Shown here: positions 1 through 50,034 of the stretch, in pieces | Numbering within the stretch: the first letter of the stretch is position 1 | Layout: each line of letters opens with the position of its first letter | NCBI GenBank assembly: GCA_050874685.1 | Contig: JBNMLD010000002.1 | Coordinates: 1-50,034 of the forward strand | Direction of reading: 5' to 3' | Source of the DNA: Candidatus Onthoplasma sp. | Lineage (GTDB): Bacteria; Bacillota; Clostridia; Christensenellales; UBA1242 | Length of the DNA stretch: 50,034 nt | The notes under the pieces: generated by a model | Database searches by the model: none | Told to the model about the DNA's origin: nothing | What the model saw: only the letters and a program-made list of their open reading frames with translations | Program-made: the position numbers and the translations under genes

Positions 1-204
1 ACAAACACTTTGTATGTAAACTGCGGAGAATGTGAAGAGATGTTTAGTTCAGGCTGTACTGTTACAGATTTCAACTGGATAACTGATGTTCCTACAAAGA
101 ATTTTAAATGCGGTGTTAAATTGAGATATAGACAACCTGACCAAAATGTTTTGGTTGAATTGATTGATGAACATACTTTAAAATTGAATTTTATTAAAAT
201 CTAA
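1..204 (+). CDS. 3' part of a second mnmA-like copy. It is open at the left window edge and C-terminally truncated relative to the neighbouring full copy, so it may be a pseudogene.
   Basis: The frame is open from base 1 and reads TNT-LYVNCGECEEMFSSGCTVTDFNWITDVPTKNFKCGVKLRYRQPDQNVLVELIDEHTLKLNFIKI*. This is near-identical to residues about 275-340 of the minus-strand MnmA at 235..1320, but it stops about 33 aa early. Confidence 0.6.
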   Translation, partial: TNTLYVNCGECEEMFSSGCTVTDFNWITDVPTKNFKCGVKLRYRQPDQNVLVELIDEHTLKLNFIKI

Positions 205-234
205 AATCAAAGCATTAATAATTATAATAAATTT

Positions 235-1320
235 TTATTTTATCAATTCGTTGATTCTTCCACCGCCATAACACATACCGTCTTCAGCATACAAAACTGC
301 AAACTGTCCAATTGTTACAGCACGTTGACGTTCATCAAAAGTTAATTTCAAACTGTGTTTATCTATCAATTCAACCAAAACATTTTGATCAGGTTGCCTA
401 TATCTTAATTTAACTCCACATTTAAAATCGTTTGTAGGAACATCTGTTATCCAGTTGAAGTCTGTAACTATACAACCCGAACTAAACATCTCTTCACATT
501 CTCCGCAGTTTACATACAAAGTGTTTGTTTTAACATCTTTTTTAACAACAAACCATCTATCAGCATCATAACCATTTTTACCACCAATATTCAGCCCCCT
601 GCGTTGACCTATTGTATAATACATTACTCCATCATGTCTGCCAACAACATTCCCTTGCAAATCTTTAATATCGCCTGGCTGAGCAGGAAGGAATGATTTT
701 AAAAATTGTCTAAAATTCCTTTCTCCAATAAAGCAAATACCTGTACTATCTTTCTTTTCAGCTGTGCTTAAACCAAGTTTTTTTGCAATCGCTCTAACTT
801 CTGTTTTATCAATATCAGCAAGAGGGAAAAGTGTACGTTCAAGTTGTGATTGATTAAGTTGATTTAAAAAATATGTTTGATCTTTATTTTTGTCATGAGA
901 CTTATACAAATAGACTTTGCCGTCTTTATCTACACGTTTGCAATAATGACCGGTTGCAATATAGTCAGCACCAAGTTCCATCGCATGTTTCAAAAATGGC
1001 CCAAACTTAATCTCTTTATTACACATTACATCAGGATTTGGTGTATAACCCTTTTCATATTCTTCCAAAAAATAACTGAACACTCTATCCTTATATTCTT
1101 TTGCATAGTTGACTGTATAGTAAGGAATACCAATTTTATTTGCAACACGTTTAACATCTTCAAAATCTTGCTCTGCTGTGCAATTGCCCTTATCGTCAGT
1201 TTCTTCCCAATTAAGCATAAAAAGCCCAATAACATTATATCCCTGTTGTTTAAGCAAATAGGCAGCAACTGAACTATCAACGCCACCAGACAACCCAACA
1301 ACCACTGTTTTATTTTCCAT
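235..1320 (-). CDS. mnmA: tRNA 2-thiouridine(34) synthase MnmA
   Basis: N-terminal PP-loop VVVGLSGGVDSSVAA, and TGHY and CFIGER motifs. I chose the ATG at 1320 (MENKTVVV) because AGGAGA lies 7 nt upstream; the ORF track starts 11 codons earlier. Confidence 0.93.
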   Translation of the reverse strand: MENKTVVVGLSGGVDSSVAAYLLKQQGYNVIGLFMLNWEETDDKGNCTAEQDFEDVKRVANKIGIPYYTVNYAKEYKDRVFSYFLEEYEKGYTPNPDVMCNKEIKFGPFLKHAMELGADYIATGHYCKRVDKDGKVYLYKSHDKNKDQTYFLNQLNQSQLERTLFPLADIDKTEVRAIAKKLGLSTAEKKDSTGICFIGERNFRQFLKSFLPAQPGDIKDLQGNVVGRHDGVMYYTIGQRRGLNIGGKNGYDADRWFVVKKDVKTNTLYVNCGECEEMFSSGCIVTDFNWITDVPTNDFKCGVKLRYRQPDQNVLVELIDKHSLKLTFDERQRAVTIGQFAVLYAEDGMCYGGGRINELIK

Positions 1321-1442
1321 ATTTTCTCCTGTTTTAAACATTTGTAAAAGCAAATTATTTTTTATTTTTTTAATAAAATCATAGCAAATGACGCAAATCC
1401 TAATAAAAAACTTAAATTTTTAATGATTTTAATTTATTTTTG

Positions 1443-1916
1443 CTAAACCAAATCTACGCTGACCGGTATTTTGTATTTATTCAATATTATGTTAATTATA
1501 TCAAATAACCACATAACTAACACCGCACCCCATATCAACACCAATATAGAAATTATCTCATAAAGCCAGCCTGTGATTGTCGCTTTAAACACAACTGATA
1601 AGATAGAATTCATCAAACCAAACAAAAAGAAAATCGTGCAAAACAACCCTCTTCCAGTTCTGCCAACATAGTAATTGTGTCCACCTGCGAAACCTAAAAA
1701 AATAGCCATCAACAAAAGTTTGGTTTTATTGACATCTTTAGGACAACCATTCCTATATAAAACATCTTCTTTTCTTCCTTCACTCAACGCAACCTTGCCA
1801 GCCTTGTTTGTTGCTGATTCAAACTTTGAAAAATTAAGTTCACAGCCTGGGCACACATTGGCACCAATAGGCATTTTTAAATTGCATCTAGGACATCTTT
1901 TATTTAATTTAGCCAT
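1443..1916 (-). CDS. zinc-ribbon plus TM2-domain membrane protein
   Basis: N-terminal CPRC-x13-CPGC zinc ribbon. C-terminal TM2-like segment LLLMAIFLGFAGGHNYYVGRTGRGLF plus a second TM helix. Confidence 0.7.
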   Translation of the reverse strand: MAKLNKRCPRCNLKMPIGANVCPGCELNFSKFESATNKAGKVALSEGRKEDVLYRNGCPKDVNKTKLLLMAIFLGFAGGHNYYVGRTGRGLFCTIFFLFGLMNSILSVVFKATITGWLYEIISILVLIWGAVLVMWLFDIINIILNKYKIPVSVDLV

Positions 1917-2088
1917 ATCTTTATAGTATCACAATAAATCAATTTTGTAAATAGAATGATTTATTCATTTCTGTTTTAAATATCTGTTTCTCAACAGATT
2001 TAACAAATTTTAACCTAAATATTTAAATCACTAGATTTTTTTTGATTTTTTATTTAGAATAAAATTATAGAAGTTTTAAGGAGTGTTT

Positions 2089-2511
2089 ATGATTATATTA
2101 TCATGTGACCATGCAGGTTTTGACGCCATGCAAAAAATTGCCCATTATTTTGACACAAAGAAGATTGAATATAAATATATGGGACCAGCTAAATTTGACA
2201 AAGATGATGATTATCCAGATTTAATAGCCCCTGCAACTCAAGAGGTTTTGAAAAGCACAGATAATTGCGGAATATTTTTGTGCGGTTCAGGTGTTGGTGC
2301 AAACATCGTTGCCAATAGACAAAAAGGTATCAGGGCTGTTAATGCTTATGATTGTGCAATCGCATATTTAGCTAGGAAAGATGAAGATGCAAATGTTTTA
2401 ACAATGGGCGCAAGATTGTTAAGCACAAGAGCCATGATAAAAATCATAAAAGTGTTTTTAACAAGCGAATTTGAAGGCGGAAGACACGCAAGAAGAATTG
2501 CGAAATATTAA
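2089..2511 (+). CDS. rpiB: RpiB/LacA/LacB-family sugar-phosphate isomerase (ribose-5-phosphate isomerase B)
   Basis: MIILSCDHAGF, CGSGVGANIVANRQKGIRA and GGRHARRI motifs. AAGGAG lies 6 nt before the ATG at 2089. Confidence 0.85.
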   Translation: MIILSCDHAGFDAMQKIAHYFDTKKIEYKYMGPAKFDKDDDYPDLIAPATQEVLKSTDNCGIFLCGSGVGANIVANRQKGIRAVNAYDCAIAYLARKDEDANVLTMGARLLSTRAMIKIIKVFLTSEFEGGRHARRIAKY

Positions 2512-2645
2512 CAATTAACAAAAATATTTTAATCAAAAACACAAATATAAATTATCAACCTTAATATAAGCAAAAAATATTTGCTAAAATAAACAAGCAT
2601 TCACTAATAAAAAAACATAATTTGTCACCAATAACAATAAGAAAA

Positions 2646-2678
2646 AATTCACCAAATATCATGGTGAATTTTTTATTT
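2646..2678 (+). terminator. rho-independent terminator after rpiB
   Basis: Stem AATTCACCA / TGGTGAATT with a 7-nt loop, followed by TTTTATTTT. Confidence 0.7.
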
Positions 2679-2832
2679 TAATACGGAATAAATATTTAAT
2701 ACAAATAAAATAAAAATTTATTATTAAATTATTTGTAAATTAATTATCAATAAATAATTTATTAAAAAATAAATAAAATATTAATAAAAATAATTAAATT
2801 TTTAATTATTTATTAAATTAAAAAAATATTTT

Positions 2833-3717
2833 TTAAAATTTTGGTGTGTACTTACTATCCGCACTTGATAAGTCTTGTGTGTAACAATTCATCATTCCAA
2901 GTTTTATTGCATGGCTCACAACACGCTTATATTCAATAGGTGTCAGTTTGCGATTTATTTCTGGATAGTCCTTTGCCTGATATTGCGGTTCATATTGACT
3001 CATCAAACTCACGATGCAATCTGCACCAAGTTCTTTTGCAACAAAGTCCAAACACTTGATACTATCATCAGTATGAGTTGGCAGAATCAAATGACGAATT
3101 ATCACACCTTTTTTCATCAGTCCATTTTCGAAAATGTTTTTTGGTTGCTGTCTTACCATTTCTTTTATCACTGCTTGATTGTTCTTTACATAATTTGGGG
3201 CTTTGCTATATTTTGACGCCAAATCATCAGATGCATATTTTAAATCGACAAGATAAACATCAACCAAACCTTTCAGCCTTTTTATTGTTTCAACGGTTTC
3301 ATATCCGCCACTGTTCCAAACAACAGGTATTTTAGGTTTATATATTTTCAATGCTTCAATTATTTGTTCAGTGTAATGTGTTGGTGTAACCAGATTTATA
3401 TTTAATGCACCCGCTTGCTCCAATTGCTTAATAATACCAACCAAATCTTCGATAGTTTTATACTCTCCTTTATTCAAATGACTTATCTCATAATTTTGAC
3501 AAAACACACATTTTAGATTACAGCCCGCAAAGAATATTGCACCGCTCCCCTTATCTGATTCAGCCCCACTTATACATGGCTCTTCATAATGGTGCAACAT
3601 AACTTTGCTGATTTTCAATTTGTCAGTCTGCATGCAAAAACCAGCCAGTTTTGTTCTGTCAACATTGCACTGACGTGGACATATATTGCACCTATTTGAT
3701 TGGAAATCTTTTTGCAT
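2833..3717 (-). CDS. radical SAM protein, PflX-like (pyruvate formate-lyase activase-related family)
   Basis: N-terminal CNICPRQC cluster and the canonical radical SAM CNLKCVFCQNY (CxxxCxxC) motif. Confidence 0.8.
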   Translation of the reverse strand: MQKDFQSNRCNICPRQCNVDRTKLAGFCMQTDKLKISKVMLHHYEEPCISGAESDKGSGAIFFAGCNLKCVFCQNYEISHLNKGEYKTIEDLVGIIKQLEQAGALNINLVTPTHYTEQIIEALKIYKPKIPVVWNSGGYETVETIKRLKGLVDVYLVDLKYASDDLASKYSKAPNYVKNNQAVIKEMVRQQPKNIFENGLMKKGVIIRHLILPTHTDDSIKCLDFVAKELGADCIVSLMSQYEPQYQAKDYPEINRKLTPIEYKRVVSHAIKLGMMNCYTQDLSSADSKYTPKF

Positions 3718-3806
3718 GATTAAATTTTAGTTCCAAATCAAGATTTTGTCAATCAATGTTCTACCAATGTGGACAAGCAAATATAATAATAATGAGGTAA
3801 CAAAAA

Positions 3807-4499
3807 ATGAAAAAGAAAATATTAATTTTATTGCTTGCAGTTTGCTGCATTGGATTAACCGCTTGCGGAGGCAAGAATTTTGATTTATCCAATTATTTAA
3901 TTGAAGAAAGACAAAACTTATACACTGCACAAGATGACCTTTACACAACAACTTTCAGTTCTGGTATGCGTGAAGAAAATTATGCCTTTGACGGAATAAA
4001 AAACAATATGGTTGAATTTGGCATTGTAAGCATTTCAAGGCTAGACTCTGCCCCAATGAGCAATGACACATATACATACACTGTTAAAATCAACGACCAA
4101 ACTTACACTGGCGAACTCACAAAAAGTGAAACTGACAATTCTTATTCAGCAGATATCCAAGCCATTGCACCAGCAGACGCAACAGTAAGTGTTCAAATAA
4201 TATTCACTGGTTATAGTTTTAACAAAGAAATGGTCAACTGTTCTTCAACCTTCACTGTGGATAAATCTTCAGCTTTAAAAATTGCAAACAACAACTTAAA
4301 ACAAAATGCTAGTGAACTTCTATCTGATAAAAACACAAAGATAGAAGCAGTAATGAAAATCGTAAAAGATAGCGCAAACACTGAAACAAACAATTACTAT
4401 TGGTATGTTGGCATTGTATCCACAAATGGTGATGTTCTTGGTGTTTTAATTGATAGCGCAAATGGCAATATTATAGCAAAAAAGTTTAGCAGGTGCTAA
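3807..4499 (+). CDS. lipoprotein with a PepSY-like C-terminus
   Basis: Signal peptide MKKKILILLLAVCCIGLTAC with lipobox L-T-A-C. C-terminal YYWYVGIVSTNGDVLGVLIDSANGNIIAKKF resembles a PepSY fold motif. Confidence 0.7.
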   Translation: MKKKILILLLAVCCIGLTACGGKNFDLSNYLIEERQNLYTAQDDLYTTTFSSGMREENYAFDGIKNNMVEFGIVSISRLDSAPMSNDTYTYTVKINDQTYTGELTKSETDNSYSADIQAIAPADATVSVQIIFTGYSFNKEMVNCSSTFTVDKSSALKIANNNLKQNASELLSDKNTKIEAVMKIVKDSANTETNNYYWYVGIVSTNGDVLGVLIDSANGNIIAKKFSRC

Positions 4500-4555
4500 A
4501 CTTTTTTTATCTCTAAATGTAAAAATTTAAACAATAACTTTTAACTTCTATACAT

Positions 4556-4975
4556 CTAACCATTAATAACTTTTTCAACAATATCTTTATTGTCATCAAT
4601 CAAATTGAAAGCATCAATCATAGCCTCGTCTATGTTGCCAGTTTGCAAAAAATCTTTACACTTGTTTACAAAATTTATCCCATCATATCTAAATAATCTT
4701 AAATTGTCTGGGGCGATTTTTAATGACAAATTTAAAATATCGCTAACAGCTTGCCCCATTGCGTCAGAATAAAAATCAAAGAAACGATTATGCCTATTAT
4801 ACATGTTTTTGATACCAATTGCTTTACAAATCCTAATCACACAAATTTCTTTGATTTGTTTTATATATTCAGTTTCTGTTAATTCAGGTTTATCAATTTG
4901 GAAAAAATCACAAATTTTCAAAATGTTTTTTTCTTGCTCATCATAACGAGAGTTATTCGTAACACATAAGTTCAT
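4556..4975 (-). CDS. hypothetical protein (139 aa from the ATG at 4975)
   Basis: ORF with GAGGAA 9 nt upstream of the ATG at 4975 (MNLCVTNNSRY). The track's longer start at 5038 would overlap a promoter-like element. I recognise no family. Confidence 0.55.
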   Translation of the reverse strand: MNLCVTNNSRYDEQEKNILKICDFFQIDKPELTETEYIKQIKEICVIRICKAIGIKNMYNRHNRFFDFYSDAMGQAVSDILNLSLKIAPDNLRLFRYDGINFVNKCKDFLQTGNIDEAMIDAFNLIDDNKDIVEKVING

Positions 4976-4996
4976 ATCTTTTGTTTCCTCAAAAAC

Positions 4997-5038
4997 AATA
5001 TAATATATTTTTGTACAAAAGTCAACGTTTTTGTACAA
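4997..5038 (-). promoter_or_regulatory. sigma70-like promoter with two palindromic TTGTACAA boxes
   Basis: On the minus strand: TTGACT (5025..5020), 17 nt, TATATT (5002..4997). TTGTACAA boxes sit at 5011..5018 and 5031..5038, exactly 20 bp apart, bracketing the -35. Confidence 0.5.
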
Positions 5039-5043
5039 AAAAG

Positions 5044-5385
5044 TTAGATATTTGAAACTTTGGCAAATTCTTGATGTTCTTGTTCATATCTCAATTTCAT
5101 TTCTTTGTACTTTTCACTCAAATCGAATATGTATTTCTGCTTACCTTCCAAAGTAAGGCTATTGTAATATTTATTGTCAATAAGTTCTTTGATTGGATTG
5201 ATAACAATTGTATCACTGTCCAAAATCCTACACACCCGCTCGTAAAGATTTTGTTCCTTTTCACTCAACCCAATTTTTGCATAAGGTAATTGCTCAAAAA
5301 CCGATTTCTCCCTATTATAATTTCTCATTCTGCTTTTAGCATCTCTAGCCATAAAATATAATTTACCTTTGATTTTCTTTCTCAT
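5044..5385 (-). CDS. hypothetical basic/acidic helical protein (113 aa)
   Basis: ORF preceded by AAGGGGGA. Charged, coiled-coil-like composition. I recognise no family. Confidence 0.55.
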   Translation of the reverse strand: MRKKIKGKLYFMARDAKSRMRNYNREKSVFEQLPYAKIGLSEKEQNLYERVCRILDSDTIVINPIKELIDNKYYNSLTLEGKQKYIFDLSEKYKEMKLRYEQEHQEFAKVSNI

Positions 5386-5707
5386 AAAATCCCCCTTAAA
5401 TAAAAACTATTTAAAAACAAAATCATAATACTAAAAACACAAAGTTAGACAAAATCTTTTATGTTAAAATTATTGTCATATTTATGCTATTTGTGCTATT
5501 TAAACTTAATTTTGTCGATTTTCACTTTTGGGTGATTTTGTTGAAATGATTTTTTAATCAAAATATAATATTACTCGTAACTATTCAAATATCTTTCAAA
5601 TAAAAAAACATGATAAATAATCATGCTTTATATTTTAAAATTTTGTATAGATATAAATGGATTTGTTTATCAACACACATATAAGTTATTTGTCGTTAAA
5701 GACACAA

Positions 5708-5733
5708 CAAAAAAAGCAGGCATACAACCTGCT
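5708..5733 (-). terminator. rho-independent terminator of the SPFH/zinc-ribbon operon
   Basis: Minus strand: AGCAGG-ttgtatg-CCTGCT followed by TTTTTTT, 8 nt after the stop at 5741. Confidence 0.75.
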
Positions 5734-5740
5734 TTATTAA

Positions 5741-6178
5741 CTAAAATTTGTGTCCACAATGAGCACAATATTCTGCTTCAGGGTCACTTTTGCCTTTGCA
5801 AAGTGGACAAACTCGTTTTTCCTTTGGTGTTTGTTTTGCTCCGCAATGTGTGCAAAATTCTTCATCTTTATTTAACAATTTGCCACATTTGTCGCAAAGT
5901 CTGTCGCCGTCAACACCTTTTGCATAACCAATATCTCTAACACTCTTCCTGTATCCAGACATACCTGCACTGACAATCAACATCGACACGCCAAACATAA
6001 GCAAACATAATGCAACAATGCCAGCAACAACTACAATGATATATTTTGACCAATGTGACATTTTGATAACTGCCATAGCACCGCCAAAGCCTGCACCAAC
6101 AGCCAAAAGAATCATCAAAACTGAAACAAGGATTAATGCTGTTTTTCCATAACGAAGTTCTTTATACCTAAAACACAT
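5741..6178 (-). CDS. membrane protein with two C-terminal zinc ribbons
   Basis: Two predicted TM helices, then CDKCG-x10-CTHCG and CPLC-x10-CAHCG. GGTGA RBS lies 11 nt after the upstream gene's stop. Confidence 0.7.
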   Translation of the reverse strand: MCFRYKELRYGKTALILVSVLMILLAVGAGFGGAMAVIKMSHWSKYIIVVVAGIVALCLLMFGVSMLIVSAGMSGYRKSVRDIGYAKGVDGDRLCDKCGKLLNKDEEFCTHCGAKQTPKEKRVCPLCKGKSDPEAEYCAHCGHKF

Positions 6179-6189
6179 ATTTCACCAAC

Positions 6190-7305
6190 CTAAACTTTTT
6201 CTCCGCAATCTGGGCAGAATTTTGCCTTTGCAGAAAGAGTTTTTCCACATTTTGCACAAACTTTTCCAACTTCAAGTTTGTTGCCACAATTAACACAGAA
6301 TTTGCTTCCCTTTGTGATAGGTTCACCACATTTAGGACAAGATAATGCTTGTGTTGCACCACATTCTGGGCAGAATTTTGATTTGCCAGGGATAGAAGCA
6401 CCACATTTAACGCATTGAACAGTAACTTGACGTTTGCTATCTTTTGCTCCTGCAATTGCTTCGCCAAAAACGTTGCCCATTTGCACACCAGCACCTAAAC
6501 CAACACCCATGCCAGCCAACCCTGCACCTGCTGGATTTTTTGCAGATTCTTCAATAGCATTCGCTGCCTTGAATTGTGTATATGTGCCCATTTTGTCGCT
6601 CATAACACCCATTTTTGTGCGTTCATCAAGCATTTTCTCAACATCTTCTGGCAATGACAAGTTTTCAATAACAAAGTTAGAAACTTTTAAGCCCAAAGGC
6701 GCAAATTCTTCTTTTGCGTGTTGTTCAACAGCTTTGCCAAGTTCTTTATATTTTGATGCCAAGTCAAGGGCTGAAACCTTGCTTTCAGCAATAACGTCTG
6801 TAAGCAATTGAATAAGGCTTGATTTGTATTGAGTTGCAACATCTCCAACACGGTAAATTGGGCTTGTGCCAAAACATTCACGCATGAATTTTGTTGGGTC
6901 ATTTACTTGGATAGAGAATGTACCAAAACCACGCAAACGCACATTGCCGAAGTCCACATCACGCATCATGATAGGGTTTTGAGTACCCCACTTTAACCCC
7001 ATAAAACGCTTTGTGTTAATGAAATAAACTTCTGCCTTGATACGACTATTGCCAAGTGTTGGCAAACTCAACATCTTTGTCAAGAAAGGAATATTTTCAG
7101 TTGAAAGTTTATAAGTGCCAGCACCAAACACGTCTGCAATTTGACCTTTATGAACAAACACTGCAACTTGGCTTTCTCTAACAACCAAAGTTGAACTGTT
7201 CATAATTTCAGCGCCATTTTCCATTGGATAGCGATAAACGATTACATCAGCACTTGAATCCTTCCATTCAATAACTGACAAGAATTGTTTTTTAAATAAT
7301 CCCAT
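6190..7305 (-). CDS. SPFH (stomatin/prohibitin-like, COG4260/YdjI-type) protein with three C-terminal zinc ribbons
   Basis: N-terminus MGLFKKQFLSVIEWKD...VYRYP...STLVVRESQVAVFVHKGQI is typical of the YdjI-like SPFH family. A Gly/Ala linker is followed by 3x CxxC-x10-CxxC. AAGGAG RBS. Confidence 0.8.
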   Translation of the reverse strand: MGLFKKQFLSVIEWKDSSADVIVYRYPMENGAEIMNSSTLVVRESQVAVFVHKGQIADVFGAGTYKLSTENIPFLTKMLSLPTLGNSRIKAEVYFINTKRFMGLKWGTQNPIMMRDVDFGNVRLRGFGTFSIQVNDPTKFMRECFGTSPIYRVGDVATQYKSSLIQLLTDVIAESKVSALDLASKYKELGKAVEQHAKEEFAPLGLKVSNFVIENLSLPEDVEKMLDERTKMGVMSDKMGTYTQFKAANAIEESAKNPAGAGLAGMGVGLGAGVQMGNVFGEAIAGAKDSKRQVTVQCVKCGASIPGKSKFCPECGATQALSCPKCGEPITKGSKFCVNCGNKLEVGKVCAKCGKTLSAKAKFCPDCGEKV

Positions 7306-7424
7306 AATTTCTCCTTAACCTTAAAAAAGGTATCATTATTACTTTAATAATAATACAAATTTTGCAAACTTGTCAATTATTTTTTATTATCATAAGATTA
7401 ATAATTAGTCCTATATGGTGTAAT

Positions 7425-8183
7425 TTATTTTTTAGCATTTGTCTTATTTGTTTTTAATTTTAACTTTTGACTAAAGCGAGTTAAAAATTCGTCAATCTTT
7501 GTTTGATATTTAACACTAAAATAAAACAGCAAAGCCATGCTTATAGCAATCAAAAACCAAACAGCCCAGCCCCAGCCAGAAAAAGGAATAATTGAACCAC
7601 TTCCAAACAGAACAGTGCAAGCAATACCTATTGACCGACAAATCACATTGCTCCAAAAGAAAAATGAAAAACTCATATTTGTAAGTCCCGCCACCACACA
7701 TAAAATGTCATCAGGGAACATTGGGAACAACATCATCAAAAAGAATACGTATTTACCTTCACTTATAATTGAAATCCATTTATTTGTGCTTTCTTCTCCT
7801 ACTATCCAATGTAGAAACTTTCTGCCAGCCTTTCTACCCAGCCAAAAATTAAAAAGACTGCCAATCATTATTGCAATAAAAGATAATAAAAATGCCTTCC
7901 ATTTTGGAAATATAAGCACGCCCGTCATCGTCACAACAATTGCAGGGATTTGCAATACCGTGGTTTGCAAAAATTGCAAAAGCATAAATATCAAAGAGCT
8001 AAAAATTCCACCATGTTGCACAACTTGACGCAATTTTTCTATTGAATTGATTTTGTCCCACCAACCACACTTTTTTATTATTAAAATGGCTATTAAAATT
8101 AATAGTGCAAGTCCAACAAAAAAAACAAGCGCACGCAAAATCGTTGTGCCAAAGCCATGCTTGTTCTCTTTGTTTTTACTCAT
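7425..8183 (-). CDS. TVP38/TMEM64 (DedA-related) family membrane protein
   Basis: Multi-TM protein with the family-typical segment ...LQIPAIVVTMTGVLIFPKWKAFLLSFIAIMIGSLFNFWLGRKAGRKF.... Confidence 0.75.
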   Translation of the reverse strand: MSKNKENKHGFGTTILRALVFFVGLALLILIAILIIKKCGWWDKINSIEKLRQVVQHGGIFSSLIFMLLQFLQTTVLQIPAIVVTMTGVLIFPKWKAFLLSFIAIMIGSLFNFWLGRKAGRKFLHWIVGEESTNKWISIISEGKYVFFLMMLFPMFPDDILCVVAGLTNMSFSFFFWSNVICRSIGIACTVLFGSGSIIPFSGWGWAVWFLIAISMALLFYFSVKYQTKIDEFLTRFSQKLKLKTNKTNAKK

Positions 8184-8294
8184 ATATTATTATATGATAA
8201 AAATATCAATTTAAGATAATTTATTTGAATAATATTTTTTAGTCAACGTCTAATACCTTTCCGCCTTTTTAAGGTTTATAATAATCGCCAATGT

Positions 8295-9311
8295 TTAAAT
8301 AAATTTTTCTGTTTCTGCAATTATTTTATCCATCATTTTTACTGCTTCAACTGGATATCTGCCTGAAGCAGATTCGCCAGATAGCATAACAGCATTTGTG
8401 CCGTCATATAGGGCATTCGCCACATCACTAACTTCCGCCCTTGTTGGTCGCTTGTTGTAAATCATGCTTTCCATCATTTCAGTTGCAACAATAACAAACT
8501 TACCTTTTCTTACCGTTTTAGCAATCATGTCTTTTTGAATATGTGGCAATTTTTCCATTGCAACTTCAACGCCTAAATCTCCCCTTGCAACCATTATGCC
8601 GTCACAAGATGATATAATTTCATCAAGATTTTTAACACCCAATGCTGATTCTATTTTTGCAATAACTTTCATTTTGCCATTATTTTCAGCAATAAATTTT
8701 TTAACTACCGAACAATCTTTTTTGCTGTTTACAAAACTGATTGCCACCATGTCAAATTTATTTTTAATTGCCCACAAAATATCCTCTTTATCTTTGTCGT
8801 TAAGATATTTTATATTAAGTTTAAGGTTTGGTATAAACAGACTTTTGTTGTTGCTTAATGTGCCAGAATTTTTTGCTACACATATAATCTCACTATCGGT
8901 TTTATCTTCAACTTTAAATTCAAGCAAACCGTCATTTGCCAAGATTTTGCTGTCGATTTCTATATTCTTAACAATACTTGGCTGATTTAAAGCAACACGT
9001 TCAGCATTACCAACCACATTTTTTGCAGAGAAAATGAACTGCTGACCCTTTTTTATTTCTACCTTACCGTTTTCAAACTTTTTAACTCTTATTTCTGGGC
9101 CACGGGTATCAAGCATAAGTTGAAGTTTTATGCCTGTTTCTTTTTTCAATTGTTTAACATTGGCTACAATGGTGTCCATATCTTGCCTTACAGCATGCGA
9201 AAGATTGATTCTAACAATATCCATGCCAGCCTGCGCCATTTTTTTCATTGTTTGATATGCTATACTGCTAGGCCCAATTGTTGCCACAATTTGTGTTTTA
9301 TTATTTTTCAT
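8295..9311 (-). CDS. pyk: pyruvate kinase, short form lacking the C-terminal regulatory domain
   Basis: [38 protein letters not shown] and LSGESA motifs. The protein ends right after the A-domain (338 aa). Confidence 0.9.
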
Positions 9312-9443
9312 AATTCCCCTTTCTTCTAAATTATTTTACCAAACGTTAAATTAAAAACAAAATTGTTTTTATGTCTAAACACGCCATTTGCGTAAAAAAT
9401 TTTAATTTATTTTGCGTTTGTTTTGCTAATTTTTAAAAAAATA

Positions 9444-9471
9444 TTGAAATTTTTACCATTTATGCTATAAT
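9444..9471 (+). promoter_or_regulatory. promoter of ssrA
   Basis: TTGAAA (9444..9449), 16 nt, TGcTATAAT (extended -10, 9463..9471), about 10 nt before the tmRNA 5' end. Confidence 0.7.
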
Positions 9472-9481
9472 AATTATATAT

Positions 9482-9834
9482 GGGGGTGAAACAGTTTCGA
9501 CTGTTATGCTTCGATTTGATACGCACGTCGAGAGACATCTCGTTAAATATGCGCTTGTTTTTGTACAAGTTTAAATAAATCAAAACAATAACGAACTTGC
9601 TTACGCTGCTTAATGCGTAGCCGTCAGTTTAGCAGTACCGATATGCTAAAATCTGATGTCAGTTATCGGTTAAAGATTGATTTCGTTGCCTAGCAAATTC
9701 AATTTACTTTTAGGCTAGAAATTTGCAAGTGTTGGTGTGAGTTGCAAATTTTAAGATATACTCATCAACTAAACGTGTAGTGTATGATTTCCAAGTATGG
9801 CAGGACATGGGTGCAAATCCCATCATCTCCACCA
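9482..9834 (+). ncRNA. ssrA: tmRNA (SsrA)
   Basis: 5' GGGGGTG...GTTTCGAC. The 3' end is GGGTGCAAATCCCATCATCTCCACCA (T-arm plus acceptor), with a G3:U wobble in the acceptor stem. The tag reading frame ends ...AAC AAT AAC GAA CTT GCT TAC GCT GCT TAA (..NNNELAYAA*, stop at 9611..9613). Confidence 0.95.
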
Positions 9835-9854
9835 AATGTTAAAAGTTAGAAAAA

Positions 9855-9891
9855 AGTAGTTAGAACCATCTAACTACTTTTCTTATTTTTT
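9855..9891 (+). terminator. rho-independent terminator of ssrA
   Basis: AGTAGTTAGA-acca-TCTAACTACT followed by TTTCTTATTTTTT. Confidence 0.85.
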
Positions 9892-10163
9892 GATTTTCAC
9901 CAACCATTTTGTCAGGTACTAAATATGATAAATCTTTGCCTGGTCTCCAGCAAAATCTATATGCTTCAATTTTAGCAATATATTAATCTAGCGATGTGCT
10001 AGAAAACCATATTAAAACATATCTCTGTTACTTAAAAAATATTATTATGCAAATTTTTGATTAACTCAAAAACGACATAATATTTAATTTTGTTTAGCCC
10101 TATCATAAGGCAAATTTATATCAGTCAGCATAAATTGTTATATTGCTGATTTAAAAAACGGTA

Positions 10164-10192
10164 TTGACAAGCAGGTATCCCCATGTTAAAAT
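10164..10192 (+). promoter_or_regulatory. near-consensus promoter of the 51-aa/PIN-like cassette
   Basis: TTGACA (10164..10169), 17 nt, TGtTAAAAT (extended -10 ending at 10192). Confidence 0.7.
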
Positions 10193-10213
10193 ACCACCAA
10201 CAAAGGAGCATTT

Positions 10214-10369
10214 ATGAGCAACTTAATATTAGCAACCGCATCAAGGAACAGCACTCAAGTTCAATTTGAAAAATCTGCAAAAATGATGCAAGCAAAAACC
10301 TATGAACAACAAAACATAGAATTTGCAAATTTTATTTTAAAACATTCTAAAAAAGGTGGTAAACAATAA
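10214..10369 (+). CDS. small protein (51 aa), candidate antitoxin/partner of the downstream gene
   Basis: It is below the 60-aa cutoff of the ORF track. AAAGGAG lies 6 nt before the ATG. It reads MSNLILATASRNSTQVQFEKSAKMMQAKTYEQQNIEFANFILKHSKKGGKQ*. Its stop overlaps the next start as TAATG. Confidence 0.5.
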   Translation: MSNLILATASRNSTQVQFEKSAKMMQAKTYEQQNIEFANFILKHSKKGGKQ

Positions 10370-11214
10370 TGAAATTTTCAGGGTCAGGTTTTTATCATGA
10401 AAACACATACATTGCTTTAGACAGTGATTTGATTATTTGTTTTGCAAACATGTATGATAGTTATAAAAAAACTAATTTAGTTTCAAAAAGTTACCTAAAT
10501 AAAAAGTTATTTGCCGTTCAAAACAATTTTGACGAATGCAAATTTATATTTGATTGCATATTAGACGGCTCAATCAAGCCAGTCGTTACCAATTCAATAT
10601 TCAATGAAATCAGCGGTAGCATTTATGGCAGGTCAAGTGACAATAAAATGGTTATTGACTTTTTAACAACATTCTGCTACACACCAAAAACCAATGAATT
10701 ATTATCAAAGCGCAGAAGAGATAAAATTCAAGTTTTGGCAAAAGCATATTGCTTGCCATACAAAAACAAACAAGGCAAAACATTTGATGCTCCAATGAAT
10801 TTTACATACAATGCCTTTCACGACATGACAGTGCCTGAAAACGATGCCGTTGCAATGGCTGAAGCAACTTGCTTAAATGTATATTTCTTGACATATAACG
10901 GTAAACATTTTGTTTGGCGCAACAAAGGCTATTGGAACTTTGATGACGATGCTCCAGCAAAAGAAAGAACTGTTGGTATTGTTGAAATAAACAAACAAAA
11001 AGGCTATTTTACAACAACCAAAATTGGCACAGAAATTGTTCCAAAACCTATGCACTTGCGTGATTTTGTGACAGCAATCAAAAACTGTGATGGTGGGTTG
11101 CACTATTTTGATGTTGCGCAACCTGATGAAGATAGGCTTGTAAAACTTGCTGGTCAAATCAATTACGAAGAATTTAAAGAAGAATTAGACAACAGTGTAA
11201 ACGATAATTTTTAA
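10369..11214 (+). CDS. PIN-like (VapC-like) nuclease-domain protein with a C-terminal extension of about 95 aa
   Basis: PIN-type signature spacing read by eye: YIALDSDLII (first Asp), PVVTNSIFNEISG (Glu) and ENDAVAMAEATCLNVYFLTYNGKHF (the D.xIAA.A...L.T.N..F motif). It is translationally coupled to the upstream small ORF. Confidence 0.45.
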   Translation: MKFSGSGFYHENTYIALDSDLIICFANMYDSYKKTNLVSKSYLNKKLFAVQNNFDECKFIFDCILDGSIKPVVTNSIFNEISGSIYGRSSDNKMVIDFLTTFCYTPKTNELLSKRRRDKIQVLAKAYCLPYKNKQGKTFDAPMNFTYNAFHDMTVPENDAVAMAEATCLNVYFLTYNGKHFVWRNKGYWNFDDDAPAKERTVGIVEINKQKGYFTTTKIGTEIVPKPMHLRDFVTAIKNCDGGLHYFDVAQPDEDRLVKLAGQINYEEFKEELDNSVNDNF

Positions 11215-11265
11215 AACGATTTTATCAGTTAATATTATGCAAAACCCTATATTTAAAAAAATATG

Positions 11266-11296
11266 AAAAAGGCCCTTCAAATTAAGAGCCTTTTTT
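11266..11296. terminator. bidirectional terminator between the PIN-like gene and smpB
   Basis: AAAAAGGCCCTT-caaatt-AAGAGCCTTTTT hairpin (one mismatch), flanked by an A-run and a T-run. Confidence 0.7.
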
Positions 11297-11319
11297 AATA
11301 CCATACACCACTTACCAAT

Positions 11320-11790
11320 TTAATTTTGCCTACGTAAATCTCTTTCAATCTGTTTTGTTTTTAATGTCTCTCGCTTATCTGCAAGTTTTTTGCCACGTGC
11401 AACCGCCAATTCAATTTTAAGATTGCTTCCACTGAAATATGCTTTTAAAGGTACAAGTGTTAGCCTTTCTTGTTCAATTTGCTTTTTTAATTTTTGAATT
11501 TGCACTTTATGCAACAATAATTTTCTATCTCTTCTAGTGTTATCGCCAACTCTGCCAGCATCAAAACTGTTTGCATATTCTTTTATATAACTGTTACGCA
11601 AATAGACTTCATCATTTTTAATATATCCATAGCAATCCACCAAAGAAAAATGCCCTGCACGCACAGATTTGATTTCATCTCCTGTCAAAACGATGCCTGC
11701 TTCCAAGGTTTCTAAAATTGTATATTCAAACCTAGCACGTCTATTTTCCGCCACCAATGTTTGATTTGTTTTTATGTTTTTTTCTGCCAT
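11320..11790 (-). CDS. smpB: SsrA-binding protein SmpB
   Basis: NRRARFEY...EAGIVLTGDEIKS...RDRKLLLHK...GKKLADKRE; typical SmpB length and motifs. Confidence 0.95.
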   Translation of the reverse strand: MAEKNIKTNQTLVAENRRARFEYTILETLEAGIVLTGDEIKSVRAGHFSLVDCYGYIKNDEVYLRNSYIKEYANSFDAGRVGDNTRRDRKLLLHKVQIQKLKKQIEQERLTLVPLKAYFSGSNLKIELAVARGKKLADKRETLKTKQIERDLRRQN

Positions 11791-11980
11791 AATATTATTA
11801 TAACATAATTTTGGTTATATTACAAATTTAAAAACAATGCAAAAAATATCTTTTTATATCGTATTGCAAAAGTGCCTTGCCCTGATTAAGTTATTAACAA
11901 ATCATAAAATAAAAAGTTGGAACAAATCTAAAACTGGCATAAAAAAATTGAGTAGATAAACCACTCAACTTTTTTATAAA

Positions 11981-13207
11981 TTATTGCTCTTCTTTTATCA
12001 ATACAATTGTTTGTGTTGAAATTTGAAGTTCTTCAACATTGTTTGTAATGTTTGCTTGGTGACCTTCAGTTTGATAAACACCAACTCTTTCAGCATTTGC
12101 ACTTGAAATTGTTGCATAATTGATGATAACTGTTGGTTCGCCACCTGGATAACCGCAAGCATCAACAACGATTGCATCACCAGTTGCTGTGCAACCACCA
12201 AATCTTGTTGTGTGGTCTACTTTGTTGCCATTGCCAACAAGTGTTGCGCCATTGATTGTTGTAACACCACTTTTGATGTAAAGTGCAGTATTAGCTTCAA
12301 TTTCAGCCACACCGATATTTAATGCACCACTATTTGGCATATAAACGCCAATTTCGCCACCTTGAACTTTTGCTCCGTCCATGATGTTGATTGTGTAATC
12401 GCCACGGCCTTCAGTTCCATTACCGCTGACAGCAATTGTTGAACCATTAACTTTTGCTGTGCCATACAAATCAAGTTGTGAATTTGCTTGTTCAATTGTT
12501 ACTGCATTTTTGTTTGTGAATTTATTGTTGTAGTTTGCAAAGATTGTAAAATCAGCATCAACTGTAAGTTTACCACCATTTTGAATCCAAACACCAAAAC
12601 CATCAGCAACAAGTGAACCATTCAACAATCTCAATTGTTTGTTTGCTGTACGATAAGCCAAATCAAAACCACTAACTTTAGCCATAATTGTGTGTCCACC
12701 AAAGTCAATAGTGATATCTTTATCAACAGATACTGTTGCAGGCATTTCATAATCTTTCAACAATCTAATGCTTGCGCCGTCTGTCAAACCGTCAACAACT
12801 GCAGTTGTCAAATTGTCAAAATATACCAAAGTTCCATTTGAATTTACTTCGATAACCGCTTCTTCACTAACTCTGCCACATTCGCAAAGATATCCTTGAT
12901 AATTGTGGTCTTCTCTATCTGTCAATTCACGGCCACAGGTGCCACAAACTTGCCAGTGTTGAGTTGATGTGTTTACCCAAGTGATGTCATTGTGTTGTTC
13001 AAGGTCAGATTTCTCTGTAGAGTGTTCACAAGTTGCATCATGCCAGTGATATGTTTCATCACTTGACCACACTGTTGAATAGGTGTGTTCATGAGCATTT
13101 TGTTTTCCTGGATCTTCCTCATTGTCACAAGCGGTAAGCATGAACAATGAAGCTACCATCAAGCAAATCGCAAAGATGAAACCAAATAATGATTTTCTTT
13201 TTGTCAT
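11981..13207 (-). CDS. lipoprotein with a His/Cys/Trp-rich N-terminal module and beta-helix-like repeats
   Basis: Signal peptide with lipobox LTAC. Next comes HEHTY..ETYHWHDATCEH..HWQVCGTCG..CECG. A Gly/Asn/Thr-rich repetitive beta-strand region then follows (parallel beta-helix-like). Confidence 0.65.
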   Translation of the reverse strand: MTKRKSLFGFIFAICLMVASLFMLTACDNEEDPGKQNAHEHTYSTVWSSDETYHWHDATCEHSTEKSDLEQHNDITWVNTSTQHWQVCGTCGRELTDREDHNYQGYLCECGRVSEEAVIEVNSNGTLVYFDNLTTAVVDGLTDGASIRLLKDYEMPATVSVDKDITIDFGGHTIMAKVSGFDLAYRTANKQLRLLNGSLVADGFGVWIQNGGKLTVDADFTIFANYNNKFTNKNAVTIEQANSQLDLYGTAKVNGSTIAVSGNGTEGRGDYTINIMDGAKVQGGEIGVYMPNSGALNIGVAEIEANTALYIKSGVTTINGATLVGNGNKVDHTTRFGGCTATGDAIVVDACGYPGGEPTVIINYATISSANAERVGVYQTEGHQANITNNVEELQISTQTIVLIKEEQ

Positions 13208-13535
13208 ATTTTATTAATCCCCTTTTTTAAAATTTGAAAGCACTGCTTTCATTCTTGATATAATTGTAACAAATAAATTTTTTAAACTCAACTAAATTTT
13301 ACATAAATTTTCATCTCGACATTTTTCGACATATCCTATTTTTTCACTTTTTTGCTGTTGAGAACTTTTATTTAACTACATTATTAATATATTTCAGCTT
13401 TTGGTTTTTATGCTATACATAGTTTGTATTTATATTTAATAATCACATTAAAACATTAATATTAATCAAATCAATTTATCTCGCTTTGCTAACAATTTTT
13501 GTTTTGTATTTTTTAATAAAACAAAAAAGGCAAAT

Positions 13536-15791
13536 TTATCTTTTGCCTTTTGATGATTTTTTTGAATATGTTTTTGTTGATTTTTTGGTTTGCCTTGTGT
13601 TTGATTTGGCCTTTCCTTTTCCATTTTTTGCATAATTGGCTTTTTTTGACTTGCTATTTTTATTGATAACAAATGCACCAAGTTTTAAATCTGTATCTGC
13701 AAGTGTAAAGTCAATCTGCCTTAATTGAGTGTTGCAATTGGCAACAATGATTTCTATCTTATCGCCAATTTTATAAGTATGCGTTTGCCCATTTAGGCTC
13801 AAACTCATATCATCGTATTCATAGTTATCCATTGGCAGGTCTTCAGCCCTAACAAGCCCTTCAACACCATTGTCAAGTTCAACAAAGATGCCAAATTCTT
13901 GCACACCAGAAATCGTTCCAGCAAATTTTTCGCCCAAGAATTTTTGCATATACACGGCTTTTTTGTAGTCATCAACTTCACGTTCTGCCTCATCTGCGTT
14001 TTTCTCGGTAACACTTGATTGCTCACTTGCCCTTTCAACAATAGGCATATATTTTCGCTTCAATTCGTCCAAAGGCACACCATTGATAAACTGCTTGATT
14101 ATGCGATGAATCATCAAATCTGGATAACGCCTAATCGGGCTTGTAAAATGGCAATAATATTCACTTGCCAAGCCAAAATGTCCCAAACATTGTGGACAAT
14201 AGCGGGCTTTCATCATGCTTCGCAACATCAATTTTTGCATTGTCTGTTCGCCAGGAAGCCCAGCAATCTTTTTTGTGATTATTTGGAAAGACATAGGTTT
14301 GTCGCCGTCAACATCAAGTTGATTTGCAACCCCCATTCCGTTAAGCAAATTTGATATCCTTGCTAATTTGTCAGCATCAGGTTTTTCATGCACACGGTAA
14401 ATAAATGGCAATTTTTTGTCAAAGTAAGTTTTTGCCACACATTCATTTGCCAACACCATGATACTTTCAATAATTTCATGTGCTTCATCTTGAACACGCT
14501 TTTCAATGCTGACAACCTCGCCCGCATCATTTTCCAAAATAAAAGGTTCTGGCAAATCAAATCTAATTTCACCACGTGCTTCACGTATTTTTTTGAGTTT
14601 GTTTGATATTTCTTGATATGTCAAAATGTCCTTATATACATCGGCATATTTATCTATCAAAAGTGTGTCGCCAGCCAAAATATTCATAACTTCGGTATAA
14701 GTCATGCGATGCGATGAACAAATCACAGCTTCTCTTACATTGCTTGAAATCACATTTGCGTCTTTATCAAGCAGTATTTCAACCGACAATGTCAATCGAT
14801 TGACGCCTTCGTTAAGCGAACATATTCCATTTGAAAGTTCTTTTGGAAGCATTGGAATGACTTGATTTGGGAAATACACACTTGTGCCTCTATCATATGC
14901 CGATTTGTCAAGCGCTGAATTTTCAACCACATAATTGCTAACATCAGCAATATGGACATACAATTTATAGCCATCTGCCAAACGTTCAACCGACAATGCA
15001 TCATCAAAATCTCTTGCATCTTCGCCGTCAATTGTTATAACCTTGTGCTTTGTGTAATCTGCACGTTTTTTAAAGTTTTTCAAATCAACAGTTTGACTTA
15101 TTTTTTTTGCTTCGTTCAAAACTTTTGGTTCAAATTTATCAATAAGGTTGAAAGAACGAATAATTGATAATTGTTCTGCTTTTGGTTGGTTTGCTTTGCC
15201 CAAAATTTCAACAATTTTGCCACGTGCAACATTGCCACCAACACTGTCCAAATCTAATTCAACCCACACCTTTTGATTATTTTGAGCATTCAAAGAATTG
15301 CCTTTAAAAATCCTAATTTGAGGCAATCTAGGGTCATCAGGGAAAACAACATCTTTTGATTTTCCTGTAATAAATGTTCCAACAACATGCGTTGTGTTCC
15401 TTTTAAGCACTTTAACAACCCTGGCTTCAATGTCTTGTGATGATTTGGTGTTTGTTATTTCAACCAAACATAAATCGCCGTCTAAAGCACCATTAACAGC
15501 AAATGCTGGTATAAAAAAGTCAGGATAATTTTCAACTTTGGCAAAGCCATAGCCCTTTTTATTTATGCTGATTGTGCCTTTTAAATATCCCCTATCCGCT
15601 GAAATAGAAACTTTGTTTTTATCATCTAAAAACAAACTGCCGTCTTGAATTAAACTCACAATATTATTTTTGACATCAATTTCGGCTTCTTTTGTAAAAG
15701 TTGCCAACTTTTTTGCCAAACTATCTATTGTTGAATAACTTAATTTGTTTTGCCTTATCAATTCTATATAATTTAAATTCATATTAAACAT
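13536..15791 (-). CDS. rnr: ribonuclease R
   Basis: RNB catalytic region (ITIDGEDARDFDDALS), a C-terminal S1 domain (GTISGVQEFGIFVEL) and a Lys-rich tail. Confidence 0.93.
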   Translation of the reverse strand: MFNMNLNYIELIRQNKLSYSTIDSLAKKLATFTKEAEIDVKNNIVSLIQDGSLFLDDKNKVSISADRGYLKGTISINKKGYGFAKVENYPDFFIPAFAVNGALDGDLCLVEITNTKSSQDIEARVVKVLKRNTTHVVGTFITGKSKDVVFPDDPRLPQIRIFKGNSLNAQNNQKVWVELDLDSVGGNVARGKIVEILGKANQPKAEQLSIIRSFNLIDKFEPKVLNEAKKISQTVDLKNFKKRADYTKHKVITIDGEDARDFDDALSVERLADGYKLYVHIADVSNYVVENSALDKSAYDRGTSVYFPNQVIPMLPKELSNGICSLNEGVNRLTLSVEILLDKDANVISSNVREAVICSSHRMTYTEVMNILAGDTLLIDKYADVYKDILTYQEISNKLKKIREARGEIRFDLPEPFILENDAGEVVSIEKRVQDEAHEIIESIMVLANECVAKTYFDKKLPFIYRVHEKPDADKLARISNLLNGMGVANQLDVDGDKPMSFQIITKKIAGLPGEQTMQKLMLRSMMKARYCPQCLGHFGLASEYYCHFTSPIRRYPDLMIHRIIKQFINGVPLDELKRKYMPIVERASEQSSVTEKNADEAEREVDDYKKAVYMQKFLGEKFAGTISGVQEFGIFVELDNGVEGLVRAEDLPMDNYEYDDMSLSLNGQTHTYKIGDKIEIIVANCNTQLRQIDFTLADTDLKLGAFVINKNSKSKKANYAKNGKGKAKSNTRQTKKSTKTYSKKSSKGKR

Positions 15792-15893
15792 TTTAGCAAA
15801 TTTATAAAAAATTACAAATCAAAAATATATTACTAATATAATATTTTAATTGCAAATTAATAACAAAAAAAGGCTCGATTGAGCCTTTTAGTT

Positions 15894-16196
15894 TTAAAAC
15901 ATAGTTGGTATTTTAACCAATAAGCAATATACAATGATAAAGAACACGATAATGCCAGCAATGATGTAACACATTTTTGTGATACGTCCTTCACGAGAGC
16001 CACCCTTGTTTTGTGAATAATAACTATCTTGGTTGCCTGTTAAAACATTGCCATAGTTATCATCGCCTGATATTTGCATAAACACCAAAACAATAAGTGT
16101 CAAAGCAAGCAAAGCCAAGATAACCAAACAAATGCTTTGAAGCACTGGGAATGACTTTGTAATCCATTGTGGAACTGTTCCTAAAATATAACTCAT
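15894..16196 (-). CDS. secG: preprotein translocase subunit SecG (long form)
   Basis: Two TM helices flank a Gly/Asn/Ser loop (..LVFMQISGDD...NKGGSREGRITKM..). It sits upstream of rnr as in Bacillus. GGAGGA RBS. Confidence 0.6.
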   Translation of the reverse strand: MSYILGTVPQWITKSFPVLQSICLVILALLALTLIVLVFMQISGDDNYGNVLTGNQDSYYSQNKGGSREGRITKMCYIIAGIIVFFIIVYCLLVKIPTMF

Positions 16197-16305
16197 AAAT
16201 CCTCCGCAAAATGTTAGATAATGTTGAATGATAAGGTCAATTCAACTTTTGTGCTTTGCGTATTATAGCACACACACAAAATATTGACAAGTAAAAATTC
16301 TAAAA

Positions 16306-16527
16306 TTAATGTCTAATATATGTTAAAAATATCAAGAAAGCAAAAAGCAAAATAGCCAAGATTAAAAAACTGATTTTTTCAAAAGTTTTTTGTGTTCCAT
16401 TGTGCGCTTTAAAAAATTTCATAACACACAGCAAGCCACATGCAAGCAACACAAACCAAATTGTTGCAAACCATAATGATGGCATTGATTGAAAAAAGTT
16501 CACAACTTGATAATACGCAGATTTCAT
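16306..16527 (-). CDS. small two-TM membrane protein, hypothetical
   Basis: 73-aa ORF with an AAGGA RBS and two hydrophobic helices. Confidence 0.45.
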   Translation of the reverse strand: MKSAYYQVVNFFQSMPSLWFATIWFVLLACGLLCVMKFFKAHNGTQKTFEKISFLILAILLFAFLIFLTYIRH

Positions 16528-16603
16528 AATTTATCCTTTGTTTTATTCTAACAAACATTTAGACATTTGTCAATGTTAAAATTTTTCTTAATTAAAATTT
16601 AAT

Positions 16604-18076
16604 TTATTTTAGCAAGGTTGTACCTTCAAAAAATTTGTTTGGTTCAACACCCATAAGGTCAAGGAAAGTTGGAGCGACATCTTTAAGCCCACCTTGTGGT
16701 TTTAATTTGTGATTTTCACTGTCAACAACTGCAAACATCACTTTGTTTAAAGTGTGTGCATAGTGCGCTTCTCCATTAGGATATCTCATTTGTTCGCTGT
16801 TACCATGGTCAGCGGTTATAATCATAAAATAACCATATTTTTTTGCTGTTTCAGCAATCATTTTCAACCTTCCGTCAAGATATTCAAGTGAAGTAACAAC
16901 CGCATCATAATCGCCTGTATGACCAATCATATCAGGGTTTGAAAAGTTCACAATAATTGCATCATATCCGTCTTTGATTGCCTCTACTGTTTCATCAGCA
17001 ATTTTGCCTGCTTGCATGAGTGGTGTTTTGTTGAATTTATCAATTTTAATTGTTGGCACATGAATACGGTCTTCCCCTTTGAAAGGTGGTTCGTATCCGC
17101 CATTTAAAAAGTAAGTTACATGGGCATATTTTGTTGATTCGCTTATTTTAACCTGTTTCAATCCCAACTCTGACAAATATTCACTTAAAGTATTTTTTAC
17201 AACTGTTTTAGGATACAAAATATCTGTTTTTGCAGTTGCAACATCTGCCATTGTAGCAATTTTTGCTGGTCTGCTTGACATAATTTTGACAATTTGACGC
17301 AATCTATCTTCCCTAAAGTTAAAGAACAACAGATAATCATTTTCTGTCAAACTGAATTGTTCTTTTGTTTGAACATGAGTAGGCAAAACATATTCGTCTG
17401 TGTTGCCAATTTTATGCTGATTTGTTAAATAGTTTTCAATCTCTTCGTTGCTTATACCATTCACATCATCGAACATCGCTTTAACAGCCAATTCTGTGCG
17501 GTCATAATTGCTTTCCCTGTCCATTGCATACAATCTGCCACCAATGCTAGCAATTTCACAATTCGGTATCTCTTGCATGTTTTTACGCAATACTTTTAAA
17601 TATTTTAAACTATCCGCACTCCCACAATCTCTTCCGTCTGTGATAAGGTGCAAATAAATATGTTTTGCCTGTGTAGCAAATACTTTCATCAATTCATAGC
17701 AATGTTCAATGTTGCTATGAACATTTTTGTCACTCATCAAACCTATCAAATGGATATCTCCATTATGTTGTTTAACATAATTTTCAACTTTCAACAAAAC
17801 TTGGTTTTGCCTAAATTTGCCAGACAGAATTTCATCTCTAATAAGTTTTGCTGTTGATGGCACAATTCTGCCAGAACCAATTGTCAAATGTCCAACTTCA
17901 CTTCCGCCCATTTCCCCAGCAAAAAGCCCAACCGCTTCACCATCAGTTTTAAGCAATGAGATATTACCTTTTAAACTATCTAAAAAAGGTGTTTTTGCAT
18001 TTGCAACAGCATTGAACTTATCTGGCTTGCCTTCTCCGTATCCATCTAAAACAATCAATATACCCTTTTTGAACAT
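16604..18076 (-). CDS. gpmI: 2,3-bisphosphoglycerate-independent phosphoglycerate mutase
   Basis: LIVLDGYG, GGSEVGHLTIGSGR, ITDGRD and TADHGN motifs. 490 aa. Confidence 0.93.
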   Translation of the reverse strand: MFKKGILIVLDGYGEGKPDKFNAVANAKTPFLDSLKGNISLLKTDGEAVGLFAGEMGGSEVGHLTIGSGRIVPSTAKLIRDEILSGKFRQNQVLLKVENYVKQHNGDIHLIGLMSDKNVHSNIEHCYELMKVFATQAKHIYLHLITDGRDCGSADSLKYLKVLRKNMQEIPNCEIASIGGRLYAMDRESNYDRTELAVKAMFDDVNGISNEEIENYLTNQHKIGNTDEYVLPTHVQTKEQFSLTENDYLLFFNFREDRLRQIVKIMSSRPAKIATMADVATAKTDILYPKTVVKNTLSEYLSELGLKQVKISESTKYAHVTYFLNGGYEPPFKGEDRIHVPTIKIDKFNKTPLMQAGKIADETVEAIKDGYDAIIVNFSNPDMIGHTGDYDAVVTSLEYLDGRLKMIAETAKKYGYFMIITADHGNSEQMRYPNGEAHYAHTLNKVMFAVVDSENHKLKPQGGLKDVAPTFLDLMGVEPNKFFEGTTLLK

Positions 18077-18123
18077 AATCCCCCATTATTAATAGAAAAG
18101 GACACATTGCTGTGTCCGTTCCC

Positions 18124-19305
18124 TTAAACATTTTCAATAACTTCAACACATGGCAATTTTTTGCCTTGAAGCAATGTCAAACTTGCACCGCCACCAGTTG
18201 ATAAATGTGTTATCTTTTTAGCATATCCCAAATTTTGGATTGCTGCAATGCTATCTCCACCGCCAATCAATGAAACAGCTTTGCTTTTTGCAACATATTT
18301 TGCAATCTTGTTTGTTCCCTTGCGGAAGCGGTCGTATTCATAAACGCCTAAAGGTCCGTTCCATACAATAGTTTTTGCCTTTTTAATTGCACGTTTAAAC
18401 ATTTTTATTGTTTTTGGACCAATATCCATACCTTGGTATGATTCGTCAAAGAAACCGCTCATAAAACGTTTGCTGTCGGCATCTTCGCTAAATTCTTTTG
18501 CACCAATGTTGTCAATAGGCAAAATAACCTTAACACCTTTTTCTTTGGCTTTATCCAAAATTTCTTTGGCAAGTTCAAGTTTTGTGTTGTCAACAATAGA
18601 ATTACCAACTGCTCCACCGATTGCCTTTACAAATGTGTAAGACATTCCGCCACCAATCAATATTGTGTCTGCCACATCAAGCAAATTTTCAACAACAGGA
18701 AGTTTATCAGAAACTTTTGCTCCACCTAAAATTGCAACGAATGGGTGCGAAGGATTTGTCATCACCTTATCAAACATTTCAAGTTCCTGTTCAACCAAAA
18801 AGCCAATAGCATTTGGCAACAATTTAGAAACACCATAAGTTGACGCATGTTTGCGATGTGCGGTTGCAAATGCTTCAAACACATAGATGTCAGCAAGTTC
18901 AGCCAAACGAGCAGCAAATTCAGCATTATTCTTTTCTTCTTCAGGATAGAAACGGATATTTTCAAGCATAAGGATATCTCCCTCATGCATTTTATCAATC
19001 ATTTCCTTTGTGTTGTCAGATAAAACATCTTCAGCAAAAGAAACAGGCTTGTCCAACAATTTGCTCAATCTTGAAAGCACTGGTCTCAATGACAATTTGC
19101 TATCAACCTGACCATTTGGTCTGCCCAAGTGTGAACAAATGATTACCTTTGCGTTGTGTTCCAACAAATAATTGATTGTTGGCAAAGTTGCGACAATGCG
19201 TTCATCATCAACAATTTTCAAATCATTGTTGATTGGCACATTATAGTCCACTCTTAAAAGCACACGTTTGTTTGTTACATCAATATCTCTAATTGTTCTT
19301 TTCAT
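18124..19305 (-). CDS. pgk: phosphoglycerate kinase
   Basis: RVDYNVP, CSHLGRP, GGAKVSDK and STGGGASL motifs. 393 aa. Confidence 0.95.
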   Translation of the reverse strand: MKRTIRDIDVTNKRVLLRVDYNVPINNDLKIVDDERIVATLPTINYLLEHNAKVIICSHLGRPNGQVDSKLSLRPVLSRLSKLLDKPVSFAEDVLSDNTKEMIDKMHEGDILMLENIRFYPEEEKNNAEFAARLAELADIYVFEAFATAHRKHASTYGVSKLLPNAIGFLVEQELEMFDKVMTNPSHPFVAILGGAKVSDKLPVVENLLDVADTILIGGGMSYTFVKAIGGAVGNSIVDNTKLELAKEILDKAKEKGVKVILPIDNIGAKEFSEDADSKRFMSGFFDESYQGMDIGPKTIKMFKRAIKKAKTIVWNGPLGVYEYDRFRKGTNKIAKYVAKSKAVSLIGGGDSIAAIQNLGYAKKITHLSTGGGASLTLLQGKKLPCVEVIENV

Positions 19306-19560
19306 TTTAACTCCAAGAATTGTTTTTATCTTGTAAAAGCATAGATGGTTTAAATATACAATCCACCCAAATTATATACATTCATAATAACATACCGAAA
19401 AAAATTTTCAAAATATTTTTTTACAAAAACATTAAATTTGTAAAATATTTTTAAATCAAATTCAAAATTAACTTAACTTTGCAAGTTTGATATATAACTT
19501 TATATTAATTTTACACATGCTTTATGCAAAATTCTTCAAAATATGACATAAATATATAAA

Positions 19561-20091
19561 TCAAAATTTAATGGTATTTACCTTATAATTAAATTTTATC
19601 AGTTTCCTATTTTTAACAAAATCTACACCGTGATTATTGATAAATAAATATATTTTATTTTTGGAACAATGTGACAAATTATACACTGCCTTTGAATCAA
19701 ATATAATTTTATGATTATCTCCAAAATGCGTAAAATTATTGCCAACAACAAAACTGGCGAATTTATATGTTTCAGCAAAGGACGATTTATCAAAACAGAT
19801 TTTTGCGCCTATATTTAAACTGGATATGCTAATATCTTTTCCGTTTGTAACGATTAGAGACCTGATTTTTTCTCCCTTTTCAATGACGTTTACACCTGCA
19901 ACAACAACCGTGTTTAAATTCTGTGCCAAAGACAGCAGTTCATTAATCACTACTTGATAATTTTTGTTTGAAAAATCAATATCGTAAATAATTCCATAAT
20001 TAAATATTAATAAATCGCAACTTTTTAGATTTACATAATAATTTAAATAAAAAGATTTATAACTGCCACCAGAGACACAAACAATTTTCAT
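19561..20091 (-). CDS. hypothetical protein (176 aa)
   Basis: ORF only; I recognise no motif. TGA stop. Confidence 0.45.
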   Translation of the reverse strand: MKIVCVSGGSYKSFYLNYYVNLKSCDLLIFNYGIIYDIDFSNKNYQVVINELLSLAQNLNTVVVAGVNVIEKGEKIRSLIVTNGKDISISSLNIGAKICFDKSSFAETYKFASFVVGNNFTHFGDNHKIIFDSKAVYNLSHCSKNKIYLFINNHGVDFVKNRKLIKFNYKVNTIKF

Positions 20092-20164
20092 AAAATATTA
20101 TATGAAAAAATAATTGTTTTTGAATTATTGTTGATATGTAAATTGATTTAATCAAAAATAAAAC

Positions 20165-20479
20165 TTATAAGCACTCAACTCCTGCATTAAGCACATTTTC
20201 AATATCGTTATTTTGAATATAATAAACTATATTTTTGCCTTCCCTTGTGTTTTCAACAATGTTAAGTGATTTTAATATTTTTAACTGATGGCTTATGGTT
20301 GTTTGGTTTGATTCAAGAACAACAGCAATGTCTCCAACACAAAGTGGTTTTATGGTTAAAAGTATTATTATTTTAAGCCTTGTATCATCACTGAACGCAT
20401 AAAAAAAATTAGCAAAGTTTTTCAGTTGTCCATTTTGTGGTAGATGTTTTTTTAAATTTATTTCTTCACTTATATCCAT
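20165..20479 (-). CDS. ArsR/SmtB-family transcriptional regulator
   Basis: FSDDTRLKIIILL...CVGDIAVVLESNQTTISHQLKILKSLNIV is a winged-HTH signature of the ArsR family. Confidence 0.85.
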   Translation of the reverse strand: MDISEEINLKKHLPQNGQLKNFANFFYAFSDDTRLKIIILLTIKPLCVGDIAVVLESNQTTISHQLKILKSLNIVENTREGKNIVYYIQNNDIENVLNAGVECL

Positions 20480-20582
20480 ATTTTGATTTTAACAAAGCGA
20501 TAATGTTTGAAAAAACTTTCACAATGTTTTTTGATGTCGAATAAATACAAATAACATAAAAATTTAAACAAGGAGCAAGAAA

Positions 20583-20777
20583 ATGAATATAAATGCATTT
20601 TATATTTTGTTCGCAATTCTTATTGCGATAATTGCACAAGCGACAAATACCGATTTAGCCAACAATACAACATTTTTGCTTTTGTTATTGCTTGCATTGG
20701 GTGCGTATGGTCAAAATAGTAATAATAACAATAATCAAAATTGTTATGTTTATGGTCAACAACGCAGTTTTATTTAA
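20583..20777 (+). CDS. small hydrophobic protein with an Asn/Gln-rich tail (64 aa)
   Basis: AAGGAG lies 7 nt before the ATG. Two hydrophobic segments are followed by NSNNNNNQNCYVYGQQRSFI. It is divergent from the ArsR gene. Confidence 0.5.
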   Translation: MNINAFYILFAILIAIIAQATNTDLANNTTFLLLLLLALGAYGQNSNNNNNQNCYVYGQQRSFI

Positions 20778-20858
20778 ATTATCTAAAAAATAATTATTTT
20801 ACAAACAATAAATTTAATTAAAAACATTAAAATTTTAATTAAAAATAATATTTTACAT

Positions 20859-20887
20859 AAAAAAATCCACATTTTGTGGATTTTTTG
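20859..20887. terminator. bidirectional terminator (small ORF / trpS)
   Basis: AAAAAAATCCAC-atttt-GTGGATTTTTT. Confidence 0.8.
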
Positions 20888-20911
20888 TTAATTAAATATT
20901 TATTTTATTTT

Positions 20912-21961
20912 TTAATTTTCAAAATAATTTATTCCCATATTGGTTTTCATTTTTATCAAATTTGCATGAGCAACTTTCCTTGCCCTTTCTGTGCCTGCAC
21001 GCAAAATTTCAAAAACCTTTTCAGGGTGTTGAGCCAATTCTTTTCTTCTTTCACGTATTGGTTGCAAAAGTTCTTGAAGAATGTTATTTAAGAATTTTTT
21101 AATTTTCATGTCGCCCAAACCACCATGCATATAGTGGGCTTTTAATTCTTCCAAAGATGAATATTCTGGCAAGTATCTTGCAAAATGTTCAGGCTTGCAG
21201 AATACATCAAGATAAGTAAACACAGTATTGCCTTCAACTTTGCCAGGATCTTCCAAATGCACATGATTTGGGTCAGTGTACATTGAAAAAACTTTTTGTT
21301 TAATCACGTCAGGCTCATCACAAAGATAAATGCAATTGCCAAGTGATTTACTCATTTTGGCTTTTCCGTCAATGCCAACCAATCTGTAACAACTTTCTTT
21401 TTCAGGCAAAACTGCTTGAGGCTCAATCAAAGTTTCACCATAAAGATTATTGAATGAACGTACAATTTCCCTTGCTTGTTCTATCATCGGCAATTGGTCA
21501 TCGCCAACAGGAATTATATTTGCGTTAAATGCGGTTATATCCGCTGTTTGACTTACTGGATATGTCAAAAATCCCATAGGTATTGCACCACTAAAATCTT
21601 TGGATTTAAGTTCCTCTTTAACGGTAGGGTTTCGCTCAAGCCTTGCAAGTGTGACAAGGTTCATATAATAAAAAGTAAATTCAGTCAACTCGCTCACTTC
21701 ACTTTGCACAAAAAATGTAACCTTGTTTGGATCAAGCCCTACAGATAAATAGTCCAACATCACATTTAGGACATTGTCCCTAACCTTTTGAACATTGCCA
21801 AAGTTATCAGTTAATGCTTGGCTATCAGCCAACATCACATAAAATTCATCATAGCCACCTTTGTTTTGCAATTCTATCCTTCTCATTAAACTTCCAACAT
21901 AGTGACCTATATGCAAATTGCCAGTTGGTCTATCGCCAGTTAAAATAATTTTTTTATTCAT
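20912..21961 (-). CDS. trpS: tryptophan--tRNA ligase
   Basis: Class I HIGH-type GNLHIGHY and KMSKS motifs. The overall TrpRS pattern includes GDRPTG and VPVGDDQ-like IPVGDDQ. AAGGAG RBS. Confidence 0.93.
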   Translation of the reverse strand: MNKKIILTGDRPTGNLHIGHYVGSLMRRIELQNKGGYDEFYVMLADSQALTDNFGNVQKVRDNVLNVMLDYLSVGLDPNKVTFFVQSEVSELTEFTFYYMNLVTLARLERNPTVKEELKSKDFSGAIPMGFLTYPVSQTADITAFNANIIPVGDDQLPMIEQAREIVRSFNNLYGETLIEPQAVLPEKESCYRLVGIDGKAKMSKSLGNCIYLCDEPDVIKQKVFSMYTDPNHVHLEDPGKVEGNTVFTYLDVFCKPEHFARYLPEYSSLEELKAHYMHGGLGDMKIKKFLNNILQELLQPIRERRKELAQHPEKVFEILRAGTERARKVAHANLIKMKTNMGINYFEN

Positions 21962-22170
21962 AAATTTCTCCTTAAATTTTAATTGTTAATATTAATTTTT
22001 TATTATTAAAATATTTTCTATTGATTTTTAATAAAATAGTTTTGTATATTTTGTCGCCATATTAATATATTTAATTTTAAAATTTAAATAATTATTTATT
22101 TTTTTAATTGGTTTTTTAAAATAATTATTATTTAATTTTATTTTAATATTTTTATCTAAATTAAATTAAT

Positions 22171-22211
22171 TAAAATAAAAAACTCAACATACCATAAAAA
22201 CATGTTGAGTT
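22171..22211 (-). terminator. rho-independent terminator / candidate attenuator in the trpS leader
   Basis: Minus strand: AACTCAACAT-11 nt loop-ATGTTGAGTT followed by TTTTTATTTT. Confidence 0.7.
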
Positions 22212-22268
22212 TATAATCAAAAGTTTTCGTGGCGCACAAAATACCACTTACACACTGTGTAAGAATAT

Positions 22269-22298
22269 TTACCAAATACGCCAACTTAATCTTTTCAT
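22269..22298 (-). CDS. candidate Trp-rich leader peptide MKRLSWRIW (9 aa)
   Basis: AGGAGA-taat-ATG AAA AGA TTA AGT TGG CGT ATT TGG TAA. It lies between a near-consensus promoter and the terminator, upstream of trpS. Confidence 0.4.
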   Translation of the reverse strand: MKRLSWRIW

Positions 22299-22341
22299 AT
22301 TATCTCCTAAAATTTAAAGCAGACTGCTTAAATCTATTTAA

Positions 22342-22370
22342 ATGTTATCAAATAAACATTTGTATGTCAA
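22342..22370 (-). promoter_or_regulatory. promoter of the trpS leader
   Basis: Minus strand: TTGACA (22370..22365), 17 nt, TGaTAACAT (extended -10; -10 at 22347..22342). Confidence 0.6.
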
Positions 22371-22417
22371 GGCTTTTATAAAATTTGTTAATTTATGTTT
22401 CGCTAGTTTAACTGATA

Positions 22418-23671
22418 TCAATCAAGTTTATTTTTGCTTCGTTTTATTTCATATATCATCATTGCAATCAAATTTGAAGCATACAAAATTGAAAATACAA
22501 TCAACATAATATCAAAAATGATTTGAGAATTTGAAAAACTTAATAAAACAACCAAAGCATAAGTTATCATGCGCACAAAACACAAAATAAATTCTATCAC
22601 TGCTTGATGTTCACTTATGTCTTGATATAATCCCGCCTCTTTCAAATCTCTATTACGAATTATATCATAATGAACTTTAAACAATGTTCCTGATATTGCT
22701 GTGCAAAAGTTAAAGATTATAACCGTGGTTAAACTAGGCAAGCAGACAAACAACACTACACCTATAATAGGAAACAGACTAAACAAAATATATAAACTGT
22801 TGCGGTGCCCTTCTTTTGTAAATCTTGAAAACAAAACAGCCGTAAGCACAACCGACACCCCCACAACACTTGTGATTGCACCAAGGCTCAAATTACTGCC
22901 ACATTGCAACATAATGCACACACTCATAAGAGTGGAAAGCACAGATGTTGTTCCGTAAATCATGCTAACCTTATAAACACTTTTAATTTTAAAATACATT
23001 GGTGGGTTTTGTTTTAAACGTTTGAAATAGTCAATCAAATCAAAATTGCTGTTTTCTGGTTTTTTTGCCTTAACAACAAACGACACGGCAATTTGAATGG
23101 CACAAATAACCAAAACATAGATTGCAACTTGACTAAACGTTGAAATTTCAATCAAAGCACCCATTGTGATTGGAAACACCACACTTACACTTTTTTGCAA
23201 AACAAATGTCAAAACAGCAAATTTGCTCATGCTGGTTCGGCTAACCATTTCTTGTTTTAACACATTATAACTTGACCAATACACACCTTTAGAAAAACCA
23301 TCAAGCAAACCAGCAAGCCAAATATATTGCGCTATCACCTCGCCGTAAAACACAGAGAAAACCACAACAAGTGTCCTTAACAGCAACGCCAGCCTATAAA
23401 TCCAAATCCTGTTTGTTTTTGCAACCAAGAAACTAAAAATAAAATAACCCAGCAACATGCAAGAATATGAAATCAATTCAAAGAGTCCAGCTTTAAAACA
23501 ATAATTATAAGCACTTGTTGAAAATTGATATAAATGTGCAATAAGGAAAGTTGAAATAAACAGGTCTATAACATTAGCAAAAGTGTGACAAAAAGCCAAA
23601 CCACGGTTTGCATGTTTATCTTTCTGGCTGGTTTTTATATCATAATTATAACTCATAATGACATTATACAA
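22418..23671 (-). CDS. polytopic membrane protein, MFS-like transporter
   Basis: 417 aa with about 12 hydrophobic segments arranged in two halves. I could verify no specific family motif by eye. Confidence 0.55.
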   Translation of the reverse strand: MYNVIMSYNYDIKTSQKDKHANRGLAFCHTFANVIDLFISTFLIAHLYQFSTSAYNYCFKAGLFELISYSCMLLGYFIFSFLVAKTNRIWIYRLALLLRTLVVVFSVFYGEVIAQYIWLAGLLDGFSKGVYWSSYNVLKQEMVSRTSMSKFAVLTFVLQKSVSVVFPITMGALIEISTFSQVAIYVLVICAIQIAVSFVVKAKKPENSNFDLIDYFKRLKQNPPMYFKIKSVYKVSMIYGTTSVLSTLMSVCIMLQCGSNLSLGAITSVVGVSVVLTAVLFSRFTKEGHRNSLYILFSLFPIIGVVLFVCLPSLTTVIIFNFCTAISGTLFKVHYDIIRNRDLKEAGLYQDISEHQAVIEFILCFVRMITYALVVLLSFSNSQIIFDIMLIVFSILYASNLIAMMIYEIKRSKNKLD

Positions 23672-23788
23672 TAAAATCTAAAATAATAAAAATAAAATAA
23701 ACAATCAACATTCAATTTTAAATTGCGCTTTATCAAAAATGGCTTTTATATATCAATTTGACAAAAAATTTTAAGATTAAAAAACATA

Positions 23789-23819
23789 CAAAAAAACCTC
23801 GCATTTGCGAGGTTTTTCC
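23789..23819 (-). terminator. terminator about 340 nt downstream of tuf (bidirectional)
   Basis: Minus strand: AACCTCGCAAATGCGAGGTT followed by TTTTTTGTATGTTTTTT. Confidence 0.8.
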
Positions 23820-24157
23820 ACAATTCATCTATAAATTATAATTGATAAACTGTTATTGAAAGATTTCACTGGCCGGTGAACTCTTTATGCTACAACATAA
23901 AATTATCATTCGCTTGCCGTTTGGTAGCTAATCAAACTTGAAGCAGATGATCATAATTCAACATAATCAACCAATTTAAGTTCAATTAAATTTAATTTGA
24001 TCAGGATTAAATTTAACCACAACTTAAACTGAATTGAAAACACTGAATTATACAATTTTAACCTTATAAAAGGATTTAATTAAATTTGTTTAGTTAAATT
24101 AATTAACTAATTTGGTTATTCGTTATGATTAACCAATGATTTACACATCACCAAGGA

Positions 24158-25363
24158 TTAACCAAGAATTTCAGAAACAACGCCTGAACCAACTGTACGA
24201 CCACCTTCACGGATAGCGAATCTCATACCTTTTTCAATAGCGATTGGGTGAATGAGTTCGATTTCCATTGTGATGTTATCGCCTGGCATAACCATTTCAA
24301 CACCTTCTGGGAGTTTGATTGAACCAGTAATATCAGTTGTACGAACGTAGAATTGTGGACGGTAACCATTGAAGAATGGAGTATGACGACCACCTTCTTC
24401 TTTCTTCAAAACGTAAACTTCAGCTTTGAAGTGTGTGTGAGGTGTGATTGAACCTGGTTTAGCAAGAACTTGACCACGTTCAATTTCAGTACGTTGGATA
24501 CCACGAAGCAACAAACCTGCGTTATCACCTGAACGAGCTTCGTCAAGTGATTTACGGAACATTTCAATACCTGTGATAACAACTTTACGTGTAGGTTTAA
24601 TACCAACCAATTCAACTTCTTCGTTGAGGTGGCAAACACCACGTTCTACTCTACCAGTAGCAACTGTACCACGACCTGTGATTGAGAATACATCTTCAAC
24701 AGGCATCAAGAAAGGTTTATCTGTATCACGAACAGGGTCTGGAATGTAGTTATCAACAGCATCCATCAATTCACGAATGCAGTCGCAAGCTGGGTCATTA
24801 ACGTTACCAGCTGATGCAGCTTCCAAAGCTTTAAGAGCAGAACCCTTAATGATTGGAGTTGTATCGCCTGGGAAGCCGTATGAGCTCAACAAGTCACGAA
24901 TTTCCATTTCAACCAAGTCAAGGATTTCTGGATCGTCAACTTGATCAGTTTTGTTCATGAATACAACGATGTATGGAACACCTACTTGACGAGCAAGCAA
25001 GATGTGTTCTTTTGTTTGAGGCATTGGGCCGTCTGTAGCAGCAACAACGAGGATTGCGCCGTCCATTTGAGCAGCACCAGTGATCATGTTTTTAACATAG
25101 TCAGCGTGTCCTGGGCAGTCAACGTGAGCGTAGTGACGTTTTGCAGTTTCATACTCAATGTGTGATGTGTTAATTGTAATACCACGTGCTCTTTCTTCTG
25201 GAGTATTATCAATACCAGCATAGTCTTTTTTGTCGGCATTGAAACCCATACCAGCAAGAGTTAAGTTAATAGCAGCGGTTAATGTAGTTTTACCATGGTC
25301 AACGTGGCCGATAGTACCAATGTTAACGTGTGGTTTAGTTCTATCAAATTTAGCTTTAGCCAT
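24158..25363 (-). CDS. tuf: elongation factor Tu
   Basis: [28 protein letters not shown]. The start at 25363 has an AAAGGAGAA RBS; the track ORF is 10 codons longer. Confidence 0.97.
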
Positions 25364-25554
25364 TTTTAAGTTCTCCTTTTTAAATATAAACAACTATATT
25401 CTAGTTTAATTTGCCAACATAAGTCAAGCAAATTTTAGTGGTTTTTTATTTTTGCAATCAAGTGGTATCAATTTTATTTAGCAGCAAATACCACTTGTTT
25501 ACATCAATAATATAGTTTAAAACCCTACAATAATTTTAACTGTTTAATCAAAGA

Positions 25555-27636
25555 TTATTCAGCCAATTTTTTTCTATCACCGATGATTTTATCAGCAATA
25601 TTTTTTGGACATTCTGCATAGTGGTCAGGAACCATTGTGAATGTACCACGACCTTGTGTTGAGCCACGAAGGTCTGTTGAATAACCAAACATTTCACTCA
25701 ATGGAACTTCTGCGTGAATTACTTGGCTACCATATTTTGCTTCAGTGCCGGTAAGCACACCACGACGTGATGTCAAGCCACCCATAACTGAACCAAGATA
25801 TTCGTCTGGAGTTGTAACTTCAACTTTCATGATAGGTTCAAGCAAAACTGGGTCCGCTTTAGCCATAGCATCTTTAAATGCCATAGAACCAGCAATTTTG
25901 AACGCCATTTCACTAGAGTCGACATCGTGGTAAGAACCACCCAACAAAGTAACTTTGAAGTCGATAGTTTCATAACCAGCAACAACACCAGCCTTTTTAG
26001 CTTCTTGGATACCTGCATCAATTGGTGGAATAAATTCTTTTGGAACTTCACCGCCAACAACTTTGTTTTCAAAGATGTAGCCTTTATCTCTTTCCAATGG
26101 TTCCATCAAAATCTTACAGTGACCATATTGACCACGACCACCAGATTGTTTGATGTATTTACCTTCAGCTTCAACAGCTTTACGGATAGTTTCTTTGTAA
26201 GCAACTTGAGGTTTACCAACAGTAACTTCAACACCAAATTCACGTTTCATACGGTCAACCAAAATGTCAAGGTGCAATTCGCCCATACCAGCGATAATTG
26301 TTTGACCTGTTTGGTCATCAGTGTATGATTTGAAAGTTGGGTCTTCTTCCATCAATTTAGAGATAGCGATACCTAACTTTTCTTGTGCTTGCTTGTCTTT
26401 AGGTTCGATTGCTTGTTGGATAACTGGTTTCATAAATTCCATTTCTTCCAACTTGATAGGATGATTTTCATCGCAAAGTGTATCACCTGTGCCAGTGTTT
26501 TTCAAACCAACAACTGCGCAAATATCACCTGCCAAAACTTCATCAATATCAGTACGGTTATTTGCATGCATGTGAAGCAAACGACCAATACGTTCTTTCT
26601 TTTCTTTTGTTGCGTTCAAAACGTAACTACCAGCACTTAATTTACCGCTATAAACACGGATAAATGTGATACGACCAACATAAGGGTCTGTTGCAATTTT
26701 GAATGCAAGTGCTGCAAATGGTTCATCATCGCTGTTGTTACGTGTAACTTCTGTGCCATCTTCCAATGTACCTTTAATAGGTGGAACATCAATTGGGCTT
26801 GGCATATAGTCAACAACTGCATCAAGCAATTCTTGAATACCTTTATTTTTAGCAGCTGTTCCGCAAAGAACTGGGAACATTTTAAGAGAACATGTTGCTT
26901 TACGGATACCTTTCTTGATTTCATCAATAGTAAGTTCTTCACCCATGAAGAATTTATCCAATAATTCATCATCAGTTTCAGCAACAGATTCAATCATTTT
27001 TTGTCTGTATTCTTGGCATTGAGCAAGCATATTAGCTGGAATCTCTTCTTCTCTAACATCTTTTCCAAGGTCATCATAGAATACATAGGCTTTCATTTTC
27101 ACAAGGTCAACGATACCTTTGAATGTATCAGCTTCACCAATAGGAAGTTGAAGTGGAACAACATTTGCACCCAAAACGTCTTTCATTGATTTAACTGCTT
27201 TTAAGAAGTTAGCATCGTTGATATCCATTTTGTTTACAAAGCAAAGTCTTGGAACGTTAAACTTGCTTGCTTGACGCCAAACGTTTTCGCTTTGTGCTTG
27301 AACGCCTGCACGAGCACTGAACAATGCAACCGCACCATCAAGAACTTTCAAACTACGTTCAACTTCAACTGTAAAGTCAACGTGTCCTGGAGTATCGATG
27401 ATGTTGATTGTGCAGTCTTGCCACTTACATGTGGTACAAGCAGATGTGATAGTGATACCACGTTCTTGTTCTTGTGCCATCCAGTCCATTGTTGCTTCAC
27501 CATCGTGTACTTCACCAATTTTGTGGTTGATACCGGTGTAGAACAAAATACGTTCAGTGGTGGTTGTTTTACCAGTATCAATGTGAGCCATGATACCGAT
27601 ATTTCTAATTTTTTGTAATGGTACTGTTCTTGCCAT
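25555..27636 (-). CDS. fusA: elongation factor G
   Basis: [22 protein letters not shown] and DTPGHVDFT motifs. 693 aa. Confidence 0.97.
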
Positions 27637-27651
27637 TTAATCCCCCTTAAA

Positions 27652-28122
27652 TTACCAACGATAGTGTGCAAAAGCTTTGTTTGCTTCAGCTTGTCTATGC
27701 ATATCGTCACGTTTTCTGATTGCTCCACCAGCTTGGTTGTAAGCATCAGCAATTTCAGCACTTAATCTTGCGTCCATACCACGTTCGTTACGCTTTCTAG
27801 CAGCCATAACCAACCAACGGATTGCAAGAGTTTGTTGTCTATCAGCGCTAACTTCCATAGGAACTTGATAGTTTGCACCACCAACACGTCTAACTTTTGT
27901 TTCAAGTTTTGGTTTAACGTTTTCAATAGCTTGGTTAAGCACAACCATTGGTTCTTCACCAATTTTTTCAGCGGAAGTTTTCATTGCACTATAAACGATT
28001 GATTGAGCAATACCTTTTTTACCATCTAACATAACTTGGTTAATAAGTTTTGAAACCAAAGCTGAATTGTACAATGGATCAGGTATCACGTCACGCTTTA
28101 CAGCGGCATTTCTTCTTGACAT
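27652..28122 (-). CDS. rpsG: 30S ribosomal protein S7
   Basis: MSRRNAAVKRDV.PDPLYNS...GKKGIAQSIVY...AFAHYRW. Confidence 0.97.
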   Translation of the reverse strand: MSRRNAAVKRDVIPDPLYNSALVSKLINQVMLDGKKGIAQSIVYSAMKTSAEKIGEEPMVVLNQAIENVKPKLETKVRRVGGANYQVPMEVSADRQQTLAIRWLVMAARKRNERGMDARLSAEIADAYNQAGGAIRKRDDMHRQAEANKAFAHYRW

Positions 28123-28165
28123 ATATTTTCTCCTTATAAAATTTTATCAAACATCTTTTGATGTT

Positions 28166-28858
28166 TTAGATTTCCAAACCAATATCATTAAGTAAATCGG
28201 CTTGTTCTTCTTTTGACATTTTTTGTATTTTTTGTCTAAACATAGCCACTGCTTTATCAACAGCAATTTCTTCTTCAGTTTTTTGTTTGCCGATTATAAA
28301 TTCACTGTGTGGTAAAGTTTCAATCCATTTGCAAAATTCTCTCCATTCAGGCAGGCGATGATTTTTGCGTTGATTATAAAGTGTTTTTAATGCTCGATAG
28401 TTTGTTGTAAGCCTTGCAGTTAATTCAAATCCGCTTGGCAAATTATATAAAAGTTTAAGATATTTTTCTGCCTTATCTTCGGCATCTGCTGGGTCAGCAT
28501 CAAGATATTCTTGTTTGATTTCTTCAAGACGTCTCAAAATCAATTTATCAACATACTTATTGCATTGGTCTTCAAGTTTAAACTTGCTTGCCCTGTGCAT
28601 TGTTGATTGACTTGACACAAAATAAACAAATCTATATCTCTCCAATTCAACCCACATTTTATTTGAGCATCTTAAATCAAACGCAACCAAACAACCTGTA
28701 AGGAATTGGTCATGGCCTTCACCTTTTGGTGATTGAGCCAATTTTTCAACTGTTTCTGTAATAACTTCAGTTGGAATATCTGTGTCTATTGCCATTGGAT
28801 ATTTGCTGGCTTTTACACTTTCACTTATATCATAAGTTTTAACATTACTAACTTTCAT
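28166..28858 (-). CDS. divergent ThyX-fold (FAD-dependent thymidylate synthase-like) protein inside the str operon
   Basis: GEGHDQFLTGCLVAFDLRCSNKMWVELERYRFVYFVSSQSTMH parallels the ThyX core GH..FEH..FTF.I....V..Q..RHR..S....S.RY. TTNYRALKTLYNQRKNHRLPEWREFCKWI parallels the ThyX segment N.R.L..F..LR....AQ.EI...A. The start at 28858 (MKVSNVK) has AAGAGG 7 nt upstream. Confidence 0.55.
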   Translation of the reverse strand: MKVSNVKTYDISESVKASKYPMAIDTDIPTEVITETVEKLAQSPKGEGHDQFLTGCLVAFDLRCSNKMWVELERYRFVYFVSSQSTMHRASKFKLEDQCNKYVDKLILRRLEEIKQEYLDADPADAEDKAEKYLKLLYNLPSGFELTARLTTNYRALKTLYNQRKNHRLPEWREFCKWIETLPHSEFIIGKQKTEEEIAVDKAVAMFRQKIQKMSKEEQADLLNDIGLEI

Positions 28859-29007
28859 TTTGTACCTCTTACTATTTAATTTTGCAATGTTATAGTATTT
28901 GGCACTCACTAAAAACTAATGTGACTTTGTTTTAATTGACTATATCATCTCAATCAAAACTTATTAACTAAATTTTGTATTGAGAGTACTTGGTTTTATA
29001 TTAAACC

Positions 29008-29379
29008 TTATTTAGGGCGCTTAGCACCGTATTTACTTCTACCTTGTTTACGTTTTTGAACAGCGGCAGTATCAAGTGCACCACGAACAACGTGATATCT
29101 TACACCTGGAAGGTCAGGAACACGACCACCACGAACCAATACAACATTGTGTTCTTGCAAGTTGTGGCCTTCGCCTGGGATATAACATGTTGTTTCTTTG
29201 CCATTAGATAAACGTACACGACAGATTTTACGTAAAGCTGAGTTTGGTTTTTTAGGTGTTGTTGTTGTAACTGTTAAGCACACACCACGTTTTTGTGGGC
29301 ATTCGTCCAAAAGGATTGATTGTGATTTAGCAGTTTGTTTAACACGACCTTTTCTTACCAATTGATTAACTGTAGGCAT
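29008..29379 (-). CDS. rpsL: 30S ribosomal protein S12
   Basis: [12 protein letters not shown]...[11 protein letters not shown]...[13 protein letters not shown]. 123 aa, colinear with E. coli numbering. Confidence 0.97.
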
Positions 29380-29574
29380 TTTTCCTCCTTAAAAATTTGA
29401 GAAGTGGAAAGTTTTCCACATTTTTGTCACAATCTGTGACGATTTGTTTTGAATTTAAGCATGTTTCCAAAACAAGATTGCATTGCCTAGCAATGCTCGG
29501 TTGATTTTAAACTAAAACCAACAAAAAGCAACCTCTTCCTAATGGCAAAGCAGCATTTTGCCATAGTTGGAACG

Positions 29575-29603
29575 ATTATACTAAATTATAGCCATAAAGT
29601 CAA
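29575..29603 (-). promoter_or_regulatory. promoter of the str operon
   Basis: Minus strand: TTGACT (29603..29598), 17 nt, TATAAT (29580..29575). It is followed by a leader of about 190 nt containing four hairpins. Confidence 0.65.
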
Positions 29604-29892
29604 TAGTTTTAGCAATTTAAACATCTAAATTTTAGTGAGTTTATACCTAACATTTTTTATTTATTTGTTTTAACATTGCACAAATATGCTAGCAAAAACA
29701 AACCAAAATTTCTATATTTTTTTAAGATAATAATTTTATTATTAATATAAATACAGTTTATATCACAATTGAATACCATTGTTATTTTTTATCTCTTAAT
29801 ATGCAAAAGATGATGCTAAATAAAATAAACTTATCTCTATCACTGTTATTTATGAAAATTTCTTTTTTATTACAGTAAAAAATCAAAAGCAC

Positions 29893-29928
29893 AAAAAAAG
29901 GCCTGCCAGAACAAGCCTTTTGATTTTT
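29893..29928. terminator. terminator downstream of rplQ (bidirectional)
   Basis: AAAAGGC-12 nt loop-GCCTTTT, flanked by an A-run and a T-run. Confidence 0.55.
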
Positions 29929-30143
29929 AATTTTGTTTTAACTTTTTCGATTTGTCTTTTATCAAAGCAATGCTTAAACACTGTTAGTTGGTTTGTCTTT
30001 TGCGGTGATAATGCTTAAATGAAAAGTAAAATAATATTGAATGAAACAGGTTGATTAAAACACGCTTAATTTTAATTTAGCAAACTAAATCAATTCAATA
30101 ATTTGATATGTAATGATAAACATTACAAATAGCGCACATGGAA

Positions 30144-30653
30144 CTAGATAAGTTCAATGATTGCCATATCGGCATTGTCACCTTTACGTGTTCCAACTTT
30201 AAGGATACGAGTGTAACCGCCACCTTGACCAACTTCTTTAGCACGTGCTGCATATTTTGGAGCATACACATTGAAGATTTTTTCGCAAAGTGGATTTTTG
30301 ATGTTGTCTATACGTGTAAGGTAATCAGCTTTCTTTTCGCCTGGTTTGCGTTCTTCCTTAACTGAATAAGTTTTTGCCATGATTTTTCTGCGTGCAGCAA
30401 GTTTTTTAGGGCCATCGTTCATAACTTCACGAGTAACCTTTTCACCTTTAGCATTAACAGTTGTTTTTGTGACAGTTGTAACATCATCATAAGAATTGAT
30501 TGCAAGAGTCAACAATTTTTCAACATAACTTTTAAGAGATTTTGCACGAGCAACTGTTGTTTCGATTTTACCTTTCCAAAGCAAATCTGTTGCTTGATTG
30601 CGCATGATAGCAAGTCTTTCTTCAGTAGGACGACCTAATTTAGCATTTGACAT
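30144..30653 (-). CDS. rplQ: 50S ribosomal protein L17 (with an internal insertion of about 45 aa)
   Basis: KLGRPTEERLAIMRNQATDLL..GKIETTVARAK...GGGYTRILKVGTRKGDNADMAIIEL. Confidence 0.93.
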   Translation of the reverse strand: MSNAKLGRPTEERLAIMRNQATDLLWKGKIETTVARAKSLKSYVEKLLTLAINSYDDVTTVTKTTVNAKGEKVTREVMNDGPKKLAARRKIMAKTYSVKEERKPGEKKADYLTRIDNIKNPLCEKIFNVYAPKYAARAKEVGQGGGYTRILKVGTRKGDNADMAIIELI

Positions 30654-30667
30654 ATTGTTTGTCCTCC

Positions 30668-31624
30668 TTAATAATTTTCATTGCCTTCAAGGACAATGCC
30701 AAGTGCGTCAAGTTTAGCAATAACTTCTTCCATAGATTTAGCACCCATGTTACGAACTTTCATCATTTCACCACGAGTCTTTTTAGCAAGATCACCGATA
30801 GTGTCAATACCAGCACGTTTCAAGCAGTTATAACTACGAACGCTCAATTCCATTTCCTCAATAGGTTTTTCGTACAATTTTGTTCTTTCGTCTTCTTTAC
30901 GAGCAACTAAAATATTCATTCCGTCCATACCTTCAACAAGTTCAACGAACATAGTTGCATAGTCGTTAAGAAGTTTTGCAGAAAGTGCAACAACTTCTTT
31001 TGCACTAACTGTGCCACGTGTTTGAACGTCAAGCACAAGTTTATCATAGTCAAGGCTACGACCAACACGGCTTGATTGAACTTCAAAATTCACGCGTTTA
31101 ACAGGAGTGAATAATGAATCGATAGCGATGTAATCCACTTCATCAGAATATTCTTTGTTTTGACTTGCAGGCACATAACCACGACCACGACCAACATATA
31201 ATGTCATTTGAAGGTCTGCATCATCGTCAAGTGTGCAAATGTACAAATCAGGGTTTACAATTGAAATGCCTTCTTCACATTCAATATCTTTAGCATAAAC
31301 AACTTTTGGACCTTTAACATTTAAAGTCATTTTGCCTTTAAAGTCTTCGTCTTTACTTTCAGTTTTAACAGCCAAAGATTTCAAATTTAAAACAATATCT
31401 GGAACGTCTTCTGTTACGCCCTTGATTGTTGAAAATTCATGCAACACGCCTTTGATTTTGATACCAACAACTGCTGCACCTGGAAGAGAACTTAAAAGTG
31501 TTCTGCGCAACATATTGCCAATCGTAATGCCAAAACCTTTTTCCATAGGTTCTACTGTAATTATAGCATTTGCCCCATTGTCTGATTCTTCAAAAAGAAT
31601 TTTTGGTTTTTCGATTTCCATCAT
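30668..31624 (-). CDS. rpoA: DNA-directed RNA polymerase subunit alpha
   Basis: EPMEKGFGITIGNMLRRTLLSSLPG, and a C-terminal domain with ELSVRSYNCLKRAGIDTIGDL. Confidence 0.96.
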   Translation of the reverse strand: MMEIEKPKILFEESDNGANAIITVEPMEKGFGITIGNMLRRTLLSSLPGAAVVGIKIKGVLHEFSTIKGVTEDVPDIVLNLKSLAVKTESKDEDFKGKMTLNVKGPKVVYAKDIECEEGISIVNPDLYICTLDDDADLQMTLYVGRGRGYVPASQNKEYSDEVDYIAIDSLFTPVKRVNFEVQSSRVGRSLDYDKLVLDVQTRGTVSAKEVVALSAKLLNDYATMFVELVEGMDGMNILVARKEDERTKLYEKPIEEMELSVRSYNCLKRAGIDTIGDLAKKTRGEMMKVRNMGAKSMEEVIAKLDALGIVLEGNENY

Positions 31625-31638
31625 AATTATTTCTCCTA

Positions 31639-32256
31639 TTATCTTGAATAAAATTCGACAATCAAGTGTTCTTGAATGTTCAAGTCAATGTCATCACGTT
31701 CTGGTAATGCCAAAACTTTACCTGTAAGGCTTTCCATATTAAATTCAAGCCATTTTGGTGTGTTGACTTTTGTTTCTTTCAAGTTTTTGAACATGTCAAG
31801 TTCTTGTTTGCTTTCCTTAACAGCAATCACGTCACCAACTTTAACTTGGTATGATGGGATATTAACCTTTTTACCATTAACAGTGATGTGACCATGGTTT
31901 ACGATTTGTCTAGCTTCAGCACGAGATGAACCCAAACCACAACGATAAACCACATTGTCAAGCCTTAATTCAAGCATTTTAAGCAAAGCCCAACCTGTAG
32001 CTTCTTTGCTAGCAGCGGCTTTTTCATAACAAATTCTAAATTGTTTTTCAAGCAAGCCATAGTTACGTCTAACTTTATTCTTTTCACGCAATTGAACGCC
32101 ATATTCACTGATTTTCTTTCTTGCTGTGCCGTGTTGTCCTGGAACAACTGGACGTTTATCGAAAGAACATTTAGTTAAGCATCTTTCACCTTTCAAGAAA
32201 AGTTTGCAACCTTCCCTACGGCATTGTTTACAACTTGGACAAGTATTTTTTGCCAT
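31639..32256 (-). CDS. rpsD: 30S ribosomal protein S4
   Basis: N-terminal CPSCKQCRREG zinc-type motif, YGVQLREKNKVRR, and an S4 RNA-binding domain (RLDNVVYR..SRAEARQIVNHGHI). Confidence 0.96.
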   Translation of the reverse strand: MAKNTCPSCKQCRREGCKLFLKGERCLTKCSFDKRPVVPGQHGTARKKISEYGVQLREKNKVRRNYGLLEKQFRICYEKAAASKEATGWALLKMLELRLDNVVYRCGLGSSRAEARQIVNHGHITVNGKKVNIPSYQVKVGDVIAVKESKQELDMFKNLKETKVNTPKWLEFNMESLTGKVLALPERDDIDLNIQEHLIVEFYSR

Positions 32257-32264
32257 ATTTCCTC

Positions 32265-32657
32265 CTATAACCTTCTAGCCTTAGGTGGTCTGCAACCATT
32301 GTGAGCGATTGGAGATACGTCTTTAATCATAGTAACTTGAAGACCAGCAGTTCCAACTGCACGGATAGCAGATTCACGAGCAACGCCCGCACCTTTGACA
32401 TAAATTGCAACTTTAGTGATACCAAAGTTAGCAACATCTTTTAAGCATGCTTCAACAGCATCTTGTGCTGCAAATGGAGTGGTCTTTTTTGCACCACGGT
32501 TACCACGAGCACCTGCGCTTGATTGAGCAAGAAGGTTGCCTTGGCAAGTTAAAGATACGATTGTGTTGTTTGGACCAGCCAAAATATGCACTTCGCCTTC
32601 ACCATTAGGGGCTAAAAATTTCTTTTTCTTTACAACTTTTTTAGTAGTGTTAGCCAT
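32265..32657 (-). CDS. rpsK: 30S ribosomal protein S11
   Basis: VHI....NNTIVSLT...G..GARG.KKTTPFAAQ...HNGCRPPKARR. Confidence 0.97.
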   Translation of the reverse strand: MANTTKKVVKKKKFLAPNGEGEVHILAGPNNTIVSLTCQGNLLAQSSAGARGNRGAKKTTPFAAQDAVEACLKDVANFGITKVAIYVKGAGVARESAIRAVGTAGLQVTMIKDVSPIAHNGCRPPKARRL

Positions 32658-32667
32658 TTATTCCTCC

Positions 32668-33036
32668 TTACTTCTTCTTGTTTGCTATTGTCTTTTTAGG
32701 ACCTTTACATGTACGAGCATTTTGCTTGCTTGATTGACCACGAACAGGCAAATGTGCAATGTGACGAAGTCCACGATAGCATCTGATTTCTTTTAATCTT
32801 TTGATGTCTAATGCAACATCTTTACGTTTTTCACCTTCAACGGTGTAATTTGCTTCAATATATTTACGAATTGCAGCAATATCGTTTTCGGTAAGATCTT
32901 TGACACGAGTGTCAGGGTTAATCCCTGTTTCAGCCAAAATTTTGTTGGAAGTGGTTCTACCGATACCGTAGATATAAGTCAAACCAATTTCCACTCTTTT
33001 TTCATTAGGTAAATCCACACCGGATATACGAGCCAT
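32668..33036 (-). CDS. rpsM: 30S ribosomal protein S13
   Basis: [27 protein letters not shown]. The start at 33036 has a GGAGGAA RBS; the track ORF is 26 codons too long. Confidence 0.96.
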
Positions 33037-33335
33037 TTTGATTCCTCCAAATAATATTTGTGATGCTTTTATGTGCGCTTGCCAAAGGCAAACATGTATT
33101 TTAAACATTATCAATTGTTAAATTAAGTAAAATTTAAAATTTGCTTCCAAATCCCAATAAGCATCAAAATTAGGATTTTGGATTATTTACGTCAAGAACA
33201 AAGTTCAAAACATAATTTTATATTGGTTATTATACTCACAACACCAAATTGCCGCGAGGTGTTATGCTTGTTTTCAAATTTAGTTTGTCAATATGCTTTG
33301 TAAGGATAGTACTTACAAACAAAGACAGTCAAGGG

Positions 33336-33452
33336 TTAGCCTTGACGTTGTTTATGTTTAGGTGATTTTGAACAGATTACCATAACTTTACCGTTACGTT
33401 TGATAACCTTGCATTTTTCACAAATTGGTTTAACAGATGGACGCACCTTCAT
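33336..33452 (-). CDS. rpmJ: 50S ribosomal protein L36
   Basis: Not in the ORF track because it is under 60 aa. I translated it by hand as [38 protein letters not shown], with an AAGGAG RBS. Confidence 0.93.
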
Positions 33453-33513
33453 GCTATTTATCTCCTTTTTGAGTTAAAAATTTAAAATTTGCAGACTGGT
33501 TCAGTTTTCAAAT

Positions 33514-33735
33514 TTAGTTTTTATCACGCCAAACGATTCTGCCTTTGGTTAAGTCATAAGGTGTCATTTCAACTTTAACTTTGTCGCCAAGCAAAACACG
33601 TATTTTATTAGTACGCAACTTGCCTGAAACATAAGCAGTGATGTAATGATTGTTCATGATTTTAACCTTGAAATTGCCATTTGATAAAACATCAACAATT
33701 TCGCCTTCTACATCGATAACATCTTCTTTCGACAT
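33514..33735 (-). CDS. infA: translation initiation factor IF-1
   Basis: [24 protein letters not shown]....[34 protein letters not shown]. Confidence 0.96.
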
Positions 33736-33736
33736 A

Positions 33737-34009
33737 TTACTCCTTTACATTTTGATATACTTTAAGCATATTGTAGATTTCAGTGTCAGTGACGATTGGT
33801 GAAAGGAACTTGTTGTAGATCATTTCATCATGCGCCAACTTCACCAAGTGTTTTGGATTTTTTGTCTTTAATTTGTTACGAACTCGAAATCTACCATCTA
33901 TTATAACAGGATATCCAATTTTGTCAATAGAAACCACTAAAAATATGCGGTTTTTATCGTGTCCTGCAACCGACTTTACAATATCACCGGCTGTAAATTG
34001 ATTGTTCAT
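33737..34009 (-). CDS. KOW-domain small protein (map-infA spacer gene typical of Bacillota)
   Basis: [23 protein letters not shown] is a KOW-like motif. The gene sits between map and infA. Confidence 0.7.
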
Positions 34010-34016
34010 ACCTCTC

Positions 34017-34763
34017 CTATAATGACAGAATTTCTACACCATCTTTTGTTATCAAAATAGTGTTTTCATAATGCGCTGCTGGAAGACCGTCCCAAGTGGA
34101 AATTGTCCAATCGTTGTCTTCCATAACCACATCACGTTTGCCAAGTGTGACCATTGGTTCAATTGCCAAAGTCATACCTGCTTGCAATACAATACCTGAA
34201 TTGTATTTGCCATAGTTTGGCACATAAGGGTCTTCGTGCATTTCTGTACCAATCCCGTGCCCAGTTAACTCACGCACAACACCATATCCACGATCTTCAA
34301 GATATTTTTGGATTTGGTGGCTGATATTACCCAGCCTACTGCCAGCCTTAATACCTTTAAGACCTTCAAAGAATGATTGTTTTGTATCGTTAATTAACTT
34401 TTGTTTTTCAATTGAGATATTGCCAACAGGGAAAGTCCTTGCGGCATCACTCTGCCACCCGTTGTAGATGACGCCACAGTCAATGCTGATTATGTCGCCA
34501 TCTATTAAAGGCTGATCATTACAAAATCCGTGCACCACTTGTTCATTTACACTTGCACAAATGGTAAACGGAAAACCCTCGTATCCGAGGAAGGAAGGAA
34601 TAGCGCCTTGGGATTTAATATATTGATAGGCCAAATCGTTAAGGCGCAAACTTGTTTGGCCAGGAAATATGTGTTGTTCAAGCATATTCAAGGTATCCCT
34701 TAAAATTTTGCCTGCTTGACGCATAATTTCAATTTGTTCTTCATTTTTAATGGTTATACTCAT
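34017..34763 (-). CDS. map: type I methionine aminopeptidase
   Basis: VVHG, DIISIDCG, HGIG, LAIEPM and HYENT metal-site motifs. Confidence 0.95.
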   Translation of the reverse strand: MSITIKNEEQIEIMRQAGKILRDTLNMLEQHIFPGQTSLRLNDLAYQYIKSQGAIPSFLGYEGFPFTICASVNEQVVHGFCNDQPLIDGDIISIDCGVIYNGWQSDAARTFPVGNISIEKQKLINDTKQSFFEGLKGIKAGSRLGNISHQIQKYLEDRGYGVVRELTGHGIGTEMHEDPYVPNYGKYNSGIVLQAGMTLAIEPMVTLGKRDVVMEDNDWTISTWDGLPAAHYENTILITKDGVEILSL

Positions 34764-35377
34764 TTTATCACCCTCATCACATCTTCAAGCACCTGTTTTG
34801 GTGACCTGCTTGCATCAACATCAACAACTTTAACACCCCAAGATTTATACAAATCTAAAAGCGGTAAAGTGTCTTTTTCAAAAATTTCAAATCTTTTGTT
34901 TATTGATTCAATAGTATCGTCCGCACGGGTTGCCAATTTGCCACCACATGCTGGGCAATTTTCTCCATTAACTGCTGATTTTTTTGTTATCATTTTGCAA
35001 TTTGTGCAAGTTAAACGATTAAGCAACCTATCAACCGCTTTATCCTTGCTTAAATTGAGATGAATAACAAGGTCTATATCCATAAAATCTTTCAAACGTT
35101 TTGCTTGATTAGGTTCACGAGGGAAGCCGTCAAACACAACATTTTTAGATTTTATAGCTTTAAGTTTGTTTTGCAAAACTGCCATAACTGTGTCAGTGTC
35201 AACAAGCGCACCTGCATTGATACGTTCAGCGATAAACTTACCAAGTTCAGAGCCTGTTGCAATTTCATCACGAAACAGTTGACCAGTTGAAATCAATTCA
35301 AAATCAATTACATTTTGAAGTTCAGCAACAAGTGTACCTTTTCCAGAACCTTGAATGCCGATTAAAACGATATTCAT
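34760..35377 (-). CDS. adk: adenylate kinase (zinc-lid type)
   Basis: P-loop GIQGSGKGT, DGFPR, and lid CTNC...CPACGG. It overlaps map by 4 nt. Confidence 0.95.
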   Translation of the reverse strand: MNIVLIGIQGSGKGTLVAELQNVIDFELISTGQLFRDEIATGSELGKFIAERINAGALVDTDTVMAVLQNKLKAIKSKNVVFDGFPREPNQAKRLKDFMDIDLVIHLNLSKDKAVDRLLNRLTCTNCKMITKKSAVNGENCPACGGKLATRADDTIESINKRFEIFEKDTLPLLDLYKSWGVKVVDVDASRSPKQVLEDVMRVIK

Positions 35378-35454
35378 ATAACCCCTTTTGAAGACAAAGT
35401 CTCAAATAGAAACTTTGTTATTGTGGATAAGCCAACAATAATAAAATTGCCAGC

Positions 35455-36765
35455 CTATTTTAAAAATCCACGATAATTTTTTGCAAGCATTTGCGCTTCA
35501 AGTTGTTTATCAAATTCAAGGGCAACAGAAACAACGATAAGCATACCAGTTGCACTGAATGCACTTGTAACACCACCTGCACCAATTGCAGTGAAGAGCA
35601 ATGTTGGAACAAGTGCCATGAATGCCAAGAAAATTGCACCAAAGAGAGTAATTCTCTTGTTGATATTGCCTAAATAATCTGCTGTTGGCTTACCAGGACG
35701 AATACCTTGAATAAAGCCACCATTTTGTTGAATTTGACGTGAAATTTGTTCAGTATCAAATTGAAGTGATGAATAGAAATATGCAAAACCTAAAATCAAA
35801 AGTGACAATACAATTGCATAAATCCAACTGCCTGCACCAAGCCATTTATTCCACCAACCGATGAAACCACCAGTCGCATTAGGATTGATGATTGACATGA
35901 TAAGTTGTGGGAATGAAAGGATTGTACTTGCAAAGATGATTGGCATAACGCCATTTGCATTTACACGGATAGGAATGAATGTTGATTGACCACCATACAT
36001 TTTTCTACCCTTCATTTGTTTTGCGTATTGTACGTTTACACGTCTTTCACCGCCGTCAACAAAGACAACAAGTGCAAAGATTAATACCAAAACAACAATG
36101 AATAAAATTAAACGCCAAATTGCTCTTTGTGTTGTTTCGCCACCAACTGTCATATCTTGGAAGTTACCAAAGATAGTTGTTGCGCCACTTGACAAGATAC
36201 CAACAAAAATCAACAATGACATACCATTGCCAATGCCTAACTCTGTGATTTTTTCACCAAGCCAAACAGTGAACATAGCACCAGCAACAAGCATTGTTAC
36301 AACAAATGCGTAGAATACAAATTTGTTGTTGCCAAAAGCTGTTAAATCAGCATAACTTGCTGTGTTAAAGCCAATAGCGATACCAAGAGCTTGCGCAATT
36401 GCAATGATAAGCGCTGCAATTTTTGTGTATAAATTTAAACGTTTTCTACCATCAGCACCACCATCTTTTGCCATTGCTTGCCAGCTAGGGATAACTGCGC
36501 TTAACAATTGAATAATAATGCTAGATGTGATGTAAGGGGAAACACCTAATGCCAAGAATGAACCTTGACTTAAAGCGCCACCACTTACTGCACTTAACAG
36601 ACTTAAGAAAGTGTTACTTTCTACGTTACTGCTATATGCCCCGCTGTCAACACCAGGGATTGGGATCCAACAACCAAGGCGGTAAATGAATAATAAGAGA
36701 ATAGTTAAAAGTAACTTATTTCTTATTTCCTTAATTTTAAATGCGTCAGCTAATGTTTTAAACAT
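35455..36765 (-). CDS. secY: preprotein translocase subunit SecY
   Basis: 10-TM protein with LGVSPYITSSIIIQLL and GNGMSLLIF motifs. Confidence 0.96.
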   Translation of the reverse strand: MFKTLADAFKIKEIRNKLLLTILLLFIYRLGCWIPIPGVDSGAYSSNVESNTFLSLLSAVSGGALSQGSFLALGVSPYITSSIIIQLLSAVIPSWQAMAKDGGADGRKRLNLYTKIAALIIAIAQALGIAIGFNTASYADLTAFGNNKFVFYAFVVTMLVAGAMFTVWLGEKITELGIGNGMSLLIFVGILSSGATTIFGNFQDMTVGGETTQRAIWRLILFIVVLVLIFALVVFVDGGERRVNVQYAKQMKGRKMYGGQSTFIPIRVNANGVMPIIFASTILSFPQLIMSIINPNATGGFIGWWNKWLGAGSWIYAIVLSLLILGFAYFYSSLQFDTEQISRQIQQNGGFIQGIRPGKPTADYLGNINKRITLFGAIFLAFMALVPTLLFTAIGAGGVTSAFSATGMLIVVSVALEFDKQLEAQMLAKNYRGFLK

Positions 36766-37211
36766 TATACCTCCTCTATACTGCCACCTTGTGCTGTAAT
36801 TTTATCTTTTGCTGTTGCTGTAAATTTGTTAGCAACAACTTTTAAAGCAACAGTAAGTTCGCCATTGCCCAAAATTTTAACGCCGTCTTTTTCAACTTTT
36901 GAAAGGATACCACTTTCAAGGAGTTTAACAGCATCAACAGTTGTGTTAGCTTCAAAAATATTCAAAGCGCCAACGTTCACAACAGAATATACTTTTTTAA
37001 ATTTAGCATTGCTAAATCCTTTGATAGGAACTCTTCTGTACAAAGGGTTTTGACCACCTTCAAATCCAGGACGAACACCGCCACCAGAACGAGCATTTTG
37101 GCCTTTGTGACCTTTACCAGAGGTTTTGCCTACACCACTACCGATACCACGACCAAGACGTTTTTTGCTTGTCCTAGCGCCTTCGGCATAAGTTAATTCG
37201 TGTATATACAT
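36765..37211 (-). CDS. rplO: 50S ribosomal protein L15
   Basis: [26 protein letters not shown]. Confidence 0.96.
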
Positions 37212-37221
37212 AATCTCTCCT

Positions 37222-37419
37222 TTACGCTTCTTCTTCCACTTTTAACAAGTGTTTAACTTTGAAGATGCTTCCTCTTATACAATCGTTGTCAGGAAGAACA
37301 CGGGTTTGACCAAGTTTTTTGAAACCAAGGGCTTCAACAACTTTGGCTTGTTCTTTATTATAACCAACAGCACTCTTTACGTAAGTAACTTTGATGGTTT
37401 TTTGTGATTTTTTAGCCAT
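37222..37419 (-). CDS. rpmD: 50S ribosomal protein L30
   Basis: [30 protein letters not shown]. Confidence 0.95.
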
Positions 37420-37427
37420 ATATCCTC

Positions 37428-37955
37428 CTAAATTTCTTCAACTGATTTGCCACGGAGAAGAGCAACTTGTTCTTTTGTTCTTAATGATTTAAGACCATTC
37501 AAAGTAGCCCTAGCAACGTTGATTTTGTCAGTTGAGCCATAAATTTTTGCAGTTAAATCTGTGTAACCTGCCATTTCAAATACAGTACGAGCCGCACCAC
37601 CAGCAATCAAACCGCTACCTTTTTTAGAAGGAAGCATTTTAACGCTTGTTTTAGCAAATTTGCCAATGATTTCGTGTGGGATTGTACCATCAATTACAGG
37701 AACAGTAATTAAAGATTTTTTAGCAGCTTTTGTTGCTTTTTCGATAGCAGCTGGAACTTCGGCAGCTTTTGCCAAGCCCATGCCAACTCTACCCTTTTTG
37801 TCACCTACGATAACAAGAGCAGAAAAACGCATTGTACGGCCACCCTTAACAACTTTTGTTACACGGCGTACGTCCAACATTTTCTTGTCGAATTCGTCTT
37901 TGATTTCTTCTCTTTCTCTAGGCTTTCTAAATTCACGTTTTTGTTGTTGTGCCAT
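37428..37955 (-). CDS. rpsE: 30S ribosomal protein S5
   Basis: RVTKVVKGGRTMRFSALVIVGDKKGRVGMGLAKA. Confidence 0.97.
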   Translation of the reverse strand: MAQQQKREFRKPREREEIKDEFDKKMLDVRRVTKVVKGGRTMRFSALVIVGDKKGRVGMGLAKAAEVPAAIEKATKAAKKSLITVPVIDGTIPHEIIGKFAKTSVKMLPSKKGSGLIAGGAARTVFEMAGYTDLTAKIYGSTDKINVARATLNGLKSLRTKEQVALLRGKSVEEI

Positions 37956-37964
37956 AATCTCTCC

Positions 37965-38333
37965 TTAAAATTCCAAGCCACCGGCTCTAGCGCCGTCAGC
38001 AAGTTCTTTAACTCTTCCTGTGTAAAGATATCCACCACGATCAAATACAACAGTTTTGATTTTTGCTTTTTTAGCAAGTTTAGCGATTTGTTCGCCAACA
38101 AATCTAGCTGCTTCTTTGTTTGTCATATCTTTAACTTGTTCTTTGATTTCTTTTTGAGTTGTGTTGCAAGCAACAAGAGTAACACCCTTTGTATCATCAA
38201 TGATTTGAGCATAAATGTTGCTTAAACTACGATACACACAAAGACGTGGGCAAGCGCTTGTACCAGATAAATTATGACGTAATCTGATATGGCGTTTAAC
38301 ACGTTTTGCATTTTTATTTTCTTTATTTATCAT
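37965..38333 (-). CDS. rplR: 50S ribosomal protein L18
   Basis: RLCVYRSLSNIYAQIIDD...VFDRGGYLYTGRVKELADGARAGGLEF. Confidence 0.97.
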   Translation of the reverse strand: MINKENKNAKRVKRHIRLRHNLSGTSACPRLCVYRSLSNIYAQIIDDTKGVTLVACNTTQKEIKEQVKDMTNKEAARFVGEQIAKLAKKAKIKTVVFDRGGYLYTGRVKELADGARAGGLEF

Positions 38334-38343
38334 AACTTACCTC

Positions 38344-38889
38344 CTACTTTTTCTTACCGGCAGCCTTACCTGGTTTTAAGATGACTGGTTCATTTGTGTA
38401 ATGAATGCCATAACCATGGTATGGTTCCATTGGGCGGATTGCACGAATTTTTGCTGCAACTTCGCCAACTAATTCTTTGTTTGCACCACAAACAAGGATT
38501 GTGTTGTTGTCTGGAACTTCAAATGTGATACCTGCTGGTTCTTCAACTTCAACAGGGTGAGACAAACCTAAAGCCATAACCAATTTTTTGCCTTGTTTGT
38601 TGAGTTTGTAACCGACACCATTAACTGTCAAAGATTTTTTATAACCATCTTTAACGCCCATAACCATGTTATGGATAAGTTGACGATACAAACCTTGTTT
38701 TGCATTGCTATCTGTTGTGTCATCAAGACGTGTAACATAAACGTGACCATCTTTAACTTCAACTGCAATATTTTTTGAAAATTCTTGAGTTAAAGTATCT
38801 TTAGCACCTTTAACTGTTACAACATGACCATTAACTTCAACAGTAACACCTGCTGGGATAGCGACAGGTAATTTACCAATTCTTGACAT
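38344..38889 (-). CDS. rplF: 50S ribosomal protein L6
   Basis: MSRIGKLPVAIPAGVTVEV....VTVKG.KDTL...EPYHGYGI.Y. Confidence 0.97.
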   Translation of the reverse strand: MSRIGKLPVAIPAGVTVEVNGHVVTVKGAKDTLTQEFSKNIAVEVKDGHVYVTRLDDTTDSNAKQGLYRQLIHNMVMGVKDGYKKSLTVNGVGYKLNKQGKKLVMALGLSHPVEVEEPAGITFEVPDNNTILVCGANKELVGEVAAKIRAIRPMEPYHGYGIHYTNEPVILKPGKAAGKKK

Positions 38890-38900
38890 ATCTTACCCTC

Positions 38901-39299
38901 CTACCATACATAAGCGAGCACTTCGCCGCCTACGTTCATTTTTCTAGCAACCTTATCTGTAACGATGCCTTTGCTTGTTGAAACAATTGCAATACCAAGA
39001 CCATTAAGAACTTGTGGTAATTGTTCAGCGTTAGCATAAATTCTCAAACCAGGTTTGCTGATTCTTTTGAGCCCTTGAATAACTTTTTCGCCATTAGGAC
39101 CATATTTAAGTGTGATTTCAATCATGTTGACACCGTCAACAACTTCTGTTTTGTAATCAACAATAAAACCTTCATTTTTTAAGATTTCAGCGATTGCAAG
39201 TTTGGTTTTTGATTGAGGAATAAGCACACTTTCATGCTTTGACATATTCGCATTGCGGATACGTGTAAGCATATCTGCGATTGGGTCTATACTTAACAT
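38901..39299 (-). CDS. rpsH: 30S ribosomal protein S8
   Basis: [13 protein letters not shown]......[17 protein letters not shown]...GGEVLAYVW. Confidence 0.97.
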
Positions 39300-39311
39300 A
39301 ATCTCTCCTTT

Positions 39312-39497
39312 TTACCAACTAGCTTTCTTAACGCCAGGGATTTCACCTTTGTTAGCCAAATTTCTAAAACAAATTCTGCAAATACCATATTTTTTAAGCA
39401 CTGCATGTGGACGGCCACAAAGAGAGCAACGTGTATATTCACGAGTTGCGAATTTTTGTTGTCTTTGTTGTTTATTTATCATTGCTTTTCTTGCCAT
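39312..39497 (-). CDS. rpsN: 30S ribosomal protein S14 type Z (zinc-binding)
   Basis: 61 aa, with [18 protein letters not shown]. Confidence 0.96.
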
Positions 39498-39506
39498 AAT
39501 CCACTC

Positions 39507-40064
39507 CTACTTCTTTTTTCTAAATGGTACGCCCATTAATTTTAACAATTCGAATGCTTCTTCGTTTGTGTTTGCTGTTGTAACAAACATAATATCGAAA
39601 CCACGAACAGCATCAATCTTATCATAAATGATTTCTGGGAAGATGATTTGTTCTTTAACACCGAAACTGTAGTTACCACGACCATCGAATGATGTTGTGC
39701 TCAAACCTTGGAAGTCACGCACACGTGGCAATGCAACTGAAATCAATCTATCGAAGAATTCATACATTTTTTCACCACGAAGTGTAACTTTTGCGCCAAT
39801 TTTTTGACCTTGACGAAGTTTGAAATTTGCAACTGATTTTTTTGCATAAGTAACAACTGCTTTTTGACCAGCAATCAAGCTTAATTCATCAACTGCTGTG
39901 TTGAAACTTTTAGCATTGTCTTTTTCTTTACCAAGACGAAGTGACAAAACGATTTTTTCAATGTGAGGGATTTGCATTACATTTTTGTAACCAAATTTTT
40001 CTTGCATTGCAGGTTTTACAACTTCGTTATAGTATGCATGACGTCTATTAATTTCTTTTTCCAT
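39507..40064 (-). CDS. rplE: 50S ribosomal protein L5
   Basis: [13 protein letters not shown]..., [20 protein letters not shown] and RGFDI.FVTTA. Confidence 0.96.
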
Positions 40065-40077
40065 GTGTCATACTCCT

Positions 40078-40437
40078 TTATGCTTTTTTGCTAGTTTTTG
40101 TTGTTTTTGTAGCTTTTTTTGCCACTTCCAAACTAGCACCGCATTTTTTACAAACGCGTACGTGTTTGCCATCGACATCATTGTGAGCAACACGAGTTGC
40201 TTTTTTGCACGCTGGGCAAACAACTTGAACGTTAGAAGCATCAATAGCGCCTTCAGATTTAATGATTCCGCCCTTGTCATCTTTGCTTCTTGGTTTTGTG
40301 TGGTGAGATTGAATATTAACGTTAGCAACAATAACTTTGTTGTTATCACGGTTAACTTCAAGCACTTCACCAGTTTTGCCAGCATCTTTACCAGCAATTA
40401 CTAATACGTTATCGCCTTTTTTAACACTTAACTTCAT
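40078..40437 (-). CDS. rplX: 50S ribosomal protein L24 (with a CxxC...CxxC C-terminal ribbon)
   Basis: MKLSVKKGDNVLVIAGKDAGKTGEV is a KOW motif. The start at 40437 has a GGAGG RBS; the track ORF is 10 codons longer and overlaps rplN. Confidence 0.95.
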   Translation of the reverse strand: MKLSVKKGDNVLVIAGKDAGKTGEVLEVNRDNNKVIVANVNIQSHHTKPRSKDDKGGIIKSEGAIDASNVQVVCPACKKATRVAHNDVDGKHVRVCKKCGASLEVAKKATKTTKTSKKA

Positions 40438-40447
40438 ATTCGACCTC

Positions 40448-40816
40448 CTATAATACTTCTGGTGCAAGTGAGATTATTTGAGTAAATCCTTTTGCACGAA
40501 GTTCTCTTGCGATAGGTCCAAACACACGAGTACCACGAGTTGCTTTTTGTTTATCAATAAGCACTGCAGCATTTTCGTCAAATTTGATAACACTGCCGTC
40601 AGCACGTTGAACGCCTGTTTTTGAGCGAACAATAACTGCCATAACAACATCACCTTTTTTAACTTTACCGTCTGGATCTGCTTTTTTAACAGAGGCAACG
40701 ATCACATCGCCAATGTTAGCAAATTTTCTAACTGAACCGCCAAGACAACGAATGCACATAATTTTCTTTGCGCCTGAATTGTCTGCCACGTTCAAAATTG
40801 AAAATGGTTGTATCAT
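40448..40816 (-). CDS. rplN: 50S ribosomal protein L14
   Basis: [26 protein letters not shown]. Confidence 0.97.
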
Positions 40817-40827
40817 GATTTTGCCTC

Positions 40828-41085
40828 CTATTTAGCTCTTTCAACGATTGTAAGAAGACGGAAGTATTTGTCCTTTGAAAGTGGACGAGTCTCTTCAATC
40901 ACAACAGTGTCACCGATGTGAGCATCGTTCTTTTCGTCATGAGCTTTATATTTTTTTGTATATGTCATATACTTTTTGTAAATTGGGTGTTTTTTCTTGC
41001 TGGTAACCAAAACAGTAATAGTTTTGTCCATTTTATCAGAAACAACAACACCTTGAATTGTCTTGTGGTTTACTTGTTTTTCCAT
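40828..41085 (-). CDS. rpsQ: 30S ribosomal protein S17
   Basis: [16 protein letters not shown].....HPIYKKY....KKYKAHDE.N....GD.V.I.ETRPLSK.K. Confidence 0.97.
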
Positions 41086-41089
41086 AATA

Positions 41090-41290
41090 TTACTCCTTTG
41101 CTCCAGCTAATTTTTTTGCGTTCAATTCAGTTTTAACTCTAGCAATTTCACGTTTTGTTTCACGGATACTAGCTGTGTTTTGAAGTTGACCAACTTTCTT
41201 TTGGAAAGTTAAATTGAAAAGCGCACTGCTTAATTCTTTTTCTTTGCTGGTCAATTCTTCAACTGACATGTTTTTGTAATTATTCTTCAT
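41090..41290 (-). CDS. rpmC: 50S ribosomal protein L29
   Basis: [32 protein letters not shown] preferred the ATG at 41290 over the GTG at 41299. It overlaps the end of rplP. Confidence 0.93.
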
Positions 41291-41711
41291 TGTTTTCACC
41301 GCCTTTTTCCTTGCGAACTACTTTAGTTTTGCAAGGAAGTTTGTGAGAAGCAAGCCTTAATGCTTCCAAGCATTGTTCTTCACTTGGACCGCTAACTTCC
41401 AAAATGACACGGTCACGTTTTACAACTGCTACGTGTCCAACTTGTGCACCTTTACCGCTACCCATACGAGTGTCAGCAGGTTTTTTAGTGATAGGTTTGT
41501 GTGGGAAAACCTTAATCCAAACTTGACCACCACGTTTCATGTATCTGTTGATAGCAACACGTGCTGCTTCAATTTGGTTAGGAGTGATCCAACATGGTTC
41601 TGTTGCTTGGAGACCATAGTCACCATAGCTTACGAAATTACCACGAGTGGCACGACCAGTTAAACGGCCACGGAATTGTTTTCTTCTTTTTTCTCTTTTA
41701 GGTATTAACAT
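41280..41711 (-). CDS. rplP: 50S ribosomal protein L16
   Basis: [27 protein letters not shown]. Confidence 0.97.
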
Positions 41712-41712
41712 A

Positions 41713-42390
41713 TTAGTTTTCTCCTTTCTTGTGGCTTTGAACAGTGCTTTGAGAAACTTTACCCAAAATTTCGCCTTTGTTGATCCAAACTTTTACGCCC
41801 AACACACCGAAAGTTGTGTGTGCTTCAACGCAAGCATAGTCAATGTTAGCACGAATTGTGTGAAGAGGAAGCAAACCTTCATGATAGTGTTCACTACGAG
41901 CAATTTCAGCACCGTCAAGACGGCCAGAAACCATAGTTTTAACACCAACAGCACCAGCACGCATAACACGTTGCATAGCACTCTTCATTGTACGTCTAAA
42001 TTGAGCACGTTTTTCAAGTTGAGCAGCGATTGATTCAGCTACAAGTTTTGCATCTAAATCAGGATTTTTGATTTCAACAATATTAACGTTTACTTTTTTA
42101 GCAGTTGAAAGTTTTTCAACATTCTTTTTCAATGCTTCAACACCAGCACCTTTTTGACCAATAAGCACACCAGGTTTAGCTGTTGAGATTGAAACTGTTA
42201 CACTGTCATTTGTTCTTTCGATAAGAACATTTGAAACTGCACAATTTTTGTATTCTTTAAGGATATAATTACGGATTGTATTATCTTCCTTAATGTTAGC
42301 AGCGATTTCTTTTTTATCTGCGTACCAAAAAGAATTCCAAGTCTTATTGATACCAAGTCTCATTCCATTAGGATTTACTTTTTGTCCCAT
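41713..42390 (-). CDS. rpsC: 30S ribosomal protein S3
   Basis: [20 protein letters not shown], and a KH domain with [12 protein letters not shown]. Confidence 0.97.
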
Positions 42391-42395
42391 AATTT

Positions 42396-42794
42396 TTACT
42401 CCTTATTTTTACTATCTAGCACAACTTTGATGTGGCTAGTTCTAGTTACAATTCTGTCAGCACCATGAGCACGGCCACGGAAGTAAACTTTGTTTACACG
42501 TGTTGGGCCTTGTCCAAGGATAACTTCAGCCAAATACAAATCGTGAACATTAAGTCCTTTATTGTTTTCAGCATTAGCACCAGCAGATTTAACAACTTTT
42601 AATAAGATAGCAGCAGCATCGTGTGGCATATTGCTTAAGATTGCAACTGCATCATCATAACTCTTTCCTCTAACTTGGTCGATAACAATTTTAGCCTTTG
42701 TAGGAGCCAAACGTACAAAACGTACACTAGCATAAGGACGAGTTTCTTTATTTGCTTTGATTTGTTCAGATTTTTCTCTAATTCTCTTTGCCAT
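42396..42794 (-). CDS. rplV: 50S ribosomal protein L22
   Basis: [27 protein letters not shown]...[17 protein letters not shown]. Confidence 0.96.
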
Positions 42795-42803
42795 ATTTTA
42801 CTC

Positions 42804-43079
42804 CTATTTAGCTGCGGCTTCTTTTTGTTTGTGACCTTTAAATGTACGGGTTGGAGCAAATTCACCTAATTTGTGACCAACCATATCGACAGTACAGTAC
42901 ACTGGAATATGTTTTTTACCATTGTGAACAGCGATTGTGTGACCAACGAATTCAGGGTAAATTGTGCTTGATCTTGACCATGTCTTGATAGCTTTCTTTT
43001 CACCTTTTTCATTCATTGCAACAACACGACTCATAAGTTTTTGTTCAACATAAGGTTTTTTCTTTAAACTTCTACTCAT
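42804..43079 (-). CDS. rpsS: 30S ribosomal protein S19
   Basis: [11 protein letters not shown]...[30 protein letters not shown]....[18 protein letters not shown]. Confidence 0.97.
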
Positions 43080-43088
43080 ATTTCACTC

Positions 43089-43925
43089 CTACTTAGCATT
43101 GCATCTCTTAACCATAAGTTTATCAGATGCTTTGTTGTGTTTTCTTGTCTTGTATCCAAGAGCAGGTTTACCCCAAGGAGTCATAGGACCAGCATGACCA
43201 ACTGGTGACTTACCTTCACCACCACCATGTGGGTGATCAACAGGGTTCATTGCGCTACCACGTACTGATGGACGAACACCCATGTGACGTTTACGGCCAG
43301 CTTTACCCAAAGATACAATTTCATTTTCTTCATTGCCAATTTCACCGATTGTTGCACGGCAAACTGCCAATACTTTTCTCATTTCGCCACTTGGCAAACG
43401 AAGAGTAACATAAGCACCTTCTTTAGCCATAAGTTGAGCAGATTCACCAGCTGAACGAACCATTTGACCACCACGGCCAGGTTGAAGTTCAATGTTGTGA
43501 ATTTTTGCACCAAGTGGAATGTCTTTAAGTTCCAAGCAGTTACCTGGTTTGATTTCAGCACCAGTACCACTCATAACTTTGTCGCCAACGCTTAAACCAC
43601 GAGGAGCGATAATAAATCTTTTTTCACCATCAGCATAAGTAAGCAATGCAATATATGCTGTACGGTTTGGGTCGTATTGAATGCTTTCAACACGTGCTAC
43701 GACACCATCTTTTTTCCTTTTGAAATCGATTACACGATATTTACGTCTGTTTTCGCCACCGATGTTTCTAACTGTGATTTTACCTTGAGCATTACGACCA
43801 CCAGTCTTTTTAACAGTTGTTAAAAGTGATTTAGGTGTAACGGCATCTTTAGTCAATTCTTCATAAGTCTTATAGCTAACGAAACGGCTACCTGCAGATG
43901 TAGGTTTTTTAGTTCTTATTGCCAT
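43089..43925 (-). CDS. rplB: 50S ribosomal protein L2
   Basis: [22 protein letters not shown]...[17 protein letters not shown]. Confidence 0.97.
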
Positions 43926-43936
43926 ACTATCTCCTT

Positions 43937-44239
43937 TTAGTTCAAGCTTTCGAAGAATGCGATAGGTTTGCTGTCAGCTTTCAAGAAGACGATAGCTTTT
44001 TTGTAATCGCTTGTTCTACCAGTTACTTGACCACTTTTTGTGTTTCTTGTTTTAAGTTTGCCTGTGCAATTGATTGTGTTTACACGTGCAACTTGCACTT
44101 CAAACAATTCTTCAACTGCTTTTTTGATTTCAATTTTGTTTGCAGATTTTGCAACTTTAAATGTATAAACTTTATTTGGAATACCTGCGTATGACTTTTC
44201 TGTCATAATAGGTTCTAAAATGATTTGTTGTGCTTTCAT
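43937..44239 (-). CDS. rplW: 50S ribosomal protein L23
   Basis: [10 protein letters not shown]......[31 protein letters not shown]. Confidence 0.96.
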
Positions 44240-44240
44240 A

Positions 44241-44858
44241 TTAAACGTAAGCCTCCTCTAACTTTTTCATTGCATCAGTTGTGAATACAACATAAGTGTT
44301 TTCTACAATTTCAGCCACATTTAACAAGTCAGCATCAACACAACTAACTTTTTCAAGATTGTTTGTTGCTCTAACAACATTTTCGTCTTTACCTGCAGTT
44401 ACGATAACTGTACGTTTATCCAAACCGAAAGTTTTTAAGAAATTGTTTGCTGTTTTTGTTTTGTTTTCAAAATCAACTTTATCAAGCACAACAACTTCGT
44501 TTTGACGAATTTTTTCACTTAATGCACTTGCAAAAGCGATGTCACGCATTTTCTTGTTGATTTTTTGACTGAAGTCTCTTGGCTTTGGAGCGAATACTAC
44601 GCCACCGCCAGTGAATTGTGGAGCACTCTTTTCGTCATGACGAGCATTACCTGTGCCCTTTTGACGATAGATTTTCTTTTTGCTTGCATTGATTTCGCTA
44701 CGTGTCAAAGTTGATTTTGTGCCTTGACGAGCATTGTTGTGCAATGCAACGATAACTTGATGAATCAAAGGTTGATTGTAGTCAGCACCGAACACCATAT
44801 CGTTAAGTTCAATTTTGCCAACTTCTTCCTTTTTCATATTATAAACTTTAAGTTCCAT
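44241..44858 (-). CDS. rplD: 50S ribosomal protein L4
   Basis: RQGT.STLTRSEI..S.KK.YRQKGTGNARH. Confidence 0.96.
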   Translation of the reverse strand: MELKVYNMKKEEVGKIELNDMVFGADYNQPLIHQVIVALHNNARQGTKSTLTRSEINASKKKIYRQKGTGNARHDEKSAPQFTGGGVVFAPKPRDFSQKINKKMRDIAFASALSEKIRQNEVVVLDKVDFENKTKTANNFLKTFGLDKRTVIVTAGKDENVVRATNNLEKVSCVDADLLNVAEIVENTYVVFTTDAMKKLEEAYV

Positions 44859-44869
44859 AGTTCTCTCCT

Positions 44870-45502
44870 TTAAGCCTTGGCAGCGGTCTTAACAACTACG
44901 ATAGATTTCTTTGGACCAGGGATTGCACCTTTAACCAAAAGCAAATTTCTTTCCGCATCAACACGAACAACTTTCAAGTTTTGAACTGTTGCTGTTTCGT
45001 GACCGTAGTGACCAGGCATATTTTTACCCTTGAATACACGGCTTGGGGTTGAGTTAGCACCCATTGAACCAACTTCTCTATGAACAGGGCCTACACCGTG
45101 TGTCATTTTAAGACGTTGTTGGTTCCAACGTTTGATAACGCCAGTAAAACCGTGACCTTTTGTTGTGCCAGTTACATCAACGATGTCGCCAGCTGTAAAC
45201 ATGTCAGCTTTAACTTCTTGACCAACACTGAATTTTGATGTGTCGTCAAATCTAAATTCTTTTAAAACACGTTTTGCGTCAATGCCAGCTTTTTTGAATG
45301 TGCCAGCAACGCACTTGTTTACGTTTTTGGCTTTGATTTCGCCAAATGCTAATTGAACTGAATCATAACCGTCTTTTTGAACGTTTTTGATTTGAGTTAC
45401 ATAGCAAGGACCTGCTTCAATAACTGTTACAGGTTCAACTCTACCATCTTCGGTGAAAAGTTGAGTCATACCAATCTTTTTACCTATAATTGCTTTTTCC
45501 AC
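44870..45502 (-). CDS. rplC: 50S ribosomal protein L3
   Basis: [13 protein letters not shown]...[10 protein letters not shown] chose the GTG start at 45502, 5 nt after AAGGAGG; the track's upstream start would overlap rpsJ. Confidence 0.95.
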
Positions 45503-45512
45503 AGTTTCCTCC

Positions 45513-45821
45513 TTATAATTCAACCTTAATGTCAACACCAGCTGGTACGTTCATTTTCAAAAGTGTATCAACTGCTTTTGCATTAGGTGCATAGACATCG
45601 ATAAGTCTAAAATGTGTACGCGATTCAAATTGTTCACGTGAATCTTTGTTTACGTGCGTACTACGTAAGATTGTAACCACTTCACGTTTTGTTGGAAGTG
45701 GGATTGGGCCTGAAACTTTACAGCCAGACTTTGTTGCGGTATCAAGTATTTTTGAAACCACATTTTCGATTAAACCTGTATCGTAAGAAGCAAGTTTAAT
45801 TCTCAATTTTGTTGTTGCCAT
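45513..45821 (-). CDS. rpsJ: 30S ribosomal protein S10
   Basis: [10 protein letters not shown]...[37 protein letters not shown]. Confidence 0.97.
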
Positions 45822-46179
45822 TTAATTCTCTCCTTTTATATTTTTAGTCAACACCCTAACTAGTGACCTTAACATTGACACATCAGCCAAGCAGTTTGAG
45901 ATATTTCACTCACTTACCAGATTGTATTTTCACTTGTCTATCATATTTCGCCATATTTTGCATACGCATTAAATAAGGTAAATGTTGATAATGCAAATTT
46001 ATAATACAATTTACACTGACCCGTGTGTTAAGTGCGGGTTTCCAAAAGAAAATGCCTCACACTTTGGTTCGGCAATCAATCCACTAGCACTCTTATGAGT
46101 TATGGTCGGCACAAATTCCCATTTGCTGTTGCTAGCAAATGCAACCTTATGCGTCACTCCACATAAAACCAGCGAAATT

Positions 46180-46208
46180 ATTCTATCAAAGACCAATAAC
46201 TTTGTCAA
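46180..46208 (-). promoter_or_regulatory. promoter of the S10 operon
   Basis: Minus strand: TTGACA (46208..46203), 17 nt, TGaTAGAAT (-10 at 46185..46180). This implies a leader of about 350 nt. Confidence 0.6.
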
Positions 46209-46274
46209 CCCTTTTTTAAAAACTTTTTTAAACAATTTGGCAACACTAAATTTGCAAAAAAAATTTCAAAAAGG

Positions 46275-46303
46275 TATTTACAAATTTTTTAACATGTGAT
46301 ACA
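46275..46303 (+). promoter_or_regulatory. promoter of the 140-aa gene
   Basis: TTTACA, 17 nt, TGaTACAAT, about 30 nt upstream of the AAGGAG-ATG at 46338. Confidence 0.6.
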
Positions 46304-46337
46304 ATGCAAACAAATAAAATATTGATAAGGAGAAATT

Positions 46338-46760
46338 ATGCCAAAGGTAAACATTCAAGTTTTGAACAAATATAACTCTTATTCAAACGTTCAATTGGTT
46401 AAAGAATTCTTAACAGATGCCCGCAATGATGGTCAAATGGTTACTGCTTCATCATTCGTTCCTGATGTTATGGGCAATTTCTTGGGCAAGATGTCTGCAG
46501 ACGACAAGACATTCTTATATTCACGCGTTAAAAAGAGTGTTGATTTAATCCAAGCTATTTATGATTTGTACATGGACAATTTCCAATACTGCGATTTCGC
46601 TTTGAACCTTGAAGCGCTCACAAAAGTTTTGGAAGATTTTGTTAGAACAAACACACGTGCAATCCCTGATGTTAAGTTGAGAGAAAGTTTCGAAAATTTC
46701 TTTACACCTATTCTCCACAATGCTTATACTTTCAGGAACAACAATCAAATAATGTTGTAA
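46338..46760 (+). CDS. hypothetical protein (140 aa)
   Basis: ORF with a strong RBS (TAAGGAGAAATT-ATG), a promoter and a downstream terminator. I recognise no family. Confidence 0.6.
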   Translation: MPKVNIQVLNKYNSYSNVQLVKEFLTDARNDGQMVTASSFVPDVMGNFLGKMSADDKTFLYSRVKKSVDLIQAIYDLYMDNFQYCDFALNLEALTKVLEDFVRTNTRAIPDVKLRESFENFFTPILHNAYTFRNNNQIML

Positions 46761-46817
46761 GATTGTATAATATTTGGCTGATACATAAATTTAATATCAC
46801 TTGCATTTAGTGCAAAA

Positions 46818-46852
46818 TAAAAAAACTCGCTGTTTGATGCGAGTTTTTTTAT
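46818..46852. terminator. bidirectional terminator
   Basis: AAAAAAACTCGC-tgtttgat-GCGAGTTTTTTT. Confidence 0.85.
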
Positions 46853-46964
46853 TGTGATAAACAACAAACCAAATTTATATTTGTTAGCAAAATATATTTA
46901 TGTGTTTGTTAAATTAAATTATTTATTAATTACAATCAAATTTTCAAAAGTTAAATGATATTAG

Positions 46965-47007
46965 TTCCAAAATTACATAATTTTACTTCCAAAATTACAT
47001 AATTTTA
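46965..47007. repeat. tandem direct repeat, 2 x 21 nt separated by one base
   Basis: TTCCAAAATTACATAATTTTA occurs at 46965..46985 and again at 46987..47007. The second copy contains the stop codon of the 581-aa gene. Confidence 0.9.
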
Positions 47008-48740
47008 TCAATTTGTTCGCCAATCTCTTCAACTTTAACTGCTGGTGTGATTGTTTGATTATCAGTTTGTTCCAAAGGCATTGTAACTTTTGTTTCTGTT
47101 TGAATTGTTGCGCCGTTTGTTGAAACTGTGTTATTATTTTGCAATGTTTTGTCAATCATCTCTTCTTGCGTTTTCCTTTCCCAATCGCTAAGGCCTTCAG
47201 CCAATTGCTTTGTCAAATTTGTTTGACGTGGTTGTTCTGTCCTTTGCACACCAGGTCTTGTTGCTGATTGGCCTTGAGGGTTGCCACCCAAAGTCGTGTC
47301 AAAATCATAATCTTTTTGAGGTTCACTTTTTGCTGCAGAGGTTGATTTTGTTTCCGCATTAGCAGGTTTGCTAGCAGTTGTTTTATCTGTTGCTTTCTTA
47401 ACCTCTGCTTTTTTAGCAGTTGGTTTAGATGCTTTTTTCACATCTTTCTTTGCCCCTGCCGCTGGTTTTGTTGATGCTGTCTGTTTTGTTTCAGCAACTT
47501 GAGCAACAAGATTTGGTGCTGATGATTTAACTTCTTGTTTTGCGTCAACTTTATCTTCAATAGATGATATTGTTGCTTGAGTTGTTTCGTCAGTTAAAAC
47601 TCTTGCAAATTGCTGATGTGTTTGTCCAGAAATTTTTGACAATTCGTCAATAAGCATTTGCTTTGCTTCAATCACGGTTGTGTTAGTTGTTGAAATATAA
47701 TTTTCTCTTTGCTTTGCCTCCAACGATTCCGCCACCGCTTGTTGAGACACTGTGGCATTTGTTTCGTTTTTAGCAACAATGTATTCGGTTGCAACATCGG
47801 TCAATGATTGACGTGCTTCAGCGCCAAACGTGTTTACCACAAATTTTGAAGTAACAACTTCTTGATTTTCATCAACAACTGGTGCATTACTTGTTTCAAT
47901 TGTTTGGGCAATTTTAAGATTGCGTTCTACTGTTATATTCCTTTTTTCAACTTGGAATTCTTGTTTTTCACTATCGGTCAAAACATTCAAATTATTTTCA
48001 ATTGCTTGTGAGACAATTTCGTTAACAGTTTTTGCAAAAAATGGTTTATCAAGCCTTAAAACACTTGGTTGTTTTGAAACCACTTCTTTAACTTTTGCAT
48101 CAACACATTTTTTAAGTTCTGGATATCTTGATACAATTTGCAACATTTGCACTGCATAATCAGATTCAATCTCTTCAAGTTTGTTTTCGTTTTTAAGCAA
48201 TATTTGATTTGCTTTCATCAAGTATTTAAAGCGATTTACAATGCCAACATATTGCGCCAAAGTTTCTTCGTCCATATTGAACACATCAAGTGCATTGCCA
48301 GTAAATGTTGAAATATTCCATTTTGAATATACCGCATTTTTATCCACGACACCTGAAGTTTCAAATGTATCCAAAACATATTCGTTTATATTGCTAAACA
48401 GCCCACTGTTCGATTTGAAATTGGCTTGAAAATTAACTTTTTCAGCCAAAGTTAAAACAGCATGCTCCCCCTCATACGTCACAAAAAATGTTATTTGTTT
48501 GTCAAGTTTTATAACACTGCTACAAACATCAATATTGTCAACTGTATCAACAATATACTTTGGTATAGCAATAAGTTCATTTACAATTACAGGGTCAACA
48601 ACATAGTTGCCTTCAACATCAAAATCGCCCAACATGCAACCCAAAATTGTATGACGCAAATTGTTAAACTTTAAACTATCTATTTCAGCATTGTCTGTAA
48701 CAAAACCTTGTTCGCAATCATTCTTAACATATTGTGACAT
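46995..48740 (-). CDS. hypothetical 581-aa cytoplasmic protein with a Lys/Ala/Thr-rich low-complexity segment
   Basis: Long ORF with no signal peptide. It contains a basic AKP-like tract, KPAAGAKKDVKKASKPTAKKAEVKKATDKTTASKP. GGAGAA RBS. Confidence 0.6.
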   Translation of the reverse strand: MSQYVKNDCEQGFVTDNAEIDSLKFNNLRHTILGCMLGDFDVEGNYVVDPVIVNELIAIPKYIVDTVDNIDVCSSVIKLDKQITFFVTYEGEHAVLTLAEKVNFQANFKSNSGLFSNINEYVLDTFETSGVVDKNAVYSKWNISTFTGNALDVFNMDEETLAQYVGIVNRFKYLMKANQILLKNENKLEEIESDYAVQMLQIVSRYPELKKCVDAKVKEVVSKQPSVLRLDKPFFAKTVNEIVSQAIENNLNVLTDSEKQEFQVEKRNITVERNLKIAQTIETSNAPVVDENQEVVTSKFVVNTFGAEARQSLTDVATEYIVAKNETNATVSQQAVAESLEAKQRENYISTTNTTVIEAKQMLIDELSKISGQTHQQFARVLTDETTQATISSIEDKVDAKQEVKSSAPNLVAQVAETKQTASTKPAAGAKKDVKKASKPTAKKAEVKKATDKTTASKPANAETKSTSAAKSEPQKDYDFDTTLGGNPQGQSATRPGVQRTEQPRQTNLTKQLAEGLSDWERKTQEEMIDKTLQNNNTVSTNGATIQTETKVTMPLEQTDNQTITPAVKVEEIGEQIDKIM

Positions 48741-48966
48741 AGTTTTCTCCTTTTGTAATAATCAATTTTGTTGTATAAATTATAGCATAGCAAAAGCAAA
48801 ATTACAAACAAAACATATAATTTTAATTTGCAAATTTAAAGTCTGCTTTTTTTATAGTTTCACATAAAATGGCAGATAAAATATATCATTTTTGATTTAT
48901 CAAATGAATTTAAATTTAAATCACATTTAACCCAAATCGAATATCATACAAATTTGTTTATGTCAT

Positions 48967-48999
48967 AAAAAAAGACAGCCCGAAGGTTGTCTTTTTTTT
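48967..48999. terminator. bidirectional terminator
   Basis: AAAAAAAGACAGCC-cgaa-GGTTGTCTTTTTTTT. Confidence 0.85.
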
Positions 49000-49008
49000 G
49001 TTGCAAAA

Positions 49009-50034
49009 CTAACTAACAATAAGTATGAATTCGCCTGCTGTGCCTGTTTCTGCAACTGTAACTGTATAAGATACACTGCCTTTGCTAATTGTCCAGCTTG
49101 TGCTGTCTTTACCAAATGCTCTCAAAGCTGCTTCGCTTGCACTGCTTGGCTTATCACTTGAACCGAATACTAATGTCCATTCGCCTGCGTACAATTGAAT
49201 TGTACCAACGCCACCTTTAACAATCTTGTCTGCAACTGATGTCATCGTTACATCTTTGCTTATCACTTCAATACCTAATGGTGTCTTTACAACAGGAACC
49301 ATAGATATTACATCAGCACTAACAACATAACTGTCGCTAGCTTCATCATAAATAATGTTGCTATCGCCTGATGTTGTGGTTGCTTTTGTTGTGCCATCGC
49401 TCAATGTATAAGTGATACCCATCAACGCATCTGTATCAGTGTTAAGATTTGTTTGGTCAATTCTTGCTGTCCAAGTTGCGCCTTCACGAATCACATATTG
49501 TGTATCAGATTCTTTCAAACCATCTTGTTTTTCGTATGTTACATCAATGAATGATACTGTCTTATCTCCACTTGTTGTTGTGGTTGGATTTAACGCTACT
49601 TTCAAAGCTGTAAAGTACTCAAGTTCAACTGTTGCACTAGCAGTAATTACAAATCTACCATTTGCAGAACTTGCATTCAATGTCTTAACTGGGGTTTGAG
49701 TCAACAAACTGTCATTGTTATACACGCATAACAACTCTTGTTTGTTGCCAGATAATGTGCTTGTTGTTGCACTTACCACTGCCAATACATAATTCTTGCC
49801 CACTACAACTTGTTTGGTTATTGTTGTTATTCCATTTTCTGTTGTTGTGGTTGCTCCGCTCATGTCAAATGTTGTTAACACATTCTTGTTATTCACTGCA
49901 TCTGCTTCATTTGCAAATTCAGCAAATGTATATTTCGCACTACTTGTACTTGGTTTGCTTACCTTTAAGGTTACTACAACTGTTTCCTCATAGTTCGCTG
50001 TGAATGTCAAGTTGCCTGTTGTGCCTTTTACTAC
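49009..50034 (-). CDS. C-terminal part of a Thr/Ser/Val-rich beta-rich protein (probable surface protein), open at the right window edge
   Basis: The frame stays open to base 50034, and the track's M at 50010 is a TTG codon. Composition is dominated by T/S/V/A/G with alternating beta-strand-like patterns. Confidence 0.6.
   Translation of the reverse strand, partial: VVKGTTGNLTFTANYEETVVVTLKVSKPSTSSAKYTFAEFANEADAVNNKNVLTTFDMSGATTTTENGITTITKQVVVGKNYVLAVVSATTSTLSGNKQELLCVYNNDSLLTQTPVKTLNASSANGRFVITASATVELEYFTALKVALNPTTTTSGDKTVSFIDVTYEKQDGLKESDTQYVIREGATWTARIDQTNLNTDTDALMGITYTLSDGTTKATTTSGDSNIIYDEASDSYVVSADVISMVPVVKTPLGIEVISKDVTMTSVADKIVKGGVGTIQLYAGEWTLVFGSSDKPSSASEAALRAFGKDSTSWTISKGSVSYTVTVAETGTAGEFILIVS

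Follow-up and report, generated by a model that had tools for sequence, protein, structure and literature searches.

The window analysed here, a 50,034-nucleotide stretch of a contig from Candidatus Onthoplasma sp., an uncultured gut bacterium of the Clostridia, carries a compact two-gene cassette between ssrA and the convergently oriented smpB, encoding a 51-aa protein and a 281-aa protein that is predicted to adopt a PIN fold (Table 1). ARAGORN called no tmRNA, although Rfam RF00023 matches upstream of the cassette. A reading made from the sequence alone had placed the cassette in this gap, behind a near-consensus promoter downstream of the tmRNA terminator, and each of these elements is present: the promoter matches the consensus at 11 of 12 positions and adds an extended −10 TG, both ORFs are found, and the TAA stop of the first and the ATG start of the second have one base in common (TAATG). 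Beyond the cassette, a GC-rich hairpin that it shares with smpB was called as a terminator on the minus strand and reads on the plus strand as AAAAAGGCCC...GAGCCTTTTTT.

Table 1. Features of the ssrA-smpB interval, in positions of the window
Feature	Position	Strand	Basis or remark
ssrA promoter-like site, TTGAAA-16-TATAAT with TG	9444-9471	+	context, outside the cassette
tmRNA gene (ssrA)	9482-9834	+	Rfam RF00023, 119.4 bits, E=3.6e-46
ssrA intrinsic terminator hairpin	9852-9881	+	inverted repeat, 13-bp stem, T-run
AT-rich spacer, non-coding	9882-10163		26% GC
Cassette promoter	10164-10192	+	−35 TTGACA 10164-10169, 17-nt spacer, TGtTAAAAT 10184-10192
Extended −10 TG of cassette promoter	10184-10185	+	
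−10 TAAAAT of cassette promoter	10187-10192	+	
Shine-Dalgarno site of small ORF, AAAGGAG	10202-10208	+	sequence read; conserved across loci
51-aa ORF, putative antitoxin/partner	10214-10369	+	
Shine-Dalgarno site of 281-aa ORF, AAGGTGG	10353-10359	+	inside codons for the basic tail of the small protein
281-aa ORF, PIN protein	10369-11214	+	
PIN domain, residues 1-185	10369-10923	+	
Putative catalytic codon D18	10420-10422	+	
Putative catalytic codon E80	10606-10608	+	
Putative catalytic codon D159	10843-10845	+	
Putative active-site codon T175	10891-10893	+	
Putative active-site codon N177	10897-10899	+	
Putative active-site codon H181	10909-10911	+	
C-terminal alpha/beta extension, residues 186-281 and stop codon	10924-11214	+	about 96 aa
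GC-rich hairpin with flanking T-runs (both strands)	11266-11295		bidirectional terminator common to cassette and smpB
smpB	11320-11790	−	Pfam SmpB E=2.4e-49; convergent with cassette

The cassette promoter is top-class for this genome. Sites of its quality occur six times on the two strands of the window, compared with 0.22 expected from shuffled sequences; of the other five, one precedes ssrA and four, by our reading of the ORF map, lie just 5′ of large minus-strand genes in the part of the window that holds ribosomal-protein and glycolytic genes. In nine related loci the TTGACA-17-TGnTAnAAT arrangement and the Shine-Dalgarno site are kept, and the two ORFs meet in TAATG or nearly abut. The spacer between the ssrA terminator and the promoter carries many strain SNPs, and its position in relatives holds 0-3 kb of variable genes. 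The PIN ORF has seven strain SNPs, six of them synonymous, and the small ORF has none. Across related loci, dN/dS is 0.05-0.14 for the PIN ORF and 0.10-0.43 for the small ORF, which precedes the nuclease throughout the family, in agreement with its proposed role as a coupled upstream gene. Both ORFs are genuine genes under purifying selection, and the operon is autonomous, bicistronic and strongly promoted, with a gene pair that is real and conserved. A search for transcripts (RNA-seq) returned only DNA-type metagenome contigs with flat depth.

The small partner accompanies the nuclease across the family. A homologous ORF of 47-64 aa abuts or overlaps the nuclease start in every family locus whose upstream DNA was examined, the exception in length and similarity being the most divergent one (L016), with an upstream ORF of 87 aa that only weakly resembles the other partners. 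Conservation among the partners is restricted to the C-terminal 20-35 residues or so, where they have the motif [ED][FY]AxF[IV]K in common; the conserved core of the 51-aa protein reads K-T-Y-E-Q-Q-N-x-E-F-A-x-F-I-L-K. This protein has no domain in Pfam, NCBIfam or PHROG, and the Pfam scan detected no DNA-binding domain, as had been supposed from its letters. A functional role for its conserved KKGG tail was considered and dropped as uncertain, because the codons of the tail (AAAAAAGGTGG) also serve the next gene as its Shine-Dalgarno site. The promoters compared revealed no conserved operator palindrome. In some loci the promoter lies between short inverted repeats (GGTATT/AATACC in the window, TTGACAA/TTGTCAA in locus L005); these lack conservation, and chance alone would be expected to produce them in AT-rich DNA.

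Structure prediction gives the 281-aa protein a VapC-like PIN fold. The high-confidence AF2 model (pLDDT 90.8, pTM 0.89) has VapC2 (3zvk_A) as its best Foldseek match in the PDB, with E=3.2e-3 and a probability of 1.00, followed by S. flexneri VapC and PcrIIC1; the VapC matches have probabilities of 0.98-1.00, the top matches (VapC and other PIN domains) have target-normalised TM-scores of 0.56-0.61, the E-values are modest (1e-2 to 1e-3), and nearly all of the next 35 or so matches are PIN domains. A first structure model of the protein had led to the same PIN/VapC result. The long insert and the additional C-terminal domain of about 95 aa that had been proposed also appear in the model, the former as some 30 aa within the PIN domain (residues 128-157) and the latter as the extension listed in Table 1, in which R200, G203 and N208 are conserved family-wide.

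An alignment of 53 family sequences, 24-71% identical, supports an active site that looks intact. D18, D159 and N177 are invariant, and E80 (conserved in at least 90%) and T175 are nearly so; it is on these residues that the motifs read earlier as PIN/VapC fall. An hhalign comparison with a VapC sequence verified against 3tnd_A pairs D159 with VapC D98, T175/N177 with T114/N116 and position 181 with E119. The expectation of four acidic residues held for D18, E80 and D159; the fourth position is H181 in the window protein and D in most relatives, the family consensus being TxNxKDF. By sequence profile, none of the Pfam PIN models reached its gathering score: the window protein scored 14.1 bits against PIN_3 (cut-off 27), the best scores in the family were likewise below threshold (PIN_12, 23.7 bits vs 32; PIN, 17.9 bits vs 23.6), and batch Pfam scans of family members gave two subthreshold partial matches. 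A PDB sequence-profile search with an alignment of close homologues found nothing.

Set beside known systems, the pair most resembles VapBC and FitAB, whose nucleases form part of the VapC-like group in the PIN-like superfamily (PF01850, PF13470). Here, too, translation of a PIN-fold protein is coupled to that of a small gene upstream, with the TAATG overlap, an internal Shine-Dalgarno site and a single strong promoter conserved across loci; VapC toxins are the best structural matches (3zvk, 5ecw, 5ecd, 6nkl), and the genomic distribution is patchy. The putative active site follows the VapC order: one D comes after strand 1, E lies in the helix that follows strand 2, a second D is found at the helix that precedes strand 4, and T-x-N-x-x-(D/H)-F comes behind that strand. 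The window nuclease nevertheless differs from VapC in being about twice the size, as had been remarked from the sequence (281 aa compared with a single domain of about 130-150 aa), in its insert, its longer loop at residues 36-47 and its C-terminal domain, in falling below every Pfam PIN gathering score and in having His for the fourth acidic residue. Unlike canonical VapB, the partner has no AbrB, RHH, HTH or Phd DNA-binding domain, and unlike VapBC, the pair has no conserved operator that we could find. Thus, the VapBC layout proposed earlier stands as regards the coupled upstream gene and the PIN fold, whereas strict VapBC membership fails on toxin size and on the partner's DNA-binding domain.

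To our knowledge, DUF4935 has no known function. Now PIN_12 (PF16289), it joins a PIN domain to a C-terminal alpha/beta region of unknown homology (Matelska et al. 2017, PMC5499597), and the window protein is like it in having a VapC-like PIN domain at the N terminus and an uncharacterised alpha/beta region at the C terminus. The PIN_12 profile is matched over its first half by one family member (P0040), with E=7.2e-5, and a second member gives a weaker match; these matches are subthreshold and limited to 2 of 53 members and to the PIN half, and the window protein itself is unmatched.

The nuclease family comprises at least 103 clusters at 50% identity, and none of the ten clusters checked carried a name in its source. 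No family match passes the curated cut-offs of Pfam and NCBIfam, PADLOC and PHROG gave no significant match, and in PADLOC neither protein of the pair matched at E up to 1. Relatives were sought in genomes with a profile built from the close alignment; in a 5.8-billion-protein database, a profile search based on the wide alignment yielded few distant members. The family is so far confined to uncultured low-GC gut and rumen Firmicutes, and outside one clade the surroundings of the pair are unrelated (cca, rluB/plsC, nrdR, a LOR operon). With a family member as tblastn query, neither GenBank phages nor PLSDB plasmids gave a match, the IMG/VR scan found no relatives and a Foldseek search of viral structures (BFVD) nothing significant; there is therefore no evidence of mobility on such elements.

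The placement beside tmRNA and SmpB had been read earlier as either functional or a consequence of ssrA being an insertion hotspot. A functional placement would mean that the pair is a nuclease dedicated to RNA processing or quality control, with the small protein as its regulatory subunit, cooperating with trans-translation (for example, by cutting mRNA or tRNA on stalled ribosomes or by processing tmRNA) and kept beside ssrA, smpB and rnr for the sake of co-function. The gene order PK-ssrA-[pair]-smpB-(lipoprotein)-rnr, which several species keep even where PIN identity is as low as 49-50%, speaks for this, as do the low dN/dS values, a promoter in the class of those of ssrA and the ribosomal operons, and a distant member lying 10 nt downstream of the gene for the CCA-adding enzyme. 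RatA has been reported to act as a ribosome-directed toxin. A precedent for such a neighbourhood is the pair of a START-domain protein (RatA/YfjG) and RnfH (RatB/YfjF) found beside smpB in beta- and gamma-proteobacteria (PMC1779556), also a two-gene module immediately next to smpB/ssrA. Its START and ubiquitin-like proteins include no PIN fold and are unrelated to the window pair, and it is divergent from smpB, has a promoter region in common with it and is near-universal in its clade, whereas the window pair converges on smpB, is served by a promoter of its own and is dispensable. We compared the ssrA-smpB interval across relatives, and the co-function reading meets several objections: distant family members lie away from both ssrA and smpB; smpB is not adjacent to the pair in locus L006 and lies on its other side in L007; same-synteny relatives with SmpB 74-80% identical have no PIN gene, the slot being filled by other genes; and in the clade defined by RNase R, two nested members and all three outgroups lack the cassette. 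Cassette-less genomes keep the ssrA/smpB/rnr synteny, with the interval filled by other, unrelated accessory genes. Because of these comparative data, namely the unrelated distant contexts and the same-synteny relatives without a PIN gene, cooperation with tmRNA-SmpB is unlikely, and a tie between the pair and trans-translation is not supported. We accordingly hold the quality-control reading to be quite unlikely, and highly improbable a surveillance device in which the C-terminal domain of the PIN protein would dock on stalled ribosomes, SmpB or tmRNA and, gated by the 51-aa protein, feed or process rescue substrates, and would for this have been kept beside ssrA, smpB and rnr in the clade. 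The pair most likely owes its position between ssrA and smpB to the interval being a variable slot for accessory genes and not to a partnership with tmRNA.

Among relatives, that slot contains barnase/barstar, DUF1848, TraX or an integrase with small genes. The hotspot account is the better fit to such variable content, but its other marks are missing: there is no integrase between ssrA and smpB or elsewhere in the window, and the ssrA 3′ end has no att-like second copy, either in the window or in related loci (eight loci searched). The 3′ side of ssrA is a classic integration side for genomic islands. The window pair resembles such islands in lying on that side, in an interval that varies among close relatives, and in locus L002 a tyrosine integrase and small genes occupy the ssrA-proximal side of the pair. 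Unlike ssrA 3′ islands, the window has no att duplication and no compositional shift (the GC content of the cassette, 33%, equals that of the genome, 34%), and the pair is vertically inherited in the clade. It is very unlikely, then, that the pair is a decaying or neutral cargo remnant of a mobile element integrated at the ssrA 3′ end and functionless here: in every locus the two ORFs are intact and show purifying selection, the strong promoter is conserved, and we saw neither frameshifted or promoter-less copies nor the pair inside intact integrative elements with att sites. The pair must therefore be maintained for a function, whatever its origin. Many toxin-antitoxin modules double as defence systems, and one function to consider is that of an anti-phage abortive-infection module lodged in an ssrA hotspot, with the PIN protein as effector and its C-terminal domain or the partner sensing infection. 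The hypervariable slot with its barnase/barstar, integrase with small genes and other accessory genes would suit such a module, as would the patchy distribution and the extra nuclease domain and strong constitutive promoter, which resemble those of many defence effectors. PADLOC, however, yielded no match, the window holds no known defence genes nearby, and phage collections contain no relatives that would suggest an arms-race history. We regard a defence role as unlikely; it is compatible with a toxin-antitoxin reading and does not exclude it.

The explanation that we favor, to which as a whole we give about an even chance, is that the pair is a type II toxin-antitoxin-like module acquired into an accessory slot. 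The 281-aa protein would be a metal-dependent, VapC-like PIN endonuclease with an insert of about 30 aa and a C-terminal domain of about 96 aa, probably cleaving an RNA, and the co-translated small helical protein would restrain it, its conserved C-terminal amphipathic helix filling the groove of the PIN active site much as the C termini of VapB and FitA do. Transcription from the strong promoter is probably constitutive and not autorepressed, because the partner has no recognisable DNA-binding domain. The slot on the 3′ side of ssrA may have been entered by a single acquisition, followed by vertical inheritance and occasional loss. That the nuclease cleaves RNA and is toxic, that the small protein neutralises it and that the pair lacks autoregulation are inferences. 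A housekeeping role would likewise be in keeping with the strong purifying selection and with vertical retention in a clade of genus or family rank.

Overall, the pair is a new architectural variant of PIN toxin-antitoxin-like modules, and its family is one of unannotated PIN nucleases with an obligatory small partner protein. In this clade, the convergent ssrA-smpB interval is a variable accessory-gene slot, which is useful to know when annotating such metagenome-assembled genomes. The pair could represent an architecture in which a single toxin-binding helix is all that is left of the antitoxin and regulation has passed to the extra domain of the toxin. If it is indeed a toxin-antitoxin module, it would extend the VapBC theme by a minimal antitoxin without a DNA-binding domain and a two-domain toxin, and it would raise the question of how the expression and activation of such a module are controlled.

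The cassette between the tmRNA gene (ssrA) and smpB agrees in every detail with the layout described in the sequence-only reading, from the promoter through the 51-aa ORF and TAATG junction to the 281-aa ORF and convergent smpB. That reading called the cassette strongly promoted, which is justified at the sequence level because sites of this quality are so scarce: both strands of the 50-kb window hold six, versus 0.22 expected from shuffles. One is the cassette's, one lies upstream of ssrA and four are on the minus strand (16290, 16573, 33927 and 46208), placed by the ORF map near large genes of that strand, where the window carries ribosomal-protein and glycolytic genes. On that map, 33927 and 46208 fall just 5′ of genes on the minus strand within the ribosomal-protein region, and 16573 and 16290 lie shortly upstream and downstream of a 490-aa minus-strand ORF (16604–18076). 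ARAGORN called no tmRNA in the window despite the full-length Rfam match, a miss of a type that may extend to automatic annotation of the whole lineage; the tag frame ends in N-E-L-A-Y-A-A-stop (AACGAACTTGCTTACGCTGCTTAA, about 9594–9617).

Features of the ssrA–smpB interval in the window
Feature	Position	Strand	Details
tmRNA, full-length	9482–9834	+	Rfam, 119 bits
tmRNA terminator	9852–9881		13-bp hairpin, follows tmRNA
AT-rich spacer, 280 bp			26% GC; between tmRNA terminator and cassette promoter
Cassette promoter	10164–10192		TTGACA-17 nt-TGtTAAAAT; 11/12 consensus plus extended −10 TG
Shine-Dalgarno of 51-aa ORF	10202–10208		AAAGGAG
51-aa ORF	10214–10369	+	TAA stop
281-aa ORF	10369–11214	+	ATG start, one base common with TAA of 51-aa ORF
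GC-rich hairpin	11266–11295		T-runs on both sides; between 281-aa ORF and smpB
smpB	11320–11790	−	Convergent with 281-aa ORF; Pfam SmpB E = 2.4e-49

Judged by sequence comparison, the two ORFs are real genes forming a conserved operon. The 281-aa protein has ten close homologues (49–97% identity, none named), with loci taken from assemblies and species-representative genomes; these are uncultured Clostridia MAGs from the human gut, and one of them bears the label Christensenella sp. UBA4626. Every one of these loci keeps the promoter (TTGACA or a one-mismatch variant, 17 nt, TGnTAnAAT), a strong Shine-Dalgarno and a 50–60-aa ORF, which meets the PIN ORF at TAATG or, in two loci, across a one-base gap. 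Nei–Gojobori dN/dS is 0.10–0.43 for the small ORF and 0.05–0.14 for the large one. Strain variants on gut metagenome contigs show no differences in the small ORF and seven in the large, six of them synonymous; in three gut metagenome runs (X6, X22 and X23), about 16 variant positions fall in the spacer that precedes the cassette (9865–10211) and none in 10212–10919, a stretch covering the small ORF and two thirds of the PIN ORF from its start.

The 281-aa protein scores 14 bits against Pfam PIN_3 (cut-off 27), has only chance-level matches in PHROG (E = 0.24) and NCBIfam (E = 0.025), and has none in PADLOC. When 1.84 billion representatives were scanned exhaustively with HMMER, 103 clusters came back at E ≤ 1e-3, mostly 235–260 aa and 25–38% identical, a few members giving subthreshold Pfam matches to PIN, PIN_3 and PIN_12. 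Across a 53-sequence family alignment, D18, F98, Y127, D159 and N177 are invariant and E80, T175, R200 and N208 at least 90% conserved. AlphaFold reached pLDDT 71 from an 11-sequence alignment and 90.8 (pTM 0.89) from the 53 sequences, and with either model Foldseek matched almost exclusively PIN domains in the PDB. The best was R. felis VapC2 (3zvk, E = 3.2e-3, probability 1.00), with PIN-like PcrIIC1 also at the top, as was S. flexneri VapC at probability 0.99 and a target-normalised TM-score of 0.58–0.61 (5ecw and 5ecd), and H. influenzae and M. tuberculosis VapCs, Utp24 and SMG6 lower down. A short, weak local hhalign alignment (E = 0.017) of the family profile with S. flexneri VapC (sequence checked as identical to 3tnd_A) is in exact register, pairing D159 with catalytic D98, T175/N177 with T114/N116 and position 181 with E119; at this position the family consensus (TxNxKDF) has D, the window protein and its nearest relatives H. 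The earlier PIN/VapC fold call is upheld by the model and its Foldseek matches, and the motif assignment by family conservation and the hhalign register. The long insert and extra C-terminal domain noted from sequence appear in the model as a ~30-aa beta-hairpin (128–157, containing the conserved A141-P142-M143) and a ~96-aa alpha/beta region (186–281); with a longer loop at residues 36–47, these are family-wide additions relative to a 130-aa VapC. Fold and active site are thereby those of an enlarged VapC-like PIN protein; that it acts as a nuclease is inferred.

Its small partner carries the core K-[ST]-Y-E-Q-Q-x-x-E-[FY]-A-x-F-[IL]-[LM]-K in close loci. Among distant family members checked with upstream DNA (metagenome loci L010–L013 and L016; assembly loci L019–L024), every nuclease gene has a short ORF directly 5′, overlapping or abutting its start. 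These ORFs encode 47–64 aa, except for 87 aa at L016, and align on [ED]-[FY]-[AN]-x-F-[IVA]-K-x-N-x-C-[KR], with a basic tail after this core; the L016 ORF fits the core weakly, and its nuclease is the most divergent. Because each examined nuclease has such an ORF, the pair is, on this comparative evidence, inherited as one unit. The codons of the basic KKGG tail (AAAAAAGGTGG) double as the Shine-Dalgarno of the PIN gene, so the tail may be constrained at the RNA level. Pfam detected no domain in the 51-aa protein, confirming that it has no obvious DNA-binding motif, and its length leaves no room for the combination of DNA-binding domain and toxin-binding tail that makes up a canonical VapB.

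Cassette genomes share the order PK(−), ssrA(+), 0–3 kb of variable DNA, small+PIN(+), smpB(−), a lipoprotein gene, rnr(−) and secG(−). Between ssrA and the pair there is nothing in the window, L005, L006 and L009, and elsewhere barnase/barstar (L001), barstar and small genes (L007), three unrelated genes (L008) or an integrase with three small genes (L002). smpB is not adjacent in L006; in L007 it (5149–5634) sits between ssrA and the pair (5810–6822), divergent from the latter, which indicates a local rearrangement. Five further relatives, L025–L029, were chosen through SmpB orthologues (74–80% identity). Four keep the secG-rnr-smpB, convergent ssrA and PK synteny; L029 has secG-rnr-smpB, and neither tmRNA nor PK was found in the 5 kb of downstream DNA obtained for it. 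Beyond smpB all five carry other genes (DUF1848, TraX, CrtO, barnase-like and others), and when every six-frame ORF was searched by profile, the positive controls were recovered but no PIN-family gene appeared in these loci. In an RNase R neighbour-joining tree the cassette loci form one clade with cassette-less L025 and L027 nested inside, and all three outgroups lack the cassette; the simplest history is a single gain and then two or more losses. No ssrA 3′-end duplicate was found in any locus searched and no integrase in the window, and cassette GC, at 33%, matches the genome's 34%. Outside the clade, the pair's neighbours are cca, rluB/plsC, nrdR or a LOR-domain operon.

Some further genes in these loci were noted. 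Barnase-like RNase and barstar genes of the ssrA–smpB interval (L001 4671–5533; L007 3973–4251, barstar alone; L028 6266–7161) give this slot a second pairing of an RNase with its inhibitor. Cassette-less L025 (5615–6672) has a 312-aa DUF1848 gene whose start has one base in common with the end of an upstream 39-aa ORF, another pairing of a small ORF with a larger gene, and L008 has a similar 312-aa gene (4010–4948) after ssrA and before the PIN pair. The L002 tyrosine integrase and three small genes (95, 100 and 112 aa; 51–2115) flank the pair on its side towards ssrA; L007 encodes a protein (4272–4610) similar to the 112-aa one, and the L002 contig stops short of ssrA, leaving the element's borders outside. 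In L019/L020 (3611–5711) the pair begins 10 nt past a same-strand gene for the CCA-adding enzyme (PolyA_pol), and 1.8 kb downstream comes a MazF/PemK toxin gene, itself preceded by a small gene (7507–8059). Pyruvate kinase beside ssrA (window 8295–9311) has 338 aa and no C-terminal PK_C, which is present in the 471–480-aa enzymes of the more distant L026 and L028. The 408-aa predicted lipoprotein between smpB and rnr (11981–13207) has a Cys/His-rich N-terminal segment (H-x-H, C-E-H and C-x-x-C motifs) and varies among relatives (44–91% identity, 328–408 aa) far more than its neighbours.

Together, the slot content of relatives, the tree and the out-of-clade contexts argue, at the level of gene order and sequence, that in this lineage the slot 3′ of ssrA hosts a hypervariable set of accessory genes, the pair being one dispensable occupant. 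The same results argue against an obligatory tmRNA–SmpB partnership, and the functional link to tmRNA once considered is unlikely, since relatives of the same synteny lack the pair and distant members live in other contexts. A two-gene module conserved beside smpB has a conceptual precedent in the START (RatA)–RnfH pair of proteobacteria (PMC1779556), whose proteins are unrelated to this pair; even so, a housekeeping or trans-translation-linked RNase is improbable in light of these comparisons. Slightly less probable still is an inert island remnant, which purifying selection and the conserved promoter contradict. A defence or abortive-infection role, compatible with a toxin–antitoxin mechanism, is somewhat more plausible than either, if still unlikely.

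The best-supported reading, to which we give an even chance, is a type II toxin–antitoxin-like module. The 281-aa protein, given its fold and active site, would be a metal-dependent PIN endoribonuclease, and the co-translated 51-aa protein would neutralise it, most plausibly by placing its conserved amphipathic C-terminal helix in the active-site groove, by analogy with the VapB and FitA C-termini that occupy this groove in the VapC-like group (PMC5499597). Because the partner has no DNA-binding domain and no conserved operator was found, transcription from the strong promoter is probably constitutive, and the pair would be controlled post-translationally. The C-terminal domain might serve substrate binding, oligomerisation or regulation.

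In this proposed mechanism the pair works like VapBC, and of the VapBC layout first suggested, the PIN fold and coupled partner hold. The canonical form does not: the toxin is two-domain and twice the usual size, the nuclease reaches no Pfam threshold and the antitoxin lacks a DNA-binding domain. DUF4935/PIN_12 proteins likewise join a PIN domain to an uncharacterised alpha/beta C-terminal region (PMC5499597); because the family's match to that profile is subthreshold and limited to the PIN half, we regard this as resemblance, not membership. We envision, with confidence evenly divided, a PIN-based two-gene toxin–antitoxin-like module of altered architecture, whose nuclease family is unannotated and so far restricted to uncultured gut and rumen Firmicutes.

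Follow-up and report, generated by a model that had tools for sequence, protein, structure and literature searches.

A gene of 230 codons, here called gene X, separates the ribosomal protein genes rpsL and rpsG in the genome of Candidatus Onthoplasma sp. (contig JBNMLD010000002.1). We read its product as a functional protein of the ThyX structural superfamily, strongly diverged and with a predicted biochemistry, that belongs to a large unannotated family found mainly on phages and mobile elements of Firmicutes. Our best explanation, to which we assign a probability of roughly 55% as a whole, is that it encodes a pyrimidine-nucleotide C5-methylase of a non-canonical, flavin/folate-dependent type (probably a thymidylate synthase), and that the gene is of phage origin and became domesticated in the str operon.

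Gene X in the str operon

In the window (the whole stretch of DNA that was analysed, 50,034 nucleotides), the minus-strand gene order is rpsL, X, rpsG and fusA, with spacers of 149 nt between rpsL and X and of 43 nt between X and rpsG. The features of the locus are listed below.

28166..28858, minus strand: gene X, encoding a 230-aa divergent ThyX-fold protein (ORF and translation, Pfam Thy1, phrog_6721, AF2 and Foldseek, dN/dS)
28289..28858, minus strand: core ThyX-like domain, residues 1-190, common to the phage and mobile homologs (alignment with the 184-205-aa phage forms)
28169..28288, minus strand: lineage-specific C-terminal tail, residues 191-230, acidic, ending in DIGLEI (alignment)
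28865..28870, minus strand: ribosome-binding site (RBS) AAGAGG of gene X, 6 nt 5' of the ATG (direct sequence reading)
29008..29379, minus strand: rpsL (S12), upstream neighbour of gene X (translation; Pfam Ribosom_S12_S23 in orthologous loci)
27652..28122, minus strand: rpsG (S7), downstream neighbour of gene X (translation; Pfam Ribosomal_S7 in orthologous loci)
25555..27636, minus strand: fusA (next after rpsG in minus-strand order)
29575..29603, minus strand: promoter-like site TTGACT-17-TATAAT upstream of rpsL (consensus scan, 11 of 12 positions matching; a consensus match and not in itself proof of function)
29896..29921, minus strand: terminator-like hairpin 3' of rplQ, dividing the alpha operon from the str operon (consensus scan)

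The ORF opens with an ATG and encodes 230 aa followed by a stop codon at 28166-28168, and its RBS is kept in relatives as AAGAGG or AAGGTG. No credible terminator was found between rpsL, X and rpsG, the sole terminator-like match being weak and located within the X coding region, and the promoter-like site is a probable candidate for the promoter of rpsL-X-rpsG-fusA. Gene X is probably co-transcribed with the str operon. The ORF, RBS, both spacers and the lack of a convincing terminator, as described in the first-pass annotation, were all reproduced on the sequence, and the co-transcription with rpsL and rpsG that it proposed is plausible. The composition and codon usage of X are ameliorated: its GC content matches that of the genome, and a codon adaptation index of 0.64 places it between ordinary genes and ribosomal genes.

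A synteny survey of the kind suggested by the same annotation found the rpsL-X-rpsG arrangement kept, with X present and intact, in 22 of 22 contigs encoding an identical RpsL and in 5 GTDB species; neither empty sites nor X pseudogenes were found among these contigs, and the ORF is neither absent nor broken in the relatives examined. MAGs with this gene order include CAKVHT01, CAKVFI01, CAKVGK01, CAKVMH01 and GCA_965646995.1. The str-operon position accounts for 5 of the 64 GTDB loci and is confined to one small Christensenellales-like lineage of gut Clostridia, in which X is fixed. With dN/dS values of 0.09-0.23 (0.07-0.23 for the core), the gene is under purifying selection, and these ratios, together with an unbroken reading frame in all relatives examined, show that it is not a chance ORF. 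No report of an insertion within rpsL-rpsG was found in the literature searched, and the accessible portion of a survey of the str operon cluster in Gammaproteobacteria and Bacilli places insertions between operons and none inside str (PMC8046335). The locus is a rare, clean case of a foreign gene fixed within the rpsL-rpsG pair.

The C-terminal tail, for which AF2 predicts helices at residues 195-212 and 216-225, is present in all str-operon forms and in no short form. Its omega is 0.14-0.49 and its dN tracks the species tree, and both dN and a bootstrapped phylogeny (a distance method) indicate that core and tail have different histories. These patterns suggest that the core was swapped with phage-borne or other alleles at least once while the host-specific tail was retained, so that the chromosomal gene may be one whose core keeps exchanging with phage alleles as the tail stays in place. 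The length of the rpsL-X spacer also varies among relatives. One candidate recombinant allele (P0003) was dropped: on its contig (L086), X forms the junction between phage-like and chromosomal DNA, and the contig is probably a chimera produced by the assembly.

A ThyX fold with a non-canonical active site

Pfam Thy1 (PF02511) matches X with E=6.2e-5 and 23.3 bits, just short of the cutoff of 24.8 bits, in an alignment of residues 32-177 with profile positions 33-179. Other members of the same subfamily (type 1) score 15.8-21 bits and members of a second subfamily (type 2) give no match; these sub-threshold matches cover nearly the entire profile in several family members. TIGR02170 (NCBIfam thyX), the only NCBIfam match, scores 14.3 against a cutoff of 87.9, and sequence searches of the PDB with either the single X protein or a 43-sequence family profile found no ThyX. 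When the AF2 model of X (pLDDT 88.9, pTM 0.76) was compared with the PDB by Foldseek, the top 50 matches were all ThyX/FDTS, with a probability of 1.0, TM scores of 0.47-0.68 (at best 0.63/0.68) and identities of 14-18%, and a BFVD search returned members of its own family as best matches, followed by phage ThyX. PADLOC gave no meaningful match to X. On this structural model, the gene X protein has the ThyX fold, with the secondary-structure elements in the same order. The likeness to ThyX first seen by eye is accordingly real, in view of the Pfam Thy1 E-value and the ThyX-only PDB matches; of the HMM and structure checks then proposed, AF2 and Foldseek bore out the fold, whereas the Pfam Thy1 and TIGR02170 cutoffs were not reached.

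The residues discussed below map to the window as follows.

28712..28714, minus strand: His49, equivalent of Thermotoga maritima ThyX His53 (ungapped alignment)
28631..28639, minus strand: R74-Y75-R76, at the position of the ThyX RHR flavin-phosphate motif (alignment)
28592..28615, minus strand: loop S82-S-Q-S-T-M-H-R89, at the position of the ThyX substrate loop E86-...-S88-G-R90-Y91 (translation checked against DNA)
28367..28408, minus strand: block T151-T-N153-Y-R155...Q163-R164, equivalent of ThyX N163, R165 and R174 (hhalign, X138-179 against Tm148-190)
28325..28360, minus strand: block H167-R-L-P-E-W-R-E-F-C176-K-W178, the most conserved in the whole superfamily (type-1/type-2 alignment)

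The N-terminal residues were mapped by an ungapped alignment consistent with the AF2 secondary structure, and the C-terminal block by hhalign. A shallow X profile was uninformative in hhalign against T. maritima ThyX, and with wider profiles the C-terminal block alone aligned robustly. An alternative hhalign register, in which MHR would correspond to RHR, was rejected, since it would remove the predicted strand 79-82 and open a gap of 13 residues; the ungapped RYR = RHR register is preferred because it is favoured both by the Pfam match, which is nearly full-length, and by the secondary structure of the AF2 model.

Six ThyX positions, namely H53, R78, P151, N163, R174 and probably H178, are kept in the family at 93% or more each. 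The spacing between H49 and R74 in X is 25 residues, the same as between H53 and R78 in T. maritima ThyX, and H49 is conserved in 93% of 150 representatives (selected at 50% identity) and in 94% of type 2. R74 (99%) and Y75 (100%) are followed by a variable R76 (R or H), and type 2 reads T-Y-K here. The equivalents of the uracil-binding R174 and of N163 and H53 are all present in X (R164, N153 and H49), with N153 conserved at 95%, Q163 at 100% and R164 at 99%.

In contrast to ThyX, the canonical RHR-x7-S-x-R-Y signature is absent, X having R74-Y75-R76-x7-Q84-S-T-M instead. The family carries RY(R/H) in place of RHR, with ThyX H79 replaced by Y and the R80 equivalent variable, and S-S-Q-S-T-M-H in place of the S-x-R-Y loop. 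In this loop S83, S85, M87 and H88 are conserved at 93% or more in type 1 and at 100% in type 2, and the residue that follows it (R89) varies across the family. R90 and R147, the two arginines with which T. maritima ThyX holds the phosphate of dUMP, have no conserved equivalent: R147 aligns with L137 in the hhalign register, with no conserved basic residue nearby. Nor is flavin-binding R165 conserved, R155 at its position varying among R, L, M and Q, and in type 2 the equivalents of R78 and R165 are both replaced. The family has its own block (H167...E-W-R-E-F-C-K-W), which is near-identical from H167 to W178 in type 1 and type 2, subfamilies that are 26-33% identical elsewhere, and its specific invariant residues are H88, H167, C176 and Q163. 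The earlier motif readings (RYR for RHR, SSQSTMH for the S-x-R-Y loop, and TTNYR...QR for N163, R165 and R174) were thus reproduced, and the active site stays non-canonical on proper alignment; the description of the gene as degenerate did not hold up, as about 15 positions are near-invariant in the 150 representatives and the gene is under purifying selection.

Phage relatives and gene neighbourhoods

By sequence, X belongs to phrog_6721 (E=3.7e-51, 174.9 bits; residues 1-190 against profile positions 8-216 of 218), a PHROG without functional annotation; the str-operon chromosomal form with its C-terminal tail differs from it in not being a phage gene. The family comprises about 3,272 clusters at 50% identity and occurs on 455 IMG/VR contigs, and its short phage forms have 184-205 aa. 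Cluster members carry only the public name 'hypothetical protein', no description of the family was found in the literature searched, and no described family matches, in agreement with the first pass, to which no such system was known. In one member (P0121) two X units are fused in tandem, which suggests that the protein, like ThyX, forms an oligomer whose sites are shared between subunits. Some X homologs contain inserted homing-endonuclease modules.

Like ThyX, the family is common in phages and is found with dUTPase, folate and dNTP-metabolism genes. Near X in the GTDB loci are genes for dNMP kinase (DNMK; 4 loci), FolD (3), dUTPase (3), RibBA (2), RibH (2), guanylate kinase (2), SHMT (1) and NrdD (1). 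The start of FolD falls inside the X ORF in three loci (L010, L011 and L019), the RibBA-RibH-X and SHMT-X arrangements were verified, DNMK, guanylate kinase and a Ham1-like gene adjoin X in further loci, and TK, NrdD and NrdG lie near the family member P0020. Among 80 IMG/VR loci, which fall into 52 clusters, nucleoside-monophosphate kinase genes directly adjoin X on the same strand (median distance about 0.8 kb), dUTPase is found near X in 13 of the 52 clusters and NrdG in 5. ThyA, ThyX and DHFR were each found in 0 of these 80 loci within +-10 kb of X. The complete X-bearing phages XP41-N3 and FNU3 likewise have no ThyA, ThyX or DHFR, and FNU3 encodes FolD, dUTPase and glutaredoxin. No ThyA or ThyX was noted among the genes annotated in the 50-kb window.

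Proposed function and competing explanations

Because its phage relatives adjoin DNA-precursor, folate and flavin genes, the most likely product of X is thymidylate or a nucleotide like it, and phage modules that carry nucleotide genes without a canonical thymidylate synthase nearby point to nucleotide-level chemistry, quite possibly dTMP synthesis. The first-pass annotation had concluded that X probably does not make dTMP, a view that the phage context and the lack of a canonical synthase nearby do not favour. In our proposal, whose cofactors, substrate, product, co-transcription and direction of transfer are conditional, X would act on a pyrimidine mononucleotide, with flavin and methylene-tetrahydrofolate serving to alkylate uracil C5. 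The simplest product would be dTMP, formed from dUMP and then phosphorylated by a dNMP kinase. A phage-type copy would have been captured between rpsL and rpsG in a Christensenellales-like lineage of gut Clostridia, gained a C-terminal tail of about 40 residues and become fixed, with co-transcription providing strong constitutive expression, and one or more later recombination events with alleles from phages or other sources would have replaced its core.

Altered substrate use has a precedent in PolB, a ThyX paralog that acts as a UMP/dUMP C5-methylase in polyoxin biosynthesis and whose changed substrate preference shows that the ThyX fold can be put to use on other pyrimidine nucleotides (PMC5954106). 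PolB (PDB 4p5a) is still close to ThyX in sequence (E=3.7e-34 to T. maritima ThyX) and X is far more divergent. The genomic setting differs as well: PolB belongs to an antibiotic cluster, X to nucleotide modules of phages or, in this window, to a ribosomal operon.

Should X make dTMP, then thousands of 'hypothetical' phage and bacterial genes would be thymidylate synthases missed by current HMMs. This would alter how the metabolism of gut anaerobes is reconstructed and their thymidine auxotrophy predicted, how auxiliary metabolic genes of phages are annotated, and which enzymes ThyX-directed or antifolate drugs might hit or spare. If its product is something other than dTMP, X would represent a new reaction on an old fold.

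A broader reading, which we entertain tentatively and consider on the whole unlikely, would make the family a mechanistically distinct ThyX-fold branch without the mononucleotide phosphate clamp and with its own invariant H88, H167, C176 and Q163. It might then be either a third, unrecognised type of thymidylate synthase, on which some gut Clostridia and many phages of Firmicutes would depend entirely for dTMP, or a uracil methylase of tRNA, rRNA or DNA, of which the tailed str copy would act on the translation machinery.

Somewhat less likely again is that the family arose for phage DNA modification and makes a non-canonical pyrimidine nucleotide, such as 5-hydroxymethyl-dUMP or a methylated dCMP or UMP as in PolB, or uses a di- or triphosphate substrate. 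The unusual active site with its family-specific invariant residues would suit such a product, as would the DNA methyltransferases adjacent to X in several phages and the tight linkage to dedicated dNMP kinases, which T4-type modified-base pathways likewise display. PolB also sets an example of a ThyX paralog with altered substrate use (PMC5954106). However, purifying selection on a copy that has become fixed in a bacterial housekeeping operon fits poorly with a role in phage DNA modification only, no glycosyl-, amino-acyl- or other hypermodification genes are among the enriched neighbours of X, and X-bearing phages, as covered by the two complete genomes and the 80 IMG/VR loci, have no other thymidylate synthase and yet carry dUTPase and FolD.

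It is improbable that X lacks catalytic activity and merely binds nucleotides or regulates, or that it is a selfish mobile passenger between rpsL and rpsG that adds nothing to host metabolism. Its presumed phage derivation, the horizontal exchange of core alleles, the homing-endonuclease modules of some homologs, the variable rpsL-X spacer and the loss of several catalytic ThyX residues would all accord with a passenger, but the low core dN/dS, the near-invariant residues, the lack of empty sites or pseudogenes in the 22 contigs, the ameliorated composition and codon usage, and the consistent association with substrate- and cofactor-supply genes argue against it.

TrmFO, RlmFO and MnmG, which use methylene-tetrahydrofolate and flavin on uracil C5, the chemistry suggested for X by the first pass, are described as having a different, GidA-type fold. 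No similarity between them and X is detectable: Pfam GIDA does not match X, Foldseek returns ThyX-fold proteins only, and the MnmG of the Anaerorhabdus furcosa (ATCC 25662) locus, where a chromosomal X overlaps the 3' end of mnmG, falls in the separate Pfam GIDA family. X probably does not modify the ribosome, and the RNA or ribosomal target proposed earlier has no support beyond the location. That a ThyX-fold enzyme or a mere binding module has been redirected to a polynucleotide, for example for rRNA or tRNA uracil-C5 methylation with str co-expression reflecting a role in translation, is the least probable of these explanations: it could draw on the fixation of X inside the str operon, the lack of conserved equivalents of the ThyX arginines for the dUMP 5'-phosphate, the overlap with mnmG (which encodes an FAD/CH2-THF-dependent tRNA U34 modification enzyme), the tRNA-repair genes (CCA-adding enzyme and RlaP) that adjoin some phage copies, and a tail that could serve as a docking element, yet the str location is limited to those 5 of 64 GTDB loci, the bulk of the family resides in phage dNTP-metabolism modules with nucleoside-monophosphate kinases as the tightest linkage, no RNA-binding feature is known in X, whose pI (6.2 at full length, 6.9 for the core) makes it neutral to acidic, unlike typical RNA-binding enzymes, and the ThyX functions in the literature searched all concern mononucleotides (PMC5954106). 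Phage copies have no tail and yet retain all of the conserved motifs, from which it follows that the chemistry of the core is independent of a ribosomal context.

The locus and its fixation in the host lineage

The gene under study, X, is a 230-aa ORF placed between rpsL and rpsG in a reverse-strand run of ribosomal operons with the following layout:

about 45821 to 30144, reverse strand, S10-spc-alpha ribosomal operons
29008-29379, reverse strand, rpsL
28166-28858, reverse strand, X (230-aa ORF)
27652-28122, reverse strand, rpsG
25555-27636, reverse strand, fusA, followed by tuf

X begins with ATG, with AAGAGG 6 nt upstream, and is separated from rpsL by 149 nt and from rpsG by 43 nt. A consensus scan returned a strong promoter-like site (TTGACT-17-TATAAT) upstream of rpsL and a terminator 3′ of rplQ, along with no credible terminator among rpsL, X, and rpsG, so that co-transcription of these three genes is plausible. 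The first-pass annotation had described the locus accurately in gene order, AAGAGG, spacers, and the lack of a convincing terminator. The other genes of the window are ordinary housekeeping genes (MnmA, pyruvate kinase, tmRNA, SmpB, RNase R, PGK, iPGM, and an aminoacyl-tRNA synthetase), and thymidylate, folate, and flavin genes were not seen among them. Three of them form a compact trans-translation cluster, with tmRNA close to smpB and the RNase R gene:

9482-9834, forward strand, tmRNA (Rfam RF00023, 119 bits)
11320-11790, reverse strand, smpB
13536-15791, reverse strand, RNase R gene

Across 24158-45821 (reverse strand), str (rpsL-X-rpsG-fusA-tuf) comes after S10-spc-alpha instead of before S10. 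Relatives differ in the gap between rplQ and rpsL (29380-30143), with DUF4932 and an NMN transporter in locus L007 and two small ORFs in L093; in L098, a Big_3 protein lies upstream. L007, from a Ca. Onthoplasma relative, also contains an extra 115-aa ORF without a Pfam match between fusA and tuf (L007:9287-9634), a second lineage-specific insertion in the str operon.

The available part of an operon-cluster survey of Gammaproteobacteria and Bacilli describes insertions between operons and mentions none inside str (PMC8046335), so that, as far as this part extends, the position of X appears genuinely unusual. The housekeeping enzyme genes adk and map sit inside ribosomal-protein gene clusters (both are present in locus L001), and strong constitutive expression would be a sufficient, if unproven, rationale for X in the str operon.

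Among GTDB species representatives, X lies between rpsL and rpsG in 5 of 64 loci: four uncultured gut Clostridia MAGs (Hadza/Nepal samples) and one Candidatus Onthoplasma sp., of the order Christensenellales. Among the contigs read, 22 from 9 distinct places encode the exact RpsL of the window; all 22 carry an intact 230/231-aa X in position, with no empty site or X pseudogene among them. Pairwise dN/dS of X is 0.09-0.23, its GC content (0.33) equals that of the genome, and its codon adaptation index is 0.64, compared with 0.49-0.60 for ordinary genes and 0.73-0.83 for ribosomal and elongation factor genes. Together, these features point to a long-resident, functional gene rather than a recent or decaying insertion, and X is probably well expressed.

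Predicted fold and active site

Pfam Thy1 aligns residues 32-177 of X with profile positions 33-179 (E=6.2e-5, 23.3 bits; cutoff 24.8), TIGR02170 (thyX) scores 14 bits against a cutoff of 88, and sequence searches of the PDB with X alone or with a 43-sequence profile did not find ThyX. The AlphaFold2 model built on the 43-sequence alignment is confident (pLDDT 88.9, pTM 0.76), and Foldseek matched it in the PDB exclusively to flavin-dependent thymidylate synthases, from H. pylori, T. maritima, T. thermophilus, M. tuberculosis, and C. glutamicum (probability 1.0, TM up to 0.63/0.68, 14-18% identity). In BFVD, the best two matches are uncharacterised proteins of gut phages, with phage ThyX ranking next. 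X is therefore predicted by modelling to adopt the ThyX fold, yet its sequence falls outside the curated family; the ThyX resemblance claimed earlier is real but remote, standing for the fold and missing the curated HMM cutoffs.

Active-site positions were compared with T. maritima ThyX (Tm; an exact match to 1kq4, with mutant entries confirming the numbering) and with eight phage ThyX sequences. The robust part of the hhalign alignment equates X138-179 with Tm148-190, including P141=P151, N153=N163, R155=R165, and R164=R174. The N-terminal half was mapped in ungapped register, in which H49 to R74 of X span 25 residues, as do H53 to R78 of Tm; this register was chosen because it agrees with the strand-helix-strand order of the prediction and with a Pfam match of nearly full length, and the hhalign register MHR=RHR was rejected because it would remove a predicted strand. 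In 150 representatives at 50% identity, H49, R74, Y75, S83, S85, M87, H88, P141, G143, N153, Y154, Q163, R164, H167, and W172 are near-invariant; R76, R89, and R155 are variable. The ThyX positions H53, R78, P151, N163, R174, and probably H178 are kept in the family, and H79, R80, S88-x-R90-Y91, R147, and R165 are lost or not conserved. On this alignment, X is not an ordinary thyX, and its active site departs from every characterised ThyX compared here. The earlier proposal of a non-canonical active site thus holds; the label "degenerate" does not, since X has its own set of strictly conserved residues.

Family, gene neighbourhoods, and function

X falls in phrog_6721 (function unknown; E=3.7e-51). 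A word-indexed search gave at least about 8,000 homologs, and when 1.84 billion cluster representatives were searched exhaustively with an HMM, 3,272 clusters scored E<=1e-3, 381 of them E<=1e-30. Relatives occur on 455 viral contigs in IMG/VR and in 19 INPHARED phage records (hosts Clostridium, Clostridioides, Fusobacterium, and Desulfovibrio), all 19 annotated as hypothetical. The only public name of family members is "hypothetical protein", and no description was found in the literature searched; the family is large and unannotated.

Two subfamilies can be distinguished, X-like type 1 and a more distant type 2 (26-33% identity), which have in common mainly the motifs S-x-S-T-M-H-[RK] and R-x-N-H-[RK]-L-x-E-W-R-E-F-C-K-W-x-E-x-L-P. 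In type 2 (GTDB loci L056-L077), T-Y-K replaces RYR and there is no Pfam match; its surroundings, phage replication and anti-defence modules (Tad3, D5 primase, Lar, MazG), are less informative about function. An insertion in the variable loop after the "YPM" motif, about profile position 34, marks several homologs (P0122, P0188, P0212, P0242, and P0267, also P0123 and P0136): some contain an in-frame HNH_3 endonuclease module there, and others retain a shortened insert that lacks the HNH domain, resembling homing-endonuclease invasion of phage nucleotide-metabolism genes. The P0122 module has an additional sub-threshold AP2 match. In the 456-aa homolog P0121, two X domains are fused in tandem, with SSQSTMHR lost in the first and kept in the second, which suggests that X may be an obligate oligomer whose subunits share sites.

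Outside the str lineage, X lies in nucleotide modules of phages and mobile elements. Homolog P0020 neighbours thymidine kinase, NrdD/NrdG, and CCA-adding enzyme genes, P0092 adjoins a dNMP-kinase-like gene, and at P0043 a FolD gene starts inside the X ORF. The families that recur among the 122 immediate neighbours at GTDB loci are DNMK (4), FolD (3), dUTPase (3), RibBA (2), RibH (2), guanylate kinase (2), SHMT (1), and NrdD (1). Among the verified cases, Clostridium luticellarii and C. aromativorans carry X directly 3′ of ribBA-ribH in the same orientation, L046 has X starting 44 nt after SHMT, and X lies beside DNMK in L037, L038, and L039 and beside guanylate kinase in L045. The RibBA-RibH-X units are:

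L025:2097-4555, same strand, RibBA-RibH-X
L042:2074-4555, same strand, RibBA-RibH-X

In the IMG/VR set (80 loci totalling 1.19 Mb and forming 52 clusters at about 90% X identity), nucleoside-monophosphate kinases directly adjoin X on its own strand (median about 0.8 kb), and dUTPase and NrdG occur in 13 and 5 of the 52 clusters, respectively. Canonical ThyA, ThyX, and DHFR are absent from the 80 loci and, by tblastn and HMM search, from the complete phages XP41-N3 (38.6 kb) and FNU3 (97.9 kb), the latter encoding FolD, dUTPase, and glutaredoxin. With dUMP from dUTPase, methylene-THF from SHMT and FolD, flavin from Rib, and DNMK using the dNMP product, these surroundings are what one would expect around a flavin-dependent thymidylate synthase, and these genomes offer no candidate for the role other than X.

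We consider it somewhat probable (roughly 55%) that X came from phages, was domesticated in the str operon, and would act as a non-canonical flavin/folate-dependent pyrimidine-nucleotide C5-methylase, in the simplest case a thymidylate synthase. The loss of the phosphate-binding arginines leaves room for a different substrate, and synthesis of another modified pyrimidine nucleotide is an unlikely alternative; that X is a non-catalytic protein or selfish passenger is more doubtful. Least probable is the RNA-directed methyltransferase suggested in the first-pass annotation, whose observation is confirmed and whose interpretation is partly supported: an RNA or ribosomal target is suggested by the str location and the lost phosphate-binding arginines, and it keeps a low probability through an mnmG gene adjoining X in one genome, tRNA-repair genes near X in some phages, and the unexplained C-terminal tail, but the str location is lineage-specific, phage copies without ribosomal context share the identical conserved core, the dominant linkage is to mononucleotide metabolism, and X is not basic (pI 6.2). 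The mnmG case is Anaerorhabdus furcosa ATCC 25662 (L043:2104-5300; verified), where X overlaps the mnmG 3′ end and is followed by a Ham1-like NTP pyrophosphatase gene, another insertion beside a conserved housekeeping gene; the mnmG product is an FAD/CH2-THF-dependent tRNA U34 enzyme.

C-terminal tail and a probable mosaic history

All str-operon forms of X have a homologous C-terminal tail of ~40 residues, which is acidic, has two predicted helices, and ends in GLEI; the 184-205-aa phage and mobile forms are without it:

28169-28288, reverse strand, C-terminal tail of X, KQKTEEEIAVDKAVAMFRQKIQKMSKEEQADLLNDIGLEI

The tail is under purifying selection and, unlike the core, tracks the species tree: tail dN of the window X is 0.77 versus Onthoplasma and about 0.18 versus L015 or L004, whereas core dN is 0.18 versus Onthoplasma and 0.26 versus L004 and L017. 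In the core (residues 1-188), the str forms do not make up a single clade, being monophyletic in 2% of 300 NJ bootstraps; in 95%, the window group and the distant Ca. Onthoplasma allele join a 196-aa phage clade, with the L004/L017 alleles outside. Synonymous divergence of X (dS 0.9-1.5) exceeds that of its flanking genes (0.2-0.4) three- to fourfold, part of this gap probably reflecting codon-bias constraint on ribosomal genes. From the discordance between core and tail, we infer that recombination with phage-borne or other alleles has replaced the core and left the tail in place. One apparent recombinant allele, P0003, was set aside because its locus, the 1831-bp ENA contig L086, is probably an assembly chimera, although a genuine recombination junction is conceivable; its positions 1-1383 match the phage-like contig L087 (91.5%) and 835-1831 match the window X-rpsG (92.3%), so that phage and chromosomal DNA meet at X.
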